From the NCBI GenBank assembly GCA_031411135.1, contig JANOAN010000003.1:10614-74613 (forward strand): DNA of 64,000 nucleotides, given 5' to 3'. Of this stretch, positions 1 to 64,000 are shown one piece after another. Positions within the stretch are counted from its first letter, which is position 1, and each line of letters starts with the position of its first letter. Source of the DNA: a bacterium (GTDB lineage: Bacteria > Patescibacteriota > Minisyncoccia > Phycocordibacterales > CAIZLB01). The notes under the pieces were generated by a model, which was not told where the DNA came from, made no database searches, and worked only from the letters and a program-made list of their open reading frames with translations. The position numbers and the translations under genes were made by a program.

Positions 1-1422
1 GATAGGAGAAATTTCCGGCAGAGATCGGACACCCTGGTCGCTTATTGTCAAAATAATTTTTGAATTTTTATTTTCAAGTTTGATTGCAACTGTAGAGTCT
101 TTGGAATACTGAATTGAATTTTCTAGAACATTTGCGATTGCGGTATGCAACTTGGTGCGGTCCCCTTTTATTTTATAGTCCTCATCCCCGATATCCATTT
201 CAATATTAATATTATGATGATCGATGATAAATTTTCTATCGCATAAAATATCATTCAAAGTTTGAGCTAAATCAACTTCATCTTTTGAATATTTCATTTC
301 TTCATTTTCTATTTGAGAGATGGCGAGAAAGTCTTTCACGATGACAATAAACCGATCGATAATTCCTTGCAGGCTTTTCAGGCCTATTTTGTCGAGATCT
401 ACGTCTTTGTCGTTCAACAATGAGGCGTAAGCGTTTATGGCGGTTAGAGGGCTTGCCATCTGGTGGCGGGCCAAGGAGACGAACTTTGATTTTATTTCGT
501 CGACTTCCTTCAATTGGTGGTTGGCGTGGGCGAGTTCGAGGACTAAACGGCGATTTTCTTCGTACTGTTCGGCTTGTTTTTTGACGGATTTGATGAGGAG
601 GATGCCGATGAGGATGGAGACCACGAGAAATATTACGGAGGTTGATGCGTTCCCTTTTTGTTCAAAAGCAGTGATTTTTACCAGGGTGAAAATCCATAGT
701 AGTAGGACGAAGATTTCTGTGGTGATTACTTTTATATTGAATAGATGGTGACGAGTAACAGCATAAGTAATAGCTAGTGCTACAAAAATAGTAGAAGTAG
801 GTCCAATCCATATATATTTAAAATTACCCATGGTGTGAAGTAGTAAATTTGTATTGAAAGAAATCACCCCAGAAAGAGTGTACCCAATAAAGATATATAG
901 GATCTGGAACTTCTTCGGGTCATTTTTTGAATAATTAAGGTACTTTTTAAATAATCTTAAAAAGCTGCTACAAAAATAGTAGAGTATATAGATTATAAAA
1001 ATACCGTAGTAGTGTCCAAAAACTACCTTGTTATCAAATGATTCTAAAGCAACCCCTCCTGTAACAATAGTATTTGTTTTTAAAATCAAGAAGATTAGGA
1101 AGATGTTTATAAGTACAACCTTTATTAATTTATTCTTATATTCTTGTTTAAAATCAGGAAAAATTAAACTAAAATAGTAAAAGCTACTTGCGATGGGTGT
1201 AGCTGAAACATACAAACTTCTAATCATAAAATTTATATTTTCGCTATTGGCTATTCTAAAAAATGCAACACTCCCCGCCCACCAAACAATCGTTGTAATA
1301 TTCAAAAGATAAAGAATATAAACCATACCCTTGTCGCCATTTCTATACCCAGAAGAAGACACCGTCACTAGCATTAGATTTATAAGAATAATAGCACTTA
1401 GTAATATGTTTATATTATCCAC
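1..1422 (-). CDS. sensor histidine kinase, partial (C-terminus runs off the left window edge)
   Basis: Absent from the ORF track because it is truncated. My reverse-strand translation is open from GTG at 1422 to base 1. It gives a polytopic N-terminus, then the H-box KSKFVSLARHQMASPLTAINAYASLL and the start of an ATPase domain (ILTISDQGV). It is a paralog of 2921..4504. The start could instead be ATG 1374. Confidence 0.7.
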   Translation of the reverse strand, partial: MDNINILLSAIILINLMLVTVSSSGYRNGDKGMVYILYLLNITTIVWWAGSVAFFRIANSENINFMIRSLYVSATPIASSFYYFSLIFPDFKQEYKNKLIKVVLINIFLIFLILKTNTIVTGGVALESFDNKVVFGHYYGIFIIYILYYFCSSFLRLFKKYLNYSKNDPKKFQILYIFIGYTLSGVISFNTNLLLHTMGNFKYIWIGPTSTIFVALAITYAVTRHHLFNIKVITTEIFVLLLWIFTLVKITAFEQKGNASTSVIFLVVSILIGILLIKSVKKQAEQYEENRRLVLELAHANHQLKEVDEIKSKFVSLARHQMASPLTAINAYASLLNDKDVDLDKIGLKSLQGIIDRFIVIVKDFLAISQIENEEMKYSKDEVDLAQTLNDILCDRKFIIDHHNINIEMDIGDEDYKIKGDRTKLHTAIANVLENSIQYSKDSTVAIKLENKNSKIILTISDQGVRSLPEISPI

Positions 1423-1592
1423 TTGTTTCGCTTTATTATATACTAAATGAAAGACATGAACTTTTTATGAAATAAATATGAAATATACACGATTACTTAC
1501 ATTTTTTCATATGTTATATACTTGATTAATATGCACATTTCCATTCATATTAGGAAAGCATATAATATTACCTGCCCCATTAATGATTATGT

Positions 1593-2264
1593 ATGAATTC
1601 AGACTCAAAAATAATTACCTTAACTTATTATCTATTAAGAACACTTTTGAAACCTTTCATAAAAGGTTTGTGGGTTAAAAACGTGACAGGTTTATCAAAT
1701 ATTCCCAAAAGTGGATCAGCCATATTTGCTTTGAATCATCAAAGCTTTCTAGATTTTTTGACGTTTACTGTTATTTCCCCTCGAAACGTACACTTCCTTG
1801 CGGCTGAGAAGTTTTTTGAAAGCTTGTTTTGGAAGCCCATCATGATACTGTCCGGACAAATTAAAGTGACTAGAGAGTCTCACGATAAAGCAATAGTGCA
1901 TTCAATTGTTAAAAAACATGTAGATAAGGGAATGTTGTTGGCAATTTTTCCCGAAGGGACTCGTTCTCATTCTGAATCGGAAATGCTTAAGGCTTATACT
2001 GGAATAGCAAAATATGCCCTTGAACATCGCATCCCTATTATCCCTGTCGGGGTAAAGGGAACTCATGGAATCTTTTCAAAAGGTTCTAGTGAGCTAAAGT
2101 TCAGAAAGAGTGTAGAAATTAATATCGGAGAACCATTAATACACTCCGAATACTGGGGCAAACACTTAGACAAATCTACATGCACTCTTGTTACTGAAAA
2201 AGTCATCAAAAAAATAGAGGCATTATCTGGTAAAAAATATAACCACTATGAATTCAATCAATGA
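1593..2264 (+). CDS. plsC: 1-acyl-sn-glycerol-3-phosphate acyltransferase family (PlsC-like)
   Basis: Has the acyltransferase HX4D motif (NHQSFLD) and the FPEGTRS motif. Confidence 0.75.
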   Translation: MNSDSKIITLTYYLLRTLLKPFIKGLWVKNVTGLSNIPKSGSAIFALNHQSFLDFLTFTVISPRNVHFLAAEKFFESLFWKPIMILSGQIKVTRESHDKAIVHSIVKKHVDKGMLLAIFPEGTRSHSESEMLKAYTGIAKYALEHRIPIIPVGVKGTHGIFSKGSSELKFRKSVEINIGEPLIHSEYWGKHLDKSTCTLVTEKVIKKIEALSGKKYNHYEFNQ

Positions 2265-2943
2265 TATAAAAGTTGCATTTGTTGATCTAGACGGCACTTT
2301 AATAAAAGGTCAGAGCCAAGCTTTGTTTATTAAATTTCTAAAGAATAAGAAAATTATTAGTAATCACCAATCTTTTATAATATTGTCTTGGTTTTTTTTG
2401 TATAAGATAGGCCTTGCTAAAAAAACAGAAAAAATACTCTCCTACGCACTTTCTTGTTTTAAAAACAGACCAGTAAAAGATTTCTACATCTATGTGAACG
2501 AATTTATAGAAAGTGTCATTAAAGCTAATTACTATAAGGACGCAGGGTTATTCTTAGACGACATGAGATCTAGGAATATTAAACTGGTAATACTCTCAAC
2601 ATCTGTAGATATACTTGTTAATAAGATTTCGGAAAATCTTAGGATTGAATCCTACTTGGCCACGAAGGTTGAAATATCCAATGGAATATTCACTGGTAGA
2701 ATTATTGGGGAACAAAATTATGGCGAAAAAAAATTATCAAGAATATTAGAATATATAAAACGAGATAATATAGAATTGAAAAACATCCTTGTGGTTGCGG
2801 ATAATTATTCAGATAAGGAAATTTTAATACAAGCAGGTGTAGGAATTGTTGCAAACCCCGACAAAAATATGATGAATTGGGCCCTACAAAATAAATTACA
2901 CATGATATACTTGGACAGATATGAACCTATTCAGTATATCTAG
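2248..2943 (+). CDS. HAD-IB family hydrolase (SerB-like phosphatase fold)
   Basis: N-terminal DxDGT motif (FVDLDGTLIKG) and a late ADNYSD acidic motif. Overlaps the neighbouring genes in an operon-like way. Confidence 0.65.
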   Translation: MNSINDIKVAFVDLDGTLIKGQSQALFIKFLKNKKIISNHQSFIILSWFFLYKIGLAKKTEKILSYALSCFKNRPVKDFYIYVNEFIESVIKANYYKDAGLFLDDMRSRNIKLVILSTSVDILVNKISENLRIESYLATKVEISNGIFTGRIIGEQNYGEKKLSRILEYIKRDNIELKNILVVADNYSDKEILIQAGVGIVANPDKNMMNWALQNKLHMIYLDRYEPIQYI

Positions 2944-4504
2944 TTTGATACTTTGTCTTAGCAGTATCTTTTTTAGTCTTATTGTATATAGGTCTGACAG
3001 AGAAAATCCCGTTAGTTCCGCATGGCTATATACTTCTATATGTTTTGTTGGATGGTCATTAGGTCTCTATGGTGTGACATCTTCTAACACAATGGAGACT
3101 GCATTAAAGTGGCAATATGTTCTGGATGTTTCTGCTATTTTATTACCCGCGTTCTACTTTAATTTTATATCTGAGTTATTTAAATTTAAAAATTATAAAT
3201 GGAGGTATTTAATAATTACAGTATCGTTTATTCTTGCGGGATTTAGTTTTAGTTCATTATTTAAAATTGGAGTAGAACCAAAATATGAATTTTTCTGGGT
3301 TAATCCAGGTCGCTTTTATTTAATATTCCCCATATACTTTATTATCAATGCTTTCATATCAAGTACGATATTTATTTCTCAATTTCTAAAAACATCCCCA
3401 AAATCTATTGAGCGTGGTCAAGTGAGAAACACGATGATTGCAGGCCTTATGGGATACATTGGTGGGGTATCAAATTTCTTCCCGCAATTTTTTAATATCT
3501 ACCCTTACGGAAACTACCTTGTCATCTTGTTCATAGTCTTCATGGTATACGGAGTTTTGAGATATAAACTATTAAGTACGAAGGTTATATCCGCACAAAT
3601 ATTTTCAACGATTCTAGTCTTGGTTTTTCTATTTAACTTATTTCGTTCTGCAACACTTTACGAGTGGGTTGCGAATTTTTTAGTTTTGTTATTTGTGTTT
3701 ATTTTTAGTGTCTTCTTAATAAGAAGCGTTGACCAAGAAGTTATCGCCAGGAAGGAAATCGAATCCCTCGCCACCTCACTCGAACAAGCCAACTCGCACC
3801 TCAAAGAACTGGACCAGCAAAAATCTGAATTCGTCTCCCTCGCATCGCACCAACTCCGCGGTCCCCTCACCGCCATAAAAGGCTACGCCTCAATGCTTCT
3901 CGATAACGACTTTGGACCAGTAGAGGGTGGTGTCCGCGATGCAGTGGACAAAATGTACCAATCTACTCAGGACTTGGTAGTTGTGGTTGGAGACTATCTA
4001 GATGTATCAAGAATTGAACAAGGTCGCATGAAGTACGATTTTTCTGACTTTGACATGAAGGATCTTGTCGCAACTACAATCACCGAACTAAAACCAAACA
4101 TTGAACGCGCAAAACTAGATGTGAGTTTTGATTATGATTCAAATTCAAACTTCATGGTTAATGCAGACCAAGGAAAAATCAGACAAGTAATTGGTAACTT
4201 GTTAGATAACTCGATTAAATATACACCCAAAGGTAGTATTCATGTCTGGCTTCAAAAAACTCCTGAAAATAAAATCTTAATTAGTATTTCTGATACCGGA
4301 GTTGGTATTCGCCCGGAAATTCTACCGAGGCTTTTTGAAAAGTTTACCCGAGCACCCGATGCTTCGAAAACCAATATCTTAGGAACAGGACTCGGTCTTT
4401 ACGTGGCAAAGAAAATGATAGAGGCGCATAGTGGCCGGGTGTGGGCAGAATCTGCAGGTGCTGATAAAGGTTCAACTTTCTTTATTGAACTAAAATCCCT
4501 TTGA
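2921..4504 (+). CDS. membrane sensor histidine kinase
   Basis: Multi-TM N-terminus, H-box SEFVSLASHQLRGPLTAIKGYASML, N-box LLDNSIKYT, and G-boxes DTGVGI and GTGLGL. Confidence 0.85.
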   Translation: MNLFSISSLILCLSSIFFSLIVYRSDRENPVSSAWLYTSICFVGWSLGLYGVTSSNTMETALKWQYVLDVSAILLPAFYFNFISELFKFKNYKWRYLIITVSFILAGFSFSSLFKIGVEPKYEFFWVNPGRFYLIFPIYFIINAFISSTIFISQFLKTSPKSIERGQVRNTMIAGLMGYIGGVSNFFPQFFNIYPYGNYLVILFIVFMVYGVLRYKLLSTKVISAQIFSTILVLVFLFNLFRSATLYEWVANFLVLLFVFIFSVFLIRSVDQEVIARKEIESLATSLEQANSHLKELDQQKSEFVSLASHQLRGPLTAIKGYASMLLDNDFGPVEGGVRDAVDKMYQSTQDLVVVVGDYLDVSRIEQGRMKYDFSDFDMKDLVATTITELKPNIERAKLDVSFDYDSNSNFMVNADQGKIRQVIGNLLDNSIKYTPKGSIHVWLQKTPENKILISISDTGVGIRPEILPRLFEKFTRAPDASKTNILGTGLGLYVAKKMIEAHSGRVWAESAGADKGSTFFIELKSL

Positions 4505-4553
4505 TAAATCGCCATTTTATGGCATTATGCACCTGCAGCGATAGCTGCTACAT

Positions 4554-4628
4554 GGTGACTATAGTTTAGTGGTAAAACTCCGGTTTGTGGAACCGGTATC
4601 GAGGGTCCGATTCCCTCTAGTCACCCCA
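4554..4628 (+). tRNA. tRNA-His (anticodon GTG) with encoded G-1 and CCA
   Basis: Hand-folded cloverleaf. Acceptor stem GTGACTA/TAGTCAC, with an extra 5' G pairing C73. Anticodon loop TTGTGGA. T-arm GAGGG-TCCGATT-CCCTC. A 3' CCA is present. Confidence 0.9.
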
Positions 4629-4648
4629 AATATATACTCCTAGCAAAA

Positions 4649-4677
4649 TTGACTAACCCCCTTCTTTTGCATACTAT
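4649..4677 (+). promoter_or_regulatory. sigma70-like promoter for folD
   Basis: TTGACT, a 17 nt spacer, then TACTAT, about 55 nt upstream of the folD ATG. Confidence 0.5.
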
Positions 4678-4731
4678 CAAAACGGAACTTGAAAAAACAT
4701 CACAAAAACAACACCAGAAAGCAGGTAACCA

Positions 4732-5580
4732 ATGAATCCACAAATCTTAGACGGAAAAATCTGCAGTGCCGAAGTTCGCGGAGAACTCGCCGATGAGGTC
4801 CGTAAGTGTCAGCGTCCCCCGAGTCTCGGTATCATCCTCGTCGGAAACGACCCTCGAAGCGAGGTGTACGTCAGTCACAAACTGAAAGCGGCAAAGGAAG
4901 TTGGAATAGAAACTCACATCATCCGGTGTGACTCAAACATTTCAACAGCAGACCTTCTGCTTGTCGTCGGACGGTATAATCGGGATGTGAACATGGATGC
5001 ATTTATCATCCAATTCCCGCTCCCGCCGCACATCGACAAAGAGGTCATCATCAACTCAATCGACCCTTTGAAGGACGCCGACTGCTTCCACCACGCAAAT
5101 CAAGGGTTGCTTTTCCAAGGCACTCCACGCTTCGTCCCAGCCACCCCTCGCGGAGTGATTGAATTGCTCCGCAGGTACGGCCACACAACGTCCGGAAAGC
5201 GCGTGGTAGTCGTCGGTCACAGCCTCATTGTCGGACGTCCGCTTGCTGCGGCACTTCTACTCGAAGGTCCAATGGGAGAAGCGACGGTAACAATTGCTCA
5301 CATTAAAACACAAGATCTACCGGACGTTACTCGCACAGCGGAAATCCTCATCACCGCGACAGGTAAGCCCGGTTTGATTGCACGTGAACATGTCATGCCT
5401 GGCGCAGTGGTCGTCGATGTCGGTATAACCAAAACCGAAAAAGGAATCGTAGGTGATGTGGACTTTGAAGCGGTTAGTGCTGTTGCTTCGGCAATTACTC
5501 CCGTGCCGGGAGGAGTTGGGCCGATGACGGCCGTAATACTTCTCAAGAACACACTTCTTGCACACCAGTTGTGCCGTTAA
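4732..5580 (+). CDS. folD: bifunctional methylenetetrahydrofolate dehydrogenase/cyclohydrolase
   Basis: FolD-like over its full length (ILDGK start, VGNDPRSEVYV, PVPGGVGPMT). Markedly more GC-rich than the flanking sequence. Confidence 0.9.
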   Translation: MNPQILDGKICSAEVRGELADEVRKCQRPPSLGIILVGNDPRSEVYVSHKLKAAKEVGIETHIIRCDSNISTADLLLVVGRYNRDVNMDAFIIQFPLPPHIDKEVIINSIDPLKDADCFHHANQGLLFQGTPRFVPATPRGVIELLRRYGHTTSGKRVVVVGHSLIVGRPLAAALLLEGPMGEATVTIAHIKTQDLPDVTRTAEILITATGKPGLIAREHVMPGAVVVDVGITKTEKGIVGDVDFEAVSAVASAITPVPGGVGPMTAVILLKNTLLAHQLCR

Positions 5581-5603
5581 TCTTCCACCGATCCATTCAC
5601 GAG

Positions 5604-5640
5604 ACCACCGTCCGTGACAGGGTCGGTGGTTTTTCGTTTT
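5604..5640 (+). terminator. intrinsic terminator after folD
   Basis: Hairpin ACCACCGUCC-GUGACA-GGGUCGGUGGU followed by UUUUUCGUUUU. Confidence 0.7.
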
Positions 5641-5648
5641 TATATATT

Positions 5649-5688
5649 AAAAAAAAGAGCTTGCAACATATCGCTACGTTGCAAGCTC
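5649..5688 (-). terminator. intrinsic terminator after the coaD-HD gene
   Basis: Read on the minus strand: GAGCUUGCAAC-N10-GUUGCAAGCUC followed by a U8 tract. Confidence 0.7.
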
Positions 5689-5693
5689 AGTAA

Positions 5694-6803
5694 TTAATTC
5701 TTCAATTGCTCAATCGACCGTACCAAGTTCTTCCGAGCAGTAGTTTCGTACTTGTCTCGAAACAACGCTGTCGAATAGATCGATGAACGGTCGAGGAAGG
5801 ACTGGAGGACACTTGACCGACCTGCACAGAAGTCGACCTGCGGAACCCAATCATATTCTCTGCGGATTCCCGCTTCGTACGCATCGAAGGCTTTTTCTGA
5901 CTTACCTAAAACCATGAGGTCAAGGTCTACCAGAATTTGAGCTGCACGATCAGTTGGCACTGCGGCATGCTTGGTCTCCATAACCAATTCACTGACTTGT
6001 TCACCTAGGCTATCAGGTAAATCAATCTTTCCGATAGTGTCCTTTGCCAACTCTGCACTCTGCTCTTCATTGTCCTTTGCTTTCGGATCGTAAACTGCAT
6101 CATGGAACCAGATTGCCAATGCCACAGCTGGATCACCTTCGTGCATTTGCTCGAGTTCGTCGAGCATCATCACGATATGTTCCAGATTATGGTAGGCCCT
6201 CTGCGCTTCACCATATCGTTTCAGGAGATCTTCCAAGACCGCTTCCGATCCTTTAGGATTTCCCAACACCGACATAAGCGTCGCCCAATGCTTCCGTGCT
6301 TTTCCGAGAACAAACTTTTCCTTGAGTCTGACCACAACGGCTGCAGGAACTGAACGAGTCACTTGGCTCTCCCACTCGGGGTCGATTCCAACATGCCCCT
6401 TTACCATACTTGAACTCACATGCATGAGATTCGGCAAGCATGGAACCCAGATAGTTTCGACTGTTGGGCAGATCATGCGATTCTCTTCGGCCAGCGTTTG
6501 CTCGGCTTCGAGATCTTTGAAGTTCCGCAGACCCCGAACAATGACTTGTGCACCGATAGATTCGGCATGCTTTACGACGTAATGGCCGGAGCAGACATCC
6601 ACGGTGACATTTGGCAGATGTACTACAGCTGCCTTAGCCATACCTACTCGCTCCTCGGGAGTGAATGTGTATGTCTTTCGAGGATCCACTGCGACGAGAA
6701 CAATGAGTTCATCGTAGAGCGGTGCCATCCGTTCGATGACGTTGATGTGTCCGTTTGTGATTGGATCGAGACTTGCCGCATATACTGCTTTTCTTGCTTT
6801 CAT
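5694..6803 (-). CDS. coaD: phosphopantetheine adenylyltransferase fused to a C-terminal HD-domain phosphohydrolase-like module
   Basis: The N-terminal ~160 aa look like CoaD (AVYAASLDPITNGHINVIERM, an HxGH-type nucleotidyltransferase). The C-terminal ~200 aa carry H..HD-type motifs (YHNLEHIVMM, WFHDAVYDP). Confidence 0.75.
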   Translation of the reverse strand: MKARKAVYAASLDPITNGHINVIERMAPLYDELIVLVAVDPRKTYTFTPEERVGMAKAAVVHLPNVTVDVCSGHYVVKHAESIGAQVIVRGLRNFKDLEAEQTLAEENRMICPTVETIWVPCLPNLMHVSSSMVKGHVGIDPEWESQVTRSVPAAVVVRLKEKFVLGKARKHWATLMSVLGNPKGSEAVLEDLLKRYGEAQRAYHNLEHIVMMLDELEQMHEGDPAVALAIWFHDAVYDPKAKDNEEQSAELAKDTIGKIDLPDSLGEQVSELVMETKHAAVPTDRAAQILVDLDLMVLGKSEKAFDAYEAGIRREYDWVPQVDFCAGRSSVLQSFLDRSSIYSTALFRDKYETTARKNLVRSIEQLKN

Positions 6804-6805
6804 AA

Positions 6806-7402
6806 CTATTTTCCTTTCTTTTGTTTGAGATTTTGATAGAGATTGCTCACCCTATCTTTGAGTTGATCCAAGCTACAGTCTGTGTGAACCACAAACTGAG
6901 CTCTCTGTTCTTTTTCTGCTGATGGAAGTTGCTGATCAAGTCTGGCTTGTATCTCTACATCGTCCATCTGTCTGTTTTCTCGCAATCTTCGAAACTGCTC
7001 GTCAGGATTACAGGTTGCAACTATGATCTCTGCAAACTGTTCCTCGCTCATTGTTTCGAAAATGATAGCTGACTCGACAATGCAAACCTTGCCATCACCG
7101 GCAAAATCAACCTTCTCATTCACACTTGCCCACACAAGGGGGTGGATCAGAGCTTCAAGCAATCTTTTCTTTTCAGGGTCCTCAAAGATGATTTTTGCAA
7201 TTGCTCGAAAGTTCACTTTTTCACTTGAGAAAACGTTTATACCAAGGATGGTATTGATTTGATGTCTGTGTGCATTACCAGAGATGATTTCTTTAGCAAT
7301 CTGGTCACAATCTAGAATCAATACATCTGGATACTTTGAGAGCAGTGTTGCCACAGCACTCTTACCGCAGCCTATATTGCCCGTAAGTCCGAATGGTTTC
7401 AT
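6806..7402 (-). CDS. coaE: dephospho-CoA kinase
   Basis: P-loop GLTGNIGCGKS and CoaE-like length. Lies directly downstream of coaD. Confidence 0.85.
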   Translation of the reverse strand: MKPFGLTGNIGCGKSAVATLLSKYPDVLILDCDQIAKEIISGNAHRHQINTILGINVFSSEKVNFRAIAKIIFEDPEKKRLLEALIHPLVWASVNEKVDFAGDGKVCIVESAIIFETMSEEQFAEIIVATCNPDEQFRRLRENRQMDDVEIQARLDQQLPSAEKEQRAQFVVHTDCSLDQLKDRVSNLYQNLKQKKGK

Positions 7403-7496
7403 AAGTTGTCCTTTCTTTTTTAAATGTGCTGTTCCGGAGTCATCTTCATATTTTTGACAAAAAGAGTCAATACTGTATAATAACCATTATACAAAT

Positions 7497-8264
7497 ATGC
7501 AAGAGCCCCGAAAACATCTTATGAGTCTTGGTTTAAGTGATTCTGAAGTCACCGTGTATTTAGCCATGGTGTCAGGGGCCAGAACTGCTAGAGATCTCGT
7601 AAAGGTTACTCGCCTAAAAAGACCAACAGTTTACTATGCACTGGGTTGTCTAGAAAAAAGAGGACTGACAAGCAAAACTGGCTTAGCGGGTGATAAAAGC
7701 TTTTCACTTGAACAAATTGAAAAACTATCTGTCATTGCTAAAGAAAAAGCATTGGAGTTTTCTAAACTTCAACAACGCATCGATGAGATGGTCCCTACCC
7801 TATCAGCTACATCATCTCCAGCTAATCAAAAACCAACAGTCGCTTTTTATGAGGGAGTAGACGCAGTGAAGAGCGCCGTCATGGATATGCTTTATTGTAA
7901 AAGTAAAAAAATTAGCTCTGTTGTGCCCAAGCAAAACTTTTTCTGGCAGGTAGGCCAAGATTTTGTTGAGCTTTATATTGAGGAGCGTGTTAAGCGAAGT
8001 ATTAAAACTAAGAATTTATGGGAAGCACCCATAAATAAGGGATTAATAAAACAATATTACGAGGGATTATCGCAAGTCAGAATATTACCTGAAGTAATGC
8101 ATGATAAATTTCAAACAACAACCTTTATGTATGACGACAAGACTCTCTATGTATCCTCAAAAAATAACAGCTACTGTGTACTTATAAAATCTAAGGAGCA
8201 CACGGATACGATGCGGGCATGGTTTGATGGGCTTTGGGGTGCATCGAAGCCGCATGATAGGTAG
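7497..8264 (+). CDS. TrmB-like HTH transcriptional regulator
   Basis: N-terminal winged-helix pattern (LGLSDSEVTVYLAMV...RPTVYYALGCLEKRGL). Paralogous in architecture to 30603..31331. Confidence 0.55.
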   Translation: MQEPRKHLMSLGLSDSEVTVYLAMVSGARTARDLVKVTRLKRPTVYYALGCLEKRGLTSKTGLAGDKSFSLEQIEKLSVIAKEKALEFSKLQQRIDEMVPTLSATSSPANQKPTVAFYEGVDAVKSAVMDMLYCKSKKISSVVPKQNFFWQVGQDFVELYIEERVKRSIKTKNLWEAPINKGLIKQYYEGLSQVRILPEVMHDKFQTTTFMYDDKTLYVSSKNNSYCVLIKSKEHTDTMRAWFDGLWGASKPHDR

Positions 8265-8307
8265 AGCAAATATGACAGAGACACCAATAACCTGATAAAA
8301 TATAGGT

Positions 8308-8727
8308 ATGGATATTATTTCTAGAATAAAGGCACTGCACCTTCCAATCGGTAAGTATATTGTCTTTGGTAGTTCTGTTATGGAAATTCATGGAATACGA
8401 AAATCTAGAGATGTTGATTTAATTATTGATAAAGATATATACGAGGAATTAAAGAAGCGTGGGTGGAAAAGACACTGGTTTTTTAAAAGGGTTCTTACTT
8501 GTAAGGCTTTGAAAAAAGATGGGAACGAGGCTTTCAGTCATATAAAGTGGAAAAATTATAGGGTAGAAAATGATGAGCTGTTTAGAAATGCGGAGATAAT
8601 AGACGGAGTCCCATTTATGGAGCTTAGGGAATATTTAAGGTACAAAAGATGTCTTCCACGAGCAAAGGATAAGATGGATGTTAAGTTGCTGGAAGATTAC
8701 TTTTCATCTAAAGGAATAGTGGTGTAA
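8308..8727 (+). CDS. hypothetical protein with a minimal nucleotidyltransferase-like signature
   Basis: GS-x12-DxD pattern (FGSSVMEIHGIRKSRDVDLII), typical of the Pol-beta nucleotidyltransferase fold. Confidence 0.4.
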   Translation: MDIISRIKALHLPIGKYIVFGSSVMEIHGIRKSRDVDLIIDKDIYEELKKRGWKRHWFFKRVLTCKALKKDGNEAFSHIKWKNYRVENDELFRNAEIIDGVPFMELREYLRYKRCLPRAKDKMDVKLLEDYFSSKGIVV

Positions 8728-8846
8728 AATTTTCATAAAGATCATCTAGCCAATTCCTCAAAACCATGTTATTTTCTAGGCGGACTCCGGTATAGTATCG
8801 GACGACAAGAAACTAAATTCAACGGCCCAACTGGGCTAGAAAGGAA

Positions 8847-9236
8847 ATGGCCATGCCATATGCACGATTGGTAGTACAGAGGACAGCGCACACACAACTC
8901 GGAAGTAACCAAAGCCTCATTGAGCTCGCAAACAAACTTCGCGGGTTGATCGCAGGTTGCCTCACTTGTAACGACGAAGGAGGAAAACTCCAGCCAACCG
9001 ACGTAGAAGTTGAGATCGTCGATCGCGATTGGCGTCATGTCAGTGGAAGCCACTATGATGTAACTCTTACGGTCTTTGCCAAGGAATACCCGAGCCGCAA
9101 GGTCAACCTTGGCCTCTACACGACGGGCTTAACCAAAGGACTCCAAGGTCTGCTTCCTGAGGGGCTTACCGGCTTCGTTTGGGTTCTCCTCTGCCCCGCT
9201 GCATTTGTCGAGTTTGGTTTTGAGAAAAAGGAATAA
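8847..9236 (+). CDS. hypothetical protein (GC-rich orphan)
   Basis: A 129 aa ORF with its own TATAGT -10-like box upstream and a strong terminator downstream. I recognise no family. Confidence 0.5.
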   Translation: MAMPYARLVVQRTAHTQLGSNQSLIELANKLRGLIAGCLTCNDEGGKLQPTDVEVEIVDRDWRHVSGSHYDVTLTVFAKEYPSRKVNLGLYTTGLTKGLQGLLPEGLTGFVWVLLCPAAFVEFGFEKKE

Positions 9237-9264
9237 GGAGGAACCGACCATCGCCCATCACGAG

Positions 9265-9306
9265 AGCCACAGCCCTCAGTGACAGAGGGTGGTGGTTTTT
9301 CGTTTT
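9265..9306 (+). terminator. intrinsic terminator, paralogous to the folD terminator
   Basis: CCAC-AG-CCCUC-AGUGACA-GAGGG-U-GGUGG followed by UUUUUCGUUUU. Shares the GUGACA loop and the GGTGGTTTTTCGTTTT tail with 5604..5640. Confidence 0.7.
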
Positions 9307-9328
9307 CCAACCTGATAAGCTTTTTGAC

Positions 9329-9976
9329 ATGAAGCGCATCAGAGAAGAATTTCTAGATAAGGTAGAAAAAGTCATTACCCTCCAAGAAAAAAATATCCTG
9401 GAAATCGGATGCGGTTCTGGCTCTCGATCTATCCAAATTGCAAAGAGATGTAAACACCTTACAGCCATCGAACCGGACAAAAACTTAATCGATGATGCTC
9501 TAAAAATAAACAGAGCTGACAATATTGACTACAAGATCGGTAGTGCCGAACAATTAAATTTTCCTAATCAAGCTTTTAACATCGTAGTCTTTACCCTATC
9601 ACTTCATCATGTCCCGGTTGGAAAAATGGACCAAGCTATAAATGAAGCCATACGGGTTATAAAACACAATGGTTATATTATCTTTCTAGAACCGACTAGC
9701 GATGGAAACTTCTTTGAGGCTGAAATAAAATTTGATGCTTGCGATGGAGATGAAAGGGAGCAAAAAACTTCGGCTCATGAAGCCATTCGAAATATTAAAG
9801 ATGCCAAACAGATCGCGGAGATTTCAGATGAAACAATTTTTCAATTTGACTCTGTTGAAGATTTTGTTAAGTCACTTAGTCCTAAAAAATCGATTACGGA
9901 GCTAGAAGACTTCCTTAGAAAGACCAATTTTATATTAAAAGCTTCACGAAGAATAAAAATTTTTCAGGTAGTGTAG
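9329..9976 (+). CDS. class I SAM-dependent methyltransferase
   Basis: Motif I ILEIGCGSGSRS and motif post-II NIVVFTLSLHH. Confidence 0.8.
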   Translation: MKRIREEFLDKVEKVITLQEKNILEIGCGSGSRSIQIAKRCKHLTAIEPDKNLIDDALKINRADNIDYKIGSAEQLNFPNQAFNIVVFTLSLHHVPVGKMDQAINEAIRVIKHNGYIIFLEPTSDGNFFEAEIKFDACDGDEREQKTSAHEAIRNIKDAKQIAEISDETIFQFDSVEDFVKSLSPKKSITELEDFLRKTNFILKASRRIKIFQVV

Positions 9977-9992
9977 TGTTATAATAACTCCC

Positions 9993-10853
9993 ATGGAAAT
10001 ATTTTTCTCACTAATCGTAAAACTAGCCCCACTCTACCTTCTCGTATGGCTAGGCTATATCTCAGGTAAAAAACTCCGGGTTAACAAGGAATCAGTTGCT
10101 GATTTGTTGCTTTTCGTCATCGCCCCAATCGTTGTATTAAATGGTGTAATGACCACAAATTTGTCATGGACTATCATCGCCATACCCTTCGGCTACTTTC
10201 TCGTTTCAAGCATTATAGGAGTTGGCTCGTATTTCATACTAGGTAAGTTTTGGCCCGGCTCTGAGAAGAATATCTTAGCCTTCAGTGCCGGGGCAGGAAA
10301 TGTTGGCTACTTCGGTCTCCCATTGGTTTTGGCGGTTCTCGGTGAATCAGCACTTGGTATCGCAATACTAATAGTCTTCGGTTCAATTTTGTATGAAAAT
10401 ACCATTGGTTTTTTTCTTGTCTCAAGAAGCAATGCATCCATAAAAGAATCGCTTATTAAAGTTCTACTTATGCCACGTCTGCATGCTTTTGTTGTGGGAG
10501 TAATTCTTTCTTTACTAAGTATTCAAGTTCCGGAAATGCTTAAGGATTTATTTGCCAATGCGCGAGGTGCATATTCGGTGCTTGGTATGATGCTGGTTGG
10601 TATTGGAATATCCGGAATATCAAAGGCGTCCGTTGATTTAAAGTTCATGCTATCGGCTTTTATTCCTAGATTTATTATATGGCCGACAATAATCATAAGT
10701 TTCATTATTTTAGATTCAACCTTCTTTAAACTTTACAGTACTGAAGTCCATGCAGTTCTTCTCCTGCTTTCGTCAGTTCCAATGGCTTCAAATACGGTTG
10801 CATATTCGAGTCTCTACGGAGGACATTCGGATAAGACTGCCCTTTGGTTTTGA
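9993..10853 (+). CDS. AEC (auxin efflux carrier) family membrane transporter
   Basis: Polytopic 286 aa protein with an AEC-like N-terminus (LAPLYLLVWLGYISGK...VIAPIVVLNG). Confidence 0.6.
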   Translation: MEIFFSLIVKLAPLYLLVWLGYISGKKLRVNKESVADLLLFVIAPIVVLNGVMTTNLSWTIIAIPFGYFLVSSIIGVGSYFILGKFWPGSEKNILAFSAGAGNVGYFGLPLVLAVLGESALGIAILIVFGSILYENTIGFFLVSRSNASIKESLIKVLLMPRLHAFVVGVILSLLSIQVPEMLKDLFANARGAYSVLGMMLVGIGISGISKASVDLKFMLSAFIPRFIIWPTIIISFIILDSTFFKLYSTEVHAVLLLLSSVPMASNTVAYSSLYGGHSDKTALWF

Positions 10854-10917
10854 TTAGCACGATAATAGCTCTGGTGTTTGTTCCTTTGATTTATAACGTA
10901 TTTAGTTTTTCCGTTTA

Positions 10918-10952
10918 ATTTAAAAAGGGCTGTGTCGTGGAAGACACAGCCC
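10918..10952 (-). terminator. intrinsic terminator after 10968..11198
   Basis: Minus strand: GGGCUGUGUC-UUCCAC-GACACAGCCC followed by UUUUUAAAUU. Confidence 0.7.
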
Positions 10953-10967
10953 CGCAATATCAATTTG

Positions 10968-11198
10968 TCAGTTGAGGTTCTCCTGTCGCGGAGGAGGAAG
11001 CAGTAATACTTGCAAATTTCGGCCAGGGAAGACCTTATCGAACCACTCTGCTCCTCCGTGCTCAGTGAACCACATCATGCATTCGGCATTAGTTGGATCA
11101 TGTCCAAGATTAACGCCTGCTACCCAGCGACTGAAGCCCGTCGTAGCGATCCGAACTTGGATGCGATGACGGAACAACATCAAGGGGTTGTTGTTCAT
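10968..11198 (-). CDS. hypothetical small protein (GC-rich orphan)
   Basis: A 76 aa ORF preceded by a good SD (AAAGGAGGU) 5 nt from the ATG, with its own terminator. The antisense ORFs 10972..11169 and 11010..11225 are judged to be artefacts. Confidence 0.5.
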   Translation of the reverse strand: MNNNPLMLFRHRIQVRIATTGFSRWVAGVNLGHDPTNAECMMWFTEHGGAEWFDKVFPGRNLQVLLLPPPRQENLN

Positions 11199-11348
11199 AC
11201 TCTACCTCCTTTCTATAGGGGTTAGAAGGTTTTTAGGCCAGACGGGGTGTTTGGCTTAAATTAAGCATATTCCTCATTTTATAGGGTTTCAATAGAGTTA
11301 TGCACAGTTAAACCACAGGTTTTCAACTGTTCATACATTATATTTATT

Positions 11349-11810
11349 TTATAAAACCTTCTCCAAACTCACATCAATTTCTTTAAAACCGTTATTTTTG
11401 TAAAACTCTATCGCTTCAACATTTTGTATATACGAATTTACAAAAGCTTTTTCAAACCCCTTCGACTTTGCCCATTCAAAACACTTATTCATGATAAGTT
11501 TTCCTATGCCTTTCCACCTATATTCTGGAGTCACTCCCATGTTTTCAATTTCAAAGTATTTACTTTTTCTATAGTCGATTTTCTTTGGACTGGCAGCGAG
11601 GTATCCAACTTTCTTGCCTTCATCTTCCACAATCAAACAAAGAGCCTCTGGATTATCGAGTAATTCAGTAAAATACACCCTTCCCTTATTTGATTTCGCC
11701 CACGTCAGGTCCAAATCTTTATCATATTCGGCATTATGTATAAATACCTCATCATTGAGATTTTGGAGGTCAGATACTTCATCTTTTCTGAAAAGTCTGA
11801 TGTTTAGCAT
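11349..11810 (-). CDS. GNAT family N-acetyltransferase
   Basis: Acetyl-CoA binding motif (RWKGIGKLIM) and a GNAT-like length. Confidence 0.85.
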   Translation of the reverse strand: MLNIRLFRKDEVSDLQNLNDEVFIHNAEYDKDLDLTWAKSNKGRVYFTELLDNPEALCLIVEDEGKKVGYLAASPKKIDYRKSKYFEIENMGVTPEYRWKGIGKLIMNKCFEWAKSKGFEKAFVNSYIQNVEAIEFYKNNGFKEIDVSLEKVL

Positions 11811-11845
11811 AGGTAAAGTATAGCAAAAAATAAAGATATGGGTTC

Positions 11846-11880
11846 AAAAACAAAACGCCGGAGATTTCTCTCTCCGGCGT
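11846..11880 (-). terminator. intrinsic terminator after 11910..12566
   Basis: Minus strand: ACGCCGGAGA-GAGAAA-UCUCCGGCGU followed by a U-rich tract. Confidence 0.65.
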
Positions 11881-11909
11881 TTGTGATTGTTTTACTTCGC
11901 GATTTTCCG

Positions 11910-12566
11910 CTAGGCAACTTTTCCGAGCAGACTCGGGTCAGCCACCAGCATTTTCTTTGCGTCAGCAGTGCTGATGATGACTGGAATACCCGCCATACGG
12001 AGCTGGAGTGCCCAGATCAGGTTGTCGGTTGTTGCCGCTGGAGCGTGAATCGTGTCCCCTGTTGATGAATGGATCAGTTCGATACCGCGTTCAGCCTCGA
12101 CCTTATTAAGCGAAAGTCGCTTCGTCAGGTTGAGACCGGACAGATCGATTGAACCAGTACTTTTCACCTCATCCAACGACACCACCTCAAAACTCCCACC
12201 GCGGCTTCCACCGCACCAGAAGTTGGCCGATTTGACTTGGCATCCGGACATGGTGATCCACGAACCCGAACAGCTTTCAATCCACAGTCCACCAAGGAAG
12301 TGGGTGTTGTGCATCGTCATGACCAGGGCGTCGTAGCCGCCAATCATGACCATACCGTTGAATACGATGTTTTCAAGATGGATCGATTGGTACTCCTTTT
12401 TTTCTGCCCCCGTACCTTTTTTTGTGAGATCGATCTCCTTACTGTTAATATGAACGTCGTGTTGGACGGTCATTGATGAGTGGCGGCCCATGACCATATC
12501 ATCGGTCTTGGACTTCGCCACCATTTGCTGGAACTCACGAGCTGTGAGCAGTTGCGGTGTTTTCAT
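11910..12566 (-). CDS. hypothetical protein (GC-rich orphan)
   Basis: A 218 aa ORF with a putative promoter (TTGACT..TAGACT) embedded in the 3' end of the neighbouring phosphorylase gene. No recognised domains. Confidence 0.55.
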   Translation of the reverse strand: MKTPQLLTAREFQQMVAKSKTDDMVMGRHSSMTVQHDVHINSKEIDLTKKGTGAEKKEYQSIHLENIVFNGMVMIGGYDALVMTMHNTHFLGGLWIESCSGSWITMSGCQVKSANFWCGGSRGGSFEVVSLDEVKSTGSIDLSGLNLTKRLSLNKVEAERGIELIHSSTGDTIHAPAATTDNLIWALQLRMAGIPVIISTADAKKMLVADPSLLGKVA

Positions 12567-12624
12567 AGTTTGGATGTGCCTCCGTCAGGCAGTCTAGTAC
12601 ATCTAATAATGAAGTCAACTTTAA

Positions 12625-14259
12625 CTACTTTACATGCACCTCATTCCCCAACACCGGCACATAAAACTTATCGATATATTCCACAAGCATTCTTGTCGTA
12701 CTGAATTTTTCTAAAATCAAATCTCTGGAATTTTTCATTCTCGTTCTCCATTGATCTTTCGAGTCATAATACATCGGGACAATTTCCCACTCTAAAATAT
12801 CCAACATATTTCGACTTCCTTCTATTGTCCAACCAATCTGCGAGAGATTCACTTCATACACCCAGCCGTCCCTTGTTGAAAATGGCAAAGCCCCGTTGAG
12901 GCACGCTTTCATACCTGAAGTTCCACACGCTTCCCTTCCAACCTCTGGAGTATTGAGCCACACATCACATCCTGAAACCAACATTTTTGAAAGTTCTAAA
13001 TCATAATTCGGTAAATATACTAAAATATCTTTTAACTCATTTCCTGCATATTGTAAGAGGGTTTTTAAAAACGGATTTCCTTCTTCCGCTGGTCCTGAAA
13101 AAACAATCTGCACTTTACATCCTTCTCGTGAAGCGATTTCTTTAAATCTTTTCAAGTCTGAAAGAATCGCAATTGGTTGCTTGTATTCCACCAACCTTCT
13201 TCCCCACCCAAGGAGCAGTACATCTTCGTCAAAAGCTTTCCCAGTTTGTTTTTTAATTTCTTTTAAAAGCAACCTCTTATTCTCCTGATGTCTCTGCCAA
13301 AAATTAGCTGAATCTACATAGTCGCCTATGGCATCCCAGCGCTCTATATATATACCATTCGTCACCACTTCAATATTAAAATCCTTCCACAGAACTCCAG
13401 CTTTTATTGAATGTAGCATCGACACAGCATTCACCTTTGATGACATATTAAGTGCCAAGTTTGTCATCGAGAAAAACTCTTCGTTAGGAATTTTTCCAAG
13501 GGAAATGATCACATTCAGTGCGACTTCAATTTCCTCGGAAAATCTACGGAGCATATAATCTACTTTATCAATTGCAAAAATTTCCTGACCAGCTGGCACA
13601 AGTGTGTGATTGGTAAATACAATATGCTGACGTGCATATTGATAAGCTTTCGCAAACGGCAACTGATGACGATGCATCTCGTGGCGTATAAGCTCAAGAC
13701 ATAAAAATGCCGAGTGGCCTTCGTTTAAATGGAAAACTGATGGATGGATTTCAAGTGCACGTAAAAATCTCATACCCCCGATACCAAGAAGGATTTCCTG
13801 CATCAATCTCACATCGTGATTCTCATCATACAAAATGTTCGTAATACCCTTATCATCAATATGATTTTCTTCAATATCCGTATCTAGTAAAATTATTCTC
13901 GCATTATTACTTTTGATTTCCCACGCACGAATCAGCACGTCGCGATCTCCTATGGGTAGTGTGATCGTTAAAACTTTTCCTTCTTTGTCCAAAACTTTGG
14001 ATAATCCGAAATCCCAAGGATTCTTTTTTTCTCCAAAGACACTGCCCCACTTATATTTATAAAAAAGCCCCATACATACCACCGGAAAACCCTGGTCTGC
14101 CATTTCAAAAAAATAATCTCCTGCCAAAACCCCTAATCCTCCTGCATAAAACCTACGATCATTAAAAATTGCGTACTCGGCGGAGAAATAGGCCACCGGG
14201 TCTTTTTTCAAAGCCTCGTACTGCTCTGTATTTTTAAATTGTGCAAGCCACTCTTTCAT
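12625..14259 (-). CDS. alpha-glucan (glycogen/maltodextrin) phosphorylase family, GT35
   Basis: DPVAYFSAEYAI...GGLGVLAGDYF and a later TNHT..P region. I moved the start to MKEWLAQ at 14259, which lies 4 nt after the stop of the upstream gene. The longer track ORF would overlap that gene by about 120 nt. Confidence 0.8.
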   Translation of the reverse strand: MKEWLAQFKNTEQYEALKKDPVAYFSAEYAIFNDRRFYAGGLGVLAGDYFFEMADQGFPVVCMGLFYKYKWGSVFGEKKNPWDFGLSKVLDKEGKVLTITLPIGDRDVLIRAWEIKSNNARIILLDTDIEENHIDDKGITNILYDENHDVRLMQEILLGIGGMRFLRALEIHPSVFHLNEGHSAFLCLELIRHEMHRHQLPFAKAYQYARQHIVFTNHTLVPAGQEIFAIDKVDYMLRRFSEEIEVALNVIISLGKIPNEEFFSMTNLALNMSSKVNAVSMLHSIKAGVLWKDFNIEVVTNGIYIERWDAIGDYVDSANFWQRHQENKRLLLKEIKKQTGKAFDEDVLLLGWGRRLVEYKQPIAILSDLKRFKEIASREGCKVQIVFSGPAEEGNPFLKTLLQYAGNELKDILVYLPNYDLELSKMLVSGCDVWLNTPEVGREACGTSGMKACLNGALPFSTRDGWVYEVNLSQIGWTIEGSRNMLDILEWEIVPMYYDSKDQWRTRMKNSRDLILEKFSTTRMLVEYIDKFYVPVLGNEVHVK

Positions 14260-14263
14260 TTTT

Positions 14264-15757
14264 TTAAACCCCCTGTTGTTCTGGTTGACCACCACGGAGG
14301 CGCGAGTATTCATCTTTATATTTTGTAATAATTTGTTCGACTTCTTCATTTGGAATTTTAACACGTAAAAGGTCAATTGCATTCATTGCTTCATATATAT
14401 CAAGTTTGTTTTCTAGTTTGTACACCGCATCTCGCCATAAAATTGCTTGTTCATATTCCTTGTTTTCAATTGCTTCCTTTTCCAATCGTTTCATCATATC
14501 AACGAAGGCATAATAAACCCCTTCTTCTTCACCACCTTTAGAAATAGTTCTATCTTTGAAAGGGATGCGCAGAACCGTTTGTTGTTCATGACTCATCTCA
14601 CGAATCTTTCCTGATCGTTGCCAATTGAAACCGGTCGACACGATGTTTTGATAAAGTTTACCCGCCTTGTTTAGAACTTCCGGATCAAGATTTGAAATTA
14701 AACTTAAGACTTCATGCAATCTATATGCTCCGTCCTCTACCATTTCCATACTCCACCAAGGTTTTCCTGAAGCCCACCAAAAATGATCGCTGGTTAACGC
14801 ACGATCCATCTTTTTTCGCACGTCCAAATATTCGGAAGCGTTTTTATCCATTTTCTGAACTTGATCCAACGCAAGTTTTAACAATTCATGTTGCATTGTG
14901 TGTAAAATATTCTCAGGATCTGCCCATGATATGAATTGAACTCCCCTTTCAATATCCTTCTTGCTACTAGCCCAAGTAGACTTGATTGGAGAAATTTCTA
15001 CTATGTCTTTATAAAGCTCCATGAGCTTTGAAATATTTACAAGATGTAATTCTGGAACAGAAAACATATCAAAAAGAAGTTTCTCTAACCCAGGTCGGTG
15101 GTGCCCGAAAGTTTCCCCATCCATTCCAGTCAAAATGTAACGGTTACTCTTTAAATCATCAGTCATCGCATCCATCAAAGTCTTCACCGAACGCACGCCG
15201 GCGCCCATAATAAGATTACTTAGTCTTCTTTCTCTAAAAAATACTTTCAAATTAGTATTTTTTATCTTATATATTTTAGTGTAGTCCACCCTTCCTGTTT
15301 CCCCATAAGCCGCAATCTCATCGAGGATGATCCATTCAAAACCCATTTCCTCAACGATCGCTGACATTTCCTCTTTAAAAGCCATCTCGGGTGGAAAGAA
15401 TCCTTTCGGATTATATGAATCTCCAAGGTACTGGCGGCTAATCTCATCGTTAATTTGTATCTGGCGAACAATTTCTTCTTTATCCAAAAATGGCAAGAAC
15501 GAATGATATTTGGCAGATCCTGTAAATTCGATTCGTCCATCTTTTCCCATCTCTTTCAACATTTCAATTAAATCCTGGTGACCATATCTATCAAAAAGCT
15601 CTAGCAAAGACCCGTTTATATTAAGTGTTAAGTGAATATCTTTATTGTCCCGCAACTGAGTTAGCAGGGGTCGGTAGCACTGTGCAATCACTGCTTCCAA
15701 CACATCAGCTTGCTGGTCCGGCGGCTGATATATGTGTAAGAAGTTTGCCCAGTACAT
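14264..15757 (-). CDS. glycoside hydrolase family 57 protein (alpha-glucan processing)
   Basis: GH57-type N-terminus (YWANFLHIYQPP), the GETFGHH region, and its position inside the glycogen gene cluster. Confidence 0.75.
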   Translation of the reverse strand: MYWANFLHIYQPPDQQADVLEAVIAQCYRPLLTQLRDNKDIHLTLNINGSLLELFDRYGHQDLIEMLKEMGKDGRIEFTGSAKYHSFLPFLDKEEIVRQIQINDEISRQYLGDSYNPKGFFPPEMAFKEEMSAIVEEMGFEWIILDEIAAYGETGRVDYTKIYKIKNTNLKVFFRERRLSNLIMGAGVRSVKTLMDAMTDDLKSNRYILTGMDGETFGHHRPGLEKLLFDMFSVPELHLVNISKLMELYKDIVEISPIKSTWASSKKDIERGVQFISWADPENILHTMQHELLKLALDQVQKMDKNASEYLDVRKKMDRALTSDHFWWASGKPWWSMEMVEDGAYRLHEVLSLISNLDPEVLNKAGKLYQNIVSTGFNWQRSGKIREMSHEQQTVLRIPFKDRTISKGGEEEGVYYAFVDMMKRLEKEAIENKEYEQAILWRDAVYKLENKLDIYEAMNAIDLLRVKIPNEEVEQIITKYKDEYSRLRGGQPEQQGV

Positions 15758-15762
15758 ATTAT

Positions 15763-17265
15763 TTATTGGTTTTTTTCTTCACTATTAAAAGCAATCGCTT
15801 TTTTGAACATTTCTATGTATTCTTTGGCAGACTTTTTCCAAGAAAAATCTGTGGTCATTGCGCGCTTTTGGAGAGTCACCCACTCTTTAGGATGCTTGTA
15901 AGTTTCAAGAGCGCGCACGAAGGCACCAAAAAAAGCATACGGGTCATACTTTTCAAAAACGAATCCTGTGCCTTCCTTATTGTTCTCATTATAATCAACA
16001 ACACTATCCGCTAGACCTCCTGTTTTTCTAACTAGCGGTAGTGCCCCATAGTGCATAGCTTCCATCTGAGTAAGGCCAGATGGTTCAAATTTTGAAGGGA
16101 CAAGGACTAAATCCGCCCCAGAGTGCACAACGTGAGGTAAGGTTGTATCAAATGATAAGTGAGTGGCAACTTGAGTATATCTCTTCTCTAAATCCGCAAA
16201 AAATCCTAGATATTTAGAATCCCCATTTCCTAGCACAATAAGTTGAAATTTGAAGTTTTCAAGAAGGGGTTCGATTGTCTGTAATACCAAGTCCATCCCC
16301 TTTTGCTCTGCTAGTCTAGAAACGATTGCGACAAGAGGAGTACTTGGCTCTTCTTCCAAGTTAAATTTTCGCTGTAAAACAGCTTTGTTCTTTTGCCTGT
16401 CTTTGAGGCTTTTTACTGAGTACTTGTATTCAATATATGGATTAGCAGTTGGGTCGTTACTTGTATAATCGATTCCATTTAAAATTCCCGACAGACGTGA
16501 ACGACGCTCTGCTAAAAGCCCATCGAGCATTTCACCGTATTCTGGTGTGGTGATTTCTTGCGCATAGTTTGGAGAAACCGTGTTAACCACATCTGCAAAA
16601 AGAATACCACGTCGCATAAAATTGATTTTTAACATGCGCTGATCATCAATTGCAGGTATAACTGATCGTCCATCGTCATAATCCATTTCATTTATAAAAT
16701 GATGATCAAACATTCCCTGAAAATGCAGGTTGTGAATACAAAAAACTGAAGCAATCTTGGAGATAATCGGGTCTTTGGCATATTCGGTTTTCATCAAGTT
16801 TGGAATAAGCCCTCCTTGCCAATCCGCTGAAACGATAATGTCCGGTCTCCAGTCTTCATTTCTTTTTATGAATTCTAATGCGGCGCGCGAAAAAACGGCG
16901 AATCGCGCGCCGTCATCATCATATCCATATACATTTCCTCGCTGTTCAAAGTACTCCATGTTCTCCATAAAATAACTTGGAACTTCTGAGCCGTTTGCGG
17001 TAGCCACTTTTACGTTACAAGAAATTGGGTGCTCATCTCTTCCGCTTGGAATAGAAATTCCTTCCATGATCATTTCCATCGGGAATTTTTCTTTTGGAAT
17101 TGAGCTGTAGTAAGGAATCATTACCCGAGCATCATGGCCAAGCTCGCGAAGAGCCTTTGGAAGAGAGTACATCACCTCGCCAAGTCCTCCGACTTTGATA
17201 AATGGAGCTGCTTCACAACCTAAAAAGAGAATTTTAAGGCCTTTTGATTTTAGAGAGAGTTTCAT
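15763..17265 (-). CDS. glgA: glycogen/starch synthase (GT5)
   Basis: KILFLGCEAAPFIKVGGLGEV motif and C-terminal GT-B motifs (PSKFEPSGLTQMEAM). Confidence 0.85.
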   Translation of the reverse strand: MKLSLKSKGLKILFLGCEAAPFIKVGGLGEVMYSLPKALRELGHDARVMIPYYSSIPKEKFPMEMIMEGISIPSGRDEHPISCNVKVATANGSEVPSYFMENMEYFEQRGNVYGYDDDGARFAVFSRAALEFIKRNEDWRPDIIVSADWQGGLIPNLMKTEYAKDPIISKIASVFCIHNLHFQGMFDHHFINEMDYDDGRSVIPAIDDQRMLKINFMRRGILFADVVNTVSPNYAQEITTPEYGEMLDGLLAERRSRLSGILNGIDYTSNDPTANPYIEYKYSVKSLKDRQKNKAVLQRKFNLEEEPSTPLVAIVSRLAEQKGMDLVLQTIEPLLENFKFQLIVLGNGDSKYLGFFADLEKRYTQVATHLSFDTTLPHVVHSGADLVLVPSKFEPSGLTQMEAMHYGALPLVRKTGGLADSVVDYNENNKEGTGFVFEKYDPYAFFGAFVRALETYKHPKEWVTLQKRAMTTDFSWKKSAKEYIEMFKKAIAFNSEEKNQ

Positions 17266-17282
17266 ATTGCTTAAAAATTATA

Positions 17283-17876
17283 CTATATAGAACCCTTATC
17301 TACCATAATTGCCCTGTATTCATCTGCCGTCATCTCCTTTATCTCAGGGGTATTTTTGTAGCTTGGGTTCTTTACATAAGCCGGTTTACCACCACTTTCC
17401 ATTACATAATAGGCAAAACCTTTCATTTTTCGAACTATTTCGTAGTCAGCGTGTCCTGGCAGGCTTACTGGATCTTTTTCGGCAAAGTTTACCGGACTGT
17501 CATCTGCTGTTGCGAGCCAAACCTTACCCGTGTTTACCATAAGGTGCCCAATACCTGTTGGAATTGGGAGGATATCACCTGCTTTAGTGTGAACTGCCAC
17601 GCACACTTCCATTTCATCATCAGTTTTTCTTTTCTGAAGCATCAAAATCCCTTCCCCCCGGAGAACATGGTACGTCTCATGTATGTCGCCAACATGGTAG
17701 TGCCCATAGGCTTTGATGTATTCACCCCCTACTGTTCCAGGCTCCCACACAGTAATATTCTCCTTCTCACTTCCCCCACGGATCATATAGTAGTGCACTT
17801 CTGGGCCTTCTGCATCAGGTGACATCAACACCTCTCGCATCATTTCGTGACTCCGCTCGGCAAATGGTTTTATCAT
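17283..17876 (-). CDS. cupin-type (archaeal-like) glucose-6-phosphate isomerase
   Basis: A 197 aa cupin with GHYH-x5-ETY and a later GH..VNTG pattern, resembling the cPGI signature TxGHxH..E.Y. Confidence 0.55.
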   Translation of the reverse strand: MIKPFAERSHEMMREVLMSPDAEGPEVHYYMIRGGSEKENITVWEPGTVGGEYIKAYGHYHVGDIHETYHVLRGEGILMLQKRKTDDEMEVCVAVHTKAGDILPIPTGIGHLMVNTGKVWLATADDSPVNFAEKDPVSLPGHADYEIVRKMKGFAYYVMESGGKPAYVKNPSYKNTPEIKEMTADEYRAIMVDKGSI

Positions 17877-17899
17877 AAAGATATTATACTGCTATACTA

Positions 17900-18646
17900 G
17901 TGATTATGGAACTCAAAAAAATTATTGCTTTCGATCTGGATGGGACGCTGACCGAAAGTAAGCAGCCAATGACAGAGGAGATGGCGCACCTTATTGATGA
18001 GCTATCTTCTAAAACCAAAGTGGCAATCATTTCTGGCGGTTCATTCCCGAGATTTAAAGATCAATTTCTCCACCAACTGAAAAATACAAAAAACCTTATC
18101 CTCCTGCCGACAAGTGGAAGCTGTCGATACGAATATGATGAAGCCACAAAAGATTGGAAGCAAACTTTTTCTCACCCGTTTACAAATGAAGTAAAGAACA
18201 AAGTCATCGAAGAGCTAAATAAAATTATCCAAGAAAAAGAATTTGATATACCAGAAAAACATTTCGGGCCCTATATCGAAGACCGTGGCAACCAGATTAC
18301 CCTATCGACACTTGGACAAAATGCACCAAATGATGAGAAGAAACTTTGGGACCCGCATAGCATCAAGAGACTTAAAATCAGAGAGAGATTAGAAAAATTT
18401 ATACCGGAAATCGATGCGCACATCGGCGGGATGACGTCGATAGATGTACTTCCAAAAGGTTTCGATAAAGCAGTTGGGTTGAAGTTATTATTAGAGGCAG
18501 AAAACCTCACAATTAAAGACATTCTATTTATTGGTGACGCTGTTTTTGAAGGGGGAAATGATTATTCCCCCCTCCAGGCTGGGATTGAAACCATTGGGAT
18601 TAAGGATCCGGGTGAGACAGCGGAGGTTATAAGGAAACTGTTATAA
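17900..18646 (+). CDS. HAD-IIB family hydrolase (phosphomannomutase-like)
   Basis: FDLDGTLTESKQ motif I and a C-terminal GDAVFEGGND motif. Confidence 0.7.
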   Translation: MIMELKKIIAFDLDGTLTESKQPMTEEMAHLIDELSSKTKVAIISGGSFPRFKDQFLHQLKNTKNLILLPTSGSCRYEYDEATKDWKQTFSHPFTNEVKNKVIEELNKIIQEKEFDIPEKHFGPYIEDRGNQITLSTLGQNAPNDEKKLWDPHSIKRLKIRERLEKFIPEIDAHIGGMTSIDVLPKGFDKAVGLKLLLEAENLTIKDILFIGDAVFEGGNDYSPLQAGIETIGIKDPGETAEVIRKLL

Positions 18647-18774
18647 AACCCTTTACTTTTTAAAGATTTGTACTATAGTTTTATCAGGCTAGCAATCACG
18701 CTAGAAGGCACCATTTCAAAACCAAAACGGACCAAAAGGAGGACCAGGTGTTGTAATACACCGAACAAAGAAAC

Positions 18775-19119
18775 ATGAAAAAACTTTCTGCTCACCTCCA
18801 CGAGGTGTTCCCGAAAATTCGCTCACTGATGAAGGCATTCATCGGGGTTACCCCGCAGACTTACCACCAACATGACTGGGCGAACTTCATCGGGCTGTTC
18901 TTCACAGGATGGTCTTGCCAGATCATTGTGCAAGGAGCGAGTCCGAGGAACACATTCTGCTTTATGTGGGACAGCGACCACAGCACGCTAACGGTAACGA
19001 GAAGGGATCAGTGCCACTTGGGGCAAGTTGTACCACTTGAGCCTGAAAACATCCCAGACAACACAACCATTCCGAAAGAACAGAGGGACGCAAAAAGTCA
19101 GGTGACTTTCACCTTCTAA
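18775..19119 (+). CDS. hypothetical protein (GC-rich orphan)
   Basis: A 114 aa ORF with a TACTATAGT -10-like box about 95 nt upstream and a downstream terminator at 19168..19190. Confidence 0.45.
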   Translation: MKKLSAHLHEVFPKIRSLMKAFIGVTPQTYHQHDWANFIGLFFTGWSCQIIVQGASPRNTFCFMWDSDHSTLTVTRRDQCHLGQVVPLEPENIPDNTTIPKEQRDAKSQVTFTF

Positions 19120-19167
19120 GCAATAAAGGTACCCCGACTACCTGCTCACGCGAATCGTCGGAAAGGT

Positions 19168-19190
19168 CCTGCAATTTTGCAGGCTTTTTT
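19168..19190 (+). terminator. intrinsic terminator
   Basis: CCUGCA-AUUU-UGCAGG followed by CUUUUUU. Confidence 0.6.
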
Positions 19191-19216
19191 AATACTTTCA
19201 GGTTATAATTCCCTAC

Positions 19217-19513
19217 ATGACAAACCACCAAGAAAACAATTTTTTAGAATCAGGATCCACTGAATTTTTAGCAAAGTACGGAATCCATCGCGTCAATTAC
19301 AGTTTTTTCGATAAGTTTAGATTTGTGCTGGGGGCGGGACTTGGATTAATTGCTGCTTTAGCATGGGATGAGACTTTAAAATCTGCCTTTGATGCACTTT
19401 TTCCAAAAACAGATTCAGGGTGGCACAGCTTCATATATGCTCTATTTCTTACGATCGTCGCTACAATAGTCACCTTTGGTTTGAAGATAGTTTCAAAACG
19501 ATTGAAGAAGTAA
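19217..19513 (+). CDS. small membrane protein
   Basis: A 98 aa ORF with two hydrophobic helices (FVLGAGLGLIAALAW; FIYALFLTIVATIVTFGL). Confidence 0.5.
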   Translation: MTNHQENNFLESGSTEFLAKYGIHRVNYSFFDKFRFVLGAGLGLIAALAWDETLKSAFDALFPKTDSGWHSFIYALFLTIVATIVTFGLKIVSKRLKK

Positions 19514-19565
19514 TTTAGTCACCAATTGCTCTATTAAACGGCTAGTAATATACTGAAATTCAACT

Positions 19566-21296
19566 ATGCCCCCAAGCGCAAAAACTCCAAGCATTTTCAG
19601 CATTCTTACCCCTTACAGAAAAATGATTGTATGGCTTATTATTCTTGCCACCTTTGCTAATGGTTTATCACTATTCCTACCTAAACTTATCTCAATCGTC
19701 ATAGATTCATACATTAAAGGAGTTCTGAACCTAAATACCCTTATTCTTGAATTCGGTTCTCTTACCCTGGGTATTCTTCTATTCACATACTTGTATACTG
19801 TATTGGAAATTTACGCCTCAGAAAAAGTCGGCAGAGATATAAGGTCACAACTTGTTACTAAAATTTCTAAACAAAGTTACAGATTTATCGCTGATAAAAA
19901 TCCTTCAAAACTTTTAACAACCATCACTTCTGATATTGATTCAATTAAAATGTTTGTTGGACAGGCCATAGTCTCTCTTGTTTCTTCGACTGTGATCATT
20001 ATTGGTGCCGTTATTATTCTACTTACAATTGATTGGCAACTTGCACTTGCGGTCATTACAATCATTCCAGTTATTGGCATTACTTTCTTTGTCATCTTAA
20101 AAATGGTACGAAAACTATTTGTTCAAAGTCGAGAAGTGGTTGATTGGCTCAACAAGGTAATCAGTGAAAGTATTATAGGCTCTGCATTAATCCGAGTTTT
20201 GCATACCGAAAATCTAGAGGAGGATAAATTTAGCGTTGCGAATGCTAAAGCACGTGACACTGGAATTTCTATTCTTAAATTATTTTCACTCCTGATTCCA
20301 ATTATTACTTTTGTATCAAGTATTGGCTCACTAATTGTAGTTACACTCGGTGGATACTATGTAGTAAACGGATCAATGAGTTTAGGTTCTTTTGCTGCAT
20401 TTACTAACTACATTACAATCCTCATCTTCCCTATTTTAGTTATTGGTTTTATCAGTAACATTATTGCCCAAGCTAGTGCTTCATACGGACGTATATATGA
20501 AGTGCTTCAATCCCCAGATGAAAAAGATTCTGGGAATTTTAGCGCACCACTCACAGGAGAAATTAATATAAAAAATGTAACGCTTTCATACGGCGAAAAG
20601 CCTGCTTTGAAAGACGTTTCGATTTCAATAAAAGCGAAAACTAAAACCGCTATTATTGGTCCTACCGCTGCGGGTAAGACTCAGTTATTAAATGTGCTCG
20701 CAGGACTTACTTCTCCACAATCTGGTTCTGTTGAATACGATGGTCATAAAATTTCTGAATACTCTCACACCTCATTTTACCCACAGATTGGTTTAGTCTT
20801 TCAAGACAGTGTTCTGTTCAATACAACACTCCGAGAAAATATTGCTTTTAGCACGACAGTGACTAATGAATCACTTGAAAAGGCCATTGAAACTGCAGAG
20901 CTTTCTGACTTTATTAGCACCTTACCGGAAGGTTTGGATTCAATTGTGTCGGAGCGTGGAACTTCCCTTTCTGGTGGGCAAAAGCAGCGGTTGATGTTGG
21001 CACGCGCACTTGCACTTAATCCTAAAATTTTATTCCTTGATGATTTCACTGCTAGAGTCGATGCACAAACAGAAAAGAAGATCTTGGCTAATGTTGTAAA
21101 AAATTATCCAGGGCTGACATTAATTTCAATTACTCAAAAAATTGCTCCAATTGAAAGTTACGATCAAATTATTCTATTAATGGAAGGAGAAGTTCTGGCA
21201 CAAGGTACTCACAAAGAACTTCTAAAAATCTCACCTGAATATGTCCAAATTTATGAATCTCAAAAATCAACAGAAAATTATGAACTACGAACTTAA
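19566..21296 (+). CDS. ABC transporter permease/ATP-binding protein (exporter half, type 1)
   Basis: Six-TM domain followed by Walker A GPTAAGKT, signature LSGGQKQR and Walker B ILFLDD. Confidence 0.9.
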   Translation: MPPSAKTPSIFSILTPYRKMIVWLIILATFANGLSLFLPKLISIVIDSYIKGVLNLNTLILEFGSLTLGILLFTYLYTVLEIYASEKVGRDIRSQLVTKISKQSYRFIADKNPSKLLTTITSDIDSIKMFVGQAIVSLVSSTVIIIGAVIILLTIDWQLALAVITIIPVIGITFFVILKMVRKLFVQSREVVDWLNKVISESIIGSALIRVLHTENLEEDKFSVANAKARDTGISILKLFSLLIPIITFVSSIGSLIVVTLGGYYVVNGSMSLGSFAAFTNYITILIFPILVIGFISNIIAQASASYGRIYEVLQSPDEKDSGNFSAPLTGEINIKNVTLSYGEKPALKDVSISIKAKTKTAIIGPTAAGKTQLLNVLAGLTSPQSGSVEYDGHKISEYSHTSFYPQIGLVFQDSVLFNTTLRENIAFSTTVTNESLEKAIETAELSDFISTLPEGLDSIVSERGTSLSGGQKQRLMLARALALNPKILFLDDFTARVDAQTEKKILANVVKNYPGLTLISITQKIAPIESYDQIILLMEGEVLAQGTHKELLKISPEYVQIYESQKSTENYELRT

Positions 21297-23031
21297 TTCA
21301 GAGCAAAATAAGAATAAGGTTTCTGCATGGAAAGCCATCAAAAGCTTGCTTCCCATACTTTCAGGCGAAAGCAGTATTTTGATCTATGCAAGTATTGCCA
21401 CCATTCTAAACTCGGCTGTAAACCTAATTGCACCGCTCATTATTGCCCATGTGGTTGATACGTACATCGTTACAAAGCAATTTGGTGGGGTTGTCACTTT
21501 CTCATTTATTCTTTTGGGACTTTATGTTTTTGGACTTTTTACAAGTTACGCTCAAACGAGGCTGATGGGAGGAACAGGTCAGAGAGTACTATTCAACCTT
21601 CGAACAAAAATATTCAACAAGGTCCAAGAACTTCCTACCGCGTTTTTTAATGCAAACAAAGCTGGAGATTTAATATCTAGAATCAACAACGATACTGACA
21701 AGCTAAATCAATTTTTCTCACAGACACTTGTACGATTTGTCGGAAGCATTGTCATTATGATTGGTGCGGGAATCTTCTTGCTATCGATCAATTTAAAACT
21801 TGGCGTAGCGACACTATTCCCTGCTTTTCTATTATTGATAATCACCAGAGCCCTTTCACCTTGGGTTAAAAGGGCAAACACAGTATCACTTAAATCAACC
21901 GGTGGTTTGTCTGCTGAAATTTCGGAAAGTTTACAAAATTTTAAAGTGGTAGTTGCGTTTAATCGTCGAGACTTTTTCCGTAAACGTTTTGAAGTGGCAA
22001 ATGATGATAACTATAAATCTGCAATCAAAGCTGGTGTTGCAAGTAATATTTTTACGCCGATTTTTGAATTTGCCGCAAACCTTGCACAGCTAATTGTTCT
22101 TGCGTACGGGGTTTACTTGATTACAAATGGAAACTTCACACTTGGTTTGTTATTCGGATTTTTGGCTTATGTTGCAAACTTTTACAATCCCCTTCGTCAG
22201 CTTGCTAACCTTTGGTCAAACTTTCAGGTCGCCCTTGCTGGGTGGGATAGAATTTCGGCAATATTAAATATGGAAAATGGTATGCAGGTTTTACCAAAAA
22301 ATAATGAATCGGGAGCTGGAATCATTGAATTCAAAAATGTTTCGTTTAGTTATTCAGAAGAGAAAAAAGTTTTAAGTAATTTAAATTTTGTTTTGGAGAA
22401 AGGTAAAACTTATGCACTGGTTGGACCAACATGTGGAGGTAAAACAACAACCGCCTCCCTCATGGCACGACTATATGACCCAACTGAAGGAATTGTATTT
22501 CTAGATGGAAAGGATATTCGAACCTTTTTTGCATCTGAAACAACTCAAAAGATTGGGTTTATTTTACAGGAACCTATTCTCTTTTCTGGAACAGTTAAGG
22601 AAAACATTCTTTACGGAAATGAAAAGTACAAAGATTTTAGTAATGAAGATTTTGAAAAAGTATTAAAGACTGCAGGACTTGATGGGCTATTAGTTCGATT
22701 TGATGGAGGACTTTCTGCAAAAGTTACAATGTCCGATGCCCTATCGCTTGGTCAGAAGCAATTGATTGCATTTATGAGAGCAGTGCTCCGAGAACCTGAG
22801 TTATTAATTTTGGACGAAGCGACTGCGAATATTGATACGGTGACAGAACAATTGTTGGAAGAGATTTTGAAGAAATTACCGAAGGAGACTACGAGAGTGA
22901 TTATTGCACATAGGTTGAATACGATTGAGAATGCAGATGAGATTTTCTTTGTGAATGGGGGTGGAATTACATTGGCAGGTTCGATGGAGCATGCGGTGGA
23001 GATGTTGTTGCATGGGAAGAGGGAGAGTTAG
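21280..23031 (+). CDS. ABC transporter permease/ATP-binding protein (exporter half, type 2)
   Basis: TM domain followed by Walker A GPTCGGKT, a degenerate signature LSLGQKQL, and Walker B LLILDE. I prefer the start MNYELNS at 21280, which overlaps the upstream stop by 17 nt. Together the two genes look like a heterodimeric exporter. Confidence 0.85.
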   Translation: MNYELNSEQNKNKVSAWKAIKSLLPILSGESSILIYASIATILNSAVNLIAPLIIAHVVDTYIVTKQFGGVVTFSFILLGLYVFGLFTSYAQTRLMGGTGQRVLFNLRTKIFNKVQELPTAFFNANKAGDLISRINNDTDKLNQFFSQTLVRFVGSIVIMIGAGIFLLSINLKLGVATLFPAFLLLIITRALSPWVKRANTVSLKSTGGLSAEISESLQNFKVVVAFNRRDFFRKRFEVANDDNYKSAIKAGVASNIFTPIFEFAANLAQLIVLAYGVYLITNGNFTLGLLFGFLAYVANFYNPLRQLANLWSNFQVALAGWDRISAILNMENGMQVLPKNNESGAGIIEFKNVSFSYSEEKKVLSNLNFVLEKGKTYALVGPTCGGKTTTASLMARLYDPTEGIVFLDGKDIRTFFASETTQKIGFILQEPILFSGTVKENILYGNEKYKDFSNEDFEKVLKTAGLDGLLVRFDGGLSAKVTMSDALSLGQKQLIAFMRAVLREPELLILDEATANIDTVTEQLLEEILKKLPKETTRVIIAHRLNTIENADEIFFVNGGGITLAGSMEHAVEMLLHGKRES

Positions 23032-23127
23032 TTTAAGACCTAGACATTTAGTTATTTTATTATATAAAGTGCATAAGCGCCGGAATGCATCCGGATGGCA
23101 AGTACAAAACTTCACACCTCGCCGTAA

Positions 23128-23442
23128 TTGAAAATGAATAAATATGACTCGTTAGTAGACACCTCTCGCACGTTAACTGATGCAGACTGGGAACGCGTGC
23201 TCTCTCAGGAATATCGGAAGACTCCCAGAAAACAGGAGAGCATACTCTCCTTCCTTCGAAAACTTCGAGCTAATGGACTCAGTTCCCCTGACAAAGATGT
23301 GGACTGCTTCTGTTATGCAGACCAACTGATCGTCAACAAATTGAACCCTGACCTCATCCTCATTCCAGAAAAGAAAGACTGGGGAACCAATAGTAATGGG
23401 TTTGATTCGACAAAACTTCGGCTTTTCTATCGCAAAAAATAG
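23128..23442 (+). CDS. hypothetical protein (orphan)
   Basis: A 104 aa ORF followed by the terminator at 23465..23497. The antisense ORF 23173..23445 is judged to be an artefact. Confidence 0.4.
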   Translation: MKMNKYDSLVDTSRTLTDADWERVLSQEYRKTPRKQESILSFLRKLRANGLSSPDKDVDCFCYADQLIVNKLNPDLILIPEKKDWGTNSNGFDSTKLRLFYRKK

Positions 23443-23464
23443 CAACTGGGAACCCTCCCCTCAT

Positions 23465-23497
23465 CAGGCGCCATCTACGGATGGCGCCTGTTTTTTT
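23465..23497 (+). terminator. intrinsic terminator
   Basis: CAGGCGCCAU-CUACGG-AUGGCGCCUG followed by U7. Confidence 0.75.
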
Positions 23498-23678
23498 ACC
23501 CTCACATTGACACCACCCCTCCCCCATGTTACAATCTCTCTGTTAACTTATCTTAAAGGTTTTTCTTTTCAGGACTCACCTCCTCAAACTATCTAGCTCA
23601 CATATACAGAGCTTATCTAAAACTCGCAAGATCCACCGGTCACCAATTATTTTAAAGACTGGAAGTTTACGATAAAGC

Positions 23679-25199
23679 ATGTATCCAAAATCAAACAGCG
23701 CTGGTCCTCGGACTGGCAGTCATTCGCCTAAGCGAAGTTATTCATCATCAAAACCCCGCACAGGTGGCTATTCAGCCCCTGCGGGTTCAGGTTCTTCTAT
23801 TGGACGTTCATCCTCTGGTGGAAGACCTTTTAATGCACGAGCAGCCTACGGCACTGGTTCGGGCTATTCAGCACGACCTGCATCATCTGCACCAAGTCGT
23901 TCATATAGCTCAAGACCTGCATCTGGTGCCCCTTCTCGCTCATACAGCAGTGCTCCTCGCCCTTCATACGGCGCGCCACGTCCTTACAACACTGGCCCTG
24001 GATCACGACCATCATTTGGTGGTTCTCGTGGCGGTTCATCATACGGAGGCGGACGAGGTGGCTACCAAACACGACGCCCAGCTAAAAACTTTGGAACACG
24101 AATCGATCCTTCTCGTTTTATCAACAAAGCAATCGTTACCGAAGTGGTTGAAGTTTACAGCCCTAAACACACCTTTGCAGATTTTCAAATCAATGAAGAA
24201 TTGAAAGCTTCTATTATTGCGAAGGGTTACAAAACCCCTACCCCCATTCAGGATGGCGCAATTCCTAAAATCCTCGAAGGCGTGGATGTTATTGGACTTG
24301 CCAATACTGGTACTGGAAAAACAGCGGCGTTTTTAATTCCACTTATTCATAAAATATTATTGAACCGGGACGAACAAGTTATGGTTATTGCACCAACTCG
24401 TGAACTTGCGATTCAGATCGAACAGGAATTAGTTCAGTTCACAAAGGGATTGAAAATTTATTCTGTATGTTGTGTTGGAGGTGCGAACATTGTTCCACAA
24501 ATCCGAGCACTTCGAATGCATAACAACTTCGTGATTGGTACACCAGGACGATTGAAAGATTTAATCTCGACAGGACGAATAGTTCTCTCACGATTTAATA
24601 CAATCGTTCTTGATGAAGCTGACCGAATGTTGGATATGGGATTCGTAAACGATATGCGATTCATTATGGCCGGAATGCCAAAGACAAGACAGACTCTGTT
24701 CTTCTCTGCGACAGTTTCACCTGAAATTGAAAGATTGATTCAGGAGTTTTTGAAAAACCCTGTACGAATTTCAGTTAAGAGCCGAGATACTTCTAAAAAC
24801 ATTGATCAGGACGTTATCAGAGTTCCTCGTGGCGCTGATAAAGTTCAGATCTTGAGCGATCTATTAAAGAAGCCGGAATTTAGTAAAGTAATTATTTTCG
24901 GACGAACTAAACACGGAGTTGCAAAGCTTTCTGACATGCTTGTTAAAAATGGTTTCAAGTCTGAAGCCATTCACGGTAACCTCAATCACTCTGGACGACA
25001 GAGAGCGCTTACAGGATTCAAAGCTGGAAATACTCAGGTTCTAGTAGCAACTGATGTTGCCGCTCGAGGATTGGATATTTCTAATGTGAGTCACGTGATA
25101 AACTTTGATCTACCTGCCACTTATGACGACTATGTTCACCGAATTGGACGAACAGGACGAGGAGACAAGAAAGGAACTGCCCTTACATTCGTAGAGTAA
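23679..25199 (+). CDS. DEAD-box ATP-dependent RNA helicase with an N-terminal low-complexity S/R/G/Y/P-rich extension
   Basis: Q-motif (FADF..TPIQ), motif I ANTGTGKTAAF, DEAD, SAT and HRIGRTGR. The first ~140 aa are repetitive (RPASSAPSRSYSS / RPASGAPSRSYSS, GGSRGGSSYGGGRGGY). Confidence 0.9.
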   Translation: MYPKSNSAGPRTGSHSPKRSYSSSKPRTGGYSAPAGSGSSIGRSSSGGRPFNARAAYGTGSGYSARPASSAPSRSYSSRPASGAPSRSYSSAPRPSYGAPRPYNTGPGSRPSFGGSRGGSSYGGGRGGYQTRRPAKNFGTRIDPSRFINKAIVTEVVEVYSPKHTFADFQINEELKASIIAKGYKTPTPIQDGAIPKILEGVDVIGLANTGTGKTAAFLIPLIHKILLNRDEQVMVIAPTRELAIQIEQELVQFTKGLKIYSVCCVGGANIVPQIRALRMHNNFVIGTPGRLKDLISTGRIVLSRFNTIVLDEADRMLDMGFVNDMRFIMAGMPKTRQTLFFSATVSPEIERLIQEFLKNPVRISVKSRDTSKNIDQDVIRVPRGADKVQILSDLLKKPEFSKVIIFGRTKHGVAKLSDMLVKNGFKSEAIHGNLNHSGRQRALTGFKAGNTQVLVATDVAARGLDISNVSHVINFDLPATYDDYVHRIGRTGRGDKKGTALTFVE

Positions 25200-25269
25200 T
25201 TAATACTTATATAAACATCTCTTAACATACCCATTGAGCCAAACTCGATGGGTATGTTAGTATAAAAAT

Positions 25270-25974
25270 ATGAAAGCCCCCGCCAAACTTGTACTAATTC
25301 GTCACGCTGAATCAGAAAGAAATGCAGCACTCAATGGTGGTTTTTTTCTAAATGACCCAGATATTTTACAAAAAGTTGGAAAAGTACCTGATCATAGAAT
25401 ACCCATAACTGAGCACGGTAAATCTCAAGCTAAAAAAACTTCTTCTAAATTACTAGAAATTCATGGGATTCCAGACGTAGTTTTTCATTCTGGATATACA
25501 AGAACTAAACAAACAGCTGAAGGTGTTTTAAGCGATTATCCAGAAAATGCAAATCTTTCAATAAAAGAAGACCTTCTTATTCGCGAACGAGAAGGTGGTT
25601 ATCCATATACATTATTAGAATCTGAAAAAGATCTACACTTCCCTTATTTACAAGATTATTGGAACGTTGTCGGTGGAATATTTTCTCGCCCTGTTGGAGG
25701 AGAAAGCCTAATGGATGTTGTTGAGAATAGACTAAAGCCTTTCTTAGAAAATTTAAATAAAAACTATTCTGGAAAAACAATATTTCTAGTGACGCACGGA
25801 AGAGTGATTCAGTGTATGCGCTTTATTCTAGACGAAATGTCTTTGGAAGAAATGGAAAAGTTTATAGCTGATAATAAATCGTCACCTCGAAATTGTAGCG
25901 TAGCGGTTTATAAATACGATTCAAAAGAAGAAAAATTAAAATTAGACTCTTGGGATCAAGTTTACTGGGAATAA
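25270..25974 (+). CDS. histidine phosphatase family protein (phosphoglycerate mutase-like)
   Basis: RHAES catalytic motif (LVLIRHAESERN) and a later THGRV motif. Confidence 0.8.
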   Translation: MKAPAKLVLIRHAESERNAALNGGFFLNDPDILQKVGKVPDHRIPITEHGKSQAKKTSSKLLEIHGIPDVVFHSGYTRTKQTAEGVLSDYPENANLSIKEDLLIREREGGYPYTLLESEKDLHFPYLQDYWNVVGGIFSRPVGGESLMDVVENRLKPFLENLNKNYSGKTIFLVTHGRVIQCMRFILDEMSLEEMEKFIADNKSSPRNCSVAVYKYDSKEEKLKLDSWDQVYWE

Positions 25975-26582
25975 GTAAGAGATAAACCGCCGGTCCGAAA
26001 ATCGGGCCGGCGGTTTGACGCTTCAAGATGAGCTTTCAAATACCGCTTCAGTGCGGGACCAAACTCACTTCCGCACCTCTTCAGGTATCCAGAAATGACT
26101 TCGGAGCCAATTTTCTTGTTATTTCTTTGCGCAGCCCTCACCCAGGACTTCATCTCTGATCCAATCCGACGGATTACTACTTGTCCGTCATTGTTCAGAA
26201 AAACGCTGACGAATTCATCCGGATCCCATCCGCGGGCTTCTTTCCGGATAACACAGGCGATGAGCATCTCACGCTCGACACCACTTCCATCCTCTGGATA
26301 AATCAATCCCAAGGGGAGGAACAACCCTCCGAATTTTTCTGATTGATTCAAAATTCCTTCAATCAGATTCAGGCCGTTAAGCTGTGCCGTGTAGAGATTT
26401 TCCATCACTGCCCTTTTTTCTCCAATTCGCTTCTTTTTGGCCGTTTGGACTTGGATAGCCCAGATGGCCATTCCAATGAGTAGTGCGAGTGATGTCCAAA
26501 AGAGGACCAACATACGGTTGTACGCTACATTGCCACTTTGACGAGCAGGGGCGACTCCAGTAGTGAGTGCGGGTGTGTTCAT
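25962..26582 (-). CDS. hypothetical membrane-anchored protein (GC-rich orphan)
   Basis: A 206 aa ORF with a single N-terminal TM helix (MLVLFWTSLALLIGMAIWAI). No family recognised. Confidence 0.5.
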   Translation of the reverse strand: MNTPALTTGVAPARQSGNVAYNRMLVLFWTSLALLIGMAIWAIQVQTAKKKRIGEKRAVMENLYTAQLNGLNLIEGILNQSEKFGGLFLPLGLIYPEDGSGVEREMLIACVIRKEARGWDPDEFVSVFLNNDGQVVIRRIGSEMKSWVRAAQRNNKKIGSEVISGYLKRCGSEFGPALKRYLKAHLEASNRRPDFRTGGLSLTYSQ

Positions 26583-26695
26583 AGAGTACTGAACTCATTA
26601 GTATTAATAAGTGCAAAACGCTGTGAAAAACCAACTAGGAACTTTATCTGTATTAAGCCTATTCCTCCACATTAATAATGTCAATGTGTCAACTG

Positions 26696-26779
26696 TGCGC
26701 GGGAGAAGACTCGAACTTCCACGCCCGTAAGGGCGCTACCACCTCAAGGTAGTGCGTCTACCAATTTCGCCACCCGCGC
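26696..26779 (-). tRNA. tRNA-Leu (anticodon GAG)
   Basis: Hand fold on the minus strand. Acceptor GCGCGGG/CCCGCGC, anticodon stem-loop CUACC-UUGAGGU-GGUAG, a long variable arm, and T-arm GGAAG-UUCGAGU-CUUCU (4 bp plus one G.U). Confidence 0.85.
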
Positions 26780-26839
26780 ATGAGTCGTACTATACCAAAA
26801 TAAAAAAACCTTACAATTACTGTAAGGTTTTTTTATTTC

Positions 26840-27247
26840 TTATTTAACTTCTACTGCTTCTGTCTCTACCACTTCGTCTACTATTCCTGCTCGTGCCTTG
26901 ATTAGTTCTGTCTTCATTCGCTTAGAGATTTCCTTCGCTGCCTTATCTCGGATGAAGTACAACTTTGATCGTCTTGTCTTTGATCGTCGTAGGACTTCGA
27001 TCTTGTCGATCATTGGTGAGTGTAGAGGGAAAATTCTTTCTACTCCCCATCCATTTGATGACTTTCGTACTGTAAAAGTAGCACCTGCCTCTGCTCCGTG
27101 CTTTCTCGACAAAACAAGACCTTCGAAGATCTGGATTCGAGTCTTGCCTTTTTCCTGAATTTTCTGGTGAACTTTAACAGTGTCTCCAGCCTTCATATCA
27201 AGGTCTTTTCGCTCTTTTGTGTTGTTTTTTGCTAGTGTGATTGCCAT
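26840..27247 (-). CDS. rplS: 50S ribosomal protein L19
   Basis: [31 protein letters not shown] and ERIFPLHSP motifs. The acidic C-terminal tail is longer than usual. Confidence 0.9.
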
Positions 27248-27278
27248 GGGAAGATAATATAGCAGAAGATACGGACCT

Positions 27279-27806
27279 TTACAAGAGGTCTCCCTCTATG
27301 TGGCTCAGTATAAAGTTAACCCTCTCCTCTGGTGGTAGAACCGGCACAGAGACTGGTTTATACCCAGAATGCTTATAGGCATCGATTATAGCTAGGTGGA
27401 TTTTTAGTCCCTCGTCCTTGTCTTCCCAACGAGACGTATCATTTTCATAAAATGGTAGTGGATCTAGTACGAAAACTTTCTCATACCTACCTCTTCCTAG
27501 CTTCTCTATTATTTCGGGTGGTTTAACTTTACCAAGAATTGAATACCCGTAACCGTCCACTATCCCTCTGTCATGAAAAGTCACCGCTTCGGTATCCATT
27601 TCTTCCAGTTTCAACTGCCTCTCTGCAACTAATTCTTGAAAACTTTGCAGATTAATCCAAGGCAAAGCATCGCTTCCCTTCATCTTCTCTTCTTCCATAA
27701 TCATGCGTGCTGCTTCAGGAACGACCTTATGCCCACGCGAAGCCAAGATTTCAATGACTGTTGTCTTCCCTATTCCTGGCCCACCGGTGATAACGTATTT
27801 CTTCAT
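27279..27806 (-). CDS. AAA-type ATPase (AAA_28 / NadR-kinase-like P-loop protein)
   Basis: N-terminal Walker [12 protein letters not shown] in a 175 aa protein. Confidence 0.65.
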
Positions 27807-27807
27807 T

Positions 27808-28506
27808 TTAGTTACTTATTAAAGTTCCTTTAAATTCATTATTATTTATTGCATCCCTTATCGCGGTTATATTTGAACCGTTAACAACTGCGACATCTAT
27901 TCCTAAACTTTGAGCCTCTTTTGAAGCAATTGGGTCAAATGGCGACGAAAGTCCTGGGTCCCATTTTTTAGGAATAATTTTTCTAAATTCTTTCCAGCTA
28001 ATTTTTTCTACTTGCCTGGCATCTGGATATTTTCTGGGGTCTTTATTATAGACATAATCGATATTTGATAAGTTAAGAAGCTTCTCCGCTTTAAATCTTT
28101 TGGCAAGGAGGACCGCGATGTAGTCAGTTGATCTTCCAGGTTTCCAACCGGCAGCTACCAATATTGGTTTGTTGAAAATTATTTTGTCATCTATTGGATG
28201 GTTTACGATGAATTCTTCGGTGTGAGGAAGCAGGACCGTCTTAAGAAGTTGTGCATTTAATCGTGTCGAGTGAATACCGAGCCAGTCAACTTCGTCTTTG
28301 CGTAATTTTGTCACAGCACCTCCTGCTTGTTGATAGTGCCTAGCCGTTCTTCCTCCTCCGCAGATTATGATAAATCTTTTTCCTTTTTTGATTTCTGCGT
28401 TGATTAGTTTTTTAAAGTTTTGTAAGAATCCTACATCAATTTTTTCTGGGACAATCAAAGAACCGCCGACCGATATGACTATTGGTTTAGATACTTCTTT
28501 TTTCAT
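27808..28506 (-). CDS. pyrH: amino-acid-kinase family protein, archaeal-type UMP kinase-like
   Basis: VISVGGSLIVP N-terminus, the CGGGRTARHY region and 232 aa length fit archaeal-type uridylate kinases. Confidence 0.7.
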   Translation of the reverse strand: MKKEVSKPIVISVGGSLIVPEKIDVGFLQNFKKLINAEIKKGKRFIIICGGGRTARHYQQAGGAVTKLRKDEVDWLGIHSTRLNAQLLKTVLLPHTEEFIVNHPIDDKIIFNKPILVAAGWKPGRSTDYIAVLLAKRFKAEKLLNLSNIDYVYNKDPRKYPDARQVEKISWKEFRKIIPKKWDPGLSSPFDPIASKEAQSLGIDVAVVNGSNITAIRDAINNNEFKGTLISN

Positions 28507-28532
28507 GTTTTTATTATAGCTTTATTAATTCT

Positions 28533-28569
28533 TTAAAGGAAAAGCGCCGTACCCGGAGGTAGGGCGCTG
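28533..28569 (-). terminator. intrinsic terminator closing the hammerhead operon
   Basis: Minus strand: AGCGCC-CUACCUCCGGGUAC-GGCGCU followed by UUUCCUUU. It starts 18 nt after the stop of 28587..29039. Confidence 0.65.
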
Positions 28570-28586
28570 ATGACCTTTTCAAACCC

Positions 28587-29039
28587 TTAATCTGCAGGTT
28601 CCAGAGCATCGTAGTTAACCCACTGTTCCTTACAGTATCCTCGTGTATCATCTTCCCCAAATGTTTCTTCTGGTTGTTCGAGTGGTTCTATATGCACCAA
28701 CCAATCGTGAGTATGGTGTGGTGCCTTGAAACCCAATCGCTCTCCAACGTTGCGATGATCTTCGCGTTTTTGTAATATTTCGAGAGTGAGTGTTTCTTCC
28801 CCATAATGTTCAGCGGGTGTGCGAACAGCAAGCACTCGACTACGAATTTGAGTCCCGCCGATTCGTGAACCATAAGTAGATAGGACATCTAGGTTGGCGA
28901 TCACGATGTCTCCGGGCTTCACATTACATGCGGGTGTCGGTTTTTTGCATTTATTTTGGACCATGCGATTGTTGATGTAGATACTTCCGCAGAATTCGCA
29001 TTTAAGAATCTCGAGGTTGATGGTGGTGGGTTTAATCAT
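28587..29039 (-). CDS. hypothetical protein with an N-terminal CxxC..C..C zinc-ribbon-like motif (hammerhead operon gene 3)
   Basis: A 150 aa GC-rich ORF with cysteines at CEFCGS...CKKPTPAC. The ATG lies 30 nt after the end of hammerhead 1. Confidence 0.55.
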   Translation of the reverse strand: MIKPTTINLEILKCEFCGSIYINNRMVQNKCKKPTPACNVKPGDIVIANLDVLSTYGSRIGGTQIRSRVLAVRTPAEHYGEETLTLEILQKREDHRNVGERLGFKAPHHTHDWLVHIEPLEQPEETFGEDDTRGYCKEQWVNYDALEPAD

Positions 29040-29068
29040 GTTGGTTGGGATGGATTATTTATTTGTAA

Positions 29069-29148
29069 CGTGCTTCTGTTTCGTCTTGCTCTACCACTCA
29101 GTAGAGAGACTCATCAGGCAGGCTTCACATCCTGCGACAGGTGAGAGT
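29069..29148 (-). ncRNA. type III hammerhead ribozyme, copy 1
   Basis: Minus-strand read: CACCUGUC^GCAGG-AUGUGAAG-CCUGC CUGAUGAG UCU-CUCUAC-UGAGUG-GUAGAG-CA-AGA CGAAAC AG. All core positions are present (C3 U4 G5 A6 N7 G8 A9, G12 A13 A14, A15.1:U16.1, C17, G10.1:C11.1). Predicted cleavage is after C at 29136. Confidence 0.85.
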
Positions 29149-29188
29149 TTTGAAAAGTTCTCTCAACTTTTTCTATTGCACTAAGGGG

Positions 29189-29725
29189 CTATGGGAGCTT
29201 CCTTAGTTCTGCAAGAAATGTGCTGATTTTTTGCAGTCGAGCTGTGACGAGAGTGGAGCGCCGGGTCGATTCCTCCAGCATTCGAAGCTCGTCCTTTTCC
29301 TCCCATTCAAGTTGTGAGAGTGCGGTAGAGAATAGCCCCTTGTTCTTGTGAGTGAGAGCCGACCAGTTATCCCAGTCTCCTCGGCTGTCTTGCTCAGCGA
29401 AAAGAAGTTTTCCGTCTTGCACCCGGAGCATATATCCTCCAGCTTGGCATGAGCAGAAGGAGATACGATCTCCATCTTCAAGTTCTTTGCGCAAGGTCTG
29501 GAGCTTGTAGCTCAGGCAACCTCCCTCGACTGCTTCGATTCCCGCTGAGAAGTAGCCGAGGTTCAGCCTCTCTGCATCTTCTCGAGTGATTGAGCGGTGA
29601 GATCCGAATTGGATCCCGCCAAACTCGCTTCCGTCGGTAGTGTCGGCAAGGATGCTTTGGTTGGTCTTGCCTACAAAGTAGTGCTTGGCTCCGGTGAACT
29701 TTTCAGTGAATTCGATAAATTTCAT
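29189..29725 (-). CDS. hypothetical protein (hammerhead operon gene 2)
   Basis: A 178 aa GC-rich ORF. The ATG lies 34 nt after the hammerhead 2 core. No family recognised. Confidence 0.55.
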   Translation of the reverse strand: MKFIEFTEKFTGAKHYFVGKTNQSILADTTDGSEFGGIQFGSHRSITREDAERLNLGYFSAGIEAVEGGCLSYKLQTLRKELEDGDRISFCSCQAGGYMLRVQDGKLLFAEQDSRGDWDNWSALTHKNKGLFSTALSQLEWEEKDELRMLEESTRRSTLVTARLQKISTFLAELRKLP

Positions 29726-29759
29726 AGTTGGTGTTTTGTTGGGGTTTGAGTTGTAAGGT

Positions 29760-29816
29760 TCTTCTGTTTCGCTCTGTTGAGCTCGTCAGGCAAGATTCAT
29801 CTTGCGACAGAGAGGA
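29760..29816 (-). ncRNA. type III hammerhead ribozyme, copy 2
   Basis: Minus-strand read: CUCUCUGUC^GCAAGA-UGAA-UCUUGC CUGACGAG CUC-AACA-GAG CGAAAC AGAAG. The core is intact. Stems I and II differ in sequence from copies 1 and 3 but stay paired. Predicted cleavage is after C at 29806. Confidence 0.85.
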
Positions 29817-29842
29817 TTTTAAGGTTCCTCGAACCTGCGTTC

Positions 29843-30073
29843 TCACCCCTCCACAAAGTGGAGTAGGTGAACCTCGTGCTCCTTGTTTTTCCTCTCGAGA
29901 TGCTTGACCAGTTCAAGCTGCTCGTGAGGAATCCTTGGAGTGAACCTGTGTGGTTCAGCTGAGGTGCCAGGTGCTGCGGGCTCTGACTTTGAACACTGTT
30001 CAAAGTTTCGAGTGCGCAGTTCCTGATTCCACTCGTGGCGAATCCGTTGGTGGCGGGCTTGTTTGTGGTTCAT
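29843..30073 (-). CDS. hypothetical small basic protein (hammerhead operon gene 1)
   Basis: A 76 aa ORF taken from MNHKQARHQ at 30073. The longer track ORF, which starts at 30118, would begin inside the ribozyme. The ATG lies 17 nt after hammerhead 3. Confidence 0.4.
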   Translation of the reverse strand: MNHKQARHQRIRHEWNQELRTRNFEQCSKSEPAAPGTSAEPHRFTPRIPHEQLELVKHLERKNKEHEVHLLHFVEG

Positions 30074-30090
30074 AGTGGTGGTTTGTAAGG

Positions 30091-30163
30091 TTCGCTGTTT
30101 CGTCCTGTCTGCACACATGTGCAGTAGACTCGTCAGGCAAGGTCACACCTTGCGACAGGCGGT
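30091..30163 (-). ncRNA. type III hammerhead ribozyme, copy 3
   Basis: Minus-strand read: CCGCCUGUC^GCAAGGU-GUG-ACCUUGC CUGACGAG UCU-A-CUGCAC-AUGU-GUGCAG-AC-AGGA CGAAAC AGCG. The core is intact. Predicted cleavage is after C at 30154. Confidence 0.85.
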
Positions 30164-30494
30164 TTTGAGGCGGTTTCAGAGCTACCTCGCCGTACCATGT
30201 GGGTTCTTCCCCATGGATTCAGCAGCTCCTACTCCCGCCCTTGACGCTGTGCCGCGCACAACGCTTGTCTGCTTTTTGCCAGACAAGTGGCTTTTTACCG
30301 ATTCGGCCTCCTCAGTGGTTTGTTTGCGTGATCTGGTACTTTGGAGGTCCAGTCAGGTTTGAGCCACTTAGACTCTTCGACTCGCACCCTCTGTGCCTAG
30401 TCGCCGTTCCTCGGTAGGGCTTCGCCAGCGAACCCTTGACCTTTTGTAAGGTGCCTTTTCTGCAGAAGACTATACTTGACACAACTAAATAATG
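30164..30494 (-). other. ORF-free GC-rich structured leader RNA region upstream of hammerhead 3
   Basis: No credible ORF on the minus strand (only a 10-codon ATG ORF). Several perfect local hairpins: CUUGUCUG-GCAAAAAG-CAGACAAG, UGUGC-GCG-GCACA, CCAUGGGG-AAGAA-CCC-A-CAUGG and GGG-UUCG-CUGG-CGAA-G-CCC. The 5' limit is only inferred from a weak promoter. Confidence 0.3.
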
Positions 30495-30500
30495 CTTGTA

Positions 30501-30530
30501 TTTATAGGTAGTTTTGTAATACATATTCAA
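30501..30530 (-). promoter_or_regulatory. candidate promoter of the hammerhead operon
   Basis: Minus strand: TTGAAT, an 18 nt spacer, then TATAAA. Weak evidence. A divergent plus-strand TTGACA-17-TATTTA at 30476..30504 could serve 30603..31331. Confidence 0.3.
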
Positions 30531-30602
30531 CAAAAGTACCCTACTTGCCTTATTTATAAAGGTTTGTTATAATTCTAAAACGTAATATAAAGTTACACTT
30601 TT

Positions 30603-31331
30603 ATGAAAACAAACTTAATACTCGAAAAAATAGGCCTAACAAAGCATGAAAGTGCTATATACCTAGCGCTTTTAGAGCTAGGTCCCTCAATCATTACGAA
30701 AATCTCAGAGAAGACTTCCATTCATCGACCGATCGTGTATAAAACCCTCCCTAACCTCTTAGAAAAGAAGTTGATTACACAGAACCCAGTCAAAAAACAT
30801 ATTGTCTACACAGCAGAACCACCAAACAGACTTGAAGCAATCTTTGAGGATTTAAAACACGAATTATTTAATCTTCTCCCAATACTTGAGGATTCGTATG
30901 TGATGAATACAAAAAAACTTAAAGTGAGATTTATTGAAGGTAAGGATGGGACAAAAAGAGTTTTCGACGATGTTGTCCGAAGTTTACCTAAAGGTTCAAC
31001 TTTCTACAGATATAGCTCCAACACTGACGGAGTTGAGAAAAAAGATAAATACTTACCACGTGCCTACCGAAACATTCGCGATGCAAAGAAATTGGAGCGA
31101 CAAGTCATCACCAACGAAGAAACTTCTAAGCAGAAAGAAGCAAAGTTAGATCGATTTATAAAAGTAATGCCGAACGACTTTGGATCATTCAACCACAATG
31201 TCACCCACCTGATTTACGGAGACAAAGTTGCTTTCATAGACTACAACTCAGAGACAGCGGTGGTTATTGAAAACAAAAAAATCGCAGATTTCCAGAGAAA
31301 TATTTTCCAAGTTCTATACAAAAAGCTTTAA
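30603..31331 (+). CDS. TrmB-like HTH transcriptional regulator
   Basis: LEKIGLTKHESAIYLALLELGPSIITKISEKTSIHRPIVYKTLPNLLEKKLI. Same architecture as 7497..8264. Confidence 0.55.
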   Translation: MKTNLILEKIGLTKHESAIYLALLELGPSIITKISEKTSIHRPIVYKTLPNLLEKKLITQNPVKKHIVYTAEPPNRLEAIFEDLKHELFNLLPILEDSYVMNTKKLKVRFIEGKDGTKRVFDDVVRSLPKGSTFYRYSSNTDGVEKKDKYLPRAYRNIRDAKKLERQVITNEETSKQKEAKLDRFIKVMPNDFGSFNHNVTHLIYGDKVAFIDYNSETAVVIENKKIADFQRNIFQVLYKKL

Positions 31332-32060
31332 AGCACTTCCGAAATCCTCTGGGTACGGTGCTTCAATCTTAATTAATCCGCCTCCCAGGTCAGTAAACTC
31401 AATACTCCTTGAATGTAGTGCTAATCTCTCGAAGCCCAATACCTTGGGGTGATTTGGGGCATACAAGCCATCTCCCACCACTGGGTGATGAAGAAAATGC
31501 ATGTGTACGCGGATCTGATGAGTTCTTCCGGTTAGAGGATGACACTCAATCAAACTAAAACTCGGTGTGATTTTATAATCCTGATTTTCTAAAGTGATTT
31601 CTTTTAAAACTTTATACTCTGTCACCGCTTCGCGCATCTCGCCTCGTGCAAAACGTCCAGCGCTCCACTTTCGAAAATCGCTTTTACTTCTCCCAATCGG
31701 TCTATCCACTTCCCCTTTCTTTTCCTTGAAAAGCCCCCACACAACAGCATTGTATGTTTTATGCACCTCACGATTCTGAAACTGCTCCTTTAAATATTCA
31801 AAACATTCCTGAGTTTTAGCTATAACCATGGCACCTGAAGTTTCGCGGTCCAATCTATGCACAATCCCAGGGCGATAAATAATTTCTCCTTCCGGATTTT
31901 TGCCCGGTTCGCCTACTTCTTTAATTTTTGGATACTTTTCAATCAGCCAATCACATAAATTAACCTCTTTGGTCTTTCCATCTGAATGTACGACCAAACC
32001 GGCTGGCTTGTTTATAACCAGAAGGTTCTTGTTTTCAAATAGGATTATTGGCTCTTTCAT
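31314..32060 (-). CDS. RluA-family pseudouridine synthase
   Basis: Catalytic HRLDRETSGAMVIAKT motif and a C-terminal GRTHQIRVH motif. Confidence 0.85.
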   Translation of the reverse strand: MKEPIILFENKNLLVINKPAGLVVHSDGKTKEVNLCDWLIEKYPKIKEVGEPGKNPEGEIIYRPGIVHRLDRETSGAMVIAKTQECFEYLKEQFQNREVHKTYNAVVWGLFKEKKGEVDRPIGRSKSDFRKWSAGRFARGEMREAVTEYKVLKEITLENQDYKITPSFSLIECHPLTGRTHQIRVHMHFLHHPVVGDGLYAPNHPKVLGFERLALHSRSIEFTDLGGGLIKIEAPYPEDFGSALKLFV

Positions 32061-32121
32061 TGAAACAACATTACCCTAAAAGGTTGAAAAAGTCATTTAA
32101 ATGGGATACTATCTATTTCAC

Positions 32122-32194
32122 GGGAGATTAGCTCAGTTGGTAGAGCAACTCATTTACACTGAGAAGGTCACAGGTTCGAGTCCTGTATCTCCCA
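32122..32194 (+). tRNA. tRNA-Val (anticodon TAC)
   Basis: Acceptor GGGAGAT/ATCTCCC, D-arm GCTCAGTTGGTAGAGC, anticodon loop TTTACAC, and T-arm CAGGTTCGAGTCCTG. Confidence 0.85.
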
Positions 32195-32268
32195 CAAATT
32201 AACGAGCGAAGCGACTATAACTTGTGAGGATGTCGCGAATAGCCACGCCCACCAAAGATTGATATCTG

Positions 32269-32340
32269 TGCTCCCGGTTGGAATCGAACCAACATTGACG
32301 GCTTAGAAGTCCGCAGTTCTATCCATTGAACTACAGGAGC
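32269..32340 (-). tRNA. tRNA-Arg (anticodon TCT)
   Basis: Minus-strand fold: acceptor GCTCCTG/CGGGAGC, anticodon loop CTTCTAA, and T-arm GTTGG-TTCGATT-CCAAC. Confidence 0.8.
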
Positions 32341-32371
32341 ATAACGTGATGACCCTTACGATACATTAATA

Positions 32372-32680
32372 CTACGATTTCTTCAACTCGATAATCATTT
32401 TTTCAAAACTTTCTTTTTTCTTCATATACAACTCAATGGTTTGATTAAGCTCTAATTTCCCATCCCCACCATCAGAACTAACTGTGCTTGTAGCCGTAGC
32501 GCTTTCTTTTACTATAATAGGTGCGTCCAAGTCTTTGCCATCAGCTGACATTTGGTGGTAAAAAACAAATCCATAAATCAAAACAGCCATACCGAGGATT
32601 ATAGAGGTGATTAAAACCCTCCTCCAGTCTGTTTGAGGTTTTTCGCCAATTATATAGAAATGTTTTTTAAAGAGTTTCAT
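32372..32680 (-). CDS. small single-pass membrane protein (last gene of the pilMNO cluster)
   Basis: A 102 aa ORF with one TM helix (VLITSIILGMAVLIYGFVFY). Operonic with pilMNO. Confidence 0.5.
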   Translation of the reverse strand: MKLFKKHFYIIGEKPQTDWRRVLITSIILGMAVLIYGFVFYHQMSADGKDLDAPIIVKESATATSTVSSDGGDGKLELNQTIELYMKKKESFEKMIIELKKS

Positions 32681-32686
32681 ATATTA

Positions 32687-33244
32687 TTACTGGGTTAATT
32701 TTACCTCGACATCTTTTAATTTTACCAAGACCATGTCAATACTAGCCAACCACTTTAAAGTAGAGGATGCATCACCTGATTTTGCAAACGAAAGTTTGTT
32801 AATTTTTATATTGTAAGGCAAGGCTTCAATCAAAGCGATACTTTTTGAAACATCAGATTTTGCACCTTCAATTTTAAAAGTAACCTTTAGAAAATCTACA
32901 CCGTCTGGCATACCAAACGCTTCTTCAGTCGATACTGATTGCGTCGTTATTTTAGTGCCCGTCATAGGTCCGAAACCCTCTATGGTCTGCACAACATCTG
33001 CAGTCTGATCAGGGCGAATCAGGAAGGACTTCAAATCGAAACCTTCTCTAAAATTGAGTTCGATCTTTTTTCTAAGGTCTTTAACTGCTTGATCTTTTTT
33101 CATTGCAAAAGTAACCTTATTTTTCAAATCGCCAAATGAAGCACTTTTAGCTCTGACTTGGTGAAGCATGTAGAAATATGCACCCCAGATCCCTACTGTA
33201 ATTACCAAATTGAGTATTAGAAGATTTAAAGTTTTTTTCTTCAT
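32687..33244 (-). CDS. PilO-like type IV pilus assembly protein
   Basis: N-terminal TM helix plus a periplasmic domain. Overlaps the upstream PilN-like gene by 4 nt. The assignment rests on position after PilM and PilN. Confidence 0.5.
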   Translation of the reverse strand: MKKKTLNLLILNLVITVGIWGAYFYMLHQVRAKSASFGDLKNKVTFAMKKDQAVKDLRKKIELNFREGFDLKSFLIRPDQTADVVQTIEGFGPMTGTKITTQSVSTEEAFGMPDGVDFLKVTFKIEGAKSDVSKSIALIEALPYNIKINKLSFAKSGDASSTLKWLASIDMVLVKLKDVEVKLTQ

Positions 33245-33789
33245 ATTTTTAATTTTTCGACATTAACCAAAAGATTCAAGGTAAAGTCTAAATTGTCTTG
33301 TCTCGCCAAGCTATTGTAAGGAAAAGATGCACCCGTAAAAGCCGGGTCTTGTTTTAAAGTATTAATAAACTTTATAAGCGAATCTCTATTCTTTGAAACA
33401 CCACTAAGTTGCACTGAAACATTTTCATCAAAATGATTTATTTGAAATTGACGAATGGTCGTCATGTCCCCTGCTTTTTTTTCCAAATGGCTAAAAATAT
33501 CCAAATTTGAAAATGTCTTACCTAATGGGGACAGGAACGATGCTGTATTTGAAATATCTGCCAGTTTCTTGGAAAGCTCGTCTGCACCAACAGAAGAATT
33601 TCCACCGACATTTTTTTCCTGCAACTTTAAAATCTTTTCATGGGTAGAGACTAGTACTTTTGAAGGAATAATAGATACAACGGCAACAACCCCTACAAAA
33701 GATAACGAAATCAATGCGACAATAATTAACCGCATTCGGTATTCTTGTAAAACTTTTTTCTTTTGTTCTTCTGTTAATAAGTAGAGCAT
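33241..33789 (-). CDS. PilN-like type IV pilus assembly protein
   Basis: Short cytoplasmic N-terminus, one TM helix (LIIVALISLSFVGVVAVVSII) and a periplasmic domain. Lies immediately downstream of pilM. Confidence 0.5.
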   Translation of the reverse strand: MLYLLTEEQKKKVLQEYRMRLIIVALISLSFVGVVAVVSIIPSKVLVSTHEKILKLQEKNVGGNSSVGADELSKKLADISNTASFLSPLGKTFSNLDIFSHLEKKAGDMTTIRQFQINHFDENVSVQLSGVSKNRDSLIKFINTLKQDPAFTGASFPYNSLARQDNLDFTLNLLVNVEKLKI

Positions 33790-33795
33790 AAAAAA

Positions 33796-34902
33796 TTAAT
33801 ATCTGTGTTTTGGTAAAGCCAAACCAATTACAGTAGCAAAGTCCAATGAATCATTAAATTTAATATCCGGTACAGTATCTTTTAAATCCAACACATTTTG
33901 CCAAACATTAGCTACCTCAACCTCGACATTTAAACTTGTAGAAAAATATTCCCTCAACCCAGGTAGTAATGAATCATGACCAGAGAGAATAATTTTTTTA
34001 ATCATCGCGCCTGACGTCTCCCCAGAAGACTTGAGCTTGTCTTGAAAAGATTGCCAGTAAACGATGACTCGCTGAGTCTCGTCTTTGATAGCAGATAAAC
34101 CATTAATCATCCCCGCAAAAACCTTGTTATTATCGAGGTCGACATTTTCATACAAAGGATCAGTCTTCATTTTTTCTGCTTCCTCTTTGCTTATACAGTA
34201 CTCTCTCATTAATCCATCCGTAAAATCAGCAGAACCGATTGAAACAGAAGAAGTGAATTGAAGGGCATGATCAGACACAATAGACAAAATCGTGCGTTTG
34301 TCTGAAATCTGAACCAAGAGGTATGCTGACGAGTCATCGTAATTGATTACCGCACGAGATAGGGCTTGATTTTCAATTAAAAAGGAAATCGGGGTCATGC
34401 CAGACTTTTCAAGAAGAATTGTATAATCACGCACAATTTGATAAGGCACAACCGAAACTGCAACGGTAACCATTCCTGTTTTTTTATCTGCTCGAATTGG
34501 AAAGTATTCAAAAATCGCTTCAGCCAATGTTAAAGGCACATTTTCTTCAAGGTGCATCTCGATGTTGGCTCGCATCCCTGAATCATCCCCTGCTGGCACA
34601 TCAGTTGTATACAAATAGGATTTTACTTCCGGAATAGAAACTTCAACAAAGGAAATTTTCTGAGTTTTTTGAATCTGAGTCAGAGCGTCCTGCAGATCTT
34701 TATTATTCACAAGACTATCATCAAAAGAAATTTGATTGGCAAGTTTCTGGCTACCGAATTTATTGATTTTTAGGTGCCCTGATTCCTTTGTTAATTCTAT
34801 ATATTTAACAGAAGAAGGGGTAATGTCCAGACCAACATGAGACATGTCTAAAAAATATGGTGTCGGGAAATATGTAAGGAGCTTTGTGGAGAGCTTCATC
34901 AC
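33796..34902 (-). CDS. pilM: type IV pilus assembly ATPase-fold protein PilM
   Basis: A 368 aa actin-like fold pattern (GLDITPSSVKYIEL ... ILSGHDSLLPGLREY), in the context of PilN- and PilO-like genes. Confidence 0.65.
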   Translation of the reverse strand: MMKLSTKLLTYFPTPYFLDMSHVGLDITPSSVKYIELTKESGHLKINKFGSQKLANQISFDDSLVNNKDLQDALTQIQKTQKISFVEVSIPEVKSYLYTTDVPAGDDSGMRANIEMHLEENVPLTLAEAIFEYFPIRADKKTGMVTVAVSVVPYQIVRDYTILLEKSGMTPISFLIENQALSRAVINYDDSSAYLLVQISDKRTILSIVSDHALQFTSSVSIGSADFTDGLMREYCISKEEAEKMKTDPLYENVDLDNNKVFAGMINGLSAIKDETQRVIVYWQSFQDKLKSSGETSGAMIKKIILSGHDSLLPGLREYFSTSLNVEVEVANVWQNVLDLKDTVPDIKFNDSLDFATVIGLALPKHRY

Positions 34903-34918
34903 CCAATTATAACACTTC

Positions 34919-35251
34919 CTAAGAGATTCTTGTACCGGCTGGAATGTCAGCTGTGGGTTTTAATAACCCAAGATTATTTTCATGCGAGGCAGCGAGGATC
35001 ATAGCCTGACTTTCAAGTCCCATAATCATGCGGGGCTCGAGATTTGTCACGAATGGAAAATTTTGGTTTATAAGTTGTGTTAAGTCAGGAAAAAATTTAG
35101 CGATACCTGAAATTACCTGTCGTGGGGCAGGTTCTGCAAAGCCCACAGTTAGTTTTAAAAGCTTTTCAGACCCAACTACAGGTTCAGCCGACAGAATCTT
35201 TCCGATTGTTATCTCGACTTTTGCAAAGTCATCAAAGGTTATTTTGTTCAT
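34919..35251 (-). CDS. tRNA-binding domain protein (CsaA/Trbp111-like)
   Basis: FAKVEITIGKILSAEPVVGSEKLLKLTV...QVISGIAKFF, the typical OB-fold tRNA-binding domain. Confidence 0.75.
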   Translation of the reverse strand: MNKITFDDFAKVEITIGKILSAEPVVGSEKLLKLTVGFAEPAPRQVISGIAKFFPDLTQLINQNFPFVTNLEPRMIMGLESQAMILAASHENNLGLLKPTADIPAGTRIS

Positions 35252-35639
35252 TTTTATATTTAAGCCTATTTAAGTAACTTTGTAAAATGATTGAAGCGGC
35301 ACCGGAGTCGATATTTTCCGTATCTCCTTGGATTTTTGAGACTTGGTGGGAAGATAAAGTTTCGGGTTCGTATACGAGAGGTATATTGGAAAGTTTTGAG
35401 AATTTTTCTACAAATTTTTTTATATCCTTCATAATCGGATTTTCAACATTATTAAAGTCTTTTGATTCCCCTACCACTACCAAGTCGATATCGTTTTGTT
35501 TACACAGCTCTTGTATTTGTTGCGGAAGCTCAACATCATTTTCAATAATAGAATGTGGAAAAGCAATTTTCTTGTCAGGATCTGACATGGCGATACCAAC
35601 ACGTCTTTTTCCGTAGTCAATTCCTAAAGCTCTGCTCAT
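35232..35639 (-). CDS. ruvX: Holliday junction resolvase-like / pre-16S rRNA nuclease YqgF
   Basis: ALGIDYGKRRVGIAMSD N-terminus and 135 aa length. Confidence 0.8.
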   Translation of the reverse strand: MSRALGIDYGKRRVGIAMSDPDKKIAFPHSIIENDVELPQQIQELCKQNDIDLVVVGESKDFNNVENPIMKDIKKFVEKFSKLSNIPLVYEPETLSSHQVSKIQGDTENIDSGAASIILQSYLNRLKYKNEQNNL

Positions 35640-35688
35640 ATGGTGAGAATACTAGCATTTGATAGGGTTTTTTGATAGGATGTTCCGC

Positions 35689-35775
35689 GGAGGAGTGGCA
35701 GAGTGGTCGATCGCAACAGTCTTGAAAACTGTAGTCCTCGCAAGGGGACCGTGAGTTCGAATCTCACCTCCTCCG
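35689..35775 (+). tRNA. tRNA-Ser (anticodon TGA)
   Basis: Acceptor GGAGGAG/CTCCTCC, anticodon stem-loop ACAGT-CTTGAAA-ACTGT, a long variable arm, and T-arm GTGAG-TTCGAAT-CTCAC. Confidence 0.9.
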
Positions 35776-35840
35776 CACGCAAAAAACAGCTCAGAATATG
35801 GGCTGTTTTTTGTTTATCCAGGTGAGATTCGAACTTTTGG
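35768..35840 (+). repeat. att-like repeat copy 1 (tRNA-Ser 3' end + hairpin + inverted T-arm fragment)
   Basis: CTCCTCCGCACGCAAAAAAC, a hairpin, then TGTTTATCCAGGTGAGATTCGAACTTTTGG. Its parts recur at 37231..37320, 37871..37920 and 38630..38665. Confidence 0.7.
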
Positions 35841-35944
35841 TGTTGACTTATTGCATTTTAGTGATATAAATGTGAAGAATTTTCAAGTACTTTAAAATCA
35901 GTGCTTGGGCTTGGAAGAAAGACTGTAATTGACTTGCTGGCAAT

Positions 35945-37138
35945 ATGCCAAGCGGATTATTGACTTTCACTCCAAACCCAACTCACTACAAAATGAAAAC
36001 AAATCATGCGGAGCCGATCGATCGGCTTATCCGTTCCTACGAAGCAACGATGCAGTTCATCACATTTATGATGTGGCTCTGGAGAAGAGGAGATACTGAC
36101 GGGAGGTTCACAGATCCTTTTTGGCAGAGAATCTTCAATGGGCCTGTGAAGAACTGGAAGGATCTTCGTAAAGCCCTCCTTCGAATTCACAGCGACGGCT
36201 TTGATAACGAAAAGTTTGCAGGTCCTTCAATCACGGAACATGCTCTTAGTCAGAAAGAATTTGAATTCGGACAGTCTCGGATGATTGCTTCTCGTGTCGC
36301 CGAATGGACAAGGTCATCACGTCGTGTTTACTTTGTCCCAACCGACCTCCAACTCTTGCTTTCGACGACGAGTCTCAAAGATGTAGATTGGTCAATGATC
36401 AATTGGCCGTTTGATTCATTTCTGATTTCCTTCGAAATTCCAGTCAAACATCGAGGCAAGCAGATCGACTCGGTGTTGGTATCAAAGGAGCGGGTGGGAG
36501 AACATAAGATTATGGTGATTGAAACAATTGCCACTGATCTCCCGACCATCGAGTCGGTATTCGTCGGAAACCAAATCCAACGAATTGAAACGGCTCTGAG
36601 GAAGGAAGATTTCGAATACGCATCCGAAAAACTTGGAGGTGCGTATACAAATCGGCTCGCCATTGGCGGTGGAGACATCTGGCTTGCAAGCGAAAAGACG
36701 TTCAAACCTGGCGGACTAGCAGAAAAATTCGAGAACTTAGGGGAAGATCCTGAGTCAAAAATTATCTTCCGATTAATGTTCGGGCTACTTCTATACCTAC
36801 AGTCTCGCCCTCACAAGGAGCTTGCACCAAAAGGATGGGAGCCTTCAGCATTCGAACGGTGCGAAGGTCCAGCAAAAGTCATACGCATCGAGTCAGAAGT
36901 GTGCATCGTAAAAAGCATCTACAAGCTGACTGACACTGAACGGTCTGTGTTAGGACCTGCACTCCGCGGTGGATACGTTGAGGTGTCCCCTCACCACCGT
37001 GAGGGACACTGGCGTCGCCCACCGGGTAAAGGTGATGATCCAAATCACCCAAAGACAGTCTGGGTCAGACCTACAATAGTCAGAGGAGATAAGCTTGTCG
37101 ATGGAACACTACCAGTCGGGAGCTCTGAAGTAGTGTAA
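35945..37138 (+). CDS. hypothetical protein (GC-rich island cargo)
   Basis: A 397 aa ORF (alternative start MKTNH at 35993) with the C-terminal motif VSPHHREGHWRRPPGKG. No family recognised. The antisense ORFs are judged to be artefacts. Confidence 0.55.
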   Translation: MPSGLLTFTPNPTHYKMKTNHAEPIDRLIRSYEATMQFITFMMWLWRRGDTDGRFTDPFWQRIFNGPVKNWKDLRKALLRIHSDGFDNEKFAGPSITEHALSQKEFEFGQSRMIASRVAEWTRSSRRVYFVPTDLQLLLSTTSLKDVDWSMINWPFDSFLISFEIPVKHRGKQIDSVLVSKERVGEHKIMVIETIATDLPTIESVFVGNQIQRIETALRKEDFEYASEKLGGAYTNRLAIGGGDIWLASEKTFKPGGLAEKFENLGEDPESKIIFRLMFGLLLYLQSRPHKELAPKGWEPSAFERCEGPAKVIRIESEVCIVKSIYKLTDTERSVLGPALRGGYVEVSPHHREGHWRRPPGKGDDPNHPKTVWVRPTIVRGDKLVDGTLPVGSSEVV

Positions 37139-37230
37139 ATGATGGTAATCCCATTCGGTGCCAGTAACGTGTAACTGGCATACCCACCTTTCTCGAGCGT
37201 TGTCTCGGGGGGTGGTTTTTATTTTACATA

Positions 37231-37320
37231 CCAAGTTCGAACAGCCTCCACGGTCCTCCGCACGCAAAAACCGCCCGAAAGGGCGGTTTGTTTTATCACA
37301 AGTGAGATTCGAACTTTTGC
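37231..37320 (+). repeat. att-like repeat copy 2
   Basis: AAGTTCGAACAGCCTCCACGGTCCTCCGCACGCAAAAACC, the hairpin CGCCC-GAAA-GGGCG, then TTTTATCACAAGTGAGATTCGAACTTTTGC. Confidence 0.7.
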
Positions 37321-37422
37321 GTAAATTATTGAACCACTACGGTAGTCTTTACTTTTAATAATTAAGTGGTAGTTTTAGATTGAACCCAGCACGCAAAACA
37401 ATAAAAACGGAGGTAACCAAAA

Positions 37423-37785
37423 ATGCAAAATTATGCACTCAGGTCTTTATGGAGACCATTAACGCCAGCACAACGAGGAATGATCCTCATGGCATATGAT
37501 CAATCGACACATGCTGACGTGTGGGAAGCGCTCAAGAGTGAAGAAGACCACCAAAGGGTCACTCTACTTTCACGAACAGTAGTCGAGGCTCACGTAGATC
37601 TGGCGCAAAATGATGACCCTGAACTCATGGTAGGAACCTCACTTGTGTCATCCAACTTTGCGGTGAGTTTCGTTCGCTGGTTTCGCGAATTGAAAGCCTG
37701 GAAAGAGTTAAGGTGGGATGACCCTCATCTGTTCCACACGCTTCTATCTCACGCCTGTGTCGCAAAAAAACTCGAAACGGTGTAA
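37423..37785 (+). CDS. hypothetical protein (GC-rich island cargo)
   Basis: A 120 aa ORF with an SD-like GGAGGU 9 nt upstream and a downstream terminator (CACCGCU-CUGACAA-AGCGGUG plus a U-tract). Confidence 0.5.
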   Translation: MQNYALRSLWRPLTPAQRGMILMAYDQSTHADVWEALKSEEDHQRVTLLSRTVVEAHVDLAQNDDPELMVGTSLVSSNFAVSFVRWFRELKAWKELRWDDPHLFHTLLSHACVAKKLETV

Positions 37786-37870
37786 CCGCACGATCAAAAA
37801 TATGGCTACGGCCTTCCCCGCACTGGACTGTGCCACCGCTCTGACAAAGCGGTGTTTTCTTTTTTATAAA

Positions 37871-37920
37871 AAGTTCTAACAACCCCCACGGTACTCCGCA
37901 CATTCGAACATTTTATCTAC
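37871..37920 (+). repeat. att-like repeat copy 3 (pseudo tRNA 3' end only)
   Basis: AAGTTCTAACAACCCCCACGGTACTCCGCAC closely matches the left part of copy 2. Confidence 0.6.
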
Positions 37921-37927
37921 AAAAAAT

Positions 37928-38608
37928 CTATTTTAAGCGCTTCTTATTTGGATTCAAAAAATTTTCCCTAGTCGCCACCCTTTTCCCTGTTTTTCTTTCA
38001 ATTTCCTTGCGGGCATTGCCTGAAACTCTACCGCCGTCCTTTGCATCTTTCTGAAGTAATGGAAATCCTTTAGAGTCTCTACTCCGAGAAAGCTCTGTTG
38101 TTGTTGCTTCTCCTAACATTGTGAGTATAAGTTCAAGCTCATTCATATGGTCTCGTGCATTATCCTGCTTTGAGATTTTTTTATAATCTTTTATTTCTTG
38201 AGCGGTCATTTCAAAAGTTCCTTTATATATTTCGTTTGTGAGAATTGCGAACTCAATACCTTCCTTCGCTTCTCTGTTTTTCCATTCATCAGTAAGAGTG
38301 TTGCGAACATTAATACCTCGAATTCTTTTAGCAATCCAATCTTCGTTGTGTCCTTTTTGCTCGTAAGTTTTCTTTGCTCGTAAAACAGCTCGTTCAGGGT
38401 CTTGTATTTCTTCTATTCGTTCCTGACCTACTTTTGCCAACCACAACTTAAATGGTTCTGCTTTCGATGAAGGAATGGCTTGTATGATACGAAAGATACC
38501 TGCCAAATTGGCACAATTTACCTTCTGAACCCATCCTTTCGTCTCTATTCCAAGGGGGGTGGCAATTTGCCCCCACCCTTTTGATAACTCCTCATCCCTT
38601 CTACGCAT
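37928..38608 (-). CDS. Bro-N / DinD-like (phage antirepressor-type) protein, apparently N-terminally truncated
   Basis: FRIIQAIPSSKAEPFKLWLAKVGQERIEEIQDPERAV..YEQKGHNEDWIAKRIRGINVRNTLTDEW is the conserved central region of DNA-damage-inducible protein D / BRO family proteins. The usual N-terminal segment is missing. Confidence 0.65.
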   Translation of the reverse strand: MRRRDEELSKGWGQIATPLGIETKGWVQKVNCANLAGIFRIIQAIPSSKAEPFKLWLAKVGQERIEEIQDPERAVLRAKKTYEQKGHNEDWIAKRIRGINVRNTLTDEWKNREAKEGIEFAILTNEIYKGTFEMTAQEIKDYKKISKQDNARDHMNELELILTMLGEATTTELSRSRDSKGFPLLQKDAKDGGRVSGNARKEIERKTGKRVATRENFLNPNKKRLK

Positions 38609-38629
38609 ATCCTTGATATACCCTTCGAG

Positions 38630-38665
38630 CTGTTTTTGTTTATCCAGATGAGATTAGAACTTTGA
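38630..38665 (+). repeat. att-like repeat copy 4 (right part only)
   Basis: GCTGTTTTTGTTTATCCAGATGAGATTAGAACTTTG matches 35804..35840 of copy 1, with two substitutions and two single-T deletions. Confidence 0.6.
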
Positions 38666-39297
38666 TATACTTAAATGGTATGGAGCATCTCCCATTAGAC
38701 ATAAAAAATTTCGGCTTTGTTCAAAGAGAAATCTGTAATGGTATTACTGTTAAATACAAATGTGGAAGAGATTTTCTTTATTATGCTCTACATTTTCTTT
38801 TACCTTCAAAATTCAATCCTGAAACTAACAATCCGCAAGAAATAGATAGAAATCACTTTTTTGGACTTACTGTTCCTGTATGGCTCGCTTGGACACAGCT
38901 GTAATTTTACAAAATGCCAACATTCTTAAAGAGGCTCTCTTTGGAATTAAAGATAAATGATGTGATAGTTACTAACTTTTTGAAATTTGTTTATGCAATG
39001 CTTTTCTCAAGAATATCTTATGAAAATGCCCTGGAAAGAATTGAAGGTAATGTGAAAAATGGATTGGTATCAGGTGTGGATTTGGCCTTACGATGGCAAG
39101 GGTTGGAAGACCACGTGCTTTTTGTGTATGGGTATGATGTAGATAATCTCTATGTGTTTGATACTAATAAAATTTCAAGACTTGAATATGAAAAGCTTAC
39201 TGATGATGAGCGATACTACATGAAACTACCAAAATCAGTAGTTAAAAACAGGTGGAAGACATTTAGTCGGGTGTGGGAAGTGTATAAAGTGAACTAA
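38662..39297 (+). pseudogene. gene interrupted by a single in-frame TAA (possible papain-like cysteine peptidase)
   Basis: ORFs 38662..38904 and 38914..39297 share a frame (offset 252 nt) and are separated only by TAA at 38902 plus 3 codons. A Cys candidate (KCGRDFLYYAL) sits in the first part and a His candidate (EDHVLFVYGYD) in the second. Confidence 0.45.
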
Positions 39298-39352
39298 TAG
39301 TGTTTAGACCGAGCTAAACTGATAGTAGTTTATATTCTGAATTATTTTTTAT

Positions 39353-39916
39353 CTAGTGCCCCACCTCCTGCAATTCATCATGCCCATAACCCTCACCTTC
39401 TGGTAATTGTTTTGCAATATAAAACAAAGCAACAAAAAGAATCAATCCTACTATTGTAATTTTTAAAAATCTTTTAAATGTAAATTCATTTCGATAATCA
39501 CGATAAATAAAAGACAAATATCCCAAGAAAACACCGAGTGGCAAAAGTATCGCTGCTACGAATGGACCATCTAGATAATGTTGCGTAGCACCACTCACCA
39601 TACCAGTTCCAATGGAAAGGATTGTTGAAAACCAAATGTATGGAATTAATTGTTTAAGTGACGATATCCCATGCTCAAGTATGTTTCCAATAACGAACAA
39701 TATGACACCTAAAATAATTAAAATTATGTATTTTGTTATATTTCCTCCAAGAGTCCCAGCATGCACGATCGAGCCGGAAATTAATCCAACACCTAAATAT
39801 TTAAACATATGAGAAACAAAAGATTTGGTAGAATTCATTTGGTTGGTGTTCATAGTTGAACCATTATATACCAAAATTTTCAAGTTGATACTGATTTTTA
39901 TAATAAGTTTGAACAC
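39353..39916 (-). CDS. polytopic membrane protein
   Basis: 187 aa with 5-6 hydrophobic helices. The start may lie at the internal MNTNQM. Confidence 0.5.
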   Translation of the reverse strand: MFKLIIKISINLKILVYNGSTMNTNQMNSTKSFVSHMFKYLGVGLISGSIVHAGTLGGNITKYIILIILGVILFVIGNILEHGISSLKQLIPYIWFSTILSIGTGMVSGATQHYLDGPFVAAILLPLGVFLGYLSFIYRDYRNEFTFKRFLKITIVGLILFVALFYIAKQLPEGEGYGHDELQEVGH

Positions 39917-39978
39917 CCTCCCCTACCAACAAAAAAACCACCCACATGGGCGGTTTTTTTGTTTTACTTACCCTGTCT

Positions 39979-40944
39979 TTATCTCCCTGTCGTAAACGAT
40001 CCTGTAGCAGAGCCTGACATGTTACCTGAAGCATCAGCACTTCTCACAGAGTAGAAATATGTTGTGCTCGAAGCTAAGCCTGAGACAGTTACATCATGAA
40101 GGAATACTCTATCAGACAAACTCACCGTGCTTGAACCAGTCACAACTACTGGACTTGATGTACTCACCCATACCCCACTGTCTGATCTTTCGTTAGTTAA
40201 CCAGAAGATGTGAGTAGACGAAGCGTTCGTGTTGTATGTTGTGCTGAAGTAAATACTTGGTGCAGTTACGTCCACTGAAGCAACCGCTGTAGTGTGGAAT
40301 CGCATAACTTTTGTCACTTTTGTATTCCCTGCAGAGTCCTTAGCTGTGACTGTGAAATAATACTGGGTATTAACACTAAGCCCACTTAACACAACAGAGT
40401 GACTTGTAGAAGTTGAAGTATCTACTACTACATTACTATTTACATCAACAATGGAACTTGTAGCAAATCGGACGTCCCCTGTTGTAGACGCATTAGTCTT
40501 CCAAGAGATTGTTGCTGTGGAAGTTCCGACACTTACCACATTAACATCCTTGATTACTGGGATAACCATATCTACAGTACTTGTAGAATGTTTCTTGAAG
40601 AATTTTCCAAACCAGTTTTGGAAACCACCATTCTCTAATTTCTTCTCTATTCCCTTTGGTAATCCTTTACCATCCTCTAATCTTTTCTCGATACCTCGTG
40701 GTAGCATTATTCCACTTGAAGCTGTGACTGTGGCATTGGCAGATGTTTGAACTCGGACTTCATCCTTATCATCATCGTCATGCTTGTCTTTTGATACGTT
40801 TGTATTTAGAGACACATTACCTAACAACCCCTTTGCATCCGCAACTGCAGGGCTCAAGCTCATGAGAACAAAAGCAAAGGAGGTCATGGTCGTGGCAATT
40901 ATTTTTAAGTTTTTCATTTTATTTTGCGAAATCATGTCGCGCAC
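39979..40944 (-). CDS. secreted protein with two fibronectin-III-like repeats
   Basis: Signal peptide (NLKIIATTMTSFAFVLMSLSPAVADA). Two repeats of the pattern ISWKTN..TGDVRF......TQYYFTVTAKDSAGN and IFWLTN..SGVWVS...TTYFYSVRSADASGN. Confidence 0.6.
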   Translation of the reverse strand: MRDMISQNKMKNLKIIATTMTSFAFVLMSLSPAVADAKGLLGNVSLNTNVSKDKHDDDDKDEVRVQTSANATVTASSGIMLPRGIEKRLEDGKGLPKGIEKKLENGGFQNWFGKFFKKHSTSTVDMVIPVIKDVNVVSVGTSTATISWKTNASTTGDVRFATSSIVDVNSNVVVDTSTSTSHSVVLSGLSVNTQYYFTVTAKDSAGNTKVTKVMRFHTTAVASVDVTAPSIYFSTTYNTNASSTHIFWLTNERSDSGVWVSTSSPVVVTGSSTVSLSDRVFLHDVTVSGLASSTTYFYSVRSADASGNMSGSATGSFTTGR

Positions 40945-41133
40945 CGTCCTTTAAAGCGCGACTGACTTTATTTTGTATTTAGGCTTATAATTCGTCTCTA
41001 ACACAATAAAAGACGCTGGGTACTATTTCTTCTTACTCAGCAGGTAGACATCTGTAAATAAGCGGTTTACTATAGACCACAAGAAGGGGTGTTATTTCCC
41101 GGCAATCAAAACCACACTTCTTCGTCTTAACAA

Positions 41134-41652
41134 ATGGAGGAAATACAAAATAACTTTTTAGAGGCATACAATACCTACTCGGACTCTATCTTCCGATTCT
41201 GTCTTTTTAAGTTGAGCGATCGGGAAATTGCAAAAGATTTTATGCAAGACACTTTCACCAAAACTTGGATGCTAGTTTCGAAGAAAAAAGTAGAGATTAA
41301 GAGTCTCAAAGCCATTCTTTACAAGATAGCCGGAAATTTGATTATCGATGAATACAGGCGACGAGGAAGACGCGGACTAGCAGCGTCACTCGACGTCCTC
41401 CACGAAGAAGGATTCGACCTTTATTGTGACGAAACATCTTCCATGATGGACCATATGGATGGAAAAAAGGCAGTCTCATTAATCTCAAAAATCCAAGAAC
41501 CGTATGGCGAGGCAGTATTCATGCGATACGTTCAGGGATTGGAGCTCGACGAAATGGCAGAGATTACTGGGGCTTCCGAAAACACCATGTCAGTGAGGGT
41601 GCACAGAGGAATTTCAATACTAAAAAAACTTTTTAATAAAGAAAATGAGTAA
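41134..41652 (+). CDS. ECF-type RNA polymerase sigma-70 family factor
   Basis: Region 2 (FMQDTFTKTW, IAGNLIIDEYRRR) and a region 4 HTH (LDEMAEITGASENTMSVRVHRG). Confidence 0.8.
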   Translation: MEEIQNNFLEAYNTYSDSIFRFCLFKLSDREIAKDFMQDTFTKTWMLVSKKKVEIKSLKAILYKIAGNLIIDEYRRRGRRGLAASLDVLHEEGFDLYCDETSSMMDHMDGKKAVSLISKIQEPYGEAVFMRYVQGLELDEMAEITGASENTMSVRVHRGISILKKLFNKENE

Positions 41653-42802
41653 AAACAATCAAAACAATCAAATACAGGATCACGAAATGCATGAAGATAT
41701 TCATAAGCTTTTTTCTATAGCCAAAGAGGAGTCGCTTTCTCATGATGAAAAAAAACAAGGGGCGATAGATTTTAAGAACTTTATGGAAAAAAATCCAAAC
41801 AGAGGTGTTTCAATGGTAAGTCCTTATATAAAAAATCTTTTCATTAGCACTTTCAAATTTGTTAAACAGCGACAATTAGTAGCTATAGCCTTAGCGGTGA
41901 TTTTGGTATTAGGAGGATCTAGTGGGACTGCGTATGCAGCGGTCAATTCCCTCCCGGGAGATTTGCTTTACCCGATAAAGATCAATATTAATGAAAAACT
42001 TGAAAGTGTTTTAGCTAGAGGCACAGAAGCCAAGGCGCGAGTTGCTGTAAAGCATGCCATAAATCGAATAGAGGAGGTTGAAAAATTGGCGGTTGCCGGT
42101 AAACTAGAAAAATCGAGTGAGGGTTCTGTTTCTGCCACTTTGGCTTTACAGTCAAAAGTAGTTCAGGAGAATATCTTAAAACTTAAAACAGAGGGAAATG
42201 TAGAAGCGGCAATAGTTATCAGCTCAGATTTTGAAAATTCATTGAATGATCATAAAAAGAATTTGGCAAATCTAGTTAAGAACAGTAGGGACACCGCGAG
42301 GGACCTTTTGGTAAAGACTAGTGAAAATATACATGACAATATATTAGCTGCCGCGAAGGAACGCTTGATACTTGAGGACAGTCTTTCAACATCAAACCAA
42401 ATCACTGTCAATAAAAAAATTGCCAATGACGAATTAATTGCTTCTCAGAAAAAAATTAAGAAAATCGAGGGTGCTGTTAATGCATCTCGCAACATAGATA
42501 AAGATATAAAAGATACTTTGAAAAATGCTGTGAAAACTGTTTCTGAAAGCGAAGAGAAGATAAATGTAGGGGCATACAACAATGCAGTTGTCTTACTCAA
42601 AGACGCCAAGGAGAATACCGATAAGCTGGAGGAGGAATTTAAGAAATCACCCATCGATTATTCAAAATCTGGTAAGACGCCCATACCTACAAGCACTGCA
42701 ACCCCCACTTCTTCAACTTCAGTGGATGGTAGTAGCAGTTCCACAATTAATATTCAAAATAATAACTTACCCATCCCCGTTCCATCAGTTCCTAGATTGT
42801 GA
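41645..42802 (+). CDS. putative anti-sigma / membrane-anchored coiled-coil protein
   Basis: Overlaps the sigma gene stop. Has one TM helix (LVAIALAVILVLGGSSGTAYA), a long helical ectodomain and an S/T/P-rich tail. Confidence 0.45.
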   Translation: MSKNNQNNQIQDHEMHEDIHKLFSIAKEESLSHDEKKQGAIDFKNFMEKNPNRGVSMVSPYIKNLFISTFKFVKQRQLVAIALAVILVLGGSSGTAYAAVNSLPGDLLYPIKININEKLESVLARGTEAKARVAVKHAINRIEEVEKLAVAGKLEKSSEGSVSATLALQSKVVQENILKLKTEGNVEAAIVISSDFENSLNDHKKNLANLVKNSRDTARDLLVKTSENIHDNILAAAKERLILEDSLSTSNQITVNKKIANDELIASQKKIKKIEGAVNASRNIDKDIKDTLKNAVKTVSESEEKINVGAYNNAVVLLKDAKENTDKLEEEFKKSPIDYSKSGKTPIPTSTATPTSSTSVDGSSSSTINIQNNNLPIPVPSVPRL

Positions 42803-42979
42803 CTCAGTAATAAATTTTCAGATATTAAGTAATTTCTTTATACATCAACGAAATCTGCCCCCTCACTACCCCAAGCCCCCTTCACAACTTTTTTATTTTT
42901 ATTTATCTCCAATATTGTATCTTTGTGACTAGATACATATTCAATATGTCTATGTACATAAAACAACCTCAAAAATACC

Positions 42980-43291
42980 ATGAATGCAATACTCGAAACT
43001 CCGCTGTCGATCAAAGAACTGGCCATAAAGCTTTTTAAAGGAAGCTTTCACACGTTCTACACACTGTCACCCGAATTCCCTCAAACACCAGATGTTTACA
43101 TGTGCTGGATCGGTGAATGCCGAAACCATGCCATTGGATTAGGACTCCGCAATATCCGTGGATCTGTGCTTCCTTTCTTTGGATGCAAAGATTGCCTACG
43201 GAGATTTAACGGAATCGTCTCTGATGATGTTCCTCCGATGAAGACTTCCCTACTGGCCTTCGACGGAACACCTATGAGGAAAAACATCTAG
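42980..43291 (+). CDS. hypothetical Cys-containing small protein (GC-rich orphan)
   Basis: A 103 aa ORF followed by a strong terminator at 43292..43346. Confidence 0.45.
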   Translation: MNAILETPLSIKELAIKLFKGSFHTFYTLSPEFPQTPDVYMCWIGECRNHAIGLGLRNIRGSVLPFFGCKDCLRRFNGIVSDDVPPMKTSLLAFDGTPMRKNI

Positions 43292-43346
43292 CGCCCACCA
43301 TTCAACACGAGCCCCTGTCGTTTGATGGTGGGCTTTGTGTTTTTAT
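43292..43346 (+). terminator. intrinsic terminator
   Basis: CCCACCAU-N23-AUGGUGGG followed by CUUUGUGUUUUU. Confidence 0.6.
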
Positions 43347-43432
43347 ATAAATTAAATTTTATAACTTTTTAATCTTTTATTCATATCGTATTGTTACATT
43401 GACACCACATATCCAAAGTATATACTTCGGAT

Positions 43433-43702
43433 ATGAAGAAAACCATGCTTAGTATTAAAATAGATTCGAAACAGAAACAAGAAGCCAAAAAAACCGCTGA
43501 GGCTTTAGGGATTCCTCTTGGAACCATTATCTCTGCCCTACTGCGACAGTTTGTGAGGGACAAAGAAATAAATCTTTCGATCCCTCTCAAGCCTTCAAAA
43601 TACTTGAGAGATTCTATCAAGGAAGCGGAGGAAGAATATGCTTCTGGAAAGTTAAAACCTTATAAAGATATTGACGAATTATTCAAAGAATTGAACGTCT
43701 AG
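43433..43702 (+). CDS. type II antitoxin, RelB/DinJ-like
   Basis: An 89 aa ORF with an RHH-like N-terminus (LSIKIDSKQKQEAKKTAEALGIPLGTIISALLRQF). Lies immediately upstream of the toxin. Confidence 0.7.
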   Translation: MKKTMLSIKIDSKQKQEAKKTAEALGIPLGTIISALLRQFVRDKEINLSIPLKPSKYLRDSIKEAEEEYASGKLKPYKDIDELFKELNV

Positions 43703-43708
43703 CGACTT

Positions 43709-43972
43709 ATGAAAATAATCATATCGTCAACTAAATTTAAAAGAAAGGTTAAAAAGTTATCACCTAAAATCCTTCTCCTTATTAAAGAAAAGGTTGCTAT
43801 TTTTAGAGAAAATGAATTCGACCAAATTTTAAACAATCACAAGTTGAGTGGACTCTATATAAACCGTAGAAGTATAAATATTACCAGCGATATTAGGGTT
43901 ATTTATAGAAAAGTCTCTGAAAATATGTACCTTTTTCTGACTATCGGCACCCACAGCGAACTGTACTCTTAA
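43709..43972 (+). CDS. type II toxin, RelE/YafQ family mRNA interferase
   Basis: An 87 aa ORF with NHKLSG...SINITSDIRVIYRK....LFLTIGTHSELY, the typical C-terminal signature of the family. Confidence 0.75.
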   Translation: MKIIISSTKFKRKVKKLSPKILLLIKEKVAIFRENEFDQILNNHKLSGLYINRRSINITSDIRVIYRKVSENMYLFLTIGTHSELYS

Positions 43973-43975
43973 AAA

Positions 43976-46900
43976 CTATCGCCTTATTTTCTTTACATAC
44001 GAAATAATCAGAATTGCGATAAAGATAATCAGAAGGACCAACACTGTATTGAGAAGCCATGAATATTTTTCGCTAAATGGTACGACGGCGACAAATGGTT
44101 TGTATTCTGGATTACTAAGTACACCAGATACAACAACCGTTGAAAGGTCTTTTTGCTTTAATGAAGTGTTTTGTAAAACAGTATCGATATCATAAACTGG
44201 TGAATTCAGATTTCCTCCAAAATATAAATAGAATGGCCCGGAACTTCGAGGTACAAAAGTAAGGACTGCTGCAGGAGAGTTAACCATAACTTTTGATTCT
44301 AAATTAAGTGGCTGATTATCTTGGTTATCAATGATAATTTGATAGTGCGACGCCTTAATCATTGGAAAGTTGATATGGAGACTTTCCAGTTTAGTACCAT
44401 CTTCTTTTGAGAAGGAATAGATGCTACCACCCCCAACTTCATACCACACTCCACTTGGGCTTGCGATAATGTTTGAATAACTACCAATCCCCCCTTCTAC
44501 AAAATCGTTTTTAACTTGCAATCTTATGTTTCGGTAAAAATTAGTCGAAGAGCCAATAAGGTCAATCCCATTTGCTAAAATCCCCTTATCTTTAAAATCA
44601 AAATAAATTTCAGTTGTCTGATTTTTTTCATTCTGAACTATTTTTACGTCTTTTGGGACAGAATTTTCCTTAAGTCCTGAAATCAGGGCTGATTGTGTGG
44701 CAAATCCAAATATGCCCACTTTTTTTGGCCTAAAATTAAGTAGACTATTATTAAAACTTACATCATTTTTAATTGAGCTGTCCTGATCAAAAGGTATCAA
44801 GACTACTTTTAAAAACCTTGAATTACTCGGTTCGTATGAGATTGTTGCATTCCCTACAGATTGCTTTGTGGCAGCATCGTAAAAATTAAAAATATATTGA
44901 GGTTTCTCTTCTAGAGATAATTGTCGCCAATTACTACTATCAAGAGAAAGGGATGTGTCTGATCCATACACCTTTACAATATAGCGGAAATTATTTTGAG
45001 ATGCTGTATCTACAAATCTAAGTACATTGTGTGTTAAAAATGTCTTGTCTTTATTATCTAGTATAAATTCAAGGTGTCTATTTCTTTCTGAAAGATTCTG
45101 CACGTCCAAATCTACAAACTCTGATGTGTCCCCGAACGACGAATAATTCAACGTATACGGCACCTGCACTCCGATTCCTGTGAAAACTCTGATATCAGAA
45201 ATGTTACTTTTCTCCTGCACATCAGCTGGGATGATCAATCTTGTAGGTCTCCCTTCAACAATCGAAGCTGAGCTTATTTCTGCACGATAAGGAGAAGCCT
45301 CGATAATCTCTTTATCAGTGGCCGCAAATGTAGAATTTGGAATAGATAATAACCCTAGCAAAAGCAATGAAACCGCCCCTGTCTTTAATTTGTCTTTATA
45401 CTTTGCATAAATAAATGATGCAAAAAGTGCAATAACTCCAAAAACCAGTGATGTTATAATTCGATAAACTGGTCCGAGATCCCAAACATCTACAAATATC
45501 TTAACCGCGGTAACTGCCATCAAAACCATTCCTGTTGTTCTAAACCATTTACTCTTCACAGAAAAACCAATCCCAATTGAAATCAATGCGTACAAGATCC
45601 ACACAATATCTACTGCTGTATTCTTTTGATTTGAAAGACTTCTAGTCACAGTAGAGAGGTCTAATTTTTTTTGCTGAAGCTCTGTTTGGTAATCTTGAGT
45701 CTGTCCTTCCGTCATTGCATTACTACTATTATAAGTATTGCTTGCGTAATAATTCTGTTGCAGTTGTGCTATTTCTTTATTTAAAGATTCAGTCTTAACA
45801 TAAATCTTACTTGAATACAGCTGTGATGTTTCAGATGTTAGTATAAAAATACTAGCAACCTGAGCAATTACAAAGTAAACAGCCACCAAACTCTTTGTTC
45901 CTTGTGTTACATCCACCCCCTCTTTTACGGCCTTATTAAGAATAAACGCCAATACATACGCAGTGACAATTCCTACTAAGAAAATAAAGAACCTCTCGTT
46001 CCACAAGAAATTAAATGCTTTACCGTAAACCATACTGTCCACATATCTTACGAATGTATACAAGGCGCTTACCACGAAAACAATTGAGCCATAGGCGTAC
46101 AGATTTTTACCTTTTAAATTGTAATCGAGTGCATACATAGCCACAGCCTCTACAAACCACGCGAGAGCAATCCAAGGTCCATCTAATTGTGCTGGAATTG
46201 CTAGTGTGAGAAACAAAGCTGACATAGCCGGTAAAAACATGTTCAGTAATTTATTTTCCTTATTCGTCTTGAACGAAAGTAATGCGATTGCAAAATACAA
46301 CATTGCCATCAAAATCATGAAAAATCCCATGAAGTTTTTGAAGGGTTCATACAATAATGAATAAGTTACTGTCGCATAACCCAAAGCGTTCACAACAATA
46401 ACAGCAAGGTCTGTAGAGTCTGACATTTCTTTTCGAATAATGTGATGGAATATTGAGGACAAAAGAAAAACTACAAAATACAGGAATAAGAAAAAGCACA
46501 TTCCAAGTCTGTCAGCTTTTTCATATAGATTCGTAAAGCACATAAAGACCAGAAGCCATGTGCCCGCAAAGGCGGTCGTTGTTAGCTTTCTCCATTTATA
46601 AACATATGCGACGACCATAACACCAACATCGAGAATTAAGATATATGTCAAAACCTGAGAAAGTGACGCGTTCGAAAGTGTCATAAATATAGGAGTCAAA
46701 AATCCACCAACTACTCCGATCATAGCCAAAACCATCGCGTTATCCACCACACTTAACACAACTGATAGGGCCGAAATACCAATAAGAAGTCCGTACGCTA
46801 CAGGGCTTGAAACAAGATGATAGAAAGCAAAACTTGCAAAAGTTGTTAGATATAAAAGTCCAATACCACAACCCATCAAAATGTTTGAATATGCCCGATA

Positions 46901-47356
46901 TTTTTCACGAATGTATTGACCAACAGAAATAAAGGCTACGCCAGCGATAATTCCAATTATTACCCTACCTGTAACACCAATAATATTATTAACGAAGGCA
47001 TATCTTAGGAAAAAAGAAACTCCGAGAATGACCGCGACTACGCCAGCAACACCTAGGATCCTTCCCCACTTCTCTTCATTATTGATAGGATTAGGTACGG
47101 CAACAACAGGAGTAACTGGAACTGGTTGTGGAATCGCTTCAGGAACTTGGTTTAAAATAGGAGCAGATTGTACAAATTGTTTTTTCTCTAAAAGACTAAT
47201 ACGATCCTCTACTTTGTAAATTTTGACTAACAATATAACAAATGCTGCAACTATCAATATAAACTCGAACATAATGATTTTAATAAGGGTTATTAATATA
47301 CTTACATTATACTCCTTATTTTTAAACACAAGAGCATTCCCACGAACCTCAGGCAA
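43976..47356 (-). CDS. very large polytopic membrane protein (DUF2339-like N-terminal half, extracytoplasmic C-terminal half)
   Basis: 1126 aa. About 20 predicted TM helices in the first ~650 aa, then a ~430 aa soluble domain, then a final TM anchor. The start may be the internal MFEFIL at about 47272. Confidence 0.6.
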   Translation of the reverse strand: MPEVRGNALVFKNKEYNVSILITLIKIIMFEFILIVAAFVILLVKIYKVEDRISLLEKKQFVQSAPILNQVPEAIPQPVPVTPVVAVPNPINNEEKWGRILGVAGVVAVILGVSFFLRYAFVNNIIGVTGRVIIGIIAGVAFISVGQYIREKYRAYSNILMGCGIGLLYLTTFASFAFYHLVSSPVAYGLLIGISALSVVLSVVDNAMVLAMIGVVGGFLTPIFMTLSNASLSQVLTYILILDVGVMVVAYVYKWRKLTTTAFAGTWLLVFMCFTNLYEKADRLGMCFFLFLYFVVFLLSSIFHHIIRKEMSDSTDLAVIVVNALGYATVTYSLLYEPFKNFMGFFMILMAMLYFAIALLSFKTNKENKLLNMFLPAMSALFLTLAIPAQLDGPWIALAWFVEAVAMYALDYNLKGKNLYAYGSIVFVVSALYTFVRYVDSMVYGKAFNFLWNERFFIFLVGIVTAYVLAFILNKAVKEGVDVTQGTKSLVAVYFVIAQVASIFILTSETSQLYSSKIYVKTESLNKEIAQLQQNYYASNTYNSSNAMTEGQTQDYQTELQQKKLDLSTVTRSLSNQKNTAVDIVWILYALISIGIGFSVKSKWFRTTGMVLMAVTAVKIFVDVWDLGPVYRIITSLVFGVIALFASFIYAKYKDKLKTGAVSLLLLGLLSIPNSTFAATDKEIIEASPYRAEISSASIVEGRPTRLIIPADVQEKSNISDIRVFTGIGVQVPYTLNYSSFGDTSEFVDLDVQNLSERNRHLEFILDNKDKTFLTHNVLRFVDTASQNNFRYIVKVYGSDTSLSLDSSNWRQLSLEEKPQYIFNFYDAATKQSVGNATISYEPSNSRFLKVVLIPFDQDSSIKNDVSFNNSLLNFRPKKVGIFGFATQSALISGLKENSVPKDVKIVQNEKNQTTEIYFDFKDKGILANGIDLIGSSTNFYRNIRLQVKNDFVEGGIGSYSNIIASPSGVWYEVGGGSIYSFSKEDGTKLESLHINFPMIKASHYQIIIDNQDNQPLNLESKVMVNSPAAVLTFVPRSSGPFYLYFGGNLNSPVYDIDTVLQNTSLKQKDLSTVVVSGVLSNPEYKPFVAVVPFSEKYSWLLNTVLVLLIIFIAILIISYVKKIRR

Positions 47357-47373
47357 TGTTACAATATTAACAA

Positions 47374-47847
47374 ATGAAGAAAGATCCTATTACATGGCAC
47401 AACCATGAATACGAACATAGAGAAAAAAGTCGTGACTGGTTCTTTGCTGTCGGAATCATTACGGTATCGGCCTTTATAATTGCAATTCTCTTTAACAACT
47501 ACATTCTATCAGTACTAATCTTACTTGGAGGTTTTTGCATGATTCTCTTTGGTAACAAAGAACCTAATCATGTCCGGTTTGAAATCAATGGGGCTGGAAT
47601 AATTATTGATAAAACCCTTTATCCATTTGGAACCCTACATTCTTTTTGGGTGGAAAATAATGACCACATTGAAATGCCATCGATGCTTTTTATTCGTTCC
47701 AATAAAGCACTGGTTCCTTTAATTCATATACCTATGATTTGGGATGTTGATCCAGAAATAGTTAGAAATCATCTTTTAGAACATATACCCGAGGAGGAAC
47801 ACTCGGGATCAGTTTCTCATAGGATTATGGATTATATTGGTTTTTAG
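47374..47847 (+). CDS. two-TM membrane protein, hypothetical
   Basis: 157 aa with a hydrophobic hairpin (WFFAVGIITVSAFIIAILF / LSVLILLGGFCMILF) followed by a soluble domain. Confidence 0.5.
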   Translation: MKKDPITWHNHEYEHREKSRDWFFAVGIITVSAFIIAILFNNYILSVLILLGGFCMILFGNKEPNHVRFEINGAGIIIDKTLYPFGTLHSFWVENNDHIEMPSMLFIRSNKALVPLIHIPMIWDVDPEIVRNHLLEHIPEEEHSGSVSHRIMDYIGF

Positions 47848-47963
47848 CTAAGTAAGTATTGACATTCATAACATAATATTTTATGGTGTACTCGGCAAAG
47901 ATCTTTGATCTGGTCAATTGTCAGAGTAATTTCACAAACCACCAACAAGAAAGGATTATTCAT

Positions 47964-48644
47964 ATGCTAAGTAATGTCAGACACGAAAGCAAAGTAAATA
48001 CCAACGGAAGAAGTGCAGTGTGTGGTTACGCAAAAGCTGAAGAAAGGAACCATCCTGTAGCCGTAGTAATATTCATAATCATACTGGCAGCACTTACTGC
48101 CGAGTTCGTGATTATCCCTTGGAAGAACAGGACGAAGACGGCAGAAGTGACTTCGGTTCAAGTTTTACCGCTCACCTACATTGAGGAAGCACGTGTAGAG
48201 AAAACCCTCCTCGCCCTCAAAGCGTGGACGGAATCGAGCGAATCCAGAAGTAAAGTCATGGACGAGACCATTCGTCAAATGACTGACGCAGTAACGTCGG
48301 AAATCTACTGGCACCAGACGAATGAAAAGGAACGCAAGGTGCTACGAGAGGTTATCGAGGGCAAGGAGAGGAAGAATATTCCCATTCCCTCTGGACTGCA
48401 AGAAAGTCTGGCAAAGTTGGGAGACTTCGAAGCTTCGATTCCCCACCTGTGGAACAAGGACTTCAACCTCCCTTCCACACTGTCGCGACTTGAGGCGGAT
48501 AAAATCAAGACAGCCGCTGGCAAGACTGTTTATGAGAAGTTCAAGAGGTGGAGAGCAGATGAAGAAGATGTAACGAGGTACGTCCTCGGTATCGTCCCGT
48601 CTCGAGCGACCCCATTGCCCCCGCAGATCAAGAAAAAGCGCTAA
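47964..48644 (+). CDS. hypothetical membrane-anchored protein (GC-rich orphan)
   Basis: I moved the start to MLSNVRH at 47964, because the track start at 47883 lies inside the promoter TTGACA-17-TATGGT (47860..47888). One TM helix (VAVVIFIIILAALTAEFVII). Terminator at 48652..48693. Confidence 0.5.
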   Translation: MLSNVRHESKVNTNGRSAVCGYAKAEERNHPVAVVIFIIILAALTAEFVIIPWKNRTKTAEVTSVQVLPLTYIEEARVEKTLLALKAWTESSESRSKVMDETIRQMTDAVTSEIYWHQTNEKERKVLREVIEGKERKNIPIPSGLQESLAKLGDFEASIPHLWNKDFNLPSTLSRLEADKIKTAAGKTVYEKFKRWRADEEDVTRYVLGIVPSRATPLPPQIKKKR

Positions 48645-48651
48645 CGCACCG

Positions 48652-48693
48652 TCGCTGATGGTCCCTTCTTTGGGGCCGTCAGCGATTTTCTTT
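48652..48693 (+). terminator. intrinsic terminator
   Basis: CGCUGAUGGUCCC-UUCUUU-GGGGCCGUCAGCG followed by AUUUUCUUUU. Confidence 0.65.
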
Positions 48694-48723
48694 TATATGA
48701 AGTTTATGGTAATTTAAGCGAAT

Positions 48724-48798
48724 GCTCTCGTCGTTCAATGGATAGGACGTAACTTTGCGGAAGTTATGATACAGGTTCGATTCCTGTCGAGAGCACCA
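48724..48798 (+). tRNA. tRNA-Arg (anticodon GCG) with encoded CCA
   Basis: Acceptor GCTCTCG/CGAGAGC, anticodon stem-loop TAACT-TTGCGGA-AGTTA, T-arm ACAGG-TTCGATT-CCTGT, and a 3' ACCA. Confidence 0.8.
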
Positions 48799-48870
48799 CT
48801 AAGGCCGATGCGGAGGCCTCATATTTCTCAACGTTTTTTCGTTGTTGAAATTGAGCACCCCGCTTGGAAT

Positions 48871-50268
48871 CTAACTTTTAGGAAGGATACCTTCTTTTTG
48901 CTGTTTTTGATTGGGCTGACTTACAGGAGGTGTGTCTTTCAACAGCTCATCTGATTCAGTCTTATCAACAGATATCTTTCCATCTTTCAAAATCAATTTG
49001 CTTTTCAGGTTTACTAAAACATGACGTTGTTCGTAAATGTTGCCATCTTTCAGGAGAAACTTCATATATTTTTTGATATCAATATCTCCTAATTCCTTAC
49101 TCTCAAATCCACCTGGATCACCGATGACATCTCTGTGAAAACGATACATTCGATTTACATCCATATCCATCTGTCCTCGTACGCCGAGTTCGTTAATGGA
49201 TAATTCATCAACTATCTCACAGAGTGATTTTATGAGATCCTCCTCACGGATATATGTCATAGGACAATGATGATCTTTTGTCCTTGAACAACCATAATAG
49301 ACGTATCTCATAATAGTTCCGTCTTTCAAAGCTTTAAACTTTTCTTCAGCAGTAACACTTGAACCACAGAGTCCGCATTTAATTAAATGTGTGTAAGCAA
49401 AATCTTTTTTGTAAATCCGTGTCGCTCGTTTTTTCTTCTTCATTTCTTCTCGCACTTTATCAAAAAGTTCCTTTGTGATGAGTGGTTTATGTACACCATG
49501 GTACCAATTACCGCTTTTCTTAGGGTACTCAAACATGCCGTAATAAAAAGTTCTAGTGAGAGCTAGTTGTACACCACTTAATGCAATATGTTTTCCGTTT
49601 GGTGATCTAAAGTCTAGTTCATCAGTAAGCCAATCTCGTATACGATGTTGACTCCAACCCTCGGACGCTTTTTCAAACATCATTTGGACTATGTGTGCTC
49701 GAACTGGATCTATCTTCACAATACCTCGATTACCTTTCTCTCCAACATTCGTGTATCCCAAAGGTGCAACCCCTGGCCACAACCCTTTTTCTACAAGAGT
49801 TCTCAAACCTCTTTTTACATTTATACCTTTAGTATCATTTTCAAGTTTTGCTTGTGATCCAAGAATCATGAGTAGAAATTTCTCGTTAGGTGAGTTAGAA
49901 AAGTTTTGATTATATGTCCTGATTTCTAAAAGTTGCTTACTATCCATAAGATCAATCAGTCTACCTAGATCACCTGCATTTCGGCTAAGTCTATCTGGAT
50001 GCCACGTAAGGATTGCATTGTATTTTCCAGCCTTTATCTCGTCGATCATTTTATTAAAAACTTCACGCTCACCAGAATTTTTAGCTGAGTGGGCTTCAGT
50101 TTTTACTGTCACTACTGAAAGATGATCTCGTTCGGCAAGTTTATTCATCTCACTTATCTGAGATTCAATTGACAAAGCTTGTCGTTCTTCGTCCTCGCTA
50201 GATTTTCTGGCGTAGAGGCAGTAGATGAGGGCTGGAGATGGCACTTCTTTTACAGCAGAGTTTTCCAT
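48871..50268 (-). CDS. large serine recombinase (resolvase/invertase N-domain + recombinase + zinc-ribbon)
   Basis: YARKSSEDE catalytic Ser region, PDRLSRN, a recombinase domain, and a Cys cluster (CGLCGS...YYGCSRTKDHHC). Confidence 0.85.
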   Translation of the reverse strand: MENSAVKEVPSPALIYCLYARKSSEDEERQALSIESQISEMNKLAERDHLSVVTVKTEAHSAKNSGEREVFNKMIDEIKAGKYNAILTWHPDRLSRNAGDLGRLIDLMDSKQLLEIRTYNQNFSNSPNEKFLLMILGSQAKLENDTKGINVKRGLRTLVEKGLWPGVAPLGYTNVGEKGNRGIVKIDPVRAHIVQMMFEKASEGWSQHRIRDWLTDELDFRSPNGKHIALSGVQLALTRTFYYGMFEYPKKSGNWYHGVHKPLITKELFDKVREEMKKKKRATRIYKKDFAYTHLIKCGLCGSSVTAEEKFKALKDGTIMRYVYYGCSRTKDHHCPMTYIREEDLIKSLCEIVDELSINELGVRGQMDMDVNRMYRFHRDVIGDPGGFESKELGDIDIKKYMKFLLKDGNIYEQRHVLVNLKSKLILKDGKISVDKTESDELLKDTPPVSQPNQKQQKEGILPKS

Positions 50269-50309
50269 AACTCATATTTTAATAAAAATACAGATGGAAA
50301 TCTAGATAT

Positions 50310-51629
50310 TTATTCCATCATCAGCTTCTTATCCTTCAGCAATATTCTACTCTTAATACAACTTAGCACTTCTCGCTTCTGCAACATCGTCCCGTGCTGA
50401 AGCATATGCTTTGCAAATGTTTTGATTGATACGTCTTTGTGCTTCTTCGATTGCCCTAGATCCACCCCAAGCACTCCAGTCTGGAAAAGTGCATATCGTG
50501 CCACTTCTTCTTGAAGCTTCTGCTTCAGTTCTGATTTATCCATGCTCATCTTGTCTATTATCGGTAACATCTCTGATATCAATATATCCTCTTTCACTGA
50601 CTCGTTCGGACAGTCTCGATCCTTCAATTTGGTGCACCTGTAGTAGACATGAGCGTTGAAACCACCATCCTTCAATTCCTTGATCTTCTCCTCTGCTGTT
50701 ATGCCCGATTCGCAGTAGGCACAGTGGAGCATTCTGGTGAAGGCAAACTCTCTGCCGTAGGCTTTTTTCTTCTCAACCCTGATTTTGTCCTGCACCAGAT
50801 CGAAAAGTTCCTTGGTGATGATCGGTGTATGCTTGCCTGTATACCAGTCACCGCTTCCAACAGGATATTCAAACACTCCGTAGTAGAAGGTCAGCCTTAA
50901 TATTCGGTAGATATTACCTAATGTCATCGGCTTGTTGCCTCTTGTTACAAATTTCACATCTTTGAGCCACCTATATATCTTCCTACCAGAGTAGTTTTCA
51001 GTGGCTACTTTTTCAAATATTTCTTTTATGAGTGGTGCTCTTACGGGATCAACTTCCACCTGACACTTTTTATCCACATTTTTGCTGTTTAGGTATCCAG
51101 TTGGTGCTGTGCATGGCCAGAGTCCCATCTGGCATCTTGCCCTTAGGCCTCGCTTCACATTTACCACCTTATTGTCGTTCTCAAGCTTTGCCTGTGATCC
51201 TAGAATCATGAGCATAAATTTCTCATTCGGCGTGTTGCTGAACTTTTGTCCATAGGTGCGTATCTCATGAAGCTTCTTCTGATCCATCAAGTCTACGATT
51301 CTTCCAAGATCACCTGCGTTTCGTGCAATTCTATCAGGTGCCCACGTCAGTATTCCATTGAACTTACCCTGATTGATCTCATTCACGATTTCGTTGAACA
51401 CTGGTCGTTGCCCCGCTTCCTTGGCAGAATGCGACTCTTGTTTTCTTGCCACAATCTCTAATCCCTCATTAATCGCCATCTTCTCCATTTCCCGTATCTG
51501 GCTATCAATGGAGAGTACCTGCTTATCCTCCTGTTCTGTACTTTTCCTTGCGTAAAGCACGTATTTAACCCTTACAGGGATTGATATTTTGGCCTCCATC
51601 CCCACTGGCCTTTGTATTGTATGATCCAT
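50310..51629 (-). CDS. large serine recombinase, paralog of 48871..50268
   Basis: YARKSTEQE, PDRIARN, and a Cys cluster (CAYCES...YYRCTKLKDRDC). The start may be the second Met (MEAKIS, 51599), which aligns better with the paralog's N-terminus. Confidence 0.85.
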   Translation of the reverse strand: MDHTIQRPVGMEAKISIPVRVKYVLYARKSTEQEDKQVLSIDSQIREMEKMAINEGLEIVARKQESHSAKEAGQRPVFNEIVNEINQGKFNGILTWAPDRIARNAGDLGRIVDLMDQKKLHEIRTYGQKFSNTPNEKFMLMILGSQAKLENDNKVVNVKRGLRARCQMGLWPCTAPTGYLNSKNVDKKCQVEVDPVRAPLIKEIFEKVATENYSGRKIYRWLKDVKFVTRGNKPMTLGNIYRILRLTFYYGVFEYPVGSGDWYTGKHTPIITKELFDLVQDKIRVEKKKAYGREFAFTRMLHCAYCESGITAEEKIKELKDGGFNAHVYYRCTKLKDRDCPNESVKEDILISEMLPIIDKMSMDKSELKQKLQEEVARYALFQTGVLGVDLGQSKKHKDVSIKTFAKHMLQHGTMLQKREVLSCIKSRILLKDKKLMME

Positions 51630-51633
51630 ACCT

Positions 51634-51683
51634 ACATTGATGACAGAGACCCTCCGAGGAGTCTAGGAGGGGTCAGTTGGTAA
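51634..51683. repeat. 50-bp intergenic repeat, copy A
   Basis: ACATTGATGACAGAGACCCTCCGAGGAGTCTAGGAGGGGTCAGTTGGTAA. About 40 of 50 positions are identical to copy B by hand alignment, and the differences cluster in a central ~10 bp. Confidence 0.8.
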
Positions 51684-52022
51684 CTAATTTCGCTCAATCT
51701 CTGATTTTTTGCTCAATCCTTTCTCTTTAAAAAACCCGTCTATCATTTTTACGTTACCTTTCGCTCCAACGTGCCAGATGTTAACTTCGTTAACTGGAAT
51801 GATTTCTTTGTAATCGTAAATTGTTACCACTGTAGGCTTTTTATGTTTTGTTTTGAAAGACCATTCGACACGCACCTTTCCATCGCTAGATTTCCACCTT
51901 TCATCAGTAACTCTGTCGTTGGGTTTACCTAGACAACTGACAAGATGCTCGTATGAAGAAATGGTATATCCACTGAAACTTGAGCCGTTTATATCCTTTG
52001 GTTCTGCTTTGATGAATTTCAT
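51684..52022 (-). CDS. hypothetical protein
   Basis: A 112 aa ORF lying exactly between repeat copies A and B. No family recognised. Confidence 0.5.
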   Translation of the reverse strand: MKFIKAEPKDINGSSFSGYTISSYEHLVSCLGKPNDRVTDERWKSSDGKVRVEWSFKTKHKKPTVVTIYDYKEIIPVNEVNIWHVGAKGNVKMIDGFFKEKGLSKKSEIERN

Positions 52023-52082
52023 ATGTTTTTTGCTTGTTAATTCGGCCTACGTCAGAGTCACTTGTAGCGGGTTTTCACAAAC

Positions 52083-52132
52083 ACATTGATGACGCAGACC
52101 ACTTAGGAAGTCTAGGAGGGGTGAGTTGGTAA
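52083..52132. repeat. 50-bp intergenic repeat, copy B
   Basis: ACATTGATGACGCAGACCACTTAGGAAGTCTAGGAGGGGTGAGTTGGTAA. It follows a 21-nt module (52050..52070) that recurs at 57981..58000. Confidence 0.8.
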
Positions 52133-52149
52133 TTTTTAGCCTTAAAAAC

Positions 52150-52179
52150 TTAGTAAATAGGCAATTTTTATGGTATAAT
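52150..52179 (+). promoter_or_regulatory. promoter of the KAP NTPase gene (extended -10)
   Basis: TTAGTA, an 18 nt spacer, then TGgTATAAT. The -10 ends 9 nt before the ATG at 52189, which implies a leaderless or near-leaderless mRNA. Confidence 0.45.
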
Positions 52180-52188
52180 GTTGTCATC

Positions 52189-54897
52189 ATGTCAGAAGAC
52201 GAGCAAGATAAAATCAGCAAATGGGACACGCCTTCCAAGAAGGACATGTTCGGCCGTGAGCCGTTTGTAGATACGATAGTAAAAACAATCCAATCGTCTC
52301 AAGAAGGCTTTAACTTGGGTGTCTCTGCTCGATGGGGAGAAGGTAAATCATCAATCTTAGAACAGCTCCAGCCAAAACTAGAAGAGTTGAATTACAAAGT
52401 CTTAACTTTTTCTCCTTGGAAATATACACAGGACAATATATCAATTAAAAGAAAGTTTATAATCGATATCTACTCCCAACTTGGAGAGGATTATGATGAT
52501 ACTGAACTATACAGTTCAACAGAAAGTCAGAAAGAACTAAAAATTGATGCTTACGATAGTATATTTTTTAATAGACTCGGAATTTTTATTCGCTACGGCC
52601 TAACGGTATCTATTTTATTTTTGGCAGTTCTTTTTATTATAAAGTATTGGTTTGGATTTACAATAAATATTACACAGACTTTTTCCACCAATTTATTTAT
52701 TCCTATACTTGCAGCACTTTTACCCATTGTCACAAAAATTACAGAAGTGACGGTAAAACATACAACCCCAAAAATAGAATCTGCCGAGCAATTTGAAAAA
52801 AGATTTAATGACGTTATAAACGGAATAATGGGCACCCATAAATCGCCGGGGAAAATAATCATTTTTGTCGATGATCTTGATCGATGCAATCATGTTGAAG
52901 TTGAACAGATACTTACAGCTTTATTTACATTTTTCAACAATAAGCATTGTACTTATGTGATTACAGCTGATCACACTGTTATTCGAAGATATATAAGTAG
53001 TTTCTTAAAGCTAGAAAACGATCTTAAAGATGATGGAACGGTAGATATGAAAAAGACAGAAGAGACTAGACAAAAAGAGGCGACGGAATATTTAAAAAAG
53101 ATTTTTCAGATTAACTTTATTGTTCCAAGGATACCTAGTGATCTACTTGAACCTTGGATAAGTGACCTACTGAAGGCCAGTCCTGTTATTGAGTTCAAGA
53201 ACCATTACGCAAAAGATTATTTAGTAAACCTCATACTTAATAATTTTCAGGGCAATCCCAGAAAGATAAAGCACTTTATTCGAACTTTAGCATTCCAATT
53301 AGAAGCAATTAATGAAAAAATCCAATGTCTTGCGGATCAAAAGGTAGATGAGAGTAAAAACCTCAACAAGGTTAAGGATTCTCCAGAGCTTTTAGCAAAA
53401 ATACTCATTCTCCAAGATAGGTTCCCTAACTTTTACGAGAAGATCGTATTAGAGCCAAAGCTTTTACAAAGACGTGAAGCTGGCGAGATGGATGAAGACA
53501 AAGAATTACAGAACCTTCTTGCTCAAGAGCCAAAATTCTTTAATTCGCTGACTCGTAATTCTACTCTGAAGACTATCGACCCTTATTACTTCCTGTACTT
53601 CTCAGGATCGACTGGCTTCGTGGAAACTGCTGTAGTCGACCCAGCGGAGGTCAAGGCTCTTGCAAGAAGTGCAGACTTTGACGGACTCACAAAAATAATT
53701 CGAGGTTTGACCGATGAGCCGAGAAACATGCAAGTTGAACATATAAAGCTTGAATTTGATTCTCCACAAATACAACCACCTGAAAAAGTAAATATTGTAA
53801 GAAGTCTTTTCCATACAGTTACTTTAATAGAAGAACCCAGCCTCAGACTCCAAAAGCTTAAAGAAATTCTTGATAATAAGACAAAGTACAAGCTTGAATT
53901 TGCATCCTTGCAGTCGGTTGATTTTGGAAACTTTATAACTTTTGCAGATATTGATGTAATAAACAAACTTTTTGTAGGTACTCCTTTCACAGATATTGCA
54001 ATGCAGACTCAAATTCTTAGTGCATTTATAAGCAAGCAAGATGAAATAAAAAATGTTGATGTTCTAAAAAAGTTTATTCAAGTTATTGCCACTGGCATTT
54101 CTAAGAACGATGCCAATTCTCAATCTTATCTAATATTGGCAAAAAAGATAAGTGATAAAAACTTTCTTGATGCAGATACGCTTCAGAATAGTTTGATTGA
54201 AACATATAAAAAGGCTCCCGATCCTTTAAAACAGGAACTTTTTGATACATTGCTTGATATTAAACCAAAGTTATCTGCACCAAAGCAACAGGAATTTGAA
54301 GAGATAATTCTAGCTGTTATTGAAAAAGACCCTATCGCCGAAAGTCTTGCGATGATTGGCAATATTCCTGTGAAGATTAATAAATCTAAATTAAGTATGT
54401 CGAAAGTCACTTCAGTAGTGAACAAAAGAATTTCTAGTTCAACAGATGTTGAAATTGCTCAGCTTGCAAATATTATGCTTCATCAAGCTATAAAAGATGA
54501 GCTTGGTCCAGATAATACAGAGCTAACACTCATTACTCTGGTCGAATTACTTGATTCTAAGGATCAACCAACGATAGCACTCATAAGAGGACGCCTTCCT
54601 GAATTCATAACTCATTCGACTAATAAGTCAAAGTTGCTAGATCAAGTATTGAAATCTGTAGAAACTGGCCCCCTTACGGAAAGTGCTCAAACGATGGATA
54701 CCTTGAAGAGCATGGATGATTTCTGGAACACCAATCCTTTTTTAAAAAAGGAACTTGTATCTAAATTGAAAGCTTCTTTGAAATGGATCGTGGATAAGGA
54801 TATAAAAAGTTTAGTAACAAAAAGTTTGGGAGAACTCGATCCTCCTCCTGAGCCCAAGAAGAAAAAAGAGTCCACTGAGCCTGCACCAGATAAATAA
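52189..54897 (+). CDS. KAP-family P-loop NTPase
   Basis: Walker A ARWGEGKSS, then two hydrophobic helices inserted into the NTPase domain (LGIFIRYGLTVSILFLAVLFII, LFIPILAALLPIV), then Walker B IIIFVDDLDRC. This insertion is the defining KAP architecture. I moved the start to MSEDEQDK. Confidence 0.75.
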   Translation: MSEDEQDKISKWDTPSKKDMFGREPFVDTIVKTIQSSQEGFNLGVSARWGEGKSSILEQLQPKLEELNYKVLTFSPWKYTQDNISIKRKFIIDIYSQLGEDYDDTELYSSTESQKELKIDAYDSIFFNRLGIFIRYGLTVSILFLAVLFIIKYWFGFTINITQTFSTNLFIPILAALLPIVTKITEVTVKHTTPKIESAEQFEKRFNDVINGIMGTHKSPGKIIIFVDDLDRCNHVEVEQILTALFTFFNNKHCTYVITADHTVIRRYISSFLKLENDLKDDGTVDMKKTEETRQKEATEYLKKIFQINFIVPRIPSDLLEPWISDLLKASPVIEFKNHYAKDYLVNLILNNFQGNPRKIKHFIRTLAFQLEAINEKIQCLADQKVDESKNLNKVKDSPELLAKILILQDRFPNFYEKIVLEPKLLQRREAGEMDEDKELQNLLAQEPKFFNSLTRNSTLKTIDPYYFLYFSGSTGFVETAVVDPAEVKALARSADFDGLTKIIRGLTDEPRNMQVEHIKLEFDSPQIQPPEKVNIVRSLFHTVTLIEEPSLRLQKLKEILDNKTKYKLEFASLQSVDFGNFITFADIDVINKLFVGTPFTDIAMQTQILSAFISKQDEIKNVDVLKKFIQVIATGISKNDANSQSYLILAKKISDKNFLDADTLQNSLIETYKKAPDPLKQELFDTLLDIKPKLSAPKQQEFEEIILAVIEKDPIAESLAMIGNIPVKINKSKLSMSKVTSVVNKRISSSTDVEIAQLANIMLHQAIKDELGPDNTELTLITLVELLDSKDQPTIALIRGRLPEFITHSTNKSKLLDQVLKSVETGPLTESAQTMDTLKSMDDFWNTNPFLKKELVSKLKASLKWIVDKDIKSLVTKSLGELDPPPEPKKKKESTEPAPDK

Positions 54898-54956
54898 TCA
54901 AATGTTGGCAACCCATGCTTCGCAAGTCTATATTTTTAAGCTAAGATTCTTCTAAC

Positions 54957-55778
54957 ATGGCAAAGAAAATTTTGACTAACATAAAACAAAAACCTCACTT
55001 CTCTCACAGGGATTTTGTTCTGTATCTTGGCAATTCAACCGATATCCTCAATGAGCTTCCAGAAAATTCCATAGATATGATTTTTGCAGATCCTCCATAC
55101 ATGCTTTCAAACGGAGGATTCACTGTTCATGCAGGAAAGATGGTAAGTGTTGATAAAGGAGACTGGGACAAAAGCAAAGGATTTGATAGCGACTACTCAT
55201 TTCATAGAAAATGGCTAGAGGCCTGCTATCGAGTCCTCAAACCCCAAGGAACCATTTGGGTTAGTGGAACATATCATTCAATCTATCAATGTGGTCACGC
55301 TATTCAGTCTATCGGTTTTCATATTCTCAATGATATAAGTTGGTTCAAGCCGAACGCTTCGCCGAATTTAAGCTGTAGGTTTTTTACAGCCAGTCACGAG
55401 ACATTGCTCTGGGCTAGGAAACATAAAAAAGCAAAGCACACGTTCAATTATGAATTGATGAAAGGTGGAGAATGGTCTGAAGATTTTATTAAAAAACCAA
55501 ATCTACAGATGCGTTCTGTATGGGCAATTAATCCACCCAAAAAAGAAGAGAAAAAATTTACCAAGCATCCGACACAAAAACCACTTTCACTTCTAGAGAG
55601 GATTGTTCTCGCAAGTACAAACAAAGGAGATATAATCCTTGATCCTTTTACCGGTAGTTCCACAACAGGAATCGCTGCTAAAAAACACGGACGAAAGTTT
55701 ATCGGTATTGATACTGAGGAGAAATACTTAGCTCTTTCTCAAAAACGCTTTCAAGATTTAGTCGAGGCTGGTAATTGA
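54957..55778 (+). CDS. beta-class N6A/N4C DNA methyltransferase
   Basis: Motif IV IFADPPY lies near the N-terminus and motif I DPFTGSSTTG near the C-terminus, which is the beta permutation. Confidence 0.85.
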   Translation: MAKKILTNIKQKPHFSHRDFVLYLGNSTDILNELPENSIDMIFADPPYMLSNGGFTVHAGKMVSVDKGDWDKSKGFDSDYSFHRKWLEACYRVLKPQGTIWVSGTYHSIYQCGHAIQSIGFHILNDISWFKPNASPNLSCRFFTASHETLLWARKHKKAKHTFNYELMKGGEWSEDFIKKPNLQMRSVWAINPPKKEEKKFTKHPTQKPLSLLERIVLASTNKGDIILDPFTGSSTTGIAAKKHGRKFIGIDTEEKYLALSQKRFQDLVEAGN

Positions 55779-56616
55779 CTATTACTACTTCGGATATCTT
55801 TCCTCTCTTGTCAGATTTTGAATTAATCATTCGGCTAGCATATACAGGAATCTGCTTATAGCCAGAATATATTTCCTTAATGAATGGTGCACTAGAATTA
55901 CTAAGCATTACATATACGCCCTTTTTATCTAGCTCGATAAATAAATCTCTAAGCTTTATTTGATCATCCTTAGAGAAACTATCTTTACTATAACTTGTAA
56001 ATGATGATGTCTCTGATAAAGGATGGTACGGGGGGTCGAAGTATACAAAGTCTCCAGCCTTAGCATTTTTCACAGCATCAGCAAAGGATCCACTAGTAAT
56101 TTTTGTATGAGAAAGCATCTCAGATACAAGTTTTAGGTTTTCTTCGTCCACAATCTTTGGATTCGTATAGCTTCCCATAGGAACATTAAATCCACCCTTT
56201 GAGTTTTCTCTATAGACACCATTGAAGGCTGTCTTGTTTAGAAAAAGAAAGTATAGACTCTTTTTGAAATCGTCAGCAGGGAGTGAATTATACTTTTCTC
56301 TGATTGAGTAATAAAACTCTTTTCTTTCTTCTGTATTTTTTGATATAAAATCTTTCTCAATTTTTCTTAAAGACTTAATCAATTCGCCAACATTATCTTT
56401 GATGTTTTTATAGGTTTGAACTAGAGTCTTGTTCACATCGTTTATGTGAGCCTTCTTTGGATTCAATGCAAAGAATACCGCACCTCCACCGATAAACGGT
56501 TCAAAATACGAATTGTACTTTTGGGGAAAGAGAGCATCTAACTGTGTCAAAAGCTGGGTCTTACCCCCAACCCATTTAAGGAACGGCTTAGCTTTCTTAG
56601 AAATATCTATCTTCAT
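55699..56616 (-). CDS. Dam-family (alpha-class) DNA adenine methyltransferase
   Basis: LKWVGGKTQLL, motif I FEPFIGGGAVFF and motif IV YFDPPY, in alpha order. Its 3' end overlaps the convergent methyltransferase gene by 80 nt. Confidence 0.85.
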   Translation of the reverse strand: MKIDISKKAKPFLKWVGGKTQLLTQLDALFPQKYNSYFEPFIGGGAVFFALNPKKAHINDVNKTLVQTYKNIKDNVGELIKSLRKIEKDFISKNTEERKEFYYSIREKYNSLPADDFKKSLYFLFLNKTAFNGVYRENSKGGFNVPMGSYTNPKIVDEENLKLVSEMLSHTKITSGSFADAVKNAKAGDFVYFDPPYHPLSETSSFTSYSKDSFSKDDQIKLRDLFIELDKKGVYVMLSNSSAPFIKEIYSGYKQIPVYASRMINSKSDKRGKISEVVIVNYQPRLNLESVFEKELSISPQYQYR

Positions 56617-56696
56617 GTATTGATTTTATCATTTTTTGATACCGATTCCTATCTTTCATTGTTCTAAGCCCTATTTTGTGATTTAATTGCATTATT

Positions 56697-57230
56697 ATGA
56701 AAGTCGGAGGTATCGGAGGAACAAACACAAAGTCGGGGCTACACTTTGAAGGAAAGGTGGATTTTCTCGAGGCCCTCAAAATAGTAAAGGGCTATGAAAT
56801 AAAGGATGACGGGTCTATCCTTTTCGAAGGTAAGGTTGTAGCTCTCAATCTCCGAAAATACAAGCTCTACGAATTTCTAGAAAGTAAAGGTGTTAATCAC
56901 AAAGAAATACTTTCAAAACGTCTTCTCCCTGATGATGCTATCTTGGTACTCAACACGAATTCATTTTACGTAATTGAAATTAAATTCCAACAGGTTGCTG
57001 GTTCTGTGGACGAAAAATTGCAGACATGCCATTTCAAAAAGAGACAGTACGAAAAATTGATGAATTCACTCGGTGTAAAAGTGGAATATATCTACATCTT
57101 AAGTGACTGGTTCCAAGCTCCTGCGTACAAGGATGTTCTCGCTTACATTAAAGAGGTTGATTGCGATTATTTCTTCGAAGAAATAACTCTAAACCGTCTC
57201 GGGCTCCCATCTCCAACAGAGACTATCTAA
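56697..57230 (+). CDS. small PD-(D/E)XK nuclease-like protein, candidate restriction endonuclease
   Basis: LLPDDAILVLNTNSFYVIEIKFQQ gives PD...x13...E-I-K. Divergently paired with the Dam-like methyltransferase, 80 nt apart. Confidence 0.45.
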   Translation: MKVGGIGGTNTKSGLHFEGKVDFLEALKIVKGYEIKDDGSILFEGKVVALNLRKYKLYEFLESKGVNHKEILSKRLLPDDAILVLNTNSFYVIEIKFQQVAGSVDEKLQTCHFKKRQYEKLMNSLGVKVEYIYILSDWFQAPAYKDVLAYIKEVDCDYFFEEITLNRLGLPSPTETI

Positions 57231-57846
57231 ATCCTGGCATTGCTGATTGAAGTACTTCTGTATAGTGTTTCTTGTCGTCGATATAATCTCTAAGCGTAAG
57301 TAGTAGGTTTTTAAACATATAAGCCTCGGTATAAATCTTTTCATTCTTGCAGAAAAGTTCAATCATTATCGCAACGTAATCTAAAGACAGGGTGTAATCC
57401 TGCTCAATGTGTGCATACTTTTGTGTAATCTCATCAACGGTTTCAAGTTTATAGTTATTCCTATCTTCAACCGATGCGAAAGGCGTAGTTCTCTCATAAA
57501 AATCAATGTAGTACTGAACTATCTCTCGAACGTCTTTGCGATACTGAGGGATTTTCAGAAGAAGATCGACAACCCAAAATGTATGAGTCGGCGGTGTCAT
57601 TATTTTGTTCACTCCTGGCACGAGAATTTTTACTACGAAATCAATATCTGGTCTTGCACCTCTACTTCCTTGAAATAGACCAATCAAAGTTCCGTCTTTT
57701 GTGACATATGTCTTAAAAGCAGTTAGACGAGGTCTCAGTTGAGCGAGATTAGTTCCATCATAATATCTAGAGTTGTATTCGTGTGACATTACAGAAAGTA
57801 TAGCAAAAGCTAGGCTGTTGGTAACTAGAGCTTCGCAACCCTCCAT
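57223..57846 (-). CDS. hypothetical protein (last cargo gene of the cassette)
   Basis: A 207 aa ORF with no recognised family. It has a 285 nt upstream region carrying repeat module C. Confidence 0.45.
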   Translation of the reverse strand: MEGCEALVTNSLAFAILSVMSHEYNSRYYDGTNLAQLRPRLTAFKTYVTKDGTLIGLFQGSRGARPDIDFVVKILVPGVNKIMTPPTHTFWVVDLLLKIPQYRKDVREIVQYYIDFYERTTPFASVEDRNNYKLETVDEITQKYAHIEQDYTLSLDYVAIMIELFCKNEKIYTEAYMFKNLLLTLRDYIDDKKHYTEVLQSAMPGFR

Positions 57847-57951
57847 ATCTAAGCTAAGGTACAGACAGATACCTCAGTTTTTGGTATCATGGTAATCACA
57901 ACAAAGACCTAACCCCTAGAAAACCCTTAGTTTCCTAGGATATGGTCGTAA

Positions 57952-58131
57952 TAAAAACCGCTACAGTATAGAAGACTCCTCGTCAGAGTCACTGTAGCGG
58001 TCGCGTCTAGGAAACTGGATGTGGGTTGAGCCGAAAGGTTCGATCACAATGGCGAGGGGTCTTCTGTCTCAAGGCTCAAAACTCCTCGCCACTTATTATT
58101 AGTTAATAAGCTTAAACCGCTACAGTGGCTT
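57952..58131. promoter_or_regulatory. structured intergenic element with three mutually exclusive 11-nt pairing segments
   Basis: ACCGCTACAGT at 57957..57967 and again at 58116..58126, with its exact complement ACTGTAGCGGT at 57991..58001. Also an internal GAGCC-GAAA-GGUUC hairpin (58028..58041), GGCGAGG/CCUCGCC (58051..57 / 58084..90) and TTGAGCC/GGCTCAA (58026..32 / 58073..79). The strand of action is unresolved. Confidence 0.4.
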
Positions 58132-59091
58132 ATGAAAAATCAAATAAGGCGTATTCCGCCATCTGGCTACTTAATTGTAGTTCTGTTTCTAGTAACTTTA
58201 ATATTTCCAAAACACGCAAATGCAACATCAGGATCATGCTCATACCACGGAGGTGTCGCATGTAGTCTCAGGTCGGATTATGACGGCAGTGTAATTTGCA
58301 ACGACGGATGGAAAGATAGTTCAGTATCATTTTCAAATGCAGATGAGTGCAAAACATCCTTACCGTCATGCCCCTTACCTTCAGGTGCGAAATCTGATTG
58401 TGGCTCACTCCGTGCACAACTTGCACGAGGACAGTTGCTCGGCACTACGTTTGGAGACAATGAGCTAGCTCAGTGCGATGCTCAGAATACAACCTACGAT
58501 TCTGCCCAGTCTGCATATCAACAATGTCTTACTTCGCAGTCAGCAATACAATCTCAACAATTTAATAACTACGTGGATCAAAGTAAAACTCAAGATCAGG
58601 CTTTTAATCAGCAGATGCAGACCAAGTACGACGCATACTGTGTTTCATCACAAGGTGTAGGAAGTGTCTGGGTTGGCGAATTCGGTCCGAACGGATCATG
58701 TAAACCAACTAATTCTGATTTCTGGAAATCGTGTCAGGGAAAAATGGGTACAAATGCAACGTACGATAAATCTTCGGGGTATTGTACTTGTTATAGCGGA
58801 TACGTTGTAGATGGAGACAATCAATGTGTAACAGAAGTTCAGCCAAGCATCCAAACTCCAGATGTTCCACAGACACAACCTGTTGTCACTACTCCCATAC
58901 AAAAAGTAATTGCAGTAAAAAAGCCGATAACTAAACCGACCGTCGTTCCAGTCGTATCTGAACAATCTACTACAACCATAGCTCAACCCATTGTCACAGA
59001 TACTCCTACCGTCAAACCTATTGAAGATAAAAGCTGGTTTGGTTCACTGTTTGAAAAAATAGGAAGCTTCTTTACTAATCTATTCCACTAA
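58132..59091 (+). CDS. secreted cysteine-rich protein with a T/P/V-rich C-terminal linker
   Basis: Signal peptide (LIVVLFLVTLIFPKHANA), about 16 Cys in the mature N-terminal half, and a Q/S-rich middle. Confidence 0.6.
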   Translation: MKNQIRRIPPSGYLIVVLFLVTLIFPKHANATSGSCSYHGGVACSLRSDYDGSVICNDGWKDSSVSFSNADECKTSLPSCPLPSGAKSDCGSLRAQLARGQLLGTTFGDNELAQCDAQNTTYDSAQSAYQQCLTSQSAIQSQQFNNYVDQSKTQDQAFNQQMQTKYDAYCVSSQGVGSVWVGEFGPNGSCKPTNSDFWKSCQGKMGTNATYDKSSGYCTCYSGYVVDGDNQCVTEVQPSIQTPDVPQTQPVVTTPIQKVIAVKKPITKPTVVPVVSEQSTTTIAQPIVTDTPTVKPIEDKSWFGSLFEKIGSFFTNLFH

Positions 59092-59094
59092 AAC

Positions 59095-59472
59095 ATGCCT
59101 AAAACCGTAGTCCACATCGATGATGATAAATTCCTTCTCAACATGTACGACATCAAATTGAGACGTGCTGGCTGTAGTGTGTACGCATTCCAGACTTTTG
59201 ATTCAAAAATTGTCGAGGATATTGCAAAGTGCAAGCCTGACATTATTGTTTCTGATATAGTCCACGACCCAAAAGACCCTGATGGCATTGAACTCTGTAG
59301 GCAGATGCAAAAAGATGAAAGGCTCAAGAATGTTCCGTTCGTCTTTTTGTCGAATACTCTTGGGTATTTAAAGAAGGTTGATATTTCAGATTTGAAGATC
59401 GCCAAACAGATAGAGAAAGCTACGACTCAGCCTGATGACGTGATAACTCAAATCCTTAACATAATAAAATAA
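59095..59472 (+). CDS. single-domain response regulator (receiver only)
   Basis: A 125 aa ORF with the HIDDD acidic pocket, a phospho-acceptor candidate in IIVSDI, and a CheY-like length. Confidence 0.6.
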   Translation: MPKTVVHIDDDKFLLNMYDIKLRRAGCSVYAFQTFDSKIVEDIAKCKPDIIVSDIVHDPKDPDGIELCRQMQKDERLKNVPFVFLSNTLGYLKKVDISDLKIAKQIEKATTQPDDVITQILNIIK

Positions 59473-59481
59473 GCTAGTTTT

Positions 59482-59877
59482 TTATCCTTGAAAATCTACC
59501 TGAAATCTATACATTCCCATTCCGCATGTTCCGTTTAAGGTTGCAACCTGTGGACTTCCTATATCAATATCTGTCGTTCCAGACTGAGGAAGTGACTTTG
59601 AAATATTCATACTTGGAATACGCACAGTTGAAGAGCAGTCGAATGTTCCATTGGTATCGAACCTAAGGATGCTTGGCACACCCGCCTTTGCAATACTGCT
59701 TCCTGGTTGGTATCCGCCCTTGGCATGAATCTCAATAATCTGTTTTCCGTCTACAATTGAGACATTGTTTGCGTTAGCGACTTGACCAGAACCTTTGGTA
59801 TTCGCATTTTTTGCAAACATAAATGCTCCTCCGATTAATACGACCGCCACGATAATTGATATAGTTGTTGCTTTCAT
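59482..59877 (-). CDS. cupredoxin-like secreted protein (copper operon accessory)
   Basis: N-terminal TM/signal segment and the pattern GTFDCSS...C.MGMY near the C-terminus. Operonic with copA. Confidence 0.6.
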   Translation of the reverse strand: MKATTISIIVAVVLIGGAFMFAKNANTKGSGQVANANNVSIVDGKQIIEIHAKGGYQPGSSIAKAGVPSILRFDTNGTFDCSSTVRIPSMNISKSLPQSGTTDIDIGSPQVATLNGTCGMGMYRFQVDFQG

Positions 59878-59890
59878 AAAGATGATTATA

Positions 59891-60916
59891 CTAAAAATTA
59901 AAGACTGGTGGAATGACCCCGATCACCACTAAACTGTTAATAAGGTTAAAGATTGCAAACATGATGACTACCAGCCCTGCTGACTTGAAGAATATGCCTG
60001 ACTTAGAGCTATTCTTGATACTGAACGAACTGAAGCTTACCAAGGCTAGTACAGGTAATGTCCCTAAAGCGAATGACAGCATTGTTAATCCTCCTTTTAG
60101 GAAACTGCCTGTAGTAAGTGTGTAAAGTTGCATTGATTGTGTAAATCCACACGGCAGAAAAAATGTAGCAATACCAACAAGGAGAGGTGTAAGAGTATGA
60201 TTAAACTTCGAAACATCAAGTGCATGCTTTGACATAAATTTCGGCATTGAGGGCTGTAGTTTTTTAGCCCACTGGAATACATCAAGAAGATTGATTCCAA
60301 GTATGAGCATAACAATTCCGATTATGAGACTTAAGGCAAATGATGCATTGGTACTTAAGGTGAATGCAGAGCCGATTGCACCTATCACTCCTCCGAGAAT
60401 AAAAAATGAGACTATTCGTCCGCCGTGGAACATGAGCTGTGGACGAATTTTGTCTCCTTCTTTTGCAAATGTTGCCGACATCGAAAGAACTATCCCTCCG
60501 ACAACAGCCATACAAGTTGAAAGTGAAGCAATGATACCGATTACAAATGCCGTACCATAAGTTACGTTGCCTCCACCCACAAGATTAATTAAACCAATTT
60601 TTTGCAGACCGAAAAACAGGACTGCAAAGCCTAATGCGATAGGTACAGCAATTTTAAAATCTGCCCAGTTCTTTTGAACCACTCGTTTTTCTATAGAAAC
60701 AGTATAACCATGAGGCTTGAGTGGAGCAGTAAGCTCCTCTGCGATCTGTTCAGGTGTCTTATCACCAAAATTTCCAGAAACTTCCACCGAATGATTCTTG
60801 AGACTTGCTTTAACAAAACTAATATTAGACAGCTCTCCAAGCTCACTTTCGGTCATAAGAACACAAGCGTTGCAATGTATACCGTGAATATGAAAAGTGT
60901 ATTTTTGTTCAGTCAT
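59891..60916 (-). CDS. HMA-domain fused polytopic membrane protein (DsbD_2/TauE-like family)
   Basis: I moved the start to MTEQKY at 60916, 4 nt after the copA stop. N-terminal HMA motif GIHCNAC, then 6-7 TM helices with LSTCM and LPCGF motifs. Confidence 0.65.
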   Translation of the reverse strand: MTEQKYTFHIHGIHCNACVLMTESELGELSNISFVKASLKNHSVEVSGNFGDKTPEQIAEELTAPLKPHGYTVSIEKRVVQKNWADFKIAVPIALGFAVLFFGLQKIGLINLVGGGNVTYGTAFVIGIIASLSTCMAVVGGIVLSMSATFAKEGDKIRPQLMFHGGRIVSFFILGGVIGAIGSAFTLSTNASFALSLIIGIVMLILGINLLDVFQWAKKLQPSMPKFMSKHALDVSKFNHTLTPLLVGIATFFLPCGFTQSMQLYTLTTGSFLKGGLTMLSFALGTLPVLALVSFSSFSIKNSSKSGIFFKSAGLVVIMFAIFNLINSLVVIGVIPPVFNF

Positions 60917-60920
60917 AAAT

Positions 60921-63215
60921 TTATAATTTCTGAGCCTTAATTCGTAATGAGTTCGACACCACTGATACACTTGAGAAAGCCATAGCAAGTCCTGCAAACA
61001 CAGGGTTCAAAAGCCAACCGAAAATTGGATAGAATGCACCAGCCGCAAGCGGAATACCGATAATGTTGTAGATAAATGCCCAGAAGAGGTTCTGCTTGAT
61101 TCCTCTCATGGTTATTTTGGAAAGCTTGATTGCTTTTACAAGTTTTGAGATGTCACCACCGAGAAGAGTAATGCCCGCTGATTCAATTGCAACATCAGTA
61201 CCAGTTCCCATTGCAATACCTACATCGGCTTGAGCCAAAGCAGGAGCGTCGTTCACTCCGTCACCTGCCATAGCCACTATTTTTCCCTGTGACTGTAGTT
61301 CCTTAATCTTTGCCAATTTATCTTGTGGCAAGACATGTGCAATTACCTCATCAATACCAACAAGCGACGCGATGTATTTTGCTGCTTCCTCATCATCACC
61401 TGTAAGCATGACAACTTTTATTCCAAGTTTATGAAGATTTTTAACAGCCTCAATAGATTCAGCTTTTATTTCATCTGCTACCATAACAAACCCAAAAGCT
61501 TTTTCTTTTGTGGATATAATAACAGGAGTCTTTCCTTGTGCGGTGAATTGCCCAATCTTTGTGAAATCAAAAGACAGATTTAAATCCTTTATTAATTTAG
61601 CGTTGCCGACAAAATATTCAGTACCACCTACTGATCCTTTCAATCCTTTTCCTTGAATACTTTCAAAATTCGAAACATCCCGAATTTCAATATTTTTTTC
61701 TTTAGCGTAATTCACAATCGCATTGGCAATCGGGTGCTCTGATTTTTTCTCAAGCGATGCAATTATAGATATAAATTCTTCATTTTTTAGACTTGATTGA
61801 TTTTCAATATCAACGAGTGTCGGCTTACCAATAGTGATTGTTCCTGTCTTATCAACCACGACAGTATCCACCTTGTGAAGCTTTTCAAGCGTCGCTGCAT
61901 CTTTAATAAGGATTCCTTCCTTAGCACCTTTACCAACACCAACAATAATTGCGGTGGGGGTAGCCAAACCAAGAGCACACGGACAGGCAATCACCAATAT
62001 TCCGACAAATGACACGAGACCGTCTGAAAGAGCTTGTGAAAAGCCTAAAGGTCCAGTTCCTAAAAGTAACCATGCTCCAAGAGTCACGAAAGCCAATATT
62101 AGAACTATTGGTACGAATACACTTGATATTTTGTCAGCTAATGCTTGGATTGGAGCCTTGCTTCCTTGAGCCTCCTCAACCATCTTTATGATCTGTGCGA
62201 GCAATGTTTCTGAACCCACTTTTGTGGCCTTAAATGTAAATGATCCACTTGTATTTATTGTTCCAGCTACAACACTGTCACCAATTTTCTTTTGTACTGG
62301 CATAGGCTCTCCAGAAATCATTGATCCATCTACAAACGATGAACCCTCTGTGATAACACCGTCAACTGGAATTTTTGCTCCTGGCTTTATGATAATTAGG
62401 TCTCCGTGCTTCACCTCATTTATTGAAATTTCTATTTCTTTTCCGTCACGAATTATCAGTGCTGTTTTCGCCTGGAGATTTAAAAGTTTTTCTATAGCAT
62501 CGCCGGTCTTTATCTTAGATCTAGCCTCCAAATATTTACCGAGAGCAATAAATGTAATGACTACAATTGTTACATCGTAATACGTGTGGGTCACATTAAT
62601 ATATGGTCGAAGTGCATCCTCAAATGCTGTGATTATAAAGCTATAGAGGAAAGCGACGGACGTACCGATTCCGATAAGGGTGTCCATGTTCGCCTTGCCG
62701 TAACGAAGAAAACGATAGAATCCTAGTAGATACGGTTTACCAACTACGAACAAAGTATATGTCGCAAAGATCGGGAGGAGATGATGAAAAAATTCACTGA
62801 TCGTATAGCTCATCGCAGGAATCGCACCATACTGAGCAAGAATATCCCAGCCCATTACAAAAATACTAATTATTGCTAGAGGAATTACTGACATTACTTT
62901 TGATCTCATGTCTGCCACTTCTGCGAGCTTTTCTTTTTTTGATTGGTTAAGACCTAGATGCTCCGCATGCTCTGAAGCACTCATTCCCATATCTCCTGCT
63001 GAGGGTACATCGAGAGAGTAACCTAGTTTTTCTATCTGCTTTGAGAGGTGTTGTGGATTAGTCTTTGACTCGTCAAAAGAGACTTTTGCTGTCTCTGTCC
63101 CATAATTAACCTCAACAGATTTAACGCCTTCAGTCTTTTTGAAAGTTTTTTCTATGATTCCTGCACAAGAAGCACAGTGCATACCCCTTACTTTGTAGGT
63201 TTTAGATTCATTCAT
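60921..63215 (-). CDS. copA: copper-translocating P1B-type ATPase
   Basis: N-terminal GMHCASC HMA domain, TGEP, the CPC membrane motif (ACPCALGLATP), DKTGT, and GDGVNDAPAL. Confidence 0.92.
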   Translation of the reverse strand: MNESKTYKVRGMHCASCAGIIEKTFKKTEGVKSVEVNYGTETAKVSFDESKTNPQHLSKQIEKLGYSLDVPSAGDMGMSASEHAEHLGLNQSKKEKLAEVADMRSKVMSVIPLAIISIFVMGWDILAQYGAIPAMSYTISEFFHHLLPIFATYTLFVVGKPYLLGFYRFLRYGKANMDTLIGIGTSVAFLYSFIITAFEDALRPYINVTHTYYDVTIVVITFIALGKYLEARSKIKTGDAIEKLLNLQAKTALIIRDGKEIEISINEVKHGDLIIIKPGAKIPVDGVITEGSSFVDGSMISGEPMPVQKKIGDSVVAGTINTSGSFTFKATKVGSETLLAQIIKMVEEAQGSKAPIQALADKISSVFVPIVLILAFVTLGAWLLLGTGPLGFSQALSDGLVSFVGILVIACPCALGLATPTAIIVGVGKGAKEGILIKDAATLEKLHKVDTVVVDKTGTITIGKPTLVDIENQSSLKNEEFISIIASLEKKSEHPIANAIVNYAKEKNIEIRDVSNFESIQGKGLKGSVGGTEYFVGNAKLIKDLNLSFDFTKIGQFTAQGKTPVIISTKEKAFGFVMVADEIKAESIEAVKNLHKLGIKVVMLTGDDEEAAKYIASLVGIDEVIAHVLPQDKLAKIKELQSQGKIVAMAGDGVNDAPALAQADVGIAMGTGTDVAIESAGITLLGGDISKLVKAIKLSKITMRGIKQNLFWAFIYNIIGIPLAAGAFYPIFGWLLNPVFAGLAMAFSSVSVVSNSLRIKAQKL

Positions 63216-63218
63216 ATT

Positions 63219-63482
63219 CTATTTTCTTTTAAGCCTATACACCTTAAGTATTTCTCCAATAGCCGTTTTTTCTTTCCCTTTCTGCATTTGTTTTACAACG
63301 CAAGTGCTCAGGTGATTTTCCATCAGAGCATCTTCAATGGTTGAAAGTGCCTGCTTTACGGCAGACGTTTGAGTTATGACATCAATACAATATGCATCTT
63401 TTAAGAGCATGTCCTGTAGACCTCTCACTTGACCCTCAACAATTTTTAACCGTCTAACCAGCTTTTGTTTTGCCTCATTCAT
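63219..63482 (-). CDS. csoR: CsoR-family metal-sensing transcriptional repressor
   Basis: LVRRLKIVEGQVRGLQDML....YCIDVITQTSAVKQAL...L..HL..CV is the CsoR/RcnR (DUF156) pattern. I moved the start to MNEAKQ at 63482, so that the operator lies upstream of the gene. Confidence 0.85.
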   Translation of the reverse strand: MNEAKQKLVRRLKIVEGQVRGLQDMLLKDAYCIDVITQTSAVKQALSTIEDALMENHLSTCVVKQMQKGKEKTAIGEILKVYRLKRK

Positions 63483-63493
63483 ATTATATATAA

Positions 63494-63511
63494 TACCCCC
63501 TAGGGGGTATA
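63494..63511. promoter_or_regulatory. candidate CsoR operator (perfect 18-bp palindrome)
   Basis: ATACCCCCTAGGGGGTAT lies 12 nt upstream of the csoR ATG. G/C-tract inverted repeats of this form are typical CsoR operators. Confidence 0.7.
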
Positions 63512-63700
63512 TGTCAATATTTAAGTATTGAAGTGTTTGTATAGAAACCAATAAAAGCTTTACACTAAATTTACACCCTCTCCATATAATTCACCACATC
63601 AAGCAGAAAGTAATTCGTCATTACATTCGTACTTGCGCCATTAAGTAAGAATACGATGGTGATTATAAAATTAATAATTTGATCATTAAATAAATTACGT

Positions 63701-64000
63701 ATGTTAAAAAATAAAGCAACATCTCTTACTGTCGGTGCAATGGCTCTAGCGGGTCTGGTTGCGGGTTTCGCTACTATGGCAGGTGCACAAAGCACAGCAA
63801 CAACTGCTCCTGCTACTAGCACAACCGTTACAGCAACCCAAACAGTCGATACTCCAGAAAAGGGAGATACTCCTGATGCTACAGGTACAGAGACTCGTAA
63901 ACATGCTCCCTTGGGAGGTGATGGTGTAGTTTCCAGCATCAACGGTACAACTATCGTCGTAGGTGAAGAATCTGACGAAGGCGGAGCGTCATACACAGTA
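63701..64000 (+). CDS. secreted T/A-rich protein, partial (runs off the right window edge)
   Basis: My translation from ATG 63701 gives MLKNKATSLTVGAMALAGLVAGFATMAGAQS, a signal peptide, and stays open to the window end. I prefer it over the antisense track ORF 63571..63996. Confidence 0.55.
   Translation, partial: MLKNKATSLTVGAMALAGLVAGFATMAGAQSTATTAPATSTTVTATQTVDTPEKGDTPDATGTETRKHAPLGGDGVVSSINGTTIVVGEESDEGGASYTV

What the first reader, a model, noticed from the sequence alone, without database searches (positions are those of the whole stretch)
52050..58012. A shared 21-nt module and a GTCTAGGA box bracket the KAP + R-M cassette
CGTCAGAGTCAC(T)TGTAGCGG occurs at 52050..52070 and again, minus one T, at 57981..58000, in the same orientation. 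Both are followed by GTCTAGGA (52110.. and 58005..). At the left site, the 50-bp repeat arm is inserted between them.

The interval between the two copies holds exactly the KAP NTPase, both methyltransferases, the PD-(D/E)XK gene and the 207 aa orphan, about 5.9 kb. In addition, the hairpin loop at 57974..57983 (AGACTCCTCG) is the reverse complement of the variable centre of repeat A (CGAGGAGTCT, 51654..51663).

Such shuffled, partly inverted modules at cassette borders are what nested or serial site-specific recombination leaves behind. On the minus strand, all three copies also lie upstream of minus-strand genes (recombinase 2, the 112 aa gene, the 207 aa gene). A shared regulatory leader is therefore an alternative reading.
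Basis: partly seen in the sequence, partly recalled or inferred. Interest (0 to 1): 0.5.

Follow-up and report, generated by a model that had tools for sequence, protein, structure and literature searches.

The report
LOOT RNA and its recombinase-leader antisense copy
The two "border modules" are not recombination scars: one is the core of a known orphan RNA gene (LOOT). The other is an antisense copy of it in the leader of the neighbouring recombinase operon. The defence-gene cassette between them sits in a real insertion hot spot, but its junctions are a different 9-base repeat.

Summary
The repeat is real: 20/21 nt, none expected by chance.

- **Right copy (57981-58000).** It is the loop end plus 3' strand of helix P2 of a full-length LOOT RNA (Rfam RF03000, 57906-58045, + strand, 52.7 bits). 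The same 20-mer is invariant in LOOT genes of many candidate-phyla-radiation (CPR) genomes.
- **Left copy (52050-52070).** It lies in the leader of the minus-strand 112-aa/rec2/rec1 operon, so that mRNA is antisense to LOOT. The predicted duplex is -41 kcal/mol, against -20 for P2 alone.
- **Independent support.** Locus L085 has a different P2 sequence, and its recombinase codons 4-9 carry the matching antisense copy (18/21).
- **GTCTAGGA.** At the two left sites it is the invariant motif of a recombinase-upstream element "X". Inside LOOT it falls in the variable helix P3 and is probably chance.
- **Cassette.** The cargo is a genuine cassette. Across about 25 loci, a large serine recombinase and LOOT face away from each other. 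Between them lies 0.14-7.5 kb of differing defence genes.
- **Junctions.** Empty sites have one GTTGGTAAC. Occupied sites have one copy at each cargo end. The window has four: 51676, 52125, 54904 and 57817.

Best reading: LOOT is a riboregulator that pairs with the recombinase-operon mRNA. This is inferred, not shown.

The parts
48724..48798 (+). tRNA-Arg(gcg). It is convergent with rec1 and ends 73 nt from the rec1 stop codon. It is the likely outer boundary of the recombinase-bearing island.
   Evidence: Two Logan contigs that are 100% identical to the window break inside this tRNA. Related recombinases abut tRNA genes of other identities. No repeat of the tRNA 3' end was found.
48871..50268 (-). 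rec1, a large serine recombinase (465 aa).
   Evidence: It carries the Resolvase, Recombinase and Zn_ribbon_recom domains and matches PHROG integrase. A 92% ortholog sits in tandem with a rec2 ortholog in L029.
50310..51629 (-). rec2, a large serine recombinase (439 aa).
   Evidence: 496 relatives were found in metagenome contigs.
51634..51683 (-). X element, copy A. This is the conserved recombinase-upstream element. In mRNA sense it reads TTACCAAC...CCTAGACTC...TCTGTCATCAATGT and ends 4 nt before the rec2 ATG. It contains the first GTCTAGGA (51661-51668).
   Evidence: An alignment of 50 X elements shows a fixed motif CT(G/A)GACT-N13-TGCGTCAT and no consensus RNA fold.
51676..51684 (+). Core 9-mer GTTGGTAAC, junction 1, at the distal end of X copy A.
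   Evidence: A core lies next to X in 28 of 50 loci, against 0.014 expected per locus.
51684..52022 (-). 112-aa gene of unknown function, first gene of the 112aa-rec2-rec1 array.
   Evidence: Only three homolog clusters exist, and each was found beside a recombinase (in L006 that is only a weak 40-residue match to the rec2 C-terminus). There is no Pfam, PADLOC or PHROG hit. The AlphaFold model is unusable, pLDDT 47.
52050..52070 (-). Left 21-nt module. In the minus-strand mRNA it reads CCGCUACAAGUGACUCUGACG. That is antisense to the LOOT P2 loop end plus 3' strand. It lies 28-48 nt upstream of the 112-aa ATG.
   Evidence: It is conserved in L003, L004 and L005, and lies within recombinase codons 5-12 in L014. 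The targeted test gives P<0.001. The duplex energy is -41.1 kcal/mol.
52083..52132 (-). X element, copy B. Together with the module it forms a pseudo-5' end of an L014-type recombinase gene, now driving the 112-aa gene. It contains the second GTCTAGGA (52110-52117).
   Evidence: by comparison with L014, L003 and L005.
52125..52133 (+). Core 9-mer GTTGGTAAT, junction 2, at the left end of the KAP cargo.
   Evidence: Homology with L003, which carries different cargo, ends here.
52189..54897 (+). KAP-family P-loop NTPase (902 aa), cargo 1. An extended -10 box TGgTATAAT lies at 52171-52179, 9 nt before the ATG.
   Evidence: Pfam KAP_NTPase. PADLOC gives QatA- and PifA-like hits. Homologs sit beside recombinases again in L107, L109 and L112.
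54903..54945 (+). Y-type element, copy C1. It holds the core GTTGGCAAC (54904-54912) followed by GCTTCGCAA...TAAGCTAAG. It marks junction 3, between the KAP and R-M cargoes, 12 nt before the methylase ATG.
   Evidence: The same unit precedes a protein gene without LOOT in L114.
54957..57846 (.). Cargo 2. It comprises an N6_N4 methylase (54957-55778, +), a D12 methylase (55699-56616, -), a weak PD-(D/E)XK protein (56697-57230, +) and a 207-aa ORF (57223-57846, -).
   Evidence: The first codons of the 207-aa ORF overlap the conserved Y element, so its true start may be further in.
57816..57858 (+). Y element, copy C2. It holds the core GTTGGTAAC (57817-57825) followed by GCTTCGCAA...TAAGCTAAG. 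It marks junction 4, at the right end of the cargo and upstream of the LOOT promoter.
   Evidence: The Y box is present in 26 of 39 LOOT loci, and core plus Y in 19 of 39.
57882..57890 (+). Extended -10-like box TGgTATCAT, about 15 nt before the LOOT 5' end.
   Evidence: A TGnTAT(C/A/T)AT box stands at the same place in the other LOOT loci (read directly).
57906..58045 (+). LOOT RNA (RF03000), full length. Helices: P1 57906-57947, P2 57958-58000, P3 58002-58023 and P4 58024-58045. P3 contains the third GTCTAGGA.
   Evidence: 52.7 bits against a gathering score of 46.4, matching model positions 1-121. One search gives the alignment.
57981..58000 (+). Right 20-nt module. It is the 3' end of the P2 loop plus the P2 3' strand.
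   Evidence: The identical 20-mer occurs in 13 full LOOTs of other genomes.
58052..58067 (+). Partner of a long-range helix (GCGAGGGGTCTTCTGT) that pairs with the 5' part of the P2 loop (57968-57983). It lies outside the Rfam model and forms the 5' side of a terminal hairpin, 58051-58090.
   Evidence: Most of 31 distinct LOOTs, with different sequences, form 12-16 contiguous base pairs here.
58117..58127 (+). Copy of the P2 5' strand (CCGCTACAGTG), 4 nt before the ATG of the downstream 319-aa gene (58132-59091).
   Evidence: The copy covaries with P2 in seven sequence families. Pairing with the P2 3' strand gives -30.8 kcal/mol.

Best explanation
The window holds a backbone that recurs in CPR (Patescibacteria) genomes and in viral-sorted (IMG/VR) contigs. 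A large serine recombinase (LSR) gene and a LOOT RNA gene face away from each other. Between them lies a compact control region, X - GTTGGTAAC - Y.

**Cargo insertion (pattern shown, enzyme inferred).** Foreign DNA, mostly defence genes, is inserted at the 9-base core. The core then appears at both ends of the insert. In this window that has happened more than once, giving: X-core [112-aa gene] X-core [KAP] core-Y [R-M + 207 aa] core-Y LOOT.

**The two copies of the 21-nt module.**
- They are not these junctions.
- The right copy is the 3' strand plus distal loop of LOOT helix P2.
- The left copy is a LOOT-cognate segment in the 5' leader of the recombinase operon. It descends from the first codons of an L014-type recombinase gene.
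- LOOT is read rightward and the operon leftward, so the two RNAs are complementary over 20 bp with one bulge.

**Proposed mechanism (inferred).**
- LOOT is a structured riboregulator whose P2 3' strand is the effector.
- In cis, that strand can leave P2 and pair with a copy of the P2 5' strand placed 2-10 nt before the start codon of the downstream gene.
- In trans, it can pair with the 5' end of the recombinase-operon mRNA. The exposed loop nucleotides would serve as a toehold, and pairing would lower translation or stability.
- A competing long-range helix, between the 5' part of the P2 loop and a segment after P4, would decide whether the P2 3' strand is free.
- The net effect would tie recombinase expression to LOOT expression or conformation.

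**GTCTAGGA.** It is the invariant CT(A/G)GAC motif of the recombinase-upstream DNA element X at the two left sites. It is a chance match in the variable helix P3 of LOOT.

**Shown:** LOOT identity, the complementarity, its covariation in a second lineage, and the hot-spot architecture with empty and occupied sites.
**Inferred:** that both RNAs are made, that they pair in vivo, the direction of the effect, and that the LSR catalyses cargo insertion.
For: **LOOT identity**
- Rfam gathering-level, full-length hit.
- The same 20-mer lies in 13 further full LOOTs from Saccharibacteria, Paceibacterota, Nomurabacteria and Parcubacteria and in 2 viral contigs.
- Ten divergent LOOTs next to LSRs were confirmed at 61-94 bits.

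**Transcription direction**
- A conserved extended -10 box stands before LOOT.

**Antisense relation**
- The module is conserved in the leader in L003, L004 and L005 although the cargo differs.
- In L014 it lies in LSR codons 5-12.
- L085 has a different P2 (CGCGACGAAC / GTTCGTCGCG). Its LSR codons 4-9 match its own LOOT at 18 of 21 positions, P<0.001.
- Cognate duplexes are -41 to -43 kcal/mol. P2 alone is -18 to -20, and non-cognate pairs are -15 to -17.

**Cis use of the same strand**
- The P2 5'-strand copy before the downstream ATG covaries with P2 in seven sequence families.

**Competing long-range helix**
- It has compensatory changes across 31 LOOTs.

**Hot spot**
- LOOT lies divergent from the LSR at 0.14-7.5 kb in about 25 loci. 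These are 13 of 43 metagenome loci with at least 3 kb of upstream sequence, 9 IMG/VR loci and 6 genome loci.
- L030 is an empty site with a single core. L055 has tandem cores. Occupied sites have a core at both ends.
- The core is part of X in 28 of 50 loci and part of Y in 19 of 39.
- Cargo elsewhere includes type I, type III and MmeI R-M systems, DruA/NurA/HerA, AAA_13 and SNF2 proteins.
- X has no consensus RNA fold but a fixed DNA motif.
Against: - The antisense module was found in only two lineages: the window/L014/L003/L005 clade, and L085. Sixteen other loci with both an LSR and a LOOT show no match above shuffles. If pairing occurs, it is therefore not a general property of the system.
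- In the window the module lies 28-48 nt upstream of the 112-aa start codon. That is too far for simple occlusion of the ribosome-binding site.
- The module could be a passive remnant of an L014-type recombinase 5' end.
- L003 and L005 carry one substitution that would create an A-C mismatch with the invariant LOOT sequence. Their own LOOT was not recovered.
- There are no expression data. Promoters were inferred from consensus only.
- The P2 3' strand is sequestered in a 10-bp stem.
- L114 has a recombinase 95% identical to that of L085 but has neither LOOT nor the module. This fits co-dependence, but it also fits a young and unstable similarity.
- For the hot spot, no excised circle or strain-level polymorphism at these exact sites was seen. 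A 9-bp direct repeat is not the classical footprint of LSR recombination, which exchanges strands at a 2-bp overlap.
Confidence: 0.55

Rival explanations
1. The 21-nt copies are attachment-type sites or scars of site-specific recombination that inserted the 5.9-kb cassette. This would resemble the direct repeats around SCC elements.
For: - The two copies are direct repeats that bracket the cargo.
- Two tandem LSR genes lie next door.
- SCC elements moved by CcrAB recombinases are bounded by att sites and form tandem arrays (PMC11470126).
Against: - The right copy lies inside an intact, conserved RNA helix. That helix is present whether or not cargo or an LSR is nearby.
- Homology breakpoints with other cargoes lie at the GTTGGYAAY cores, not at the modules.
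- Empty sites (L030, L055, L087, L097) keep a complete LOOT.
- L014 and L085 carry the module inside the recombinase reading frame, outside the cargo.
- The recombinases would lie outside the bracketed unit.
Confidence: 0.07
2. Evolutionary relic. The left module is a non-functional leftover of a duplicated L014-type recombinase 5' end. That end acquired a LOOT-like stretch by ectopic recombination or gene conversion with the nearby LOOT gene. The complementarity has no regulatory role.
For: - Region B is homologous to X plus the first 16 or so codons of the L014 recombinase.
- The module is absent from most LSR-LOOT loci.
- L114 lacks it despite 95% protein identity to L085.
Against: - Two lineages with unrelated P2 sequences each match their own LOOT.
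- The match always covers the same LOOT segment, the loop end plus the 3' strand.
- It always lies at the 5' end of the recombinase transcript.
- In L014 and L085 it has been kept in frame within coding sequence.
- In the window clade it survived a change of context from coding sequence to leader.
Confidence: 0.22
3. DNA-level operator. One sequence-specific DNA-binding protein, possibly the recombinase or the 112-aa protein, recognises the P2-arm sequence. It would bind at all four places: the module, both P2 arms and the pre-ATG copy. It would co-regulate the recombinase operon, LOOT and the downstream gene.
For: - There are four copies of a 10-11-bp word within 6.1 kb.
- All lie near the 5' ends of transcription units.
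- X shows that this system uses conserved DNA motifs.
Against: - The word changes completely between lineages while remaining self-complementary within LOOT. That pattern is typical of RNA pairing. It is hard to reconcile with a protein whose relatives are 55-95% identical.
- The P2 arms are part of a curated RNA family with covariation (Rfam RF03000; PMC7657543).
Confidence: 0.08
4. Inversion switch. The left module (CACTTGTAGCGG) and the pre-ATG copy (CCGCTACAGTG) are inverted repeats. They would flank a 6.07-kb segment, 52059-58127, which the serine recombinases invert.
For: - The geometry fits inverted repeats.
- Serine recombinases can invert DNA between inverted sites (established knowledge).
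- The relative order and orientation of LOOT, the LSR and the ParB-methylase/terminase genes varies among loci.
Against: - No locus shows the predicted inverted arrangement with X moved away from the recombinase. In L059, L102 and L072, X stays next to the recombinase.
- Most loci have the pre-ATG copy without any module.
Confidence: 0.04

Closest known systems
LOOT RNA motif (Rfam RF03000; found by Weinberg et al. 2017 and described in Rfam 14 as a metagenome-based RNA)
   Same: The window sequence 57906-58045 matches the whole model above the gathering score, with helices P1-P4.
   Different: - Rfam files it as an sRNA gene, and none of the papers I could search assigns it a function.
- Here it shows a fixed genomic partner (an LSR) and a defence-cargo hot spot.
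- It has a further long-range helix outside the model.
- It has a covarying copy of the P2 5' strand at the downstream start codon.
- In two lineages it has an antisense copy in the recombinase 5' region.
- I could not read the 2017 supplement, so some of this context may already be noted there.
SCC/SCCmec cassette arrays moved by the CcrAB large serine recombinases (PMC11470126)
   Same: - Two tandem LSR genes.
- Defence-rich cassettes arranged in series next to a conserved gene.
- Repeated short sites at the cassette borders.
   Different: - The anchor here is not rlmH.
- The recombinases lie outside the cassettes.
- The repeated site is a 9-mer between two conserved promoter-proximal elements.
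- No excision circles have been demonstrated.
- The host is a CPR bacterium.
- An RNA gene flanks the site.
Integron platform (intI - attI - cassettes)
   Same: The recombinase gene is divergent from, and directly next to, a single insertion point where unrelated cassettes accumulate in series.
   Different: - The enzyme is a serine recombinase, not a tyrosine recombinase.
- No attC-type hairpins were seen.
- The cassettes are large, contain several genes, and have their own promoters in both orientations.
Element-encoded antisense control of a recombinase or transposase mRNA, such as IS10 RNA-OUT / RNA-IN (established knowledge, not tested here)
   Same: An RNA encoded by the element is complementary to the 5' end of the recombinase mRNA. 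A loop serves as the nucleation site.
   Different: - RNA-OUT overlaps its target gene, so it is cis-encoded.
- LOOT is encoded up to several kb away and matches through a separate copy.
- LOOT is a larger, multi-helix RNA that also seems to act on its own downstream gene.
Defence hot spots of temperate phages and satellites (P2/P4-type) and tRNA-linked integrative islands (established knowledge)
   Same: - Variable defence genes lie between conserved flanks next to the integrase.
- The recombinase abuts tRNA genes.
- In many related loci LOOT is followed by ParB-methylase, small-terminase and large-terminase genes.
   Different: - Here the cargo ends coincide with a repeated 9-mer rather than with diffuse homology.
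- No tRNA 3' repeat was found at a distal border.
- The window copy has no phage genes.

Membership tests
LOOT RNA (RF03000) | Covariance-model score at or above the curated gathering score over the full model | tested here: met
   52.7 bits against 46.4, model positions 1-121, E = 4.5e-7.
LOOT RNA (RF03000) | Helices supported by compensatory change among homologs | tested here: met
   P2 stems of 9-12 bp with more than 15 different sequences stand at the homologous position. P3 and P4 differ with pairing kept.
Large serine recombinase | N-terminal resolvase catalytic domain, plus recombinase domain, plus zinc-ribbon domain | tested here: met
   Both rec1 and rec2 carry PF00239, PF07508 and PF13408. 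The rec2 zinc ribbon scores 23.4 bits, just under its cutoff of 25.3.
SCC-like cassette array | Integration at the 3' end of rlmH (orfX) | tested here: not met
   No rlmH is present. The flanks are tRNA-Arg and LOOT.
SCC-like cassette array | Cassettes bounded by repeated recombinase sites | tested here: inconclusive
   GTTGGYAAY stands at all four junctions and at cargo ends in other loci. Binding or cleavage by the LSR was not tested.
SCC-like cassette array | Excision and circularisation of cassettes | not testable with these tools
   This needs read-level data or PCR.
Integron | Tyrosine recombinase IntI | tested here: not met
   The recombinases belong to the serine family.
Integron | attC-type imperfect inverted repeats at cassette ends | tested here: not met
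   The repeat scan found no such hairpins at 52133, 54903 or 57816. The junction flanks are A/T-rich and not conserved.
Trans-acting antisense RNA and target pair | Extended complementarity to the 5' region of the target mRNA | tested here: met
   20 bp plus 1 bulge, -41.1 kcal/mol.
Trans-acting antisense RNA and target pair | Regulator and target change together across lineages | tested here: inconclusive
   This holds for two lineages, the window clade and L085, each at P<0.001. It is absent in 16 other loci.
Trans-acting antisense RNA and target pair | Both RNAs are expressed and pairing alters expression | not testable with these tools
   No transcriptome data are available.
tRNA-integrated genomic island | Recombinase gene adjacent to a tRNA gene | tested here: met
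   rec1 stops 73 nt from tRNA-Arg. Relatives abut the Leu, Gly and Thr tRNAs.
tRNA-integrated genomic island | Direct repeat of the tRNA 3' part at the far border | tested here: not met
   No second copy exists with up to 3 mismatches in the window. The far border may lie beyond 64000.
Guide-RNA recombinase (IS110 bridge RNA type) | RNA loops complementary to the DNA at the recombination junctions | tested here: not met
   The LOOT-like copies lie 55 nt and 300 nt away from the cargo junctions. The cores have no counterpart in LOOT.

The most novel reading that the evidence does not exclude
LOOT is the dedicated RNA partner of a serine-recombinase cassette platform in CPR bacteria and their mobile elements. 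The platform would be an integron-like system: LSR - X - core - Y - LOOT. It would capture defence cassettes at a 9-base core. LOOT would sense a signal, switch conformation, and gate both recombinase synthesis and the adjacent operon. That would give a function to an orphan RNA family and describe a new kind of cassette-capture system.
Probability: 0.15. Interest if true: 0.85.

Novelty: new variant of a known kind. Interest (0 to 1): 0.62.

Why it matters
LOOT is a well-supported structured RNA for which I found no assigned function. These data give it three things:
- a fixed genomic partner, a large serine recombinase;
- a setting, a defence-gene insertion hot spot in CPR genomes and viral-sorted contigs;
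- a concrete, testable mechanism, in which the P2 3' strand pairs in cis with the downstream start region and in trans with the recombinase mRNA.

The X-core-Y site, with both empty and occupied states, is a candidate recombination site for a large family of uncharacterised serine recombinases. Such enzymes are sought after as genome-engineering tools. The site also offers a way to harvest new defence systems from organisms that cannot be cultured.

Tried and rejected
- **tRNA 3'-end repeat as the island border:** none found.
- **LOOT loop matching the centre of repeat A as an RNA contact:** rejected. X keeps AGACTCCTCGG in L030 while that locus's LOOT loop and partner are entirely different. 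The 10-mer in the loop is the 5' strand of an internal long-range helix.
- **X as a structured RNA leader:** RNAalifold finds no consensus pairs in 50 sequences.
- **X as a sigma-70 promoter:** the scan found nothing convincing. The fixed 7-10-nt spacing to the ATG suggests a leaderless start, but this is unproven.
- **Custom covariance model R1:** the automatic consensus had only 11 pairs and was useless. I switched to iterated nhmmer with Rfam confirmation.
- **Whole-length RNAduplex:** uninformative, because it returned giant interior loops. It was replaced by local duplexes.
- **112-aa protein:** the AlphaFold model has pLDDT 47, so no fold search was run. There are no Pfam, PADLOC or PHROG hits.
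- **Exact-protein look-ups of the 207-aa and 319-aa genes:** nothing on record.
- **Organism name:** the cluster look-up gave no accession. Context (DUF5667, and relatives in Paceibacterota and Parcubacteria) points to a CPR bacterium.
- **Literature:** no paper in the searchable library discusses LOOT function, and the 2017 supplement is not held.
- **L085 versus L114 divergence at the module:** 20 of 30 nt identical against 81% overall, which is not decisive.


Full report
**1. Observation.**
- The 21-nt word CGTCAGAGTCACTTGTAGCGG is at 52050-52070. Its 20-nt version, lacking one T, is at 57981-58000, on the same strand. No such match occurs in shuffled sequence.
- GTCTAGGA occurs three times, at 51661, 52110 and 58005. 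An 8-mer seen three times is unremarkable: 1.42 are expected, and 19% of shuffles give three or more. Two of the three belong to one 50-nt repeat, 51634-51683 and 52083-52132, 80% identical.
- The 10-mer and its reverse complement exist one base to the side of the stated coordinates, at 57973-57982 and 51655-51664.

**2. What the right copy is.**
- Rfam finds a full-length LOOT RNA (RF03000) at 57906-58045 on the + strand, 52.7 bits against a gathering score of 46.4.
- The module is the 3' end of the loop plus the 3' strand of helix P2 (57958-58000). The right-hand GTCTAGGA is the 5' strand of helix P3.
- A scan of one genome per species for the module returned 17 loci. Thirteen are full LOOTs above the gathering score, in Saccharibacteria, Paceibacterota, Nomurabacteria and Parcubacteria MAGs. 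Two viral contigs add two more.
- In these, P2 is invariant, but P3 and P4 change with pairing kept: GTCTGGGA, GTACCCGA, GTATCCGG and others. The GTCTAGGA match inside LOOT is therefore best read as chance.
- An extended -10-like box, TGgTATCAT at 57882-57890, stands before LOOT here and at the same place elsewhere.

**3. What the left copy is.**
- The 112-aa protein has only three homolog clusters. Two were recovered next to a clear rec2-like recombinase. The third, on a 603-nt contig, adjoins only a weak 40-residue match to the rec2 C-terminus.
- In L003, and in L004 and L005, both 50-nt elements and the module are conserved in the same places. The genes on the far side differ in L003, which has type I HsdM/HsdS instead of KAP. 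The module therefore belongs to the recombinase-side backbone, not to the cargo.
- In L014 the same module lies inside the recombinase reading frame, at codons 5-12 (MKIQKPLQVTPDEV).
- The window's region B (X copy B plus module) aligns with X plus the first 16 or so codons of that L014-type gene. It is a pseudo-5' end that now precedes the 112-aa gene.

**4. The 50-nt repeat (element X).**
- In mRNA sense it reads TTACCAAC...CT(A/G)GACT-N13-TGCGTCAT. It ends 7-10 nt before the recombinase ATG in every related locus examined.
- An alignment of 50 copies shows fixed-register sequence conservation and no consensus RNA structure. I therefore treat X as a DNA-level control or binding element.
- The GTCTAGGA box at 51661 and 52110 is its invariant motif read on the other strand.

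**5. Strand logic and covariation.**
- LOOT is read rightward and the 112-aa/rec2/rec1 array leftward. A direct DNA repeat therefore gives complementary RNAs.
- The local duplex is 20 bp with one bulge, at -41.1 kcal/mol. The P2 hairpin alone is -20.3.
- The decisive comparison is L085. Its LOOT, confirmed by Rfam at 67.1 bits, has an unrelated P2: 5' strand CGCGACGAAC and 3' strand GTTCGTCGCG.
- Its recombinase codons 4-9 read GCGACGAACGCTCTGG. That is antisense to the same part of its own LOOT, with 18 of 21 positions identical on the DNA (P<0.001 by shuffling).
- Cognate duplexes are -41 to -43 kcal/mol and swapped ones -15 to -17.
- Sixteen other recombinase-LOOT loci show nothing above chance. 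The link is real but confined to two lineages.

**6. LOOT does the same thing in cis.**
- A copy of the P2 5' strand lies 2-10 nt before the start codon of the gene after LOOT. In the window it is CCGCTACAGTG at 58117-58127, with the ATG at 58132.
- The copy changes with P2 in seven sequence families: CCGCTACAGT, CGCGACGAAC, CGCGACCAGC, CCTATCAAG (two variants), CGCAACGAAC and CCCGCTAGAG.
- The 5' part of the P2 loop forms a helix of 12-16 contiguous pairs with a segment after P4. In the window this is 57968-57983 with 58052-58067. It shows clear compensatory changes across 31 distinct LOOTs.
- This helix lies outside the Rfam model and is the minimum-energy fold of LOOT plus 25 nt downstream (57906-58070).
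- Together these features suggest a switch that frees or hides the P2 3' strand.

**7. The cassette and its real junctions.**
- Starting from LOOT, 7 of 14 genome loci have a rec1/rec2-like recombinase within 8 kb (one of them, L022, only a weak match), and in six of the seven it is divergent from LOOT.
- Starting from rec2, 13 of 43 metagenome loci with at least 3 kb of upstream sequence have a divergent LOOT at 0.16-7.5 kb. Nine more come from viral contigs.
- Where the two genes are adjacent, X abuts a LOOT-upstream element Y (GCTTCGCAA...TAAGCTA), and in L030 a single GTTGGTAAC lies between them. L055 has two tandem cores. L087 and L097 have none.
- Where cargo is present, a core stands at each end. 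Examples: L053 AGTTGGTAAG...TGTTGGCAAC, L089 AGTAGGTAAC...TGTTGATAAC, L065, L014 and L018.
- The core adjoins X in 28 of 50 loci, against 0.014 expected, and adjoins Y in 19 of 39 LOOT loci at 3-6 nt spacing.
- In the window the 9-mer, with at most one mismatch, occurs four times on the + strand between 51.6 and 57.9 kb. All four are intergenic: 51676, 52125, 54904 and 57817.
- These give the pattern X-core [112 aa] X-core [KAP] core-Y [R-M, 207 aa] core-Y LOOT.
- Homology with loci carrying other cargo stops exactly at 52125-52133 on the left and starts at 57816 on the right.
- Cargo elsewhere includes type I, type III and MmeI restriction systems, DruA/NurA/HerA, AAA_13 and SNF2/DUF2779 proteins, and ParB-methylases. 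The window's KAP protein hits the QatA and PifA models.

**8. Wider setting.**
- The recombinase 3' end abuts tRNA genes of different identity in different genomes: Arg-gcg here, Leu-taa in L029 (which has the same rec2+rec1 pair), Gly-tcc in L037 and Thr-tgt in L107.
- Two assembly contigs identical to the window break inside tRNA-Arg.
- In more than 30 related loci a ParB-methylase, small-terminase and large-terminase trio lies near LOOT or the recombinase. The backbone therefore probably derives from a temperate phage or satellite of CPR bacteria. The window copy has none of these genes.

**9. Verdict.**
The proposed role of the modules as recombination borders is not supported.
- The broader idea of serial cassette insertion is supported, but at other sites.
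- The most likely role of the module pair is an antisense link between LOOT and the recombinase operon. My confidence in the whole picture is about 0.55. It is higher for LOOT identity and for the hot-spot architecture, and about even for functional pairing.
- The closest known systems are SCC cassette arrays (PMC11470126), integrons and element-encoded antisense control of transposases. Defining features of each were tested, and several are not met.

Noticed in passing
window 57968-57983 with 58052-58067; also L089, L049, L030, L102, L059: LOOT has a long-range helix of 12-16 contiguous pairs between the 5' part of the P2 loop and a segment after P4. It lies outside the 121-position Rfam model. 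It shows compensatory changes across 31 distinct LOOTs and competes with the inner part of P2.
   Followed up: yes
window 58117-58127; L085, L082, L054, L077, L129, L150: A copy of the P2 5' strand sits 2-10 nt before the start codon of the gene downstream of LOOT. It covaries with P2 in seven sequence families. This suggests that LOOT is, at least in part, a cis-acting leader rather than only an sRNA.
   Followed up: yes
window 51676, 52125, 54904, 57817: The 9-mer GTTGGYAAY stands at every intergenic junction of the island, always on the + strand. It marks the cargo ends in many other loci. L030 has a single copy at an empty site, and L055 has tandem copies.
   Followed up: yes
window 48724-48871; L026, L029, L037, L107: The recombinase 3' end lies within 70-200 nt of a convergent tRNA gene whose identity differs between genomes (Arg, Leu, Gly, Thr). 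That is unusual for serine recombinases. No tRNA 3' repeat was found in the window.
   Followed up: partly
L007, L011, L012, L014, L015, L020, L055, L087, L097, L105 and others: A ParB-N6/N4 methylase, small-terminase-like HTH protein and large terminase occur as a trio near LOOT or the recombinase in more than 30 loci. The orientation relative to LOOT differs between LOOT subfamilies. The trio is absent from the window.
   Followed up: partly
window 52171-52191: The KAP gene starts at ATG 52189, only 9 nt after an extended -10 box (TGgTATAAT), so the mRNA looks leaderless. The ORF list's TTG start at 52126 is probably wrong.
   Followed up: partly
L107, L109-L111, L112-L113: KAP NTPase homologs (47-67% identical) in other CPR genomes again sit beside large serine recombinases, in three different arrangements. 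In L106 a copper-resistance cluster follows, as it does in the window at 59.5-63.6 kb.
   Followed up: partly
window 57816-57858 versus ORF 57223-57846: The first 10 or so codons of the 207-aa ORF overlap the conserved non-coding Y element. The real start may be the Met at residue 20.
   Followed up: no
window 52023-52082 (minus strand): Downstream of X copy B, the former recombinase start is now GTG AAA ACC CGC TAC AAG TGA. This 6-codon mini-ORF contains part of the module. It could be a leader peptide or merely decay.
   Followed up: no
L114 3130-3290: The Y element can precede a protein gene directly, without LOOT, as copy C1 does before the methylase in the window. Y therefore behaves as a portable unit at the start of cargo.
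   Followed up: partly
L055 8482-8756: A group I intron (RF00028, 69.3 bits) lies about 1 kb downstream of the recombinase in one related locus.
   Followed up: no
L009 (Oscillospiraceae MAG), L021 (Phycisphaerales MAG): The exact LOOT P2 20-mer also occurs in two non-CPR MAGs, without a LOOT hit at the gathering score. This could be contamination, transfer or a fragment.
   Followed up: no

Follow-up and report, generated by a model that had tools for sequence, protein, structure and literature searches.

A plus-strand LOOT RNA with two sets of competing helices next to a start codon: a putative cis-acting conformational switch

The intergenic segment at 57952-58131 of the window, that is, the whole 64,000-nt stretch of bacterial DNA analyzed here, contains an 11-nt sequence that can pair with either of two identical partners, the second of which lies directly before a start codon. 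This arrangement raises the question of whether the segment acts as DNA or as RNA, on which strand it would be read, and what the choice of partner might control. The first-pass annotation had described three 11-mers with a riboswitch- or attenuator-like architecture, and all three are found where it had placed them: ACCGCTACAGT at 57957-57967 and 58116-58126, and its exact complement ACTGTAGCGGT at 57991-58001. The direct repeat is actually 13 nt long (AAACCGCTACAGT at 57955-57967 and 58114-58126), and the distal pairing of 57987-58001 with 58116-58130 comprises 15 bp including one G.U pair. When at most one mismatch is allowed the 11-mer has four matches in the 64-kb window, against 0.44 expected, and none of 100 shuffles reaches four; the three exact matches are all inside this element. 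The smaller helices listed in the same annotation are also present, namely the inner stem GACTC/GAGTC, the hairpin GAGCC-GAAA-GGTTC at 58028-58041, and the helix GGCGAGG/CCTCGCC, which forms part of a larger hairpin, P5, described below.

The identity of the element was obtained from the Rfam scan that had been proposed as a check. RF03000 (LOOT) matches the plus strand at 57906-58045 with 52.7 bits, compared with a gathering threshold of 46.4, and the alignment is full-length (model positions 1-121 of 121; E = 4.5e-7 for the whole window). The element at 57906-58045 is a plus-strand LOOT RNA, a newly found member of a known, uncharacterized family. The annotators had been unable to match the region to the c-di-GMP-I, ZTP, fluoride, guanidine, or preQ1 riboswitch classes, and the scan agrees: at E <= 10 across 57700-58300 nothing credible is returned except LOOT, and no aptamer or ribozyme family appears. 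The other matches at that cutoff (mir-23, trpB, whalefall-1, and RSV) are all far under threshold and were discarded. LOOT, a metagenome-based family and one of the orphan structured RNAs found solely in metagenomes, came out of the 2017 Weinberg/Breaker survey, which covered intergenic regions, and was entered in Rfam 14 (PMC7779021). Rfam 15 gives two additional covarying pairs for it (PMC11701678), and the CaCoFold paper reports 28 "cross-covariations" (PMC7657543). Rfam types the family as "Gene; sRNA", and its model ends at hairpin P4. In the searchable literature LOOT is named without a function, host, or alternative fold being described. The parts of the family structure, together with the second repeat, are located in the window as follows.

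57906-57947, plus strand: LOOT P1, with a GACC/GGTC closing stem, a CCUAAC...UAUGG internal loop, and an inner hairpin (RF03000 alignment).
57957-57967, plus strand: A1, the 5' arm of P2 and first copy of ACCGCTACAGT.
57987-58001, plus strand: A', the shared complement, with core ACTGTAGCGGT at 57991-58001; its partner is A1 (11 bp) or A2 (15 bp).
58002-58023 and 58024-58045, plus strand: P3 and P4, each with a GAAA loop (Rfam alignment).
58114-58130 (core 58116-58126), plus strand: A2, the second A1 copy and alternative partner of A', ending 1 nt short of the start codon.

The 11-bp helix of the first-pass annotation is thus the outer stem of the long LOOT hairpin P2, and its GAGCC-GAAA-GGUUC hairpin is P4, the final stem of LOOT. 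The P1 domain of the family, an internal loop CCUAA...(C/U)AUGG with an inner hairpin, reads GACCUAAC...UAUGGUC in the window (57906-57947), and these nucleotides are invariant in alignments of 12 and of 17 sequences. It is followed, as in other LOOT RNAs, by the long P2 with its co-varying outer stem and by two tetraloop hairpins. The inner stem of P2 has only 5 bp in the window, compared with 8 bp in the Rfam consensus, and is flagged as non-canonical in the alignment. The element had been taken to start at 57952; its true start is at least 46 nt further upstream, with P1 from 57906. This earlier start, the LOOT identity, and a competing helix between 57968-57985 and 58050-58067 had been overlooked. 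On the 3' side the conserved RNA goes past the end of the Rfam model and reaches 58127-58130, an addition of ~85 nt that comprises segment B', hairpin P5, and A2. The plus strand at 57900-58135 folds with a predicted energy of -95.8 kcal/mol (z = -9.0), whereas the minus-strand fold of the element has z = -4.5.

Relatives were collected by two routes. A search with the 188-aa protein encoded to the left of the element gave 72 loci from metagenomes and 26 from genomes, the latter with few exceptions carrying the label of Patescibacteria-group (CPR) MAGs; LOOT is placed in the same 16 of the fetched loci by Rfam, by a motif scan, and by our own covariance model R1, so that LOOT lies near this gene in 16 of 98. 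Two sub-family pattern scans of IMG/VR viral contigs returned ~236 mostly chance loci and five real ones (L113, L124, L182, L188, and L246), which were outside the R1 training set yet score 96-135 bits. Generic degenerate LOOT patterns would be too unspecific for scans of whole collections. The total sample is 17 distinct LOOT sequences, the window and 16 relatives, all from one Patescibacteria-related group and 12 of the 17 reached through one neighboring protein, so that the sample is narrow and partly biased. All 16 relatives also pass the Rfam gathering score. The hosts are Patescibacteria MAGs and mobile-element-like contigs (IMG/VR); by eye, the neighbors at the viral-contig loci resemble mobile-element genes, with a putative ParB-like methylase, terminase-like protein, serine recombinase, and HsdR-like protein. 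Across the sample the P1 pairs are 92-94% paired with compensatory changes, and P3 is 95% paired with double changes in seven of its eight pairs. The UUGAGCC/GGCUCAA pair, which had been proposed to compete with the GNRA hairpin, is present in the window; the 16 other LOOT RNAs do not conserve it, and it is therefore probably due to chance.

Comparison of homologues, another check that had been suggested, shows that the 11-mers co-vary and that A2 is kept in 13 of 17 distinct loci, being absent from L003, L004, L028, and L029. The A2 repeats belong to six sequence classes (CCGCTACAGT, CCTAGTAGAG, CCCGCTAGAG, CCGTCCAAAGT, CCTGTCTAA, and CACAGGACAT), through which A1, A', and A2 change together. 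The cross-locus matrix is block-diagonal, every A2 class matching its own hairpin alone, and the observed length of the A2 copy is reached by 0-7 of 2000 shuffles in 11 of the 13 loci, the weakest case being L182 with 28 of 2000. Because the variable arms of P2 are misregistered in the MAFFT alignments, A1:A' and A':A2 were tested on a synthetic arm alignment (A6) and on the cross-locus matrix instead of on the full alignment. In A6, the A1:A' helix is 92.4% paired with double changes in 12 of 12 pairs, a percentage inflated because the alignment is registered on the helices themselves, for which reason the matrix is the cleaner control. Covariation scores on the same alignment are 1.14 for A1:A' (0.23 shuffled) and 0.81 for A':A2 (0.21 shuffled). 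The earlier proposal that the complement can pair with either copy, the distal one at the translation start, is upheld by this co-variation of all three segments.

The distal copy is closely tied to the start codon. The distance from the end of A2 to the start is 0-6 nt in 12 of 13 loci and up to 14 nt in L002, where a GTG start is located within the A':A2 helix. In 14 of 17 loci A' (B' in L003) is complementary to the region from -25 to +12 relative to the start, with z between -2.5 and -8.2; L028 and L029 have no complementarity to this region at all. Since four of the 17 LOOT RNAs lack A2, and two of them lack any complementarity to the start region, masking of the start site cannot be what every member of the family does.

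A second set of alternatives involves the loop side of P2 and the sequence beyond the Rfam model.

57968-57985, plus strand: B1, on the loop side of P2; its partner is either local (GACTC with GAGTC at 57986-57990) or the distant B' (18 bp).
58050-58067, plus strand: B', beyond the Rfam model; its partner is B1 (long range) or B2 (local hairpin P5).
58078-58091, plus strand: B2, a near-copy of B1 (AAAACTCCTCGCCA) and 3' arm of P5, which includes the GGCGAGG/CCUCGCC helix.
58092-58110, plus strand: a small A/U-rich hairpin, CTTATTA/TAATAAG, confined to the closest LOOT relatives of the window.

The RNAalifold consensus of 12 sequences selects a long-range helix of 18 bp between B1 (57968-57985) and B' (58050-58067) that is absent from the Rfam model. 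In 17 sequences its 18 pairs are 96% paired and 12 of them show double changes; none of 500 shuffles scores as high, and slid controls give 36-47%. Three columns are dominated by G.U pairs (UG in 17/17, UG in 12/17, and GU in 10/17), and because such pairs turn into A.C mismatches when the minus strand is read, they indicate a plus-strand RNA. The G.U pair of the GNRA hairpin had already been taken as slightly in favor of the plus strand, a preference now strengthened by the strand-specific Rfam match and by these G.U pairs. The local hairpin P5 (58050-58091) is B':B2 and competes with B1:B'. B1 begins 0 nt past A1 and stops 5 nt short of A', and linkers of 0 and 5 nt around an 18-bp helix would not allow the full B1:B' helix to coexist with a closed A1:A' helix, so that the two should be mutually exclusive on geometric grounds.

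Two identical sequences at the ends of a 159-nt segment that holds a guide able to pair with either could also belong to a self-processing or processing-guided RNA, in which A' would align A1 and A2, and cleavage, ligation, or nuclease processing would take out the segment between them, leaving a short mRNA leader. The ornate, strongly structured core with GNRA loops is of a kind seen in many ribozymes, and the 15- and 18-bp helices could perhaps serve as RNase III-type substrates. Nevertheless, the Rfam scan finds no similarity to a ribozyme at E <= 10, the conserved P1 is outside the repeats, none of the fetched loci has a "processed" form in which P1 is followed directly by A and ATG, and the four members without A2 would have nothing to align. 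Processing is accordingly an improbable account of the repeats.

The left-hand gene bears on a reading of the opposite strand, also raised in the first-pass annotation, in which the 11-bp helix and the UUUUUAUU after it would act as an attenuator or intrinsic terminator within the leader of that gene (57223-57846). TTTTTATT does follow the hairpin on the minus strand, and the fold on that strand, weaker than that of the plus strand, is still stable relative to its controls. However, no terminator-like site was found on either strand between 57700 and 58300, and the A-run before A1 is the conserved P1/P2 linker of LOOT (AAAAa in the Rfam consensus), which accompanies LOOT everywhere, also where the neighboring gene is missing or differently oriented. 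Homologues of the left-hand gene have 188-191 aa and 70-98% identity across Patescibacteria, and for this reason ORF 57223-57846 is taken to start at 57789. Since a TG-extended -10-like box ends 8 nt before that start, the mRNA of this gene would begin downstream of the hairpin and not contain it. The G.U pairs of P4 and B1:B', moreover, become A.C mismatches on this strand. The minus-strand terminator is therefore extremely improbable. The 188-aa protein has no Pfam, PDB-sequence, or PDB-fold match, and a functional tie between it and LOOT was considered and rejected: five viral-contig LOOT RNAs occur without the gene, so that the association reflects clade synteny only.

Upstream of P1 the loci share a further block of conserved sequence and a short palindrome.

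57816-57867, plus strand: conserved upstream module, with TGTTGGTAAC at 57816-57825, CTTCGCAA at 57831-57838, CTAAGCTA at 57849-57856, and a -35-like CAGACA at 57862-57867.
57868-57890, plus strand: P0 palindrome, GATACC at 57868-57873 and GGTATC at 57883-57888, overlapping an extended -10-like TGgTATCAT at 57885-57890.

The upstream module recurs in 13 of 17 LOOT loci, among them loci on viral contigs whose flanks are unrelated, and a pattern scan of the viral contigs with this module returns LOOT loci only, plus three chance matches. RNAalifold finds no helix in 57816-57867, where sequence is conserved and structure is not, and the module is probably promoter or operator DNA, or else an unpaired 5' extension of the RNA. 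A sigma-54 reading was discarded because by eye its spacing does not fit. The arms of P0 vary across loci yet remain complementary, and P0 is the sole supported structure of the upstream region. The promoter-like site at 57862-57890 consists of CAGACA and TATCAT separated by 17 nt with an upstream TG, and predicts a transcription start at ~57897. In 14 of 17 loci P1 is preceded by a TAnnAT box at a distance of 15-27 nt; L003, L006, and L028 show no such box at this distance. An internal promoter between P5 and A2 was also considered; TAnnnT boxes occur there in the window and in L001 and by eye are not conserved.

The boundaries of the element are also marked by exchange between relatives. The flanks of the window and of L001 are 87% and 94% identical, whereas 57872-58127 is just 53% identical between them; viral contig L124, with unrelated flanks, shares 80% identity with the window across this segment. 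The recombination boundaries are thus at 57871/72 and 58127/58128. This mosaic pattern indicates that the -10 box, A2, and all that lies between them are exchanged as a single unit, and that A2 is part of the LOOT RNA rather than of the ORF. Mosaicism between close relatives, the presence of LOOT in mobile-element-like contigs, a repeat sequence that varies by locus as target duplications do, and the occurrence of one repeat class before different ORFs might suggest that the 13-bp direct repeats are instead a DNA feature, either the duplicated target site of a small mobile element or sites at which cassettes are exchanged by recombination. Target duplication, however, cannot account for an internal exact complement that co-varies with the two repeats; the G.U pairs in A':A2 and in the B1/B'/B2 set are sensible only in a plus-strand RNA; and the recombination boundaries are outside A1 and not at the two repeats. 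We consider such a DNA feature very improbable, and the repeats are treated below as parts of an RNA.

The gene that the RNA would precede is the following.

58132-59091, plus strand: downstream ORF of 319 aa, Cys-rich, with a signal-peptide-like N-terminus; the presumed regulated gene.

The 319-aa protein has no Pfam match. In all 17 loci a co-oriented ORF begins 26-63 nt past B', although the encoded proteins differ. They are Cys-rich secreted proteins in the window, L001, and L020, a membrane-anchored SNase in L083 (and, by homology, L031), a VRR-NUC protein (VRR_NUC) in L188, a T5orf172 protein in L028, and an Ltp lipoprotein in L026. L003 has DUF5655 together with a weak NucS_C/SduA_C (NucS/Shedu-like) match, and by eye the downstream N-termini of L182 and L246 are alike and resemble that of L003; the remaining downstream genes encode small membrane proteins. 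Nucleases or nuclease-related genes are therefore found in 7 of 17 loci (by Pfam L083, L188, L028, and weakly L003, with L031, L182, and L246 assigned by eye). Such heterogeneity is unlike the coherent regulons of classical riboswitches.

An SD-like motif precedes only 7 of the 46 long ORFs in the window, and most leaders are very short; many of these ORFs have a -10-like box directly ahead of the ATG. With Shine-Dalgarno sequences mostly lacking, initiation probably depends on an unstructured start region, and since most window ORFs have very short leaders a structured leader of ~235 nt would be exceptional here. As in riboswitches, a conserved structured domain occupies what would be the 5' untranslated region of the gene, provided that the RNA and the ORF share one transcript.

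The predicted energies of the alternative folds are nearly equal. When the A1:A', B1:B', and A':A2 folds are forced they differ by 0-7 kcal/mol in most sequences, and the unconstrained minimum-energy fold chooses different states in different LOOT members. In the window, A':A2 with B':B2 has -96.1 kcal/mol and A1:A' with B':B2 has -93.4 kcal/mol, and the nested minimum-energy fold is the closed multi-branch structure. The energy sum of B1:B' with A':A2, a naive value that carries no pseudoknot penalty, is lowest in seven of eight members. A pairing between the start codon and the conserved CAUGG was also considered and is limited to the minimum-energy folds of L026 and L029. Folding of successively longer prefixes of the window RNA predicts that the pairing partner flips with each added element.

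Prefix to A': A1:A' predicted.
Prefix to B': B1:B' predicted.
Prefix to B2: A1:A' with B':B2 predicted.
Prefix to A2: A':A2 with B':B2 predicted.

Mutually exclusive pairing of the kind used by riboswitches occurs twice, in A1:A' versus A':A2 and in B1:B' versus B':B2, with covariation behind all of these helices and near-equal predicted energies.

The same nested fold could be the mature form of a stand-alone structured ncRNA, with A':A2 as the closing stem of a multi-branched structure that encloses P3, P4, and P5, and with the ORF nearby only through genome compactness and read-through. This reading accords with the Rfam label of sRNA gene, with the promoter-like site of the element and its exchange independently of the ORF, and with downstream genes that are mutually unrelated; the absence of A2 from four members has likewise been counted in its favor. 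On the other hand, neither the window nor its relatives have U-runs following P5 or A':A2, and no terminator or other 3'-end signal is present between LOOT and the ORF. In 12 of 13 loci A2 is so close to the start codon (0-6 nt) that a separate promoter would not fit, and by eye there is no conserved internal -10 box. The competing A1:A' helix is universally conserved and co-varies, both in the Rfam model and in the arm alignment, and the energies of the two folds are balanced with neither dominant. Judged from sequence, the lack of a terminator, the ORF 26-63 nt past B' in 17 of 17 loci, and an A2 that abuts the start would argue for a leader over a stand-alone sRNA, and we regard the latter as unlikely.

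We therefore lean, with confidence a little above even, toward the reading in which the LOOT leader is a cis-acting, multi-state conformational switch acting on the translation start of the 58132 ORF. Plus-strand transcription from the putative promoter at ~57862-57890 would give the ORF a 5' leader of ~235 nt. This leader would contain two shared segments with two partners each, A' pairing with A1 or A2 and B' with B1 or B2. In the open state A1:A', which is the Rfam LOOT hairpin, together with B':B2 would leave A2 and the start codon unpaired and allow ribosomes to load. In the closed state A':A2 would lock 15 nt ending 1 nt before the AUG and block initiation, and it could be accompanied by either B':B2 or the 18-bp B1:B'. 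Capture of A' by A2 may be eased when B' draws B1 out of P2. If the folds do interconvert in vivo and translation is the output, the trigger would be something that stabilizes the conserved P1-P2-P3-P4 core, with a ligand, a protein, temperature, and transcription kinetics as candidates.

More broadly, and more tentatively, since we hold this with less than even confidence, LOOT may represent an unrecognized class of cis-acting riboregulators, possibly an orphan riboswitch, of Patescibacteria (CPR) and mobile elements rather than a free-standing sRNA. Its core would drive a double A/B toggle that gates swappable accessory genes (nucleases, superinfection-exclusion-like proteins, and surface proteins) in organisms largely without Shine-Dalgarno-led initiation. 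Neither the switch model nor the extended structure appears in the searchable sources. From this locus and its 16 relatives LOOT gains a host group, a probable role as a leader of accessory genes, and ~85 nt beyond the Rfam model, and the extended model could be used to re-annotate the family. The switching helices are clearly defined and the mechanism is testable by mutation. If the model is correct, it would be a rare case of RNA-based gene control in candidate-phyla bacteria, and one of start-site masking in a translation system that is largely free of Shine-Dalgarno sequences.

Compared with LOOT as described in Rfam, the window RNA has the same P1 with its CCUAA...AUGG loop, the long hairpin P2, and the tetraloop hairpins P3 and P4, and differs by an 18-bp helix that competes with P2 and by ending at a start codon. 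Translational ON/OFF riboswitch platforms, such as the three-state add adenine riboswitch of Vibrio vulnificus, have several near-isoenergetic states, as is predicted for the LOOT leader. In both, the 3' strand of the sensor helix can pair with a downstream mimic of the 5' strand at the region where ribosomes load. Unlike add-type platforms, LOOT precedes a heterogeneous set of genes, a ligand is only one candidate for its trigger, and the masking copy is missing from a quarter of its members. The segment that would be masked is not a Shine-Dalgarno sequence, because the genome largely lacks them, and LOOT has two coupled toggles (A and B) where add-type platforms have one.

The trp leader passes through chained alternative hairpins (1:2, 2:3, and 3:4), and the hok mRNA refolds by means of its tac, fbi, ucb, and dcb elements. 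The LOOT leader differs from these in having no leader peptide, terminator U-tract, or antisense partner gene, and in being followed by genes for proteins that, judged by Pfam, are not toxins. It resembles both in that, by prefix folding, each new segment can take the partner of an earlier helix, and it resembles hok in a long-range pairing that would lock the translation start.

The plus-strand RNA LOOT (Rfam RF03000) appears to have been exchanged independently of its surroundings. When positions 57872-58127 of the window were compared with two relative loci that also carry LOOT, L001:2290-2575 and L124:9660-9920, the flanks proved to be 87% and 94% identical to those of L001, whereas the LOOT segment itself is just 53% identical. 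L124 is an IMG/VR viral contig with unrelated flanks, and its LOOT is 80% identical to that of the window. As judged from these alignments, the segment from the -10 box through A2, the second copy of the 5' hairpin arm before the start codon, seems to move horizontally as a cassette.

At 13 of 17 loci, among them viral contigs whose flanks are unrelated, P1, the first domain of LOOT, is preceded by a conserved module of some 75-95 nt.

Elements of the upstream module in the window (57816-57890), 5' to 3':
TGTTGGTAAC
CTTCGCAA
CTAAGCTA
-35-like box
palindrome GATACC/GGTATC

The arms of the palindrome co-vary from locus to locus, and its 3' arm overlaps the -10-like box. The module may act as operator or promoter DNA, or else may extend the LOOT RNA at its 5' end, so that the transcription start is uncertain.

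In a survey of initiation across the whole window, only 7 of the 46 ORFs with 150 aa or more have a Shine-Dalgarno-like motif, and in many a TAnnnT box precedes the start codon by 8-15 nt, which together suggest that translation in this organism would be mostly leaderless or short-leader and independent of Shine-Dalgarno pairing. The neighboring minus-strand gene, to which the first-pass annotation had assigned 207 aa, in fact encodes a protein of 188 aa (57223-57789); its ATG lies 8 nt past the end of a -10-like box, making a near-leaderless mRNA probable. The protein is 70-98% identical among many Patescibacteria lineages. It belongs to no Pfam family, and no sequence in the PDB matches it. 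Its confident AlphaFold model (pLDDT 88.6) combines N-terminal beta strands with a helical bundle, for which a fold search of the PDB returned no significant match.

Individual members differ around the start codon. In L188 (3380-3431, minus strand) the hairpin arm of LOOT is copied twice downstream, first as CCGTCCAAA, 4 nt upstream of the ATG, and again as TCCGTCCAA, starting 3 nt past it, and the start codon is thus bracketed. In the A2-poor members L026 and L029, MFE folds predict pairing of the conserved P1 segment CAUGG with a start-codon CCAUG or UCAUG; this pairing may be due to chance because it is absent from the MFE folds of the window and most other members.

A restriction-modification-like cluster (54957-57230) adjoins the LOOT locus.

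Genes of the cluster:
54957-55778, N6_N4 DNA methylase
55699-56616, minus strand, D12 (Dam-class) methylase, convergent and overlapping with the N6_N4 methylase
56697-57230, 177-aa protein, weakly matching PD-(D/E)XK

Pfam assignments of the ORF directly after LOOT at relative loci:
L083, SNase
L188, VRR_NUC
L028, T5orf172
L026, Ltp, a superinfection-exclusion-type lipoprotein
L003, DUF5655 with weak NucS_C/SduA_C matches

The corresponding ORFs of L182 and L246 gave no match in a Pfam search; by eye, they have a common N-terminus that resembles that of L003. Inspection by eye only also indicates ParB-like methylase, terminase-like, serine-recombinase and HsdR-like ORFs on the IMG/VR contigs with LOOT. 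The genes that follow LOOT are often nucleases or associated with defence or phage.
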